In this document: positions 1 through 16,934 of the stretch, piece by piece
Numbering within the stretch: the stretch's first letter is position 1
Layout: every line of letters begins with the position of its first letter
Origin: Caldisphaera sp.
GTDB lineage: Archaea > Thermoproteota > Thermoprotei_A > Sulfolobales > Acidilobaceae
Direction of reading: 5' to 3'
Assembly: GCA_049971805.1 (NCBI GenBank)
Contig: JBMFKU010000026.1
Coordinates: 1 to 16,934 of the forward strand
Length of the DNA: 16,934 nt
Program-made: the position numbers and the translations under genes
The notes under the pieces: model-generated
The model's database searches: none
Seen by the model: the letters and a program-made list of their open reading frames with translations, nothing else
What the model was told of the DNA's origin: nothing

Positions 1-38
1 CCTCGCTTGGCGTTAGGTACCTCTTCACGGTTTTCCAC
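1..38 (-). CDS. Possible 5' end of a gene running off the window (GTG start, MENREEVPNAKR...)
   Basis: The minus strand is open from GTG at 38 to the window edge. A TTTAAATA TATA-like box lies at 63-56, and the GC content is elevated like the neighbouring dehydratase gene. Only 12 codons are visible. Confidence 0.3.
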   Translation of the reverse strand, partial: MENREEVPNAKR

Positions 39-134
39 AATAGAAGTATTGGAAGTATTTAAAAGTTATGCAGAAGATATATTAGACTTATCTATCGCTG
101 TTTAAAATGTTAATAAGCAAATTAATAGAATCTA

Positions 135-1415
135 CTAAAGCTCGAAGCCAGGCCAATACCTCCTTGCTGCCTTTTCGTCGATGTCAACCCCAAGGCCAGG
201 TTCATCAATTAACCTTATTACTCCTCCGCCAGAGATGTCTATAATTCTCTTTTTTGACTTAATTATCTCATCCCAGAGGGATAGGTCATGCCCGTGGAAC
301 TCAAGCATGCCAAAAGTGTTGCCCACAGATGCTGCATGAACGGCTGCCATTGTAGCTATTGGTGACCCTATATTATGTGGAGATACTTCAATGTCGTAAA
401 GTGATGCTAGCTCCTCAATTCTTCTTTGCTCAGTTATGCCACCTGCCTTTGTAGGGTCTGGGGCCCACACCCTTATGCCAGTACTGAGAAGGTCTTTAAA
501 TTGATATATTGTATACAGATTTTCGCCAACCTCTATTGGCACGGAGCAATTAGCAGTTATTAACTTCAGCTCGTCAAAGTTTGTCGTCGTTATCACGGCA
601 GGAGTGGGATCCTCAATCCAGTGAGGATTTATATCTTTAAGTGCATGACAAATAGCTATTCCTGTGTTTATATCATATCTCCAGTGAAGGTCAAACATTA
701 TATCAACATCATAACCTACAGCATCCCTCACACCCCCAGCCAAGGAAGCAAGGTATTTGATCTCTAAAGGGGAGAGCCTACCGCTCCTAAGTCTGTTTGG
801 ATCAGAGGCTGGTGTTGGTACATCTAGGTCGAACTTAATGGCCTTCCAGCCTTCTGCCTTAAGCTCCTTAGCCCTTGTTGCATAAGCCTCTGGTGAGTAG
901 TCCAGGTTCCAGCCTTCCGAAGTGAGCCTACCATGTACTGGGCTGGGCTCCTTAATTCTTTCTCTCTCTATATTGCTTGATGAGGCCCACTGTGGCTCAA
1001 CAGGCATTAGGGTAGAGTTCATCGCCTCGAGTCCCTTGCCTCCGTGAGCATCTACGTAAACTGGTATTTCAGTCCGATCTCCGCCCAGTATCGCATATAC
1101 TGGTATGTTAAGGTACTTACCTATGAGATCATAAAGGGCAATATCTATGGCAGATATAATATGGTATGTCGACGTACCTGCATATAGTGTGGCCCACCTA
1201 AGCTTCTGAAGCACTCTGTTTGGCTTAAGGGCGTCCTCACCAACTATTATATTGCCTAACTTCCTTGCTATCTCGGAAGCCCCAGGTGTTGGTCCTGCCT
1301 CTCCGGTGCCATAAAGATCCCCTGAATAAACCCTTAAAAACGTCCACTCAAAGTTTGCCTGAACTGTGTAAGCAGAAACCTTTGTTATTTTAAGCTCCCT
1401 CAAAGAAGTCACCAC
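135..1415 (-). CDS. Mandelate racemase/muconate lactonizing enzyme family protein (enolase superfamily), probable sugar-acid (gluconate/xylonate/galactonate-type) dehydratase
   Basis: N-terminal capping domain (GTGEA, SAIDIALYDLIGK..PVYAILGG). Barrel motifs AIKFDLD, MFDLHW, WIEDP, VGENL, SPHN, LEFH and PGLGVDID. Substrate assignment is inference. Confidence 0.9.
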   Translation of the reverse strand: MVTSLRELKITKVSAYTVQANFEWTFLRVYSGDLYGTGEAGPTPGASEIARKLGNIIVGEDALKPNRVLQKLRWATLYAGTSTYHIISAIDIALYDLIGKYLNIPVYAILGGDRTEIPVYVDAHGGKGLEAMNSTLMPVEPQWASSSNIERERIKEPSPVHGRLTSEGWNLDYSPEAYATRAKELKAEGWKAIKFDLDVPTPASDPNRLRSGRLSPLEIKYLASLAGGVRDAVGYDVDIMFDLHWRYDINTGIAICHALKDINPHWIEDPTPAVITTTNFDELKLITANCSVPIEVGENLYTIYQFKDLLSTGIRVWAPDPTKAGGITEQRRIEELASLYDIEVSPHNIGSPIATMAAVHAASVGNTFGMLEFHGHDLSLWDEIIKSKKRIIDISGGGVIRLIDEPGLGVDIDEKAARRYWPGFEL

Positions 1416-1421
1416 TTTTAA

Positions 1422-1665
1422 TTAAGGTGGGCTACTGAATTATATACATTTATGTCAAATGGGGAAAGCGCAGTTTTTGAAGGAAATATAATTGTTGATG
1501 CAACAGGTAATGGAGGCTTTTGAGAATGCATCTACCAAAAGAATGGCACCAAATGAACCATTAAATCCTTTAGACACGAACATAACATATGGTGAAAAGA
1601 AACATTTCCTGTTGCGCATTGAAGCAAAATTAGAGCGAAAAAGTAAAAGAAAATTAGAATATTAA
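1422..1665 (+). pseudogene. Possible degraded fragment of an FAD-dependent oxidoreductase, followed by a 55-codon ORF in another frame
   Basis: Frame 1422-1523 reads LRWATELYTFMSNGESAVFEGNIIVDATGNGGF*, with a hhhDATG flavoprotein-like motif. The overlapping frame 1498-1665 reads MQQVMEAFENASTKRMAPNEPLNPLDT...LEY*. Confidence 0.3.
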
Positions 1666-1953
1666 TATAATAGAAAGCCTAAGTAGTTTTAATACCCTAA
1701 CGATTAGAGAGTACAGTATTTAGAATGTACATTACTATTTCATTCACTTTTAACTCAGAAGTATTTATTACTATTTTATTTAAGCTCGCATTTTTAGGAA
1801 AATTAATAAAATCTTTGTTATTTTCATACTGTTCATATACCATCTTAAAATGTTACCTAAATTCATTTATCATTTGTGTTATGTTAGTGCTTATGATTTC
1901 GTTATACAATTGCTTATTATCTATTTTTTCTTGTATGCTCCTTTTATGGCTTA

Positions 1954-2031
1954 TGGCGGACCCGGGGGGATTTGAACCCCCGACATTCGGCTTAGAGGGC
2001 CGACGCTCTATCCTGGCTGAGCCACGGGTCC
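1954..2031 (-). tRNA. tRNA-Arg(UCU), no intron, CCA encoded, non-canonical C33
   Basis: Reverse complement folds as a cloverleaf: GGACCCG TG GCTC AGCCAGGATA GAGC G TCGGC CCTCTAA GCCGA ATGTC GGGGG TTCAAAT CCCCC CGGGTCC G CCA. Anticodon at 1996-1994. Confidence 0.96.
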
Positions 2032-2085
2032 TCGCGGCCCGCCTTGAATTAGGCTAAGGGCTCTAGGAGCCTTTTCGCCTCGCAT
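2032..2085 (-). ncRNA. GC-rich structured leader or small tRNA-like RNA directly 5' of tRNA-Arg
   Basis: GC-rich island in AT-rich intergenic DNA with two hairpins, GGCTC-CTA-GAGCC (2071-2059) and GCCT-AATTCA-AGGC (2054-2041). It lies between the putative promoter and tRNA G1. Confidence 0.45.
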
Positions 2086-2105
2086 TTTAAACTAGATTAA
2101 ATTTG

Positions 2106-2120
2106 GTTATATGCTTTTTT
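2106..2120 (-). promoter_or_regulatory. Putative BRE/TATA promoter for the leader plus tRNA-Arg transcript
   Basis: Minus strand reads AAAAAAGCATATAAC. The spacing predicts a start site near 2083-2085. Confidence 0.5.
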
Positions 2121-2402
2121 GTTTAATCTTTTATGTTTTCTGCAATAAGGTATAATAAAAAATTTCTTTCTGCTTGAAGTATGAGAAGCAGGTCTTTTAT
2201 TTTAAATGTCTTGGAGAATCTTTCACACAGAACTAAGTAATTATATTATGAAAGATCAAAATCTAGAATTTCCTAGTTTTTTATGTTTTCAAAGGTTTAT
2301 TTAATTAATGGTAAATAGATATTACTCCCATTAAGAGTTAAAAATGTGCTTGCAAAACCTAAAGTTGTAGATAGGAAATTAGATAAAGCAGGGTGCGTAG
2401 AG

Positions 2403-3047
2403 TTGCCTTTAAACAATGATATATTAATAGATGGAATAGATAAAGCAATGAAGTTAGGAAAACAGAGAAGGTTTAAGCAAAGCTTAGAACTAATAGTTTC
2501 CTTAAAAGATATTAACTTAAAGAGCAACGAAGGCAAATTTAGAGAGGTTGTATATTTACCCCATATGCCATCAAAAGAAGCTAAGATATGCGTAATTGCA
2601 TCAGGTGATTTATTGTTAGAAGCAAAAAAATTTGGTCTTAGAGCAATATCTAGGGAAGAGCTAAGTGCTATGAAAGGCAATAAGAAAACAACAAGGGTTC
2701 TCGCTAACAGTTGCGATTGGCTGTTAGTTTCTTCTGATTTGATGGGTCTTGTTGGGAGCATTTTAGGACCCGCCCTTGGACCAAGAGGTAAGGTACCAAT
2801 AGCCATATCTCCTAAAGCAAACTTGAGTGATATTATAAATAATTATAGGAGAGCTGTTTGGGCAAGAATTAGGAATGAACCCCAAGTACAATGTGTTGTA
2901 GGAACAGAGGATATGAAATCTAATGACATAGCAGAAAATATAAATGTTTTGTATAACACAATAGAATCAAAGCTAGGAGCTGCAAAAATAGGCAAGGTCT
3001 ATATTAAAAAGACCATGGGTATGCCTGTTGAAATACCTTTGAGGTGA
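2403..3047 (+). CDS. rpl1: 50S ribosomal protein L1 (uL1)
   Basis: RRFKQSLELIVSLKDINLK, VYLPH, LGPALGPRGKVP, VGTEDM, IAENI and YIKKTMG are uL1 motifs. TTG 2403 is preferred over GTG 2346 because an SD-like GGGTG lies just upstream. Confidence 0.95.
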   Translation: MPLNNDILIDGIDKAMKLGKQRRFKQSLELIVSLKDINLKSNEGKFREVVYLPHMPSKEAKICVIASGDLLLEAKKFGLRAISREELSAMKGNKKTTRVLANSCDWLLVSSDLMGLVGSILGPALGPRGKVPIAISPKANLSDIINNYRRAVWARIRNEPQVQCVVGTEDMKSNDIAENINVLYNTIESKLGAAKIGKVYIKKTMGMPVEIPLR

Positions 3048-3052
3048 TATAA

Positions 3053-4069
3053 ATGTCGATAGCTTTGCAAAAAAGAGGAAGAAAGGAGCCACCGGAGGAG
3101 AAAAAGAAAGAGCTCGAATATTTAATTAGTTTAGCTAAAAATAAAAAATATATAATTTTTGCCGATTTACATTCTCTGCCAGCAAAACAGTTGCAAATAA
3201 TTAAAAAGCAACTTAGAAATGAAGCTGTTTTTAGGGTTTCGAGAAAGAATTTAGTTATTATGGCATTAGAAAAAATTGGATTAAAGAAGGAGCAACTAAT
3301 TCCTTATATAAAAAATGGTGTAATGGTTATATTTACAGATACAAATCCGTTTAGGGTATCGTTATTGATAGACAAGCTAAAGGTGCCAGCTCCTGCAAAA
3401 GCAGGATTGCAAGCACCTAAAGAAATTGTTGTTCCAGAGGGAGATACAAACATAAGACCAGGACCTATGGTAAGCGTTTTTGGTAAGTTAAAGATACCAT
3501 ATGAGGTAAGAAAGGGAACAATTTATATAAAAAGCGATACTGTAGTAGCAAAGAAGGGGGATGTAATATCACCAGAACTTGCCAGCCTTTTGCAGCAGCT
3601 TGGAATACAACCATTTGAAATTGGATTAAGCTTAGTAGCTGCATGGGATAAATCAATAATAATACCTCAAGATTTACTGCATATAGATTTAGAGTTAACA
3701 AAGAACGATTTAATACAGGCAGATAGAGAAGCCATAGAATTGGCTGTTGAAACGGCTTATTTAGCTGTTTCAGAGGCATTAACATTGGTTTTAGTTGCAG
3801 CAGAAAGGGGAGCGGAAAGGATAATTCAAGAAACTGGGCTTACTATAGATACAAGCACAGCAGAAACATCTATTAAAGAAGCTTTTAATGAAGAGCAAGC
3901 TGTAGTAGCCTCTCTCGGCGATAAAGCAAAAGATTTAGGTCTTGAAATAATTAGCAAATCCGTAGAGCAACAAAAAGCAGAGAAGAAGGAAGAAAAGAAA
4001 GAGGAGAAGAAGGAAGAAGAACAAAAAGAAGTAGATGTTAGTGAAGGTCTAAGTGGTTTATTTGGGTAA
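3053..4069 (+). CDS. rplP0: 50S ribosomal protein L10 / acidic stalk protein P0 (uL10)
   Basis: FTDTNPF, PAPAKAG..APKEIVVPEGDT..RPGP, LGIQPFEIGL, and the acidic tail EEKKEEKKEEE...EGLSGLFG. SD GAGGTGA overlaps the rpl1 stop. Confidence 0.96.
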   Translation: MSIALQKRGRKEPPEEKKKELEYLISLAKNKKYIIFADLHSLPAKQLQIIKKQLRNEAVFRVSRKNLVIMALEKIGLKKEQLIPYIKNGVMVIFTDTNPFRVSLLIDKLKVPAPAKAGLQAPKEIVVPEGDTNIRPGPMVSVFGKLKIPYEVRKGTIYIKSDTVVAKKGDVISPELASLLQQLGIQPFEIGLSLVAAWDKSIIIPQDLLHIDLELTKNDLIQADREAIELAVETAYLAVSEALTLVLVAAERGAERIIQETGLTIDTSTAETSIKEAFNEEQAVVASLGDKAKDLGLEIISKSVEQQKAEKKEEKKEEKKEEEQKEVDVSEGLSGLFG

Positions 4070-4083
4070 TTCAGAGGGCAAAC

Positions 4084-4491
4084 ATGACCTTAGAAGAGCA
4101 ATATTACGATTTTATATGGAACACTGTTAGAAAGGGTTTGGATTCTGATGGTATAATTTCCTTAAATATTTATAATAAGCTTTTAAAAAATTTTTTAGAA
4201 AAGTACAAAGGTAAAAATTTCTTTGATTTGCCGTTAGTGTATAGATTTTACCTAGTTGTTGAGGCTTTTTTGTATACAACTATCGAACAGGTTTTAAGCT
4301 TAATCCAAGAGACTGATGAATACAGTAGAGATATTGAAAATCTTTTCAATGTGATCTTGAAAGTCTTAGATGGTTTGTTAAGGGATGTTTCTCAGGAACA
4401 GGCTGAATACAAAGCTGATATCTTACGATATAAAAAAATACAATTTTTAATGGACTTTTTAAGATATATTATTTATAATTATAGATTTTAA
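4084..4491 (+). CDS. Hypothetical protein (135 aa, likely alpha-helical)
   Basis: ORF starts 14 bp after the rplP0 stop with an SD-like GAGGG. No recognisable motif. Confidence 0.65.
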   Translation: MTLEEQYYDFIWNTVRKGLDSDGIISLNIYNKLLKNFLEKYKGKNFFDLPLVYRFYLVVEAFLYTTIEQVLSLIQETDEYSRDIENLFNVILKVLDGLLRDVSQEQAEYKADILRYKKIQFLMDFLRYIIYNYRF

Positions 4492-4558
4492 TTTCCTATA
4501 AAAATCTATATTAATTTAAATAATTAATGTCAGAAAGAAAATAAATATAAATTTTAAT

Positions 4559-4568
4559 CTGTATACAG
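4559..4568. promoter_or_regulatory. Putative GntR operator (perfect palindrome CTGTATACAG)
   Basis: Fits the GntR-family GT-N-AC palindrome pattern. Sits between a TATA-like ATAAATATAAA (about 4541-4551) and the SD GAGGGGG of the gntR gene. Confidence 0.55.
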
Positions 4569-4584
4569 TAAGAGGGGGATAAAG

Positions 4585-5253
4585 ATGTCGGAAAATGAGA
4601 CAGAAAAGCAAACAAAATATTCAGATATAGTATATGACCTTCTTAAAAAGGATATACTTAATAGAAGATTCGAGCCTAAAGATAAGTTAAGTGAAACTGC
4701 TCTTGCAAAAATCTATAATGTAAGCAGAACTCCAGTAAGAGAAGCATTGCATAAGCTAGAAAAAGAAGGGTTAGTTGTAAAATTAAGTGATGGTTATCAT
4801 GTTGGTTTCTTGACAAAAGAGCAAATACTAAAGTTGTTTGAGGTCAGGGCAATTCTTGAAGGTTTGGCTGCAGAAAGAGCAGCACTCAATAGAAATCCAG
4901 AGCTATTGAAAAGGTTAAGAGAAGCAGCAGAAGCCTTTAAAAAAATTAACAAAAATGATGCACTCGCGGCAGCTCAAGCTAACAGCGAGTTTCATGATAT
5001 AATAGCGGATTTAAGTGATAACGAATATCTAAGAGATATACTTAAAGATATAAGAAATAAGCTAGCAATAGTTAGGATAGATCTATTTGCTTCAGTAAAC
5101 AGAGTAGAGCAAGAAATAGATGAGCATTGGAAAATTTATGAAGCTATAGAGAAGGGGGATCCGAAAGAGGCAAGAGAAGCAGCATTAAGGCACCAGAATA
5201 ATTTAATAGAATTCGTTAAGTCAAAAAAGATGGTTGGAGGTTTACTAATATAA
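4585..5253 (+). CDS. GntR family transcriptional regulator (FadR subfamily, FCD domain)
   Basis: Winged HTH LSETALAKIYNVSRTPVREALHKLEKEGLV. FCD motifs LFEVRAILE, NSEFH, EHWKIYEAI..GD and H. Confidence 0.93.
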   Translation: MSENETEKQTKYSDIVYDLLKKDILNRRFEPKDKLSETALAKIYNVSRTPVREALHKLEKEGLVVKLSDGYHVGFLTKEQILKLFEVRAILEGLAAERAALNRNPELLKRLREAAEAFKKINKNDALAAAQANSEFHDIIADLSDNEYLRDILKDIRNKLAIVRIDLFASVNRVEQEIDEHWKIYEAIEKGDPKEAREAALRHQNNLIEFVKSKKMVGGLLI

Positions 5254-5367
5254 ATTAAAATACGATAAAGTTTAATATATCTTTTAATTCAATCTTTTAT
5301 AATATCTTTAATCTTTAATACTATAATTTTTAAGCATTAATTTTTAATTATATTTGGGGTAATAAAG

Positions 5368-6360
5368 ATGTCACTTAGATTAGGAACAAAAATTACAAGA
5401 CCTCCAAAAGGAGAACGTTATGATACGTTAATAGTAGGCGGGGGACCAGCTGGTTTCTCAGCAGCAATATATGCATCTAGGTTCTTGCTAAAATCTGCTA
5501 TAGTTGCTGAAGAAATAGGTGGACAGCTAAATCTGACCGATGTCGTAGATGATTATCCTGCTACTCTTTCTATTAAGGCTTCAGAACTTGTTTCAAGGTT
5601 TAGAGAGCATGCTGAAAAATTATTTAGAGTACCAGTTTATGAATTTATTTCAGTAAAAAAATTTGATAAAGTGCAAGAAGAATATCATGTAGTTGGTAGT
5701 AATGGGTTAGATGTATATGCTAAAACAATCATATTGGCTGTTGGCTCAAAAAGAAGAAAATTAAATGTACCTGGAGAAAATGAATTTGCAGGAAAAGGGG
5801 TAAGCTATTGTAGTATTTGCGATGCACCTCTGTATAAAGGAAGAGATAGCGTTGTTGTGGTTGGTGGAGGAGATGCTGCACTAGAAGGGGCTTTATTATT
5901 AAGCGGCTATGTAAAAAAAGTTTATTTGGTCCACAGAAGGGATCAGTTTAGGGCAAAGCCTTTTTATGTTACACAGGTTTTAAACAAGAAAAACATTGAT
6001 ATTCTTTATAATAGTTTAGTCATAGAAATAAAGGGAGATACTTTAGTAAAGGGTGCCATTGTTCAGAACAAGAAAACTCAAGAAAAGAAGGAATTATTGA
6101 TAGATGGAATCTTTATAGAAATAGGATTTGAGCCTCCAAAGGAATGGTATCAATCATTGGGCTTAGAAACGGATGAGCTGGGTTATATTAAAGTTGATGA
6201 TTGGATGAAAACAAATTTACCAGGGGTTTTTGCTGCTGGCGATGCTACAAGTAAATGGAGGGGGTTTAGGCAAATAGTTAATGCAGCAGCATCTGGAGCT
6301 ATAGCCGCTTACAGCGCGTATACATATTTGACGGAAAAGCTATCTAGTGTGGTGAAATAA
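5368..6360 (+). CDS. trxB: Thioredoxin reductase
   Basis: GGGPAG (FAD), GKGVSYCSICD (redox CxxC), VVGGGDAA (NADPH), HRRDQFRA and TNLPGVFAAGD. Confidence 0.92.
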   Translation: MSLRLGTKITRPPKGERYDTLIVGGGPAGFSAAIYASRFLLKSAIVAEEIGGQLNLTDVVDDYPATLSIKASELVSRFREHAEKLFRVPVYEFISVKKFDKVQEEYHVVGSNGLDVYAKTIILAVGSKRRKLNVPGENEFAGKGVSYCSICDAPLYKGRDSVVVVGGGDAALEGALLLSGYVKKVYLVHRRDQFRAKPFYVTQVLNKKNIDILYNSLVIEIKGDTLVKGAIVQNKKTQEKKELLIDGIFIEIGFEPPKEWYQSLGLETDELGYIKVDDWMKTNLPGVFAAGDATSKWRGFRQIVNAAASGAIAAYSAYTYLTEKLSSVVK

Positions 6361-7412
6361 TGGCACAGCTAAAAGTTGAAGATGTATATGATGCACTTAA
6401 TGAAAGACTTAAAAAGCAAGGATATCATTTAGTTGGAAATCATAGCTCAGTTAAAAAGTGTTTTTGGAATCATGCTGCAATAACTGAACATAGATTCTGT
6501 TATAAATGTAAATTTTATGGTATTGAGAGCCATAGGTGCATTCAGTTAAGCGTTTCAAACCATTGGTGTTGGAATGCATGCACGCATTGTTGGAGGCTTA
6601 GGCCTCAAGATGTAGGACTAGAATGGAATGAAACTGTTATGCCTTATAATGATGATCCTAAGTTTATTATGGACAATGCTATAAAAGAATATAGAAGAAT
6701 AATGAGCGGATATAAAGGAAGACCTGGAACTGATTTAAAGATGTATGAAGAAGCTATGAATCCTAAGCACGTAGCAATAAGTTTAACAGGAGAACCGACA
6801 TTATATCCTAGGCTGGGAGAACTTATTAAGGAAATACATAATAGGGGCATGTCTTCATTTTTGGTAACAAGGGGTATTAGGCCTGATGTTTTAGGAAACC
6901 TTGAGGAAGAACCATCCCAAATATATATAAGCCTAGAGGCATGGGATAAAGAGTCATATAATTTATTTAATAAGCCTTTGGTACCAAGAGGTTGGGAATT
7001 GACTTTAGAAACCCTTGAAATGCTACCTAGCTTTTCGTCGACAACTGTTTATAGAATAACTTTGGTTAAAGGGTTTAACGATACCGATGAGGCAGTAAAA
7101 GGGTTTGCTAGGCTAATAAAACTGGGCATGCCAAGCTATATCGAAGTTAAGGCATTTATGTATGTGGGGGCTAGTAAAATAAGACTTACAAAGGATAATA
7201 TGCCAAGCTATAATTACGTTAAAGAAATTGCAAACAAAATAAGCGAAGAGAGTGGATACCCAATGGTTAGCGAAAGTATACCCAGCAGAATAGTTCTATT
7301 AAGCAATTTAGAAAAACCAGTAAGATATGGTAATGGTTGCCCAATGGGATGGAGTCATAAAGAAGATAATAAACCAGGAGAATATGAGGTATGCGATGAA
7401 GATTGCTCATAA
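6360..7412 (+). CDS. taw1: 4-demethylwyosine synthase (radical SAM, Taw1/TYW1)
   Basis: GYHLVGNHSSVKKCFW, CYKCKFYGIESHRCIQ, radical SAM CWNACTHCWR, PKHVAISLTGEP and YIEVKAFMYVG. Start overlaps the trxB stop (TAATG). Confidence 0.95.
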   Translation: MAQLKVEDVYDALNERLKKQGYHLVGNHSSVKKCFWNHAAITEHRFCYKCKFYGIESHRCIQLSVSNHWCWNACTHCWRLRPQDVGLEWNETVMPYNDDPKFIMDNAIKEYRRIMSGYKGRPGTDLKMYEEAMNPKHVAISLTGEPTLYPRLGELIKEIHNRGMSSFLVTRGIRPDVLGNLEEEPSQIYISLEAWDKESYNLFNKPLVPRGWELTLETLEMLPSFSSTTVYRITLVKGFNDTDEAVKGFARLIKLGMPSYIEVKAFMYVGASKIRLTKDNMPSYNYVKEIANKISEESGYPMVSESIPSRIVLLSNLEKPVRYGNGCPMGWSHKEDNKPGEYEVCDEDCS

Positions 7413-7673
7413 TAAACCATAATTGATAAAATTTTAAATTATTAATATTTATTAAGAATCCGCTTCCTAGTACTGTGAAGATAATAAGATTTATAAATAT
7501 TAAACAGCTTATATAGTTACGAGATAGCAATGAAGGAGTGCCAGCATAAGATTAGCTTTAGGCTAAAGATGCATGGAATCTTTAGTTATCTGCTCCCCAG
7601 ATGAAAGATGCAAATGGATGGGAGAGAATTTTAACTTCAAAGAAAACATTTAGGGCGTGTATAGATAGGTAAG

Positions 7674-7736
7674 ATGATGAGGCCTCGCATCGCAGAGTGA
7701 ATGAAGATTGAAAATGATTAAGGGTGCAAGCTCTGA
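7674..7736 (+). ncRNA. C/D box methylation-guide sRNA; D guide predicted to target U34 of tRNA-Ala(UGC)
   Basis: C box ATGATGA (7674-7680), 12-nt guide GGCCTCGCATCG, D' CAGA (7693-7696), C' ATGATTA (7714-7720), 12-nt guide AGGGTGCAAGCT, D CTGA (7733-7736). Confidence 0.8.
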
Positions 7737-8022
7737 AGTAGCTAGGAAGGAAATAGCAAGCATAGTAGATAATTTGTTTAAATATTATTATGATTTTTTT
7801 AGCAATAATGAAGTTTTAAATAGTGATGGAATAAGATTATATAAAAGAATTTCTTATTATTTATATTTGTTAGATGACAAACTAGCCATAAGCTATTATA
7901 AGGAATCTTTAAGGGATCCTAGCTTAGAAAATGTATTAAAATTTTCTAATCTTTTTTTGAATGATTTGGACGATAAATTAAAGATATATATTTATGGAGA
8001 ATTTTATAAGATTAAAAAATAA
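7708..8022 (+). CDS. Hypothetical protein (about 100 aa); 5' end overlaps the C/D sRNA, start uncertain (TTG 7708 or ATG 7714)
   Basis: Open frame with host-like composition, converging on 8034. No motif recognised. Confidence 0.65.
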   Translation: MKMIKGASSEVARKEIASIVDNLFKYYYDFFSNNEVLNSDGIRLYKRISYYLYLLDDKLAISYYKESLRDPSLENVLKFSNLFLNDLDDKLKIYIYGEFYKIKK

Positions 8023-8033
8023 AGATTAGAAAT

Positions 8034-8804
8034 TTATATTGTTCTAATAGCAGTTAAGTTGAATAAAAGATAGTTGGCCGAGCTCATGCTAAGCATTAGT
8101 TGTGTTGCTACAGGTAAGCCATTAATATAAACTATTGCAGCGCTCATGGTTAAAGGAAATTTAATTGCAGAACTCAAAGTTGTAGTAGATGGTGTTATGC
8201 TCAAATCAATTCCTTTATAGTTTCTACCAAAAAATGGTATATCAACAAAACCCAAGTTTATACTTGCATAAGGAGAAGAGGTTTGAGGTTGGCCTTGAGA
8301 AACCAATTTCCAGTTAACTCCATATTCGCTACCTATATAATAAATTGCATATAATGGTCCAATACCGGGAAACGGTTCAAGAGTTGTTGTACCTGTATAT
8401 GGATTTGAGAATGGAAAAGCACTAGAATAAAATGCATAATAATAAGTTGAATTTATGGGTATTGTTTCATTGCCCATTACTGAATAAAGGCTTACTAGAC
8501 CTGAAGTATTGTATTTATATGTAACTTCTTCCATCACATAATTATTGGTAGAGTTATATAAAATAGCTGTTCCATTGTTATATGTAATATTGTTATATAA
8601 TATAACATACATATTTCCCATACTTGGTGAATAGATTTTATATTGAAGATAAGATACCTTGCTTAGAACATCATAAATTGATGGTTGTGGATAAAGTGCT
8701 TTTAGAGGTTTGGCATATGATGAGTATGTATATAATCCTATGCCTGCTGATACTAAAGTAGCTGAAAACAATATTATCATAATAACAGTCGCTTTCGAGA
8801 CCAT
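8034..8804 (-). CDS. Membrane-anchored or secreted surface protein, probably glycosylated
   Basis: Likely start MVSKATVIMIILFSATLVSAGIGLY (ATG 8804, SD-like GGGTGA) gives an N-terminal hydrophobic helix. The rest is S/T/Y/N-rich with seven N-x-S/T sequons. Confidence 0.8.
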   Translation of the reverse strand: MVSKATVIMIILFSATLVSAGIGLYTYSSYAKPLKALYPQPSIYDVLSKVSYLQYKIYSPSMGNMYVILYNNITYNNGTAILYNSTNNYVMEEVTYKYNTSGLVSLYSVMGNETIPINSTYYYAFYSSAFPFSNPYTGTTTLEPFPGIGPLYAIYYIGSEYGVNWKLVSQGQPQTSSPYASINLGFVDIPFFGRNYKGIDLSITPSTTTLSSAIKFPLTMSAAIVYINGLPVATQLMLSMSSANYLLFNLTAIRTI

Positions 8805-8893
8805 TTTTTCACCCAGTTTTATGCACTTATTTCTAGAGTTCAAAATAGAATTTAAATACACATTTATTCAGGATAAATTGTAGGTGTTGCAGA

Positions 8894-9154
8894 GTGACTA
8901 TAGGACTAGCCAGAGGAGTTAATGCATTAGGTCATGTAGGTTGGATCACAGTTAGATGTCGTATTTGTGGAAGATATTTAGATTTATCTGGTCAAAAACC
9001 TGGGGCTAGACATGAAGAGGTAGTATATGCCTGCCCTAAATGCATGAAAACTTTAGAGGCTTATTTTTGTGCTGCCGATGCAAAGAAGCTGGGCTATCGC
9101 TGCCCATACTGTGGTACTCAGCTAACTATAGTAACGCCTCTTATAAAAGAATAA
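8894..9154 (+). CDS. Small Cys-rich zinc-finger-like protein
   Basis: CRIC, CPKC, FCAAD and CPYC motifs. SD AGGTG precedes the GTG start. Confidence 0.8.
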   Translation: MTIGLARGVNALGHVGWITVRCRICGRYLDLSGQKPGARHEEVVYACPKCMKTLEAYFCAADAKKLGYRCPYCGTQLTIVTPLIKE

Positions 9155-9189
9155 TTTTATTTAATTTTAATTGTGCATTGGTGTAAGTT

Positions 9190-9525
9190 TTGATTGAAAC
9201 TTTTGATTTGGGTGAAGGAAAAAAAGGGATAAAAATAGTTAATGATAAAAATATTATATATTCAATGGATTGCTATGAGGCTATTGATAAAAATAGTTTT
9301 AATATAAACAATTGTTCTTCAAGTATCTCATTAAAAGATATAACATTATGCTACACTAAGCTAAACGATCAATGTGTTGCATCATTAATTTTAACTAAGA
9401 ACTCTATAGAGATAATTTCCTTTAGATACTTTATTTCAAAAAATATAGATAGCTATAATGTTGATATAAATCAGATATATCGTAGTTGTATGGAGATGGC
9501 TAATAAATTAACATATAAAGTATAA
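9190..9525 (+). CDS. Hypothetical protein
   Basis: TTG start with SD-like GGTG, co-oriented 35 bp after the Zn-finger gene. Five Cys residues. Confidence 0.65.
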   Translation: MIETFDLGEGKKGIKIVNDKNIIYSMDCYEAIDKNSFNINNCSSSISLKDITLCYTKLNDQCVASLILTKNSIEIISFRYFISKNIDSYNVDINQIYRSCMEMANKLTYKV

Positions 9526-9623
9526 TTTTTTAACAATCTCTTTAAGCAATTATAAAATAGCAATTATAAAAAATAAAGCAAAGCTCTTAAATTCTTGTCA
9601 CTAAAATTATACATGCAAGCCGG

Positions 9624-9728
9624 CCCGCCGTAGCTCAGCGGTAGAGCGCCCGGCTGTAGTGAGACAAGGCAGTATCGGCCTTCTTAGCCGATACCGGGTG
9701 GTCCGGGGTTCAATTCCCCGCGGCGGGA
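9624..9728 (+). tRNA. tRNA-Tyr(GUA) with a 33-nt intron at 37/38 (9660-9692); CCA not encoded
   Basis: CCCGCCG TA GCTC AGCGGTA GAGC G CCCGG CTGTAG [intron] A CCGGG TGGTC CGGGG TTCAATT CCCCG CGGCGGG A. C1-G72 and A73 are archaeal Tyr identity elements. Confidence 0.95.
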
Positions 9729-9871
9729 TCACCCCCTCTAACAAAGGTGCAGGACTTCTGTTGTTTTAACCAATAAGGCTATTGTTAAATTCCTGTATTT
9801 GCTTAAAATAGCTATAAGACAGCTAATAAAATATAATACTATGAACTAAAATTAATTTTTAGAAAGTTAGA

Positions 9872-10447
9872 TTACACTAGTGTTTTAACCATTACATAGG
9901 CATCTTCTCCATCCCTATAATACTCATTTATTATCCTTACTTCTTCAAATCCGTATTTTTTATAGAGATTTATTGCTTCATTATTTGAAACTCTAACCTC
10001 TAAATAAACTGCTCCCACGTTATAATTTAATTTCATTCTATTTATTGCTTCATTTAAAAGCATTGAGCCAATTCCTTTTTTTCTGTATTCAGGCAGAACA
10101 GCTATCGAAATTACATGGCCAACTCTATGCGTTTCTGAAAACGCATTTTTTATAGTTGAGACCAGTTCTTCTATTCCTTTTTTCCTTTCTTTCGGTGTTA
10201 GCTCATTCTCTTTGCCAAAGAGAACTGGATCTCTAGTATCTTCTATTCTGTTCATTATATAACCAACAACCTTGTTGTTTACCTCAGCTACCAGAAAAAT
10301 ATTCCCCCATCTATCAAGGACAAACTTATAAAATCCATACCAATAATTTTCAGGCAAACTTCTCATATTTACTTCCATTACATCTGGTATATCATCCTCC
10401 TTGGCTTCTTTTATTTTTATTTGTATATTGGCGTTTTTATCTTGCAT
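9872..10447 (-). CDS. ard1: N-terminal protein acetyltransferase (Ard1/RimI GNAT family)
   Basis: SLPENY, VVGYIMNRIE, GHVISIAVLPEYRKKGIG, VYLEVRVSN..AINLYKKYGF and YYRDGEDAYVM. Confidence 0.92.
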   Translation of the reverse strand: MQDKNANIQIKIKEAKEDDIPDVMEVNMRSLPENYWYGFYKFVLDRWGNIFLVAEVNNKVVGYIMNRIEDTRDPVLFGKENELTPKERKKGIEELVSTIKNAFSETHRVGHVISIAVLPEYRKKGIGSMLLNEAINRMKLNYNVGAVYLEVRVSNNEAINLYKKYGFEEVRIINEYYRDGEDAYVMVKTLV

Positions 10448-10671
10448 TTTATTCGCCTAGTTATGGTTTTTTAAAAAAGACGTATAAAACTTCATGTTTA
10501 ATAAAAATATAGTTTGGAAAAGTATGTTTGAGAATTGAATATATAACTTAGATGCAATAGAACCAATTTGGAATGGAAATTTGTGATAAACTAAAAATAA
10601 ACTTACCCTTAGAACTTTTAAGATGTCGGCTATTCTTGATCTAGAAGTTTTTTGAGAAATAATATGTAAAT

Positions 10672-11739
10672 TTAGGGTATGACCTCTGTAGAATCAAGAG
10701 TTGGATCGTAATATAAATCATTTATATCAATAACTTTATCCTTTATTAACTCATCTATTTTAGGTATAATAGATAATACGTATTTTATATATTGTTTATT
10801 AACATCATCTACAATTTCAAAACCTTCTTTATCCCAATAAGGTTCCATATAGGCATATAGACATCTCCCCCCACAATATCTCTTAAATTCACAATTTTTG
10901 CAAACATCTGGTAAAGGATCTTGCATCAATTTATACCCGCTATTAACATTACCTAGTACAGACCATTGCTCTCTTACAGCTATTGGACAGGCCAAAATTC
11001 TTCCATCAGATGATACTGTAATTGATTTATATCCAGCACCACAAGGAGAACCTATATATCCGCTAAAATAGTGCGCACTTAATAAGCCTAAAATAGGTAT
11101 AATTTTTATTAATTTTCCTTTCATTGCTTGTCCTAAAAAATAGTTTATTAATTTCTTTAATCCTGGCAAATAGTTTTCATACGCCCACTCCTTAAAATTC
11201 CAAGGTTTAGACCAAATTACATTTAATTGCCAATGGATCTTATCAAATATTTTTAGATCAATTAAATGCATTACATCTAAATAAATGTCTGTATCTTTAG
11301 TTGCTGTCATTCTAGCTATGGTCTCTATTTTGTTATTAATTTCTTTTAGATATGTAGCACTTTTAATTACATTATCATAAACCCCTTTACCTCTATGTTT
11401 ATCAGTTATCTCTTTTCTACCATCTATAGAAAGAAGGGCTACATTTATTTTCTTCCAATAATAATTTGGCAAATTCTTAATTAGTAGACCATTTGTTTGA
11501 ATGCCAAATCTTTTTGCATTAATGTTGTTTAATACATCAATAATGAATTTGGGGTTTAATAGAGGTTCTCCACCATAAAAAATTATTATTGGATTGTTGT
11601 CCTTCTCTATTAATTTTTTTAATTTATTTATATCATAATTAATTTTCCATGGAACTATGTTATTTGGAAAAGATCCTCCACAATAATCACATTTAAGGTT
11701 GCATTGACCAGTTGCGGTTAATATCCACAGCATCCTCAT
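10672..11739 (-). CDS. Radical SAM/SPASM domain protein (AF0577/TIGR04084-like)
   Basis: [30 protein letters not shown] Cys motifs [12 protein letters not shown] and [14 protein letters not shown]. Confidence 0.88.
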
Positions 11740-11785
11740 TTTCCCTGCTATAACTTTAGTAATTAGTAAAAAGCTTTAATAAAAA

Positions 11786-11859
11786 TGGACCGGCCGGGAT
11801 TTGAACCCGGGGCCTCTCGGGTGCAAGCCGAGCGCTCTTCCAGTCTGAGCTACCGGCCC
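11786..11859 (-). tRNA. tRNA-Ala(UGC); CCA not encoded
   Basis: GGGCCGG TA GCTC AGACTGGAA GAGC G CTCGG CTTGCAC CCGAG AGGCC CCGGG TTCAAAT CCCGG CCGGTCC A. G3-U70 identity pair, followed by a T-run, with TTTTTAAG TATA upstream. Confidence 0.97.
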
Positions 11860-11942
11860 ACGCAATAAATTAATTATATCTAGGGACTTAAAAACAATTT
11901 TGTATTTTTATTTTCTCATAAATATAAAAAGTGTTTGATTTT

Positions 11943-12230
11943 ATTTTATAAAATAAATGGCAAGCCTCATCTTTTAAGGCGGGGTAAAGTTTTAAGGTTT
12001 GTTTTAAAAATAATTAGATATGAATAGCCATCAAGGGTATTCTTCACAATATGAGGTAGGCCTCTACTCGTTACCAAATTAAAGAAAAAGGAGGGTGAGA
12101 TTTCTCCCTCAGGTCAAATAAAGATGAGGAGTTGGTAACTTTGCTCTCACATAGGGAGGAATCAGAGTAGCTCCTATAGGTAACCTCAAGATTCGGTAAC
12201 ACTAACCCATCAGGGCAGGAAAGAGATCAG
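11943..12230 (+). mobile_element. Non-autonomous IS200/IS605-family element (SMN1/PATE-like), copy 1
   Basis: Left-end hairpin CAAG-CCTCATCTTTTAAGGCGGGG (11961-11984). Degenerate right-end hairpin ACTAACCCATCAGGGCAGG-AAAGAGA-TCAG ends at 12230. No transposase ORF. The first 159 bp are identical to 16776-16934. Confidence 0.8.
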
Positions 12231-12239
12231 CTAAGCAAA

Positions 12240-12508
12240 ATGAGTATAGCGAGAAAGAGGAAAGTTTGCTTTATGCTAGGGTTTGTTTAAATATAAGTAA
12301 GAAAGTAGACTAAAATAAGTACTTGCAGGAGCAGTTAAGGATTATGATGAGATAATTATCGATGTTGACTCCAAGATAAATACAAAGAGAAAGGACTCCT
12401 TCTAAATCTGCTAAAGATGGTTTTAAATAATAAGGCGTCAAAGATAGTTATAGTTTATCCATATGTTATAGAAGTAGTGAAATAAATAAGATCCCACAAC
12501 AATTAATA
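12240..12508 (+). pseudogene. IS607-family TnpA (serine recombinase) remnant with frameshifts, stops and a deletion
   Basis: Across frames it reads MSIARKRKV / LYARVCLNISKKVD*NKYLQE / VKDYDEIIIDVDSKINTKRK / GLLLNLLKMVLNNKASKIVIVYP..VIEVVK* / KIPQQLI. This is colinear with the Sulfolobales IS607 TnpA pattern RKRKVILYARVS..KYLEEQVKEYD..ITDIGSGLNMKRKGFLKLL.MILNNEVSKV..AYP (recalled, not searched). Confidence 0.8.
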
Positions 12509-12541
12509 ACCTTAAAATTTACTATAATTTTGGTGAATGTG

Positions 12542-12973
12542 ATGAGTAACAACGAAAAGGTGCTAAAGGATTACGAAAAATTATTGAGTAGGGTATACGA
12601 AAAAATACCTCCTAAGAGCGGTAGTGCTGATTTACAGATACCAGAACCTCAAATTATAAGAGTAGGAACGCAAACTGTTATCAAAAATTTCAGAGAAATA
12701 TCGCAAAAGCTTAAAAGAGAACCTGATATGGTTTCAAGATATTTATTAAAAGAACTTGCATCAGCAGGCTCTTATGACAATAATTCTGGTCAGTTGTTGT
12801 TAAATGTGAAGGTTTCTAGAAAAGTTATTGAACAACTATTAGATATTTTTGTAAAATCATATTTAAGATGTCCAACATGCGGTAGTATAGATACTAAAAT
12901 AGAACATAGAGGAAAGGTTTGGGTTTTAGTTTGTGAGGCATGCGGAGCAGAGCAACCTGTTAAACCTTTTTAG
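12542..12973 (+). CDS. eif2b: Translation initiation factor aIF-2 beta subunit
   Basis: YEKLLSRVYEKIP, TVIKNFREI..KLKREP, YLLKELAS and the Zn ribbon CPTCGSIDT..CEACGA. ATG 12542 follows SD GGTGA. Confidence 0.95.
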   Translation: MSNNEKVLKDYEKLLSRVYEKIPPKSGSADLQIPEPQIIRVGTQTVIKNFREISQKLKREPDMVSRYLLKELASAGSYDNNSGQLLLNVKVSRKVIEQLLDIFVKSYLRCPTCGSIDTKIEHRGKVWVLVCEACGAEQPVKPF

Positions 12974-13115
12974 ACCAATAAATTTTTCTAATGTATTTTC
13001 AAGTTAAATAAAACTATAAATATTTTATATAATTAAAATTTATTATAGGAAACCTAAATAAGTTTTTAACTATTTCTCTATATAGATAATTAAGTGATCT
13101 TAAAGTAATTCATAG

Positions 13116-14429
13116 GTGGGAAGCTTGTCTAATTTGCCTACAAGATTTGATGTTATTGTAGTAGGAGCAGGCCCAGCAGGCTCATCGGCAGCCTATTTGC
13201 TTGCGAAAAAGGGCTTTAAAGTACTCTTAATAGAAAGGGGTAGAGAAATAGGCGACAAAAATCTATATGGTGGTAGGGTTTATGCTCCTCCTATAAGAGA
13301 GATATGGCCTGAGTTAGATAAAGAAGCACCTATTCAAAGATGGGTTACAAAAGAAAGAATAAGCATAATAGATGGTGAAAGGGCTATAACAATAGAGTAT
13401 AAAGCAAATAAAAGAATAAGCTTTGTTTCATATCTTACTCAACTTGCACAATGGATGGCTAAAAAAGCTGAAGGTTCAGGAGCTCTCCTTGTTACTGAAG
13501 TTACGATTGATGAAATTGTGATGAAAGATAATAAAGTTGTTGGAGTAAAGAGCGGACCTGATACAATAGAAGCAGATGTTGTAATTGATGCCGAGGGTGT
13601 AAATAGACTACTTTTGGAAAGACTAGGTTTAGTAGAAAGGCTTAAACCAGATAACATAGCACTAGGAGTTAAGGAAGTATTAAAAACTGATGCTAATAAT
13701 ATAGAGAAAAGTTTTGGTTTAAGCCAAGACGAAGGACTAGCATGGGTTATTGTGGGCAGTATAACCAAAGGGATTCCTGGCGGAGGATTTATATATACAA
13801 ATAAAGATTCTATTAGCATGGGATTGGTTTTACATTTAAAGAACGCAATAGATCCAATAATTAATGGTAAATTTAATGAACATGTATCAAAATTAGTGGA
13901 GGAGTTTAGATTCCATCCATATTTTAAACCTTATTGGAAAGATGCGATAATTTCTGAGTATGGAGCGCATTTGACTATAGAGGGACCATATAATTTTAAG
14001 CCTGATAGATTTGCATATCCAGGTCTTTTGATTGTTGGCGATGCCGCAGGTTTGTTGTTATCAACAGGGTATACATTTAGGGGAGTTGATTATGCAGTAT
14101 ATAGTGGTAAATTAGCAGCAGAAGCTGTAGAATATGCAAGAAATAATGGAGGAATTAATTATGAGAACTTAGAAGTATATGACAAAAACGTAAGAAGAAG
14201 CTTTATGTATGAAGAAATCCTTCGCCATAGAGGAGCTGAAGAATTGATGAATTCTCCTGAGTTAATGATTAAATATCCAACAATTTTAACTAGGGTTATG
14301 GAAAAATTGTTTGAGGGAGAATATAAGCAGGAAACTATTTACGATGCTTTGATGCAGGCTCTTAAAGAAGAAGGTATAGGGCCATTTAATTTTATATCTC
14401 AAGCCTTTGGGATGGTGAAGGGAATATGA
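13116..14429 (+). CDS. fixC: ETF:quinone oxidoreductase FixC/EtfC (FAD-dependent)
   Basis: FDVIVVGAGPAG, ERG..IGDKNLYGG, DAEGVN, ALGVKE, GGGFIYTNKDSISMG and LIVGDAAG. Operon context with fixX and the etf genes. Confidence 0.9.
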   Translation: MGSLSNLPTRFDVIVVGAGPAGSSAAYLLAKKGFKVLLIERGREIGDKNLYGGRVYAPPIREIWPELDKEAPIQRWVTKERISIIDGERAITIEYKANKRISFVSYLTQLAQWMAKKAEGSGALLVTEVTIDEIVMKDNKVVGVKSGPDTIEADVVIDAEGVNRLLLERLGLVERLKPDNIALGVKEVLKTDANNIEKSFGLSQDEGLAWVIVGSITKGIPGGGFIYTNKDSISMGLVLHLKNAIDPIINGKFNEHVSKLVEEFRFHPYFKPYWKDAIISEYGAHLTIEGPYNFKPDRFAYPGLLIVGDAAGLLLSTGYTFRGVDYAVYSGKLAAEAVEYARNNGGINYENLEVYDKNVRRSFMYEEILRHRGAEELMNSPELMIKYPTILTRVMEKLFEGEYKQETIYDALMQALKEEGIGPFNFISQAFGMVKGI

Positions 14430-14752
14430 GCACAGCTGCAGTTCAAAAGGACCCTAATGCAGTAAAGAAAGAGGAAATTCCTATGAAATTAGAAGATATA
14501 TTGCAAAGCAATATATGGGATGTAGATGAGGATCCTCATATAATTGTAGACTATAATAAATGCCAAAAGTGTTTAGTGAAACCCTGCATATACCTTTGCC
14601 CAGCGGGTTGCTTTGCAGAAGCTGGTAATGGAATAGTCTTTAGCTATGAAGGTTGCGTGGAATGCGGTACTTGTAGAGTAATTTGTCCATTAGAAGCAAT
14701 AACATGGAACTACCCAAAAAATGGGAAGGGTATATTGTATAGATTTACTTGA
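14426..14752 (+). CDS. fixX: Ferredoxin-like protein FixX/EtfX
   Basis: PHI, CQKC..PCIYLCPAGC, GCVECGTCRVICP and W.YP..GKGI.YRF. ATGA overlap with fixC. Confidence 0.92.
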   Translation: MSTAAVQKDPNAVKKEEIPMKLEDILQSNIWDVDEDPHIIVDYNKCQKCLVKPCIYLCPAGCFAEAGNGIVFSYEGCVECGTCRVICPLEAITWNYPKNGKGILYRFT

Positions 14753-14765
14753 TGGGGTGAACAAA

Positions 14766-15614
14766 ATGAGAATAGTTGTAGGTATTAAATGGGTTCCTGC
14801 CACAACTTCGGTAAGAACTGATCCAAAAACAGGAACTTTAATAAGAGAAGGTGTACCAAGCGTAGTAAATCCACATGATATGCCTGCTGTAGAATTGGCA
14901 TTGCAGCTTAAAGATACTTATGGAGGCGAAGTTATAGCAATGACCATGTGTCCTCCATCCGCATTAAAGGGGCTAGAACACCTTATAGGAATGGGTGTCG
15001 ATAAGGCGATCCTTATTTCAGATAGAGTCTATGCAAGGGCAGATACATTAGCAACAAGTTATGTTCTTGCAAAGGCGATAGAAAAAATAGATAAGGATAT
15101 TGGAAAAGTTGATATTGTAATCTTTGGTCAGGAAACTATAGACTCAAGTACTGCTAATATAGGTGCTCAAACAGCAAGCTGGTTGGATTGGCCCTATATA
15201 TATTATGTACAAAATGCTAAGCTAGTTGATACAAATAAATTAGTTGTTGAAAGAATTTTAGAAAATGCTATCGAAGATTGGGAACTAGATTTACCAGCAA
15301 TAATAGCAACTCATATGAAGGCATTAAAGCCAAGATCAGTAAGATTAATAAATAAGATAAGATTCAAAACGCAGAATCCAATAATTATATGGACGAACAA
15401 TGAATTAAAATTGGATCCAAGGTGTGTGGGATTAAAAGGATCTCCTACAATAGTTGATAAAACTGTTGATGTACCAGAGGTTCCTAGAAAGAAAATCGTA
15501 TATAGTCCAAAAAATGGAGAAGATGCAGCAAAATGGATAATAAAAACTGTATTGAGTGATGAGAAAGCTTCAAGGACATTTCTTAAATATTTAAGTGAAG
15601 GGGGTGCACAATGA
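14766..15614 (+). CDS. fixA: Electron transfer flavoprotein beta subunit (FixA/EtfB)
   Basis: MRIVVGIKWVP, TGTLIREGV..VVNPHD, SDR.YARADTLATS, GQETIDSST and GLKGSPT. True start is ATG 14766 after SD GGGGTGA. Confidence 0.93.
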   Translation: MRIVVGIKWVPATTSVRTDPKTGTLIREGVPSVVNPHDMPAVELALQLKDTYGGEVIAMTMCPPSALKGLEHLIGMGVDKAILISDRVYARADTLATSYVLAKAIEKIDKDIGKVDIVIFGQETIDSSTANIGAQTASWLDWPYIYYVQNAKLVDTNKLVVERILENAIEDWELDLPAIIATHMKALKPRSVRLINKIRFKTQNPIIIWTNNELKLDPRCVGLKGSPTIVDKTVDVPEVPRKKIVYSPKNGEDAAKWIIKTVLSDEKASRTFLKYLSEGGAQ

Positions 15615-16690
15615 TGAGCGAAGAAAAGAAAAATAATGATTATAACGTTTGTCCAGAATGGGACTGTCAAAAATTAGAGGATTTTAAAAATGTATGGATT
15701 GTTGGAGAAGTAAATGAAAATGGTATAACCGAGCCTAGTCTACAAATGCTGACACCAGCTAATAAAATAGCTACAAAGCTTAATACAAAGATTGTTGGAG
15801 TTCTAGTCGGCCATGATGTTAAAAAATATGCAAAAGAATTTATTGAATATGGAGCTGATGAGGTAATAATATTAGATGATGAAAGGCTTTCCATGTATTC
15901 CCCACACATATATGCTAAAGTTATAGCGGATCTTGCCAAAAAATACAAACCAGCAGTAATATTTATAGCCGCAACAATGAAAGGAAGAGAATTTGGGCCC
16001 TATGTTGCAAATATCTTAAGAACAGGTATAGCAGCAGACTCTACTGATTTTGATGTAGATGAGAAAACAAAAGATGTATTATTAATTAAACCACCTTTCG
16101 GAGCAGTTTTGCTAGCATATATAAAAATTCCGACAAGAAGGCCGCAAATAGGAACTACAAGACCTAATGTATTTAGCTTACCTCCTAGAGATCCAAATAG
16201 AAAAGGCAGAGTTATAGAAGAAAAGATAGGCTATATACAAAAGCCTAAAGCAAGGCTTATTTCAAGGAAGATTTTGCTTTCTAATGAAATTCCTGTAGAA
16301 AAGGCAGAGTTATTAGTTAGTGGAGGTAAAGGTTTGAATAACATTGAGGGATTTAAGATGTTGGAAGAATTTGCAAAGTCTATAAATGCAATAGTCGTAG
16401 GAACTAGGAAAGCAGTTGACATGGGATGGATTCCCTACGAAAAACAGGTAGGCCAAACCGCAAAATCAGTTAAACCTGTATTGTATATAGCAGTAGGAAT
16501 AAGCGGTGCAGCCCAACATATGTTTGGTGTAAGAGAGGCTGGAGTTGTTGTTGCAATAAATAATGATCCAAATGCACCGATATTTTCTCAAGCCGACTAT
16601 GGGGTAATTGCAGATTATAAAGAGGTTTTGCCAGCATTAATAAAGGAAATAGAATCTCTTAAAAACCAATCAAAGAATAAGCAAAAATAA
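15611..16690 (+). CDS. fixB: Electron transfer flavoprotein alpha subunit (FixB/EtfA)
   Basis: VSGGKG, QVGQT, LYIAVGISGAAQH..G and AINNDPNAPIF..ADYG. ATGA overlap with fixA. Confidence 0.95.
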   Translation: MMSEEKKNNDYNVCPEWDCQKLEDFKNVWIVGEVNENGITEPSLQMLTPANKIATKLNTKIVGVLVGHDVKKYAKEFIEYGADEVIILDDERLSMYSPHIYAKVIADLAKKYKPAVIFIAATMKGREFGPYVANILRTGIAADSTDFDVDEKTKDVLLIKPPFGAVLLAYIKIPTRRPQIGTTRPNVFSLPPRDPNRKGRVIEEKIGYIQKPKARLISRKILLSNEIPVEKAELLVSGGKGLNNIEGFKMLEEFAKSINAIVVGTRKAVDMGWIPYEKQVGQTAKSVKPVLYIAVGISGAAQHMFGVREAGVVVAINNDPNAPIFSQADYGVIADYKEVLPALIKEIESLKNQSKNKQK

Positions 16691-16775
16691 TGAATTTGGT
16701 AAAAACCAATAAATCTTAATTCTTATCGAGAAAGAAGCCATATTTAAAATATAATAGCATTTAGAGAATTGTAAA

Positions 16776-16934
16776 ATTTTATAAAATAAATGGCAAGCCT
16801 CATCTTTTAAGGCGGGGTAAAGTTTTAAGGTTTGTTTTAAAAATAATTAGATATGAATAGCCATCAAGGGTATTCTTCACAATATGAGGTAGGCCTCTAC
16901 TCGTTACCAAATTAAAGAAAAAGGAGGGTGAGAT
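16776..16934 (+). mobile_element. Non-autonomous IS200/IS605-family element, copy 2 (truncated by the window edge)
   Basis: Identical by eye to 11943-12101 over 159 bp, same orientation, offset 4833 bp. Confidence 0.85.

Follow-up and report, generated by a model that had tools for sequence, protein, structure and literature searches.

Positions 7674–7736 of the forward strand of the analyzed DNA, a 16,934-nt stretch of a Caldisphaera sp. contig (hereafter, the window), very likely constitute a true archaeal gene for a box C/D sRNA, ~63 nt in length, whose two guides are predicted to be aimed at U34 of tRNA-Ala(UGC) and at G26 of tRNA-Gln. The encoded RNA is probably a C/D sRNA of a known kind that guides the formation of Um34 on tRNA-Ala(UGC). 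Direct reading of the forward strand revealed the full archaeal layout, namely, C–12 nt–D′–17 nt–C′–12 nt–D (Table 1), and the boxes, the 12-nt spacings and the additional ATGAAGA motif described in the earlier note were all recovered. Terminal C and D boxes, internal D′ and C′ boxes and guide spacers of ~12 nt, by which archaeal C/D sRNAs are recognized, were present, and the GA dinucleotides were intact in both internal boxes despite their one-base deviations. Typical archaeal C/D sRNAs have a D′–C′ loop of a few nucleotides and a total length of 50–60 nt; the candidate departs from this compactness, which is a typical rather than a strictly defining trait, with a spacer of 17 nt and 63 nt overall. 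The D′–C′ spacers in relatives from two genera ranged from roughly 4 to 17 nt. The Rfam models favored ATGAAGA as box C′, a choice that would leave a guide of 25 nt, and in some homologues this motif takes the part of box C′, with 12 nt separating it from box D. The candidate RNA showed no stable fold of its own in which the guides would be masked (z = +0.67). It should be noted that the window copy was the least canonical of its genus, with no terminal stem, CAGA as box D′, AUGAUUA as box C′ and the 17-nt D′–C′ spacer.

Table 1. Coordinates of the candidate sRNA, its neighbors and its predicted targets.
Feature	Position	Strand	Remarks
taw1/TYW1-like radical-SAM wyosine gene	6360–7412	+	Pfam Wyosine_form and Radical_SAM; conserved upstream neighbor
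Possible archaeal BRE/TATA-like element, AGAAAA-CATTTAGG	7641–7654	+	Found by eye; ~24 nt 5′ of box C
Box C, ATGATGA	7674–7680	+	Agrees with the consensus RUGAUGA; also taken as box C in alignments to Rfam C/D models
D′ guide, GGCCTCGCATCG (12 nt)	7681–7692	+	Direct reading
Box D′, CAGA	7693–7696	+	One base off CUGA
D′–C′ spacer (17 nt)	7697–7713	+	Contains a second C′-like motif, ATGAAGA, at 7701–7707
Box C′, ATGATTA	7714–7720	+	One base off consensus; 12 nt from box D
D guide, AGGGTGCAAGCT (12 nt)	7721–7732	+	Direct reading
Box D, CTGA	7733–7736	+	Kept together with the guide in relatives
Conserved small ORF (about 100 aa)	7714–8022	+	No Pfam family; TTG start at 7708 also possible
tRNA-Ala(UGC), predicted substrate	11785–11860	−	ARAGORN; Rfam tRNA, 67.8 bits; U34 at 11825
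tRNA-Gln(UUG) and tRNA-Gln(CUG), predicted targets outside the window	G000:C4:78765-78855 and C7:55844-55937		Identity backed by intronless homologues

The D guide AGGGUGCAAGCU is predicted to target U34 of tRNA-Ala(UGC), an intronless tRNA whose anticodon arm (CUCGG-CUUGCAC-CCGAG) is near-invariant throughout the order. The sequence GGGTGCAAGC at 7722–7731 is read identically on the forward strand at 11819–11828, and therefore the guide RNA is antisense to the tRNA encoded on the minus strand. The guide forms 10 Watson–Crick pairs with G31–C40 as well as the pair U7732:G30, and the fifth base 5′ of box D, A7728, forms a Watson–Crick pair with U34; the antisense match, the U–G30 wobble and the count of five bases onto U34 had been reported earlier and were confirmed on the sequence. 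The energy of the duplex was −22.0 kcal/mol vs. −8.0 ± 2.5 kcal/mol for shuffled guides. The 16S and 23S rRNA genes were not assembled in the genome containing the window, and those of a complete genome of the same genus were used instead; among these rRNAs of the congener and 44 tRNAs, the D guide had a strong partner in tRNA-Ala(UGC) alone. The linkage of guide and target at 4 kb, to which the earlier note had drawn attention, is present and has the look of conserved synteny (1.5–11 kb in relatives) rather than of a functional link.

The D′ guide GGCCUCGCAUCG is predicted to target G26 of tRNA-Gln(UUG) and tRNA-Gln(CUG), which were its best partners in the same search of 44 tRNAs and the 16S and 23S rRNAs of the congener. 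Pairing with GGAUGCGGGGCC of tRNA-Gln is contiguous, comprising 10 Watson–Crick pairs and one G·U pair, and the fifth base 5′ of box D′, C7688, forms a Watson–Crick pair with G26, the G linking D stem and anticodon stem. Both guides have the complementarity of at least 9–10 bp to a stable RNA, with a Watson–Crick pair at the fifth base, that is expected of archaeal C/D sRNAs. The tRNA-Gln genes of this genome are intron-bearing, with the guide-paired nucleotides 23–33 lying in exon 1, and the site AAGGAUGCGGGGC was invariant in this genome and in the five relatives checked. The tRNA-Gln site was absent from the earlier note and was found in the course of the present analysis. Behind a C box, the D′ guide was detected in 12/12 genomes of the sister genus and also in other genera at 0–1 mismatch; in several of the latter, it was preceded by a C box and followed at the same 12-nt distance by CTGA, CCGA or ATGA as box D′. 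The search for the D′ guide at two mismatches was noisy (roughly 50 control matches vs. roughly 95 real ones), and of its matches those with 0–1 mismatch were used, together with those inspected in their genomic context. In some copies of the sister genus, box D′ lies 15–16 nt rather than 12 nt behind box C, by which the G26 prediction would be shifted or abolished there.

The complete layout is rare by chance: a strict C-12-D′-x-C′-12-D regular expression gave four matches in the 1.5-Mb genome vs. 0, 0 and 0 in three shuffled versions. At least 10 contiguous Watson–Crick pairs to any of the 44 tRNAs were found for 0.17% of the 12-mers of the genome and for ~1% of random 12-mers at 60% G+C. 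At the gathering threshold, the Rfam scan of the window matched only tRNAs and no C/D family. Below the threshold, matches to sR4 (RF01125; 19.5 bits), sR1 (RF01152; 16.7 bits), sR5 (RF01304; 15.8 bits) and snoPyro_CD (RF00095; 14 bits) were recorded, for which the gathering scores are 50, 45, 40 and 45 bits, respectively. The box arrangement aligned with these families over the full model length; however, the scores below gathering and the unrelated guides indicate that the window RNA is not a member of any of them. The Rfam scan of 14 homologues gave no match save one sub-threshold match to sR3. Targeting of rRNA was rejected, as neither guide had a run of at least nine contiguous pairs in the 16S and 23S rRNAs of the congener, with the exception of a weak match of six Watson–Crick and three G·U pairs. 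The genome contains genes for fibrillarin (PF01269, 335 bits) and Nop5 (PF01798, 253 bits), adjacent to each other on contig C2, and two matches to the L7Ae family (PF01248).

The D guide together with box D (GGGTGCAAGC-N-CTGA, GGGTGCAAGCTCTGA) was identical in 7/7 genomes of the genus. At no more than one mismatch, GGGTGCAAGCTCTGA was found in 69 of the 325 genomes of the order vs. ~11 matches for a reversed-pattern control, and an RTGA box was located 18–23 nt 5′ of box D in 47 of the 70 homologous places fetched vs. 4.8% of random positions. In these 47 places, the C′–D distance was 12 nt in 33 cases and 13 nt in 12. The genomic contexts of the guide and box D differ across the order (intergenic regions, sRNA arrays and 3′ ends of genes), and for this reason a shared protein-coding constraint cannot account for their conservation. 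In every homologue, the guide adjoins box D in one register, so that the fifth base always falls on U34. Judged from these comparisons, the guide appears to be conserved in thermophilic Crenarchaeota of many families, ranging from Acidilobaceae to certain Sulfolobaceae-like genomes; a Sulfolobaceae-like lineage of the order carries a homologue with the guide GGGUGCAAAC. Conservation of the boxes and the guide in relatives, a check proposed in the earlier note, was thus favorable, being complete in the genus and widespread in the order in varied contexts. The covariation of guide and tRNA, also proposed there, was partial. At nucleotide 32, guide A was opposite U32 in three genomes from two lineages and opposite C32 in one, whereas guide G was opposite C32 in 38 genomes and opposite U32, as a G·U pair, in four (Fisher p = 0.009, the lineages not being independent). 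At nucleotide 37, covariation was rejected, since the guide C variant of the sister genus faces A37 as a mismatch; this variant, GGGCGCAAGC, in which pairing is weakened, was present in 5/9 copies of the sister genus. Editing of A37 to inosine as a rescue of the C variant was considered and dropped as unsupported. In 4/7 genomes of the genus, box C of the element was deviant (A/GUGAUUGA), box C′ lay 15–16 nt from box D and the D′ guide was not conserved.

A terminal stem of at least 4 bp around boxes C and D was found in 15 of the 16 copies from two genera, whereas in the window copy it was missing (0/7 pairs). Two pairs of this stem showed compensatory changes: pair 4 was U-A in five copies, C-G in five, U·G in two and G·U in three, and pair 5 was C-G in six copies, G-C in six and A-U in two. 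The sRNA overlaps the first codons of the small ORF, as the earlier note had stated and as was verified on the sequence. Box C′ contains the first in-frame ATG of this ORF, whose opening codons, read through box C′, the D guide and then box D, give the N-terminus M-I-K-G-A-S-S-E. Two genera share the conserved peptide G-A-S-S-E-G, the codons of which are supplied by the guide, by box D and by the 3′ side of the stem. Homologues of the small ORF overlap the sRNA in 7/7 genomes of the genus and in 12/12 of the sister genus, and two homologues located apart from any sRNA have no GASSE N-terminus. The codons GGT GCA AGC TCT were identical in 7/7 genomes; synonymous sites were frozen in 4/4 of these codons vs. 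1/12 comparable columns elsewhere in the ORF (p = 0.003), where comparable columns were invariant ones with codons at least 4-fold degenerate. The locus is a clean natural case of an overlapping reading frame whose sequence is dictated by an RNA guide and not by the protein.

The position of the sRNA downstream of taw1, noted earlier, was likewise verified, and taw1 was found upstream of the sRNA in 11/11 relatives examined. The gap between them was 5–12 nt in seven relatives and 88–117 nt in four, and it reached 261 nt in the window. A search of the genome with this 261-nt spacer (7413–7673) for repeats and mobile elements yielded only short AT-rich matches. The taw1, sRNA and small-ORF sequences form a conserved unit of Caldisphaera/Acidilobus-type Acidilobaceae, in which the sRNA of the relatives is probably matured from the 3′ region of taw1, while the window copy, with its longer spacer, perhaps has its own promoter.

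According to the preferred reading, the RNA would be expressed and, with L7Ae bound to its C/D and C′/D′ motifs, would recruit Nop5 and fibrillarin. Among the sequencing runs searched for this locus, three hot-spring metagenome DNA runs of one study were listed and no RNA run. Pairing of the D guide with nucleotides 30/31–40 of tRNA-Ala(UGC) would bring the U34 ribose, at the wobble position, into the active site of fibrillarin, the expected product being Um34 or a 2′-O-methylated U34 derivative. Similarly, pairing of the D′ guide with nucleotides 23–33 of both tRNA-Gln would position G26 for conversion to Gm26, which may account for the ribose methyl in m2,2Gm26. A point against this explanation is that each guide has to break into GC-rich stems of its target tRNA. 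A rival explanation is that the C/D family is real and the window copy, or the pairing with tRNA, nevertheless gives no Um34, either because the copy is decaying or because the RNA has a non-catalytic role as a tRNA folding chaperone or an antisense binder. The absence of all stem pairs in the window copy, its degenerate internal boxes, 17-nt D′–C′ spacer and 261-nt displacement from taw1, as well as the persistence of mismatched guide variants in relatives, are consistent with this. However, boxes C and D show no deviation, the two spacings measure exactly 12 nt each and neither guide is damaged, and archaeal sRNAs are often without long terminal stems. Moreover, the guide keeps one fixed register relative to box D in all families, as expected for catalysis at the fifth base and not for mere binding. 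We therefore consider the absence of Um34 formation improbable.

Two further explanations proceed from the overlapping ORF. If the likeness to a C/D sRNA were due to chance, conservation would come only from the N-terminus of the small protein and its translation start, in favor of which is the peptide G-A-S-S-E-G, conserved in two genera and encoded by guide, box D and 3′ side of the stem. This protein-only reading is already contradicted by the comparative data: the synonymous positions are frozen; other families keep the motif in contexts that are unrelated or do not code for protein; conservation extends to the non-coding D′ guide; the stem carries compensatory changes; and the full layout did not occur in the shuffled genomes. 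We regard it as the least credible of the alternatives. The other explanation is that the region acts mainly as a k-turn bound by L7Ae for the translational control of the small ORF, with the guide role being secondary or absent. The start codon inside box C′ and the first codons formed by the guide and box D would fit such control, and in S. acidocaldarius, L7Ae bound to a 5′-UTR k-turn is described as repressing translation (PMC5539422). The likeness to these L7Ae-bound mRNAs lies in the k-turn-forming boxes at the start of a coding region; the difference is that those of the candidate are parts of an entire guide RNA whose targets are conserved, and regulation of the ORF is conjecture. In addition, the same guide and D box are kept in many genera that have no overlapping ORF, homologues of the ORF occur without the element, and the exact tRNA complementarity of both guides would be left unexplained. 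Predominant translational control is, thus, very unlikely.

A more far-reaching version of the preferred reading, to which we assign a rather low probability, combines the two functions. In this dual use, an ancient, order-wide tRNA guide would have been overprinted by the start of a small protein in the Caldisphaera/Acidilobus lineage, and each transcript would be either packaged or translated, with the occupancy by L7Ae and Nop5 gating translation. The guide would give Um34 on tRNA-Ala(UGC) and, in this lineage, Gm26 on tRNA-Gln; guide, box D and terminal stem together would determine the residues G-A-S-S-E-G, with the start codon inside box C′. Located on the 3′ end of taw1, the unit would then constitute a small tRNA-modification operon.

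C/D sRNAs targeting wobble nucleotides have already been described for tRNAs of Trp, Met, Leu, Gln, Thr and Val. In Pyrobaculum, 32 sRNA families are aimed at 23 tRNA positions, among them the wobble guides sR27 (U34 of tRNA-Gln), sR46 (U34 of tRNA-Thr), sR26 (C34 of tRNA-Trp) and sR45 (C34 of tRNA-Val) (PMC6009581). The window sRNA resembles these families in having a guide complementary to the anticodon loop of one tRNA, with the fifth base on nucleotide 34, and in its occurrence in a thermophilic crenarchaeon, and some Pyrobaculum families likewise overlap protein genes (PMC6009581). Beyond the boxes, there is no sequence homology between them and the window sRNA. In contrast to the present case, tRNA-Ala(UGC) does not figure as a wobble target in the parts of that study searched; ~80% of the tRNA-targeting sRNAs of Pyrobaculum have only one targeting guide, whereas here both guides have predicted targets, in two different tRNAs; and the guides overlapped by genes are mostly orphans there, a trend opposite to that of this locus (PMC6009581).

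In S. acidocaldarius, methylation of U34 and G18 of tRNA-Gln(UUG) was predicted from an sRNA and observed by mass spectrometry, and in the parts of this tRNA survey searched, Um34 is mentioned for tRNA-Gln only (PMC7668247). That sRNA, as described, belongs to the same order and is also dual-guide and dedicated to tRNA, with wobble U34 as one of its sites. Its two sites are in one tRNA, whereas those of the window sRNA, predicted from the sequence, are U34 of tRNA-Ala and G26 of tRNA-Gln. The source named for the S. acidocaldarius sRNA is reportedly Ziesche 2004. For P. furiosus, G26 guides were predicted for tRNA-Val and tRNA-Gly, and m2,2Gm26 was observed (PMC7668247). Guides of Pyrococcus and Haloferax include the tRNA-Trp intron (Cm34, Um39) and that for Cm34 of tRNA-Met (PMC7994747, PMC2584109, PMC7668247). 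Common to these guides and the candidate is 2′-O-methylation of tRNA nucleotide 34 or 26 by a fibrillarin RNP, in our case predicted; the described guides differ in being euryarchaeal and, in several cases, in using intron pairing on intron-containing pre-tRNAs.

Attribution of U34 ribose methylation of tRNA-Ala(UGC) to a guide was not found in the parts of the literature searched. With its ribose methylated, the wobble nucleotide U34 is expected to become more rigid and to favor purine-ending codons, and this preference fits the separate alanine tRNAs with GGC, CGC and UGC anticodons that are kept by the genome. If confirmed, the prediction would assign an enzyme system to a wobble Um34 or a 2′-O-methylated U34 derivative of tRNA-Ala(UGC), and the D′ guide would be a candidate source of the ribose methyl in Gm26 or m2,2Gm26 of tRNA-Gln. 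Given its apparent conservation over many families, the D guide would rank among the more deeply conserved tRNA guides.

The candidate RNA contained the complete series of boxes and two 12-nt guides listed in the table, and is almost certainly a genuine box C/D sRNA. Re-reading of the sequence bore out the earlier note in all its coordinates and counts, including the boxes, the 12-nt guides, the antisense match to tRNA-Ala and the placement of the fifth base upstream of box D (+5) on U34. The strict layout, expressed as C-(11-13)-D'-(2-18)-C'-(11-13)-D, was found at four places in the 1.52-Mb genome and at none in each of three shuffled genomes. The self-structure of the sRNA was not notable (z = +0.67), and Rfam held no curated family for it, all C/D matches being sub-threshold (sR4, 19.5 bits against a threshold of 50; sR1, 16.7 against 45; sR5, 15.8 against 40). 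The window is contig C26 and occurs in DNA runs labelled hot-spring metagenome; its genome (66 contigs, 96.6% complete, ~33% G+C) contained adjoining fibrillarin and Nop5 genes on contig C2 and two L7Ae-family genes. A further C/D candidate, canonical throughout, was present on contig C18 at ~821 (-) (locus L184, ATGATGA-11-CTGA-5-ATGATGA-12-CTGA); each of its guides had a 9-mer complementarity to a tRNA, the D' guide to one called Thr(agt) by ARAGORN and the D guide to tRNA-Val(CAC).

Features of the candidate guide RNA locus and of the predicted D-guide target
Feature	Position	Strand	Description
taw1	6360-7412, upstream of sRNA	+	Wyosine_form + Radical_SAM
sRNA	7674-7736	+	~63 nt
Box C	starts the sRNA	+	ATGATGA, read from sequence
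D' guide	between box C and box D'	+	GGCCTCGCATCG, 12 nt, read from sequence
Box D'	after D' guide	+	CAGA, read from sequence
D'-C' spacer	between box D' and box C'	+	GTGAATGAAGATTGAAA, 17 nt, read from sequence
Box C'	after 17-nt spacer	+	ATGATTA, read from sequence
D guide	between box C' and box D	+	AGGGTGCAAGCT, 12 nt, read from sequence
Box D	ends the sRNA	+	CTGA, read from sequence
Small ORF	7714-8022	+	
tRNA-Ala(UGC) gene	11785-11860	-	anticodon arm CUCGG-CUUGCAC-CCGAG

The core of the D guide (7722-7731) was identical in every letter to the plus strand at 11819-11828, and, since the tRNA gene lies on the minus strand, the sRNA is antisense to nt 31-40 of tRNA-Ala(UGC); U7732 could additionally form a wobble pair with G30. 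A7728, the fifth base upstream of box D, pairs with U34 (11825). Only 0.17% of genomic 12-mers, and ~1% of random 12-mers of 60% G+C, could form 10 or more contiguous Watson-Crick pairs with one of 44 tRNAs, and the guide-tRNA duplex reached -22.0 kcal/mol versus -8.0 ± 2.5 for shuffled guides. Judged from sequence, the D guide would very probably direct 2'-O-methylation of U34 in tRNA-Ala(UGC). The distance between sRNA and tRNA gene was 1.5-11 kb in several genomes, and we read this proximity as synteny. The tRNA-Ala(UGC) gene is adjoined by a second radical-SAM gene (Radical_SAM + Fer4_12; 10672-11739, minus strand).

The region was matched in all six other genomes of the genus, and GGGTGCAAGCTCTGA was exact in 7/7. 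The 15-mer of guide plus box D, with at most one mismatch, occurred in 69 of the 325 genomes of the order (77 listed places), against ~11 matches, counted manually, for a reversed-pattern control; variants were mostly limited to the base adjoining box D (GGGTGCAAGC-N-CTGA). Among the 70 listed places for which sequence context was retrieved, an RTGA box preceded box D by 18-23 nt in 47, compared with 4.8% of random positions, implying guides of 12 nt (n = 33), 13 nt (n = 12) or 15 nt (n = 2). In about eight more, a box stood at 12 nt in slightly altered form (ATGGAGA or ATGGGGA in the sister genus; CTGATGA in two genomes), and ~13 places without a box look like chance matches. The register of the guide to box D was constant across homologues, and the +5 position therefore falls on U34 in every case. 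In other genera (L051-L053, L063-L069), the unit often stood in tandem with more C/D-like units, the next ATGATGA or GTGATGA box beginning 3-6 nt from its D box, which suggests polycistronic sRNA arrays.

Conservation of a neighbouring or overlapping protein could in principle produce such a pattern. The ORF downstream of taw1 is a real gene: its product, ~100 aa long and without a Pfam family, carries a conserved LNSDGxRLY motif and was encoded in 7/7 genomes of the genus and 12/12 of the sister genus, with the start lying within the sRNA every time. The guide, however, occurred in widely varied contexts, namely, downstream of taw1, within arrays of C/D-like units and at the 3' end of an arginine-rich ORF, so its conservation is attributable to the RNA rather than to a neighbouring protein. 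Two homologues of the small ORF in other genera sit elsewhere and have no G-A-S-S-E N-terminus. Because the overlap is specific to one lineage while the guide occurs across the order, it was the protein start that was laid over the sRNA, not vice versa. Moreover, GGT GCA AGC TCT, the codons covering the guide and box D, were identical in 7/7 genomes; elsewhere in the ORF, identical codons were found in 1/12 invariant columns of at least fourfold degeneracy (p = 0.003) and in 7/35 invariant columns of any degeneracy (p = 0.004).

Of the 16 copies in the two genera that share the taw1-sRNA-ORF order, 15 had a stem (≥4 bp) directly outside boxes C and D, the window's own copy being the sole exception. 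Stem changes were compensatory (e.g., GCUCCC/GGGAGC, GGUCCC/GGGACC, GGCCCC/GGGGCC and ACCUCCC/GGGGGGU), pair 4 being U-A (n = 5), C-G (n = 5), U.G (n = 2) or G.U (n = 3), and pair 5 C-G (n = 6), G-C (n = 6) or A-U (n = 2). The gene taw1, for which the closest named records were from Caldisphaera sp. or Acidilobaceae archaeon (83-85% identity), followed by Acidilobus sp. (71-74%), preceded the sRNA in 11/11 relatives examined, with gaps of 5-12 nt (n = 7) or 88-117 nt (n = 4). In the window the gap was 261 nt, in which no repeat or mobile element was found; a BRE/TATA-like AGAAAA-CATTTAGG was noted by eye ~24 nt upstream of box C. A hairpin-like GCTCCCC...GGGAGAG at 7592-7628 resembles the GCUCCC/GGGAGC terminal stem of the sister species and may mark a former sRNA site adjoining taw1, a resemblance short of demonstrated homology.

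Guide and target covaried in part. The anticodon arm of tRNA-Ala(UGC), read in 183/325 genomes, was near-invariant among those listed, except for C/U at nt 32 and A38 in some families. Counting only genomes in which the sRNA is credible and tRNA-Ala(UGC) known, guide G stood opposite C32 in 38 and opposite U32 (a G.U pair) in four, and guide A opposite U32 in three from two lineages (G205, G214, G311) and opposite C32 in one with a poor box (G268); the association was significant by Fisher's test (p = 0.009), with lineages non-independent. In two further genomes with guide A (G258 and G310), tRNA-Ala(UGC) was not assembled. Counter-evidence is the variant GGGCGCAAGC, fixed in 5/9 copies seen in the sister genus (L149-L152, L029), which places C opposite A37 while the tRNA keeps A37. 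In the overlapping ORF of this GC-rich genus the substitution turns GGT into the synonymous GGC; the resulting mismatch at +8 is tolerated, which suggests that pairing past about +7 is less tightly constrained.

The D' guide GGCCUCGCAUCG formed 10 Watson-Crick pairs and one G.U pair with two tRNAs wrongly labelled Pro(tgg) and Pyl(cta) by ARAGORN. Their intronless homologues read CGGGG-CUUUGGC-CCCCG and CGGGG-CUCUGGC-CCCCG, and the two tRNAs are therefore tRNA-Gln(UUG) and tRNA-Gln(CUG), beyond which the genome yielded no tRNA-Gln calls. The +5 base of the D' guide is C7688; it pairs with G26, which separates the D stem from the anticodon stem. The D' guide followed a C box in 12/12 genomes of the sister genus and, at a locus apart from the Ala guide, in 4/4 genomes of another genus of the family; other families carried the variants AGCCUCGCAUCA, GGCCCCGCAUCA and GGUCCCGCAUCA after a C box, with CTGA, CCGA or ATGA at exactly 12 nt, all complementary (Watson-Crick or G.U) to the invariant tRNA-Gln site AAGGAUGCGGGGC. 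From these pairings the D' guide would probably direct Gm26 in tRNA-Gln, with the caveats that box C to D' box measured 15-16 nt in some sister-genus copies and that the guide was absent from 4/7 genomes of the genus, whose C box is deviant. Because 16S and 23S rRNA genes were not assembled in this 96.6% complete genome, rRNA targets could be assessed only on the rRNAs of a congener.

With splice sites inferred by eye, tRNA-Gln(UUG) (contig C4, 78765-78855, minus strand) and its sister-genus homologues L185/L186 had an apparent C33 and, once the intron is removed, the loop CCUUGG...C; U33 is near-universal, and the loop is CUUUGGC in homologues of two other families that lack the intron. An intron-containing tRNA gene in the window at 9624-9728 (+) (59.8 bits to the Rfam tRNA model; 36-nt anticodon-loop insertion) was missed by ARAGORN at default and called Tyr(gta) with introns enabled.

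Box C/D sRNAs targeting tRNAs are known as a kind, and the present sRNA is an added example. In published surveys, 32/110 Pyrobaculum families are aimed at 23 positions in tRNAs, and the wobble guides for single tRNAs include sR26 (C34 Trp), sR27 (U34 Gln), sR45 (C34 Val) and sR46 (U34 Thr) (PMC6009581); Haloferax has Cm34 guides for Trp and Met (PMC2584109). In S. acidocaldarius, sRNAs predicted modification of tRNA-Gln at U34 and G18, and both were observed; G26 guides were predicted for tRNA-Val and tRNA-Gly of P. furiosus, and m2,2Gm26 has been observed (PMC7668247). In the sRNA sets of Ignicoccus and S. acidocaldarius, complementarity to tRNAs was remarked on but "not compiled" (PMC4644070). 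Full-text searches covering main texts turned up no tRNA-Ala U34 guide. In Pyrobaculum, guides overlapping coding sequences are mostly orphans (PMC6009581), whereas in the present sRNA the guide under the coding sequence is conserved and has a predicted target. The sRNA is of note for a predicted wobble target, tRNA-Ala U34, that is deeply conserved and was not listed in the texts searched, as a putative dual guide with tRNA-only targets, and for a coding sequence overprinted on a guide.

Follow-up and report, generated by a model that had tools for sequence, protein, structure and literature searches.

A gene-less IS200/IS605-type repeat of Caldisphaera as a probable deletion derivative of a tnpB-only insertion sequence

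Can an insertion-sequence relative that encodes no protein serve as a stand-alone gene for a guide RNA? The question is raised by a locus in a Caldisphaera draft genome (assembly G000; 1.52 Mb in 66 contigs, 96.6% complete, 31% GC), where contig C26, analysed here as a window of 16,934 nt, contains a short IS200/IS605-type element with a putative internal promoter and a folded body. The original prediction had read this element as an omegaRNA cassette, each copy of which would offer the same scaffold with a different 3′ guide to a TnpB acting in trans. A passage of Meers et al. (PMC10055086) states that PATEs "often encode omegaRNAs", usable by TnpB only in trans, and part of PMC4615843 describes a PATE-derived RNA expressed in Halobacterium. 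For the Caldisphaera locus, our analysis points to a simpler answer: it is very probably an ordinary non-autonomous IS200/IS605 element (PATE/MITE) left by internal deletion of a tnpB-only (IS1341-type) insertion sequence, and it probably does not work as a guide-RNA cassette.

Boundaries, copies and distribution of the repeat family

The features of the window on which the analysis rests are the following.

11946–11949, + strand: target/TAM-like tetranucleotide, TTAT in this copy (family consensus TGAT)
11950–12014, + strand: left end, with a subterminal hairpin CCTCATC/GGCGGGG at 11965–11984, followed by the inherited tnpB promoter region
12035–12069, + strand: family-specific 5′ hairpin module, GGGTA...CTTCA / TGAGG...TACTC, from RNAalifold and pair counts; absent from the tnpB parents
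12097–12162, + strand: remnant of the first ~28 tnpB codons with a conserved fold (nhmmer model positions 155–210 against the 5′ end of intact tnpB)
12163–12230, + strand: last ~10 tnpB codons and right end (nhmmer model positions 221–291 against the parents' right ends)
12231–12250, + strand: 3′ flank, CTAAGCAAAATGAGTATAGC, the place that, purely by supposition, a guide would take if a read-through RNA served as omegaRNA
16779–16934, + strand: start of a second element copy (first 156 nt), with 100% identity to 11946–12101 and cut by the contig end

The element occupies 11950–12230 on the forward strand (about 285 bases), with the target-like TTAT at 11946–11949. It belongs to a dispersed repeat: a 318-nt query around it matched 40 places in the assembly, and a profile HMM of 291 positions made from 15 copies gave 55 nhmmer matches at E ≤ 1e-3, 18 of which span at least 250 of the 291 model positions and are treated as full-length copies; many further matches are cut by contig ends. 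Alignment with 60-nt flanks showed that the copies stop matching exactly after TCAG (12227–12230), in agreement with the predicted right boundary, and 21 of 26 right ends carry this motif. At the other end, similarity opens at a 4-nt motif immediately 5′ of AAAATAAA..., and the sequence farther upstream is unrelated among copies. Among 36 left ends, this motif was TGAT in 19, TGAC in eight, TGGT in three, TTAT in three (window copy included) and another tetranucleotide in three.

By analogy with IS200/IS605 biology, the tetranucleotide would lie outside the mobile unit, and the reading of TGAT as flanking target is supported by an apparent 5-nt shift of the left boundary in the TGGT subgroup. 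In this TGGT/GGGT subgroup (C41:5120, C1:29922, C18:4476 and C3:2244 of G000), TGATA directly precedes all three TGGT copies and the sole GGGT copy, which looks as though the boundary had moved by 5 nt and captured the former target motif.

No ORF of at least 50 aa is present within 11739–12530, and a 20-codon ATG frame at 12020 is disrupted by indels in other copies. Terminal inverted repeats are absent, none of the eight inverted repeats in the element connecting both termini, and no target-site duplication was seen in the flanks of the aligned copies. These properties, together with ends that match those of tnpB elements, uphold the assignment as a protein-free IS200/IS605-type element. Among public sequencing runs, no RNA run was found to contain the stretch, and four DNA runs showed no empty insertion site, yielding only contigs stacked on the repeat. 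The first 9 nt of the right flank, CTAAGCAAA, are common to window 12231–12239 and C13:6709–6717, and both copies adjoin a tRNA gene; a longer homology between these two flanks was considered and dropped, as the similarity extends no further.

Pairwise identity among copies has a median of 79.8% (793 HSPs), and the best pairs reach 96% apart from the two copies in the window, which form the only 100% identical pair of the family (156 nt) and are preceded by the same unusual TTAT. This pair may reflect a recent hop over 4.8 kb, and hence an active TnpA missed by the assembly, or equally an assembly effect at the contig end. The median identity of about 80%, the decaying right-end hairpins and the lack of a tnpA or an intact tnpB in the assembly make the family in G000 look largely fossil. 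Of the 41 genomes searched, six including G000 gave a match to the family, which outside G000 was seen only weakly: G002 holds full-length relatives of ~70% identity, and G003, G005, G006 and G036 hold left-end or partial matches.

Descent from tnpB-only elements and anatomy of the element

The element ends were located by nhmmer on tnpB elements of G000, G003, G005, G036 and G141. Against seven parental elements, model positions 3–70 of the element HMM correspond to the left end, 155–210 to the first tnpB codons and 221–291 to the last ~10 codons and right end, the last of these blocks matching all seven parents (E from 1e-8 to 1e-11). Intact parents, which share their ends with the element, are found in the congener G003 and in G141 and carry a tnpB of 456–460 aa without an adjoining tnpA; their relatives are spread across several hot-spring archaeal groups. 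Decayed tnpB elements with the same ends occur in G000 itself, at C6:4414–5075 (both ends plus traces of the zinc-ribbon and RuvC-III motifs), from C18:1376 (the left end, then some 45 N-terminal codons still intact) and at C12:23778–24704. A relationship to tnpA or tnpB loci with shared ends, which the original prediction had left for a later search, is therefore borne out for tnpB through these remnants and the intact genes of G003 and G141, but not for a tnpA or an intact tnpB in G000. Judged by its sequence, the element arose by internal deletion from an insertion sequence of the tnpB-only (IS1341) type, with a 3′ RNA similar to Rfam HgcC/sot0042.

The left end is homologous to the left ends of tnpB elements in G000 (C6:4414 and C18:1376), G005, G036 and G003. 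Both the left-end hairpin and the TTTTAAG at 11990–11996 are present as predicted, the latter within TTTTAAGG (11990–11997) and followed by an A/T block at 12002–12013. In the tnpB remnants of G000, the TTTTAAGG box lies 25 nt upstream of the tnpB ATG, and in the element the box takes the position, downstream of the left-end hairpin, that an A/T box holds in the parents. By this placement, the TTTTAAG box is the inherited position of the tnpB promoter, and the element's promoter is presumed to be active.

Between the promoter and the tnpB remnant, a segment of ~90 nt (12003–12096) has no counterpart in the tnpB parents and contains the 5′ module, the two helices of which are 92.9% and 90.6% paired over 17 copies. 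The module block is also found in the congeners G002 (L032, L038, L041) and G003 (L036), where GCTT/AAGC is replaced by GCGT/ACGC, and at least one compensatory change separates the G000 elements from those of G002 and G003. In the G002 (L041:1496–1921) and G003 (L036) elements the module sits just after the left-end promoter, and this 426-nt G002 element combines it with an HgcC-like RNA.

In the tnpB remnant at 12097–12162, the start codon ATG has become ATT. Its outer helix, in which GATTTCTCCCT (12099–12109) pairs with AGGGAGGAATC (12153–12163), is 97.3% paired in 17 copies and coincides with inverted repeat I3. The deletion junction, GGAAT followed by CAGAGTAGC, lies at 12162/12163. Beyond it, the right part holds a shortened stem A (12167–12184), the arms of a closing helix (about 12189–12194 and 12223–12228) and the TCAG cleavage motif (12227–12230). 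The UUCA-type hairpin of the right end (12206–12215) has decayed, with a family consensus of 6–7 bp, 69.6% pairing over 17 copies and, in the window copy, only CCC/GGG (12206–12208/12213–12215), so that of the right-end hairpin and TCAG originally described for this copy, TCAG stands in full and the hairpin is reduced to three pairs.

The fold of the remnant has a parental counterpart. When 17 parental 5′ regions were folded (21 listed minus four near-duplicates, comprising L100:513–742 and 16 further parental loci), 34 pairs were obtained, 11 of them with a compensatory change. The start-codon region GAUGCUCUCC pairs with GGAGGGCAUC ~80 nt downstream and encloses UCUGGU/ACCAGA and a hairpin GCGGGAG/CUCCCGC. 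This fold, which spans the first ~28 codons, may exert translational control of tnpB. An interpretation of GGAGGG/CCCTCC (12090–12110) as a second copy of the tnpB 5′ hairpin was dropped, because GAGATTTCTCC proved to be the start-codon strand in the 17-sequence parental fold.

The 3′ scaffold and the fold of the copies

The Rfam families HgcC (RF00062) and sot0042 (RF02656) stand for RNAs that, according to part of PMC4615843, tnpB genes of the IS1341 type carry at their 3′ end. Parents of the element score 31.5, 27.3, 20.5 and 19.6 bits against HgcC, all below its gathering score of 50, and at its 3′ end the HgcC consensus closes with the parent family's own right end (…CGcccUUuAgggCGggGAGGAGGUCAG). 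On parent L040, the match to the HgcC model is 111 nt long and reaches to TCAG. The homology of the element begins 78 nt before the end of the parent, which corresponds to the last 68 nt of the element, and HgcC model positions 1 to ~35 are missing, and with them the opening hairpin and the GAUGA linker. By this alignment, the element keeps only these last 68 nt of a parental HgcC-type scaffold of ~111 nt (~60%).

Folding of 33 parental 3′ ends revealed three conserved modules within the last ~90 nt: stem A, with one pair occurring as AU in 24 sequences, UA in six, GU in two and CG in one; the closing helix GACCU/AGGUC, with one pair occurring as UA in 27 and CG in three; and the UUCA hairpin. 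All three are retained in the element, although none of the copies has escaped shortening or breakage of stem A. A stack scan for covarying helices in the same parental region returned only low-complexity purine/pyrimidine matches and was discarded.

No match to HgcC or sot0042 was obtained at E ≤ 10 in any of 17 copies scanned, which comprised 15 of the 18 full G000 copies (that of the window and 14 others) and two of G002. One partial match to the element HMM, at C2:62115–62279, coincides in part with a weak match to HgcC (18.3 bits). Searched against Rfam at E ≤ 10, positions 11900–12300 gave eight chance-level matches, none IS605-related, and at the gathering threshold the whole window gave three tRNAs only. 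A Rfam tRNA at window 9624–9728, not reported by ARAGORN, has 36 extra bases at the anticodon loop, which are probably an intron.

The original prediction had proposed four nested helices for the body of the element. All of them are complementary at their coordinates, but over 17 of the 18 full copies (the remaining one lacked a locus) they show no covariation above shuffles: their 27 pairs are 88.0% paired, a value equalled by 379 of 500 shuffles, and their covariation score is equalled by 386 of 500, with only three pairs changed on both sides. The same arms have other partners, GTTACCAAAT pairing with ATTCGGTAAC and GATTTCTCCCT with AGGGAGGAATC, and the 5′ module competes with proposed helices 1 and 2. 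When the inherited modules are combined into one structure, 88.3% of it is paired over 17 copies, its pairing being equalled by eight of 500 shuffles and its covariation by 17 of 500. It fits the copies better than the proposed helices do, with modest support.

As a single molecule, the 212-nt RNA of the window copy folds at 37 °C with z = −1.35, and 14 of 200 shuffles fold as well. The growth temperature of the organism is presumably ~70–75 °C; at 75 °C, three copies reach no more than −8 to −14 kcal/mol, their z lying between −0.85 and −3.2. The GC content of the element is 0.39–0.42, vs. 0.50–0.54 for the HgcC-like elements described below and 0.67 for a tRNA of G000. Missing T-runs were rejected as a sign of designed read-through, as a run of four or more T occurs in one of 17 copies and 30–67% of shuffling trials contain none at all. 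The body of the element is the tnpB 5′ end plus a family-specific module and is not an omegaRNA scaffold.

Competing explanations, partner proteins and related elements

Searches for proteins that might move or use the element gave little in G000. PF01797, the signature of Y1 TnpA, had no match in this 66-contig draft assembly; it matched in four of 41 genomes searched, and intact Y1 TnpA is encoded in the congeners G001 and G003. An intact TnpB was not found in G000 either: PF07282 gave two fragments, PF01385 none and NF040570 two matches far under cut-off, and an intact congener TnpB used as query returned 11 pieces, seven of them with stops, the longest open frame being 150 aa. At least five G000 contig ends (for example those of C8, C28, C1, C5 and C21) break within tnpB-type elements, so that an intact tnpB or tnpA may have escaped assembly. 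At one contig end, C21:20300–21588, the C-terminal part of another TnpB, with a frameshift, adjoins an N-terminally truncated frame resembling an AMP-dependent synthetase.

Descent by internal deletion from a tnpB-only element very probably explains the family, and established IS200/IS605 biology supplies a route for its spread. A Y1 TnpA acting in trans would recognise the two subterminal hairpins, cut after the left target motif and after TCAG, and excise the top strand as a single-stranded circle, which would be pasted 3′ of another TGAT without leaving a duplication. The promoter and the folds are, on this reading, inherited parts of the parent and no purpose-built RNA gene. Since TCAG closes the element, transcripts reading through it would pick up flanking sequence as their 3′ end, and they would contain only the last 68 nt of the parental scaffold of ~111 nt. 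The outer helix (97%) and the 5′ module (93%) are better kept than neutral decay predicts, so that some selection may have acted on the folding of an RNA or of single-stranded DNA.

The stand-alone cassette of the original prediction, in which the inherited promoter would drive an RNA ending in the right-end module plus 16–20 nt of flank, a TnpB from elsewhere would load it, and each copy would protect its own site or add a guide, appears very improbable to us. It would be in keeping with the promoter position, which is inherited and lies in the best-conserved block of the element, with the presence in the retained 68 nt of stem A, the GACCU/AGGUC closing helix and the UUCA hairpin, which covary in 33 parents, and with a TCAG end next to unrelated flank; precedents exist in the PATEs of PMC10055086 and the Halobacterium PATE RNA of PMC4615843, as far as the relevant passages describe them. 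The scaffold itself argues the other way, since the deletion has taken the first HgcC hairpin and the GAUGA linker, stem A is damaged in all copies, the right-end hairpin is weakly kept and down to 3 bp in the window copy, and none of the 17 copies matches HgcC or sot0042, whereas the parents and the longer gene-less elements do match, if below threshold. The helices put forward for the cassette lack covariation and an intact cognate tnpB was not found in G000, two outcomes that the original prediction itself had named as refuting it. The GC content is also lower than one would expect of a structured RNA in a thermophile; on these grounds we do not follow the omegaRNA reading.

It is very improbable that the copies are instead kept, independently of TnpB, as a domesticated small RNA or a portable promoter that yields a useful non-coding RNA or expression of neighbouring genes. 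This would explain why no parts are better kept than the promoter block, the outer helix and the 5′ module, and why the module is present in two other species, and overexpression of a PATE-derived RNA altered growth in Halobacterium according to part of PMC4615843. All 18 full copies are intergenic. Against this reading, the downstream ORF lies on the same strand in 10 of 17 cases and on the opposite strand in seven, with no bias towards driving a neighbour, and the gap to the adjacent genes ranges broadly, between 11 and 614 nt. The scarcity of T-runs is not significant, and a copy identity of ~80% is typical of decaying repeats. A variant that we regard as very improbable holds that a chimeric transcript, made up of the tnpB promoter, the 5′ module, the fold that sequesters the start codon, the 68-nt right-end module and flank, works as a minimal guide RNA, or else as a decoy, for a TnpB concealed in unassembled repeats or imported by a mobile element; if true, about 20 to 50 copies would constitute a guide bank in a genome whose own nuclease genes have decayed.

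As a deletion derivative, the element resembles the IS200/IS605 PATEs and MITEs of Haloquadratum, Halobacterium (VNG_R0052) and Geobacillus stearothermophilus, which, as portrayed in parts of PMC4615843 and PMC10055086, consist of the fused left and right ends of a tnpB element without any gene, have subterminal hairpins including a UUCA-loop right end, lack inverted repeats and duplications, occur in many copies and are mobilised in trans. It differs from them in carrying ~190 nt of extra body (the tnpB 5′ fold and the module), in retaining ~60% of the parent scaffold and in a host assembly in which neither tnpA nor an intact tnpB was seen. Its last 68 nt are homologous to the HgcC 3′ end, but it is devoid of model positions 1 to ~35 and scores against neither HgcC nor sot0042, the parents themselves reaching 19.6–31.5 bits vs. 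50.

ISC1733 is, we assume, a member of the IS200/IS605/IS607 group. The ~320-bp Sulfolobus SMN1, which relies on the ISC1733 transposase, is by its description in part of PMC3718332 a similar non-autonomous crenarchaeal element; the same passage gives MITEs in general terminal inverted repeats, which the present element lacks. The TGAT of the family resembles the TAM of ISDra2, TTGAT, as given in part of 10.1101/2023.03.06.531077, and a guide would begin right after the right-end cleavage site; ISDra2, however, is an autonomous tnpA–tnpB element with a complete scaffold.

PATE-borne omegaRNAs acting in trans have already been published (PMC10055086), and gene-less IS200/IS605 elements and their transcription have been described (PMC4615843), to the extent covered by the passages cited, and the element is notable only for its composite body and truncated scaffold. 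What the analysis adds is a documented crenarchaeal PATE/MITE family from Caldisphaera with its origin worked out. It also shows that a promoter and a fold in a gene-less IS605 element are no automatic sign of an omegaRNA gene, as the fold here is mostly the tnpB 5′ end and the scaffold is truncated. For annotation, the family explains many contig breaks and intergenic repeats of the G000 draft. More useful leads are the covarying fold over the parental tnpB start codon and several gene-less elements, GC-rich and HgcC-like, of a genome in which no intact tnpB was found.

The latter constitute a second, rarer gene-less IS200/IS605 family in G000, of ~340–385 nt and 50–54% GC, with the following members.

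C28:10396–10779 (L136:1258–1641): longer HgcC-like gene-less element
C18:17480–17815 (L139:1276–1611): longer HgcC-like gene-less element
C18, ~27190–27530, − strand: longer HgcC-like gene-less element
C66:390–517: piece of a longer HgcC-like gene-less element

These elements match the full Rfam models, HgcC with up to 41.8 bits (gathering score 50) and sot0042 with 36 bits, and a fold of five sequences comprises 78 consensus pairs, seven of them with compensatory changes. On such sequence and pairing data, they are better candidates for stand-alone guide RNAs than the element of the window.
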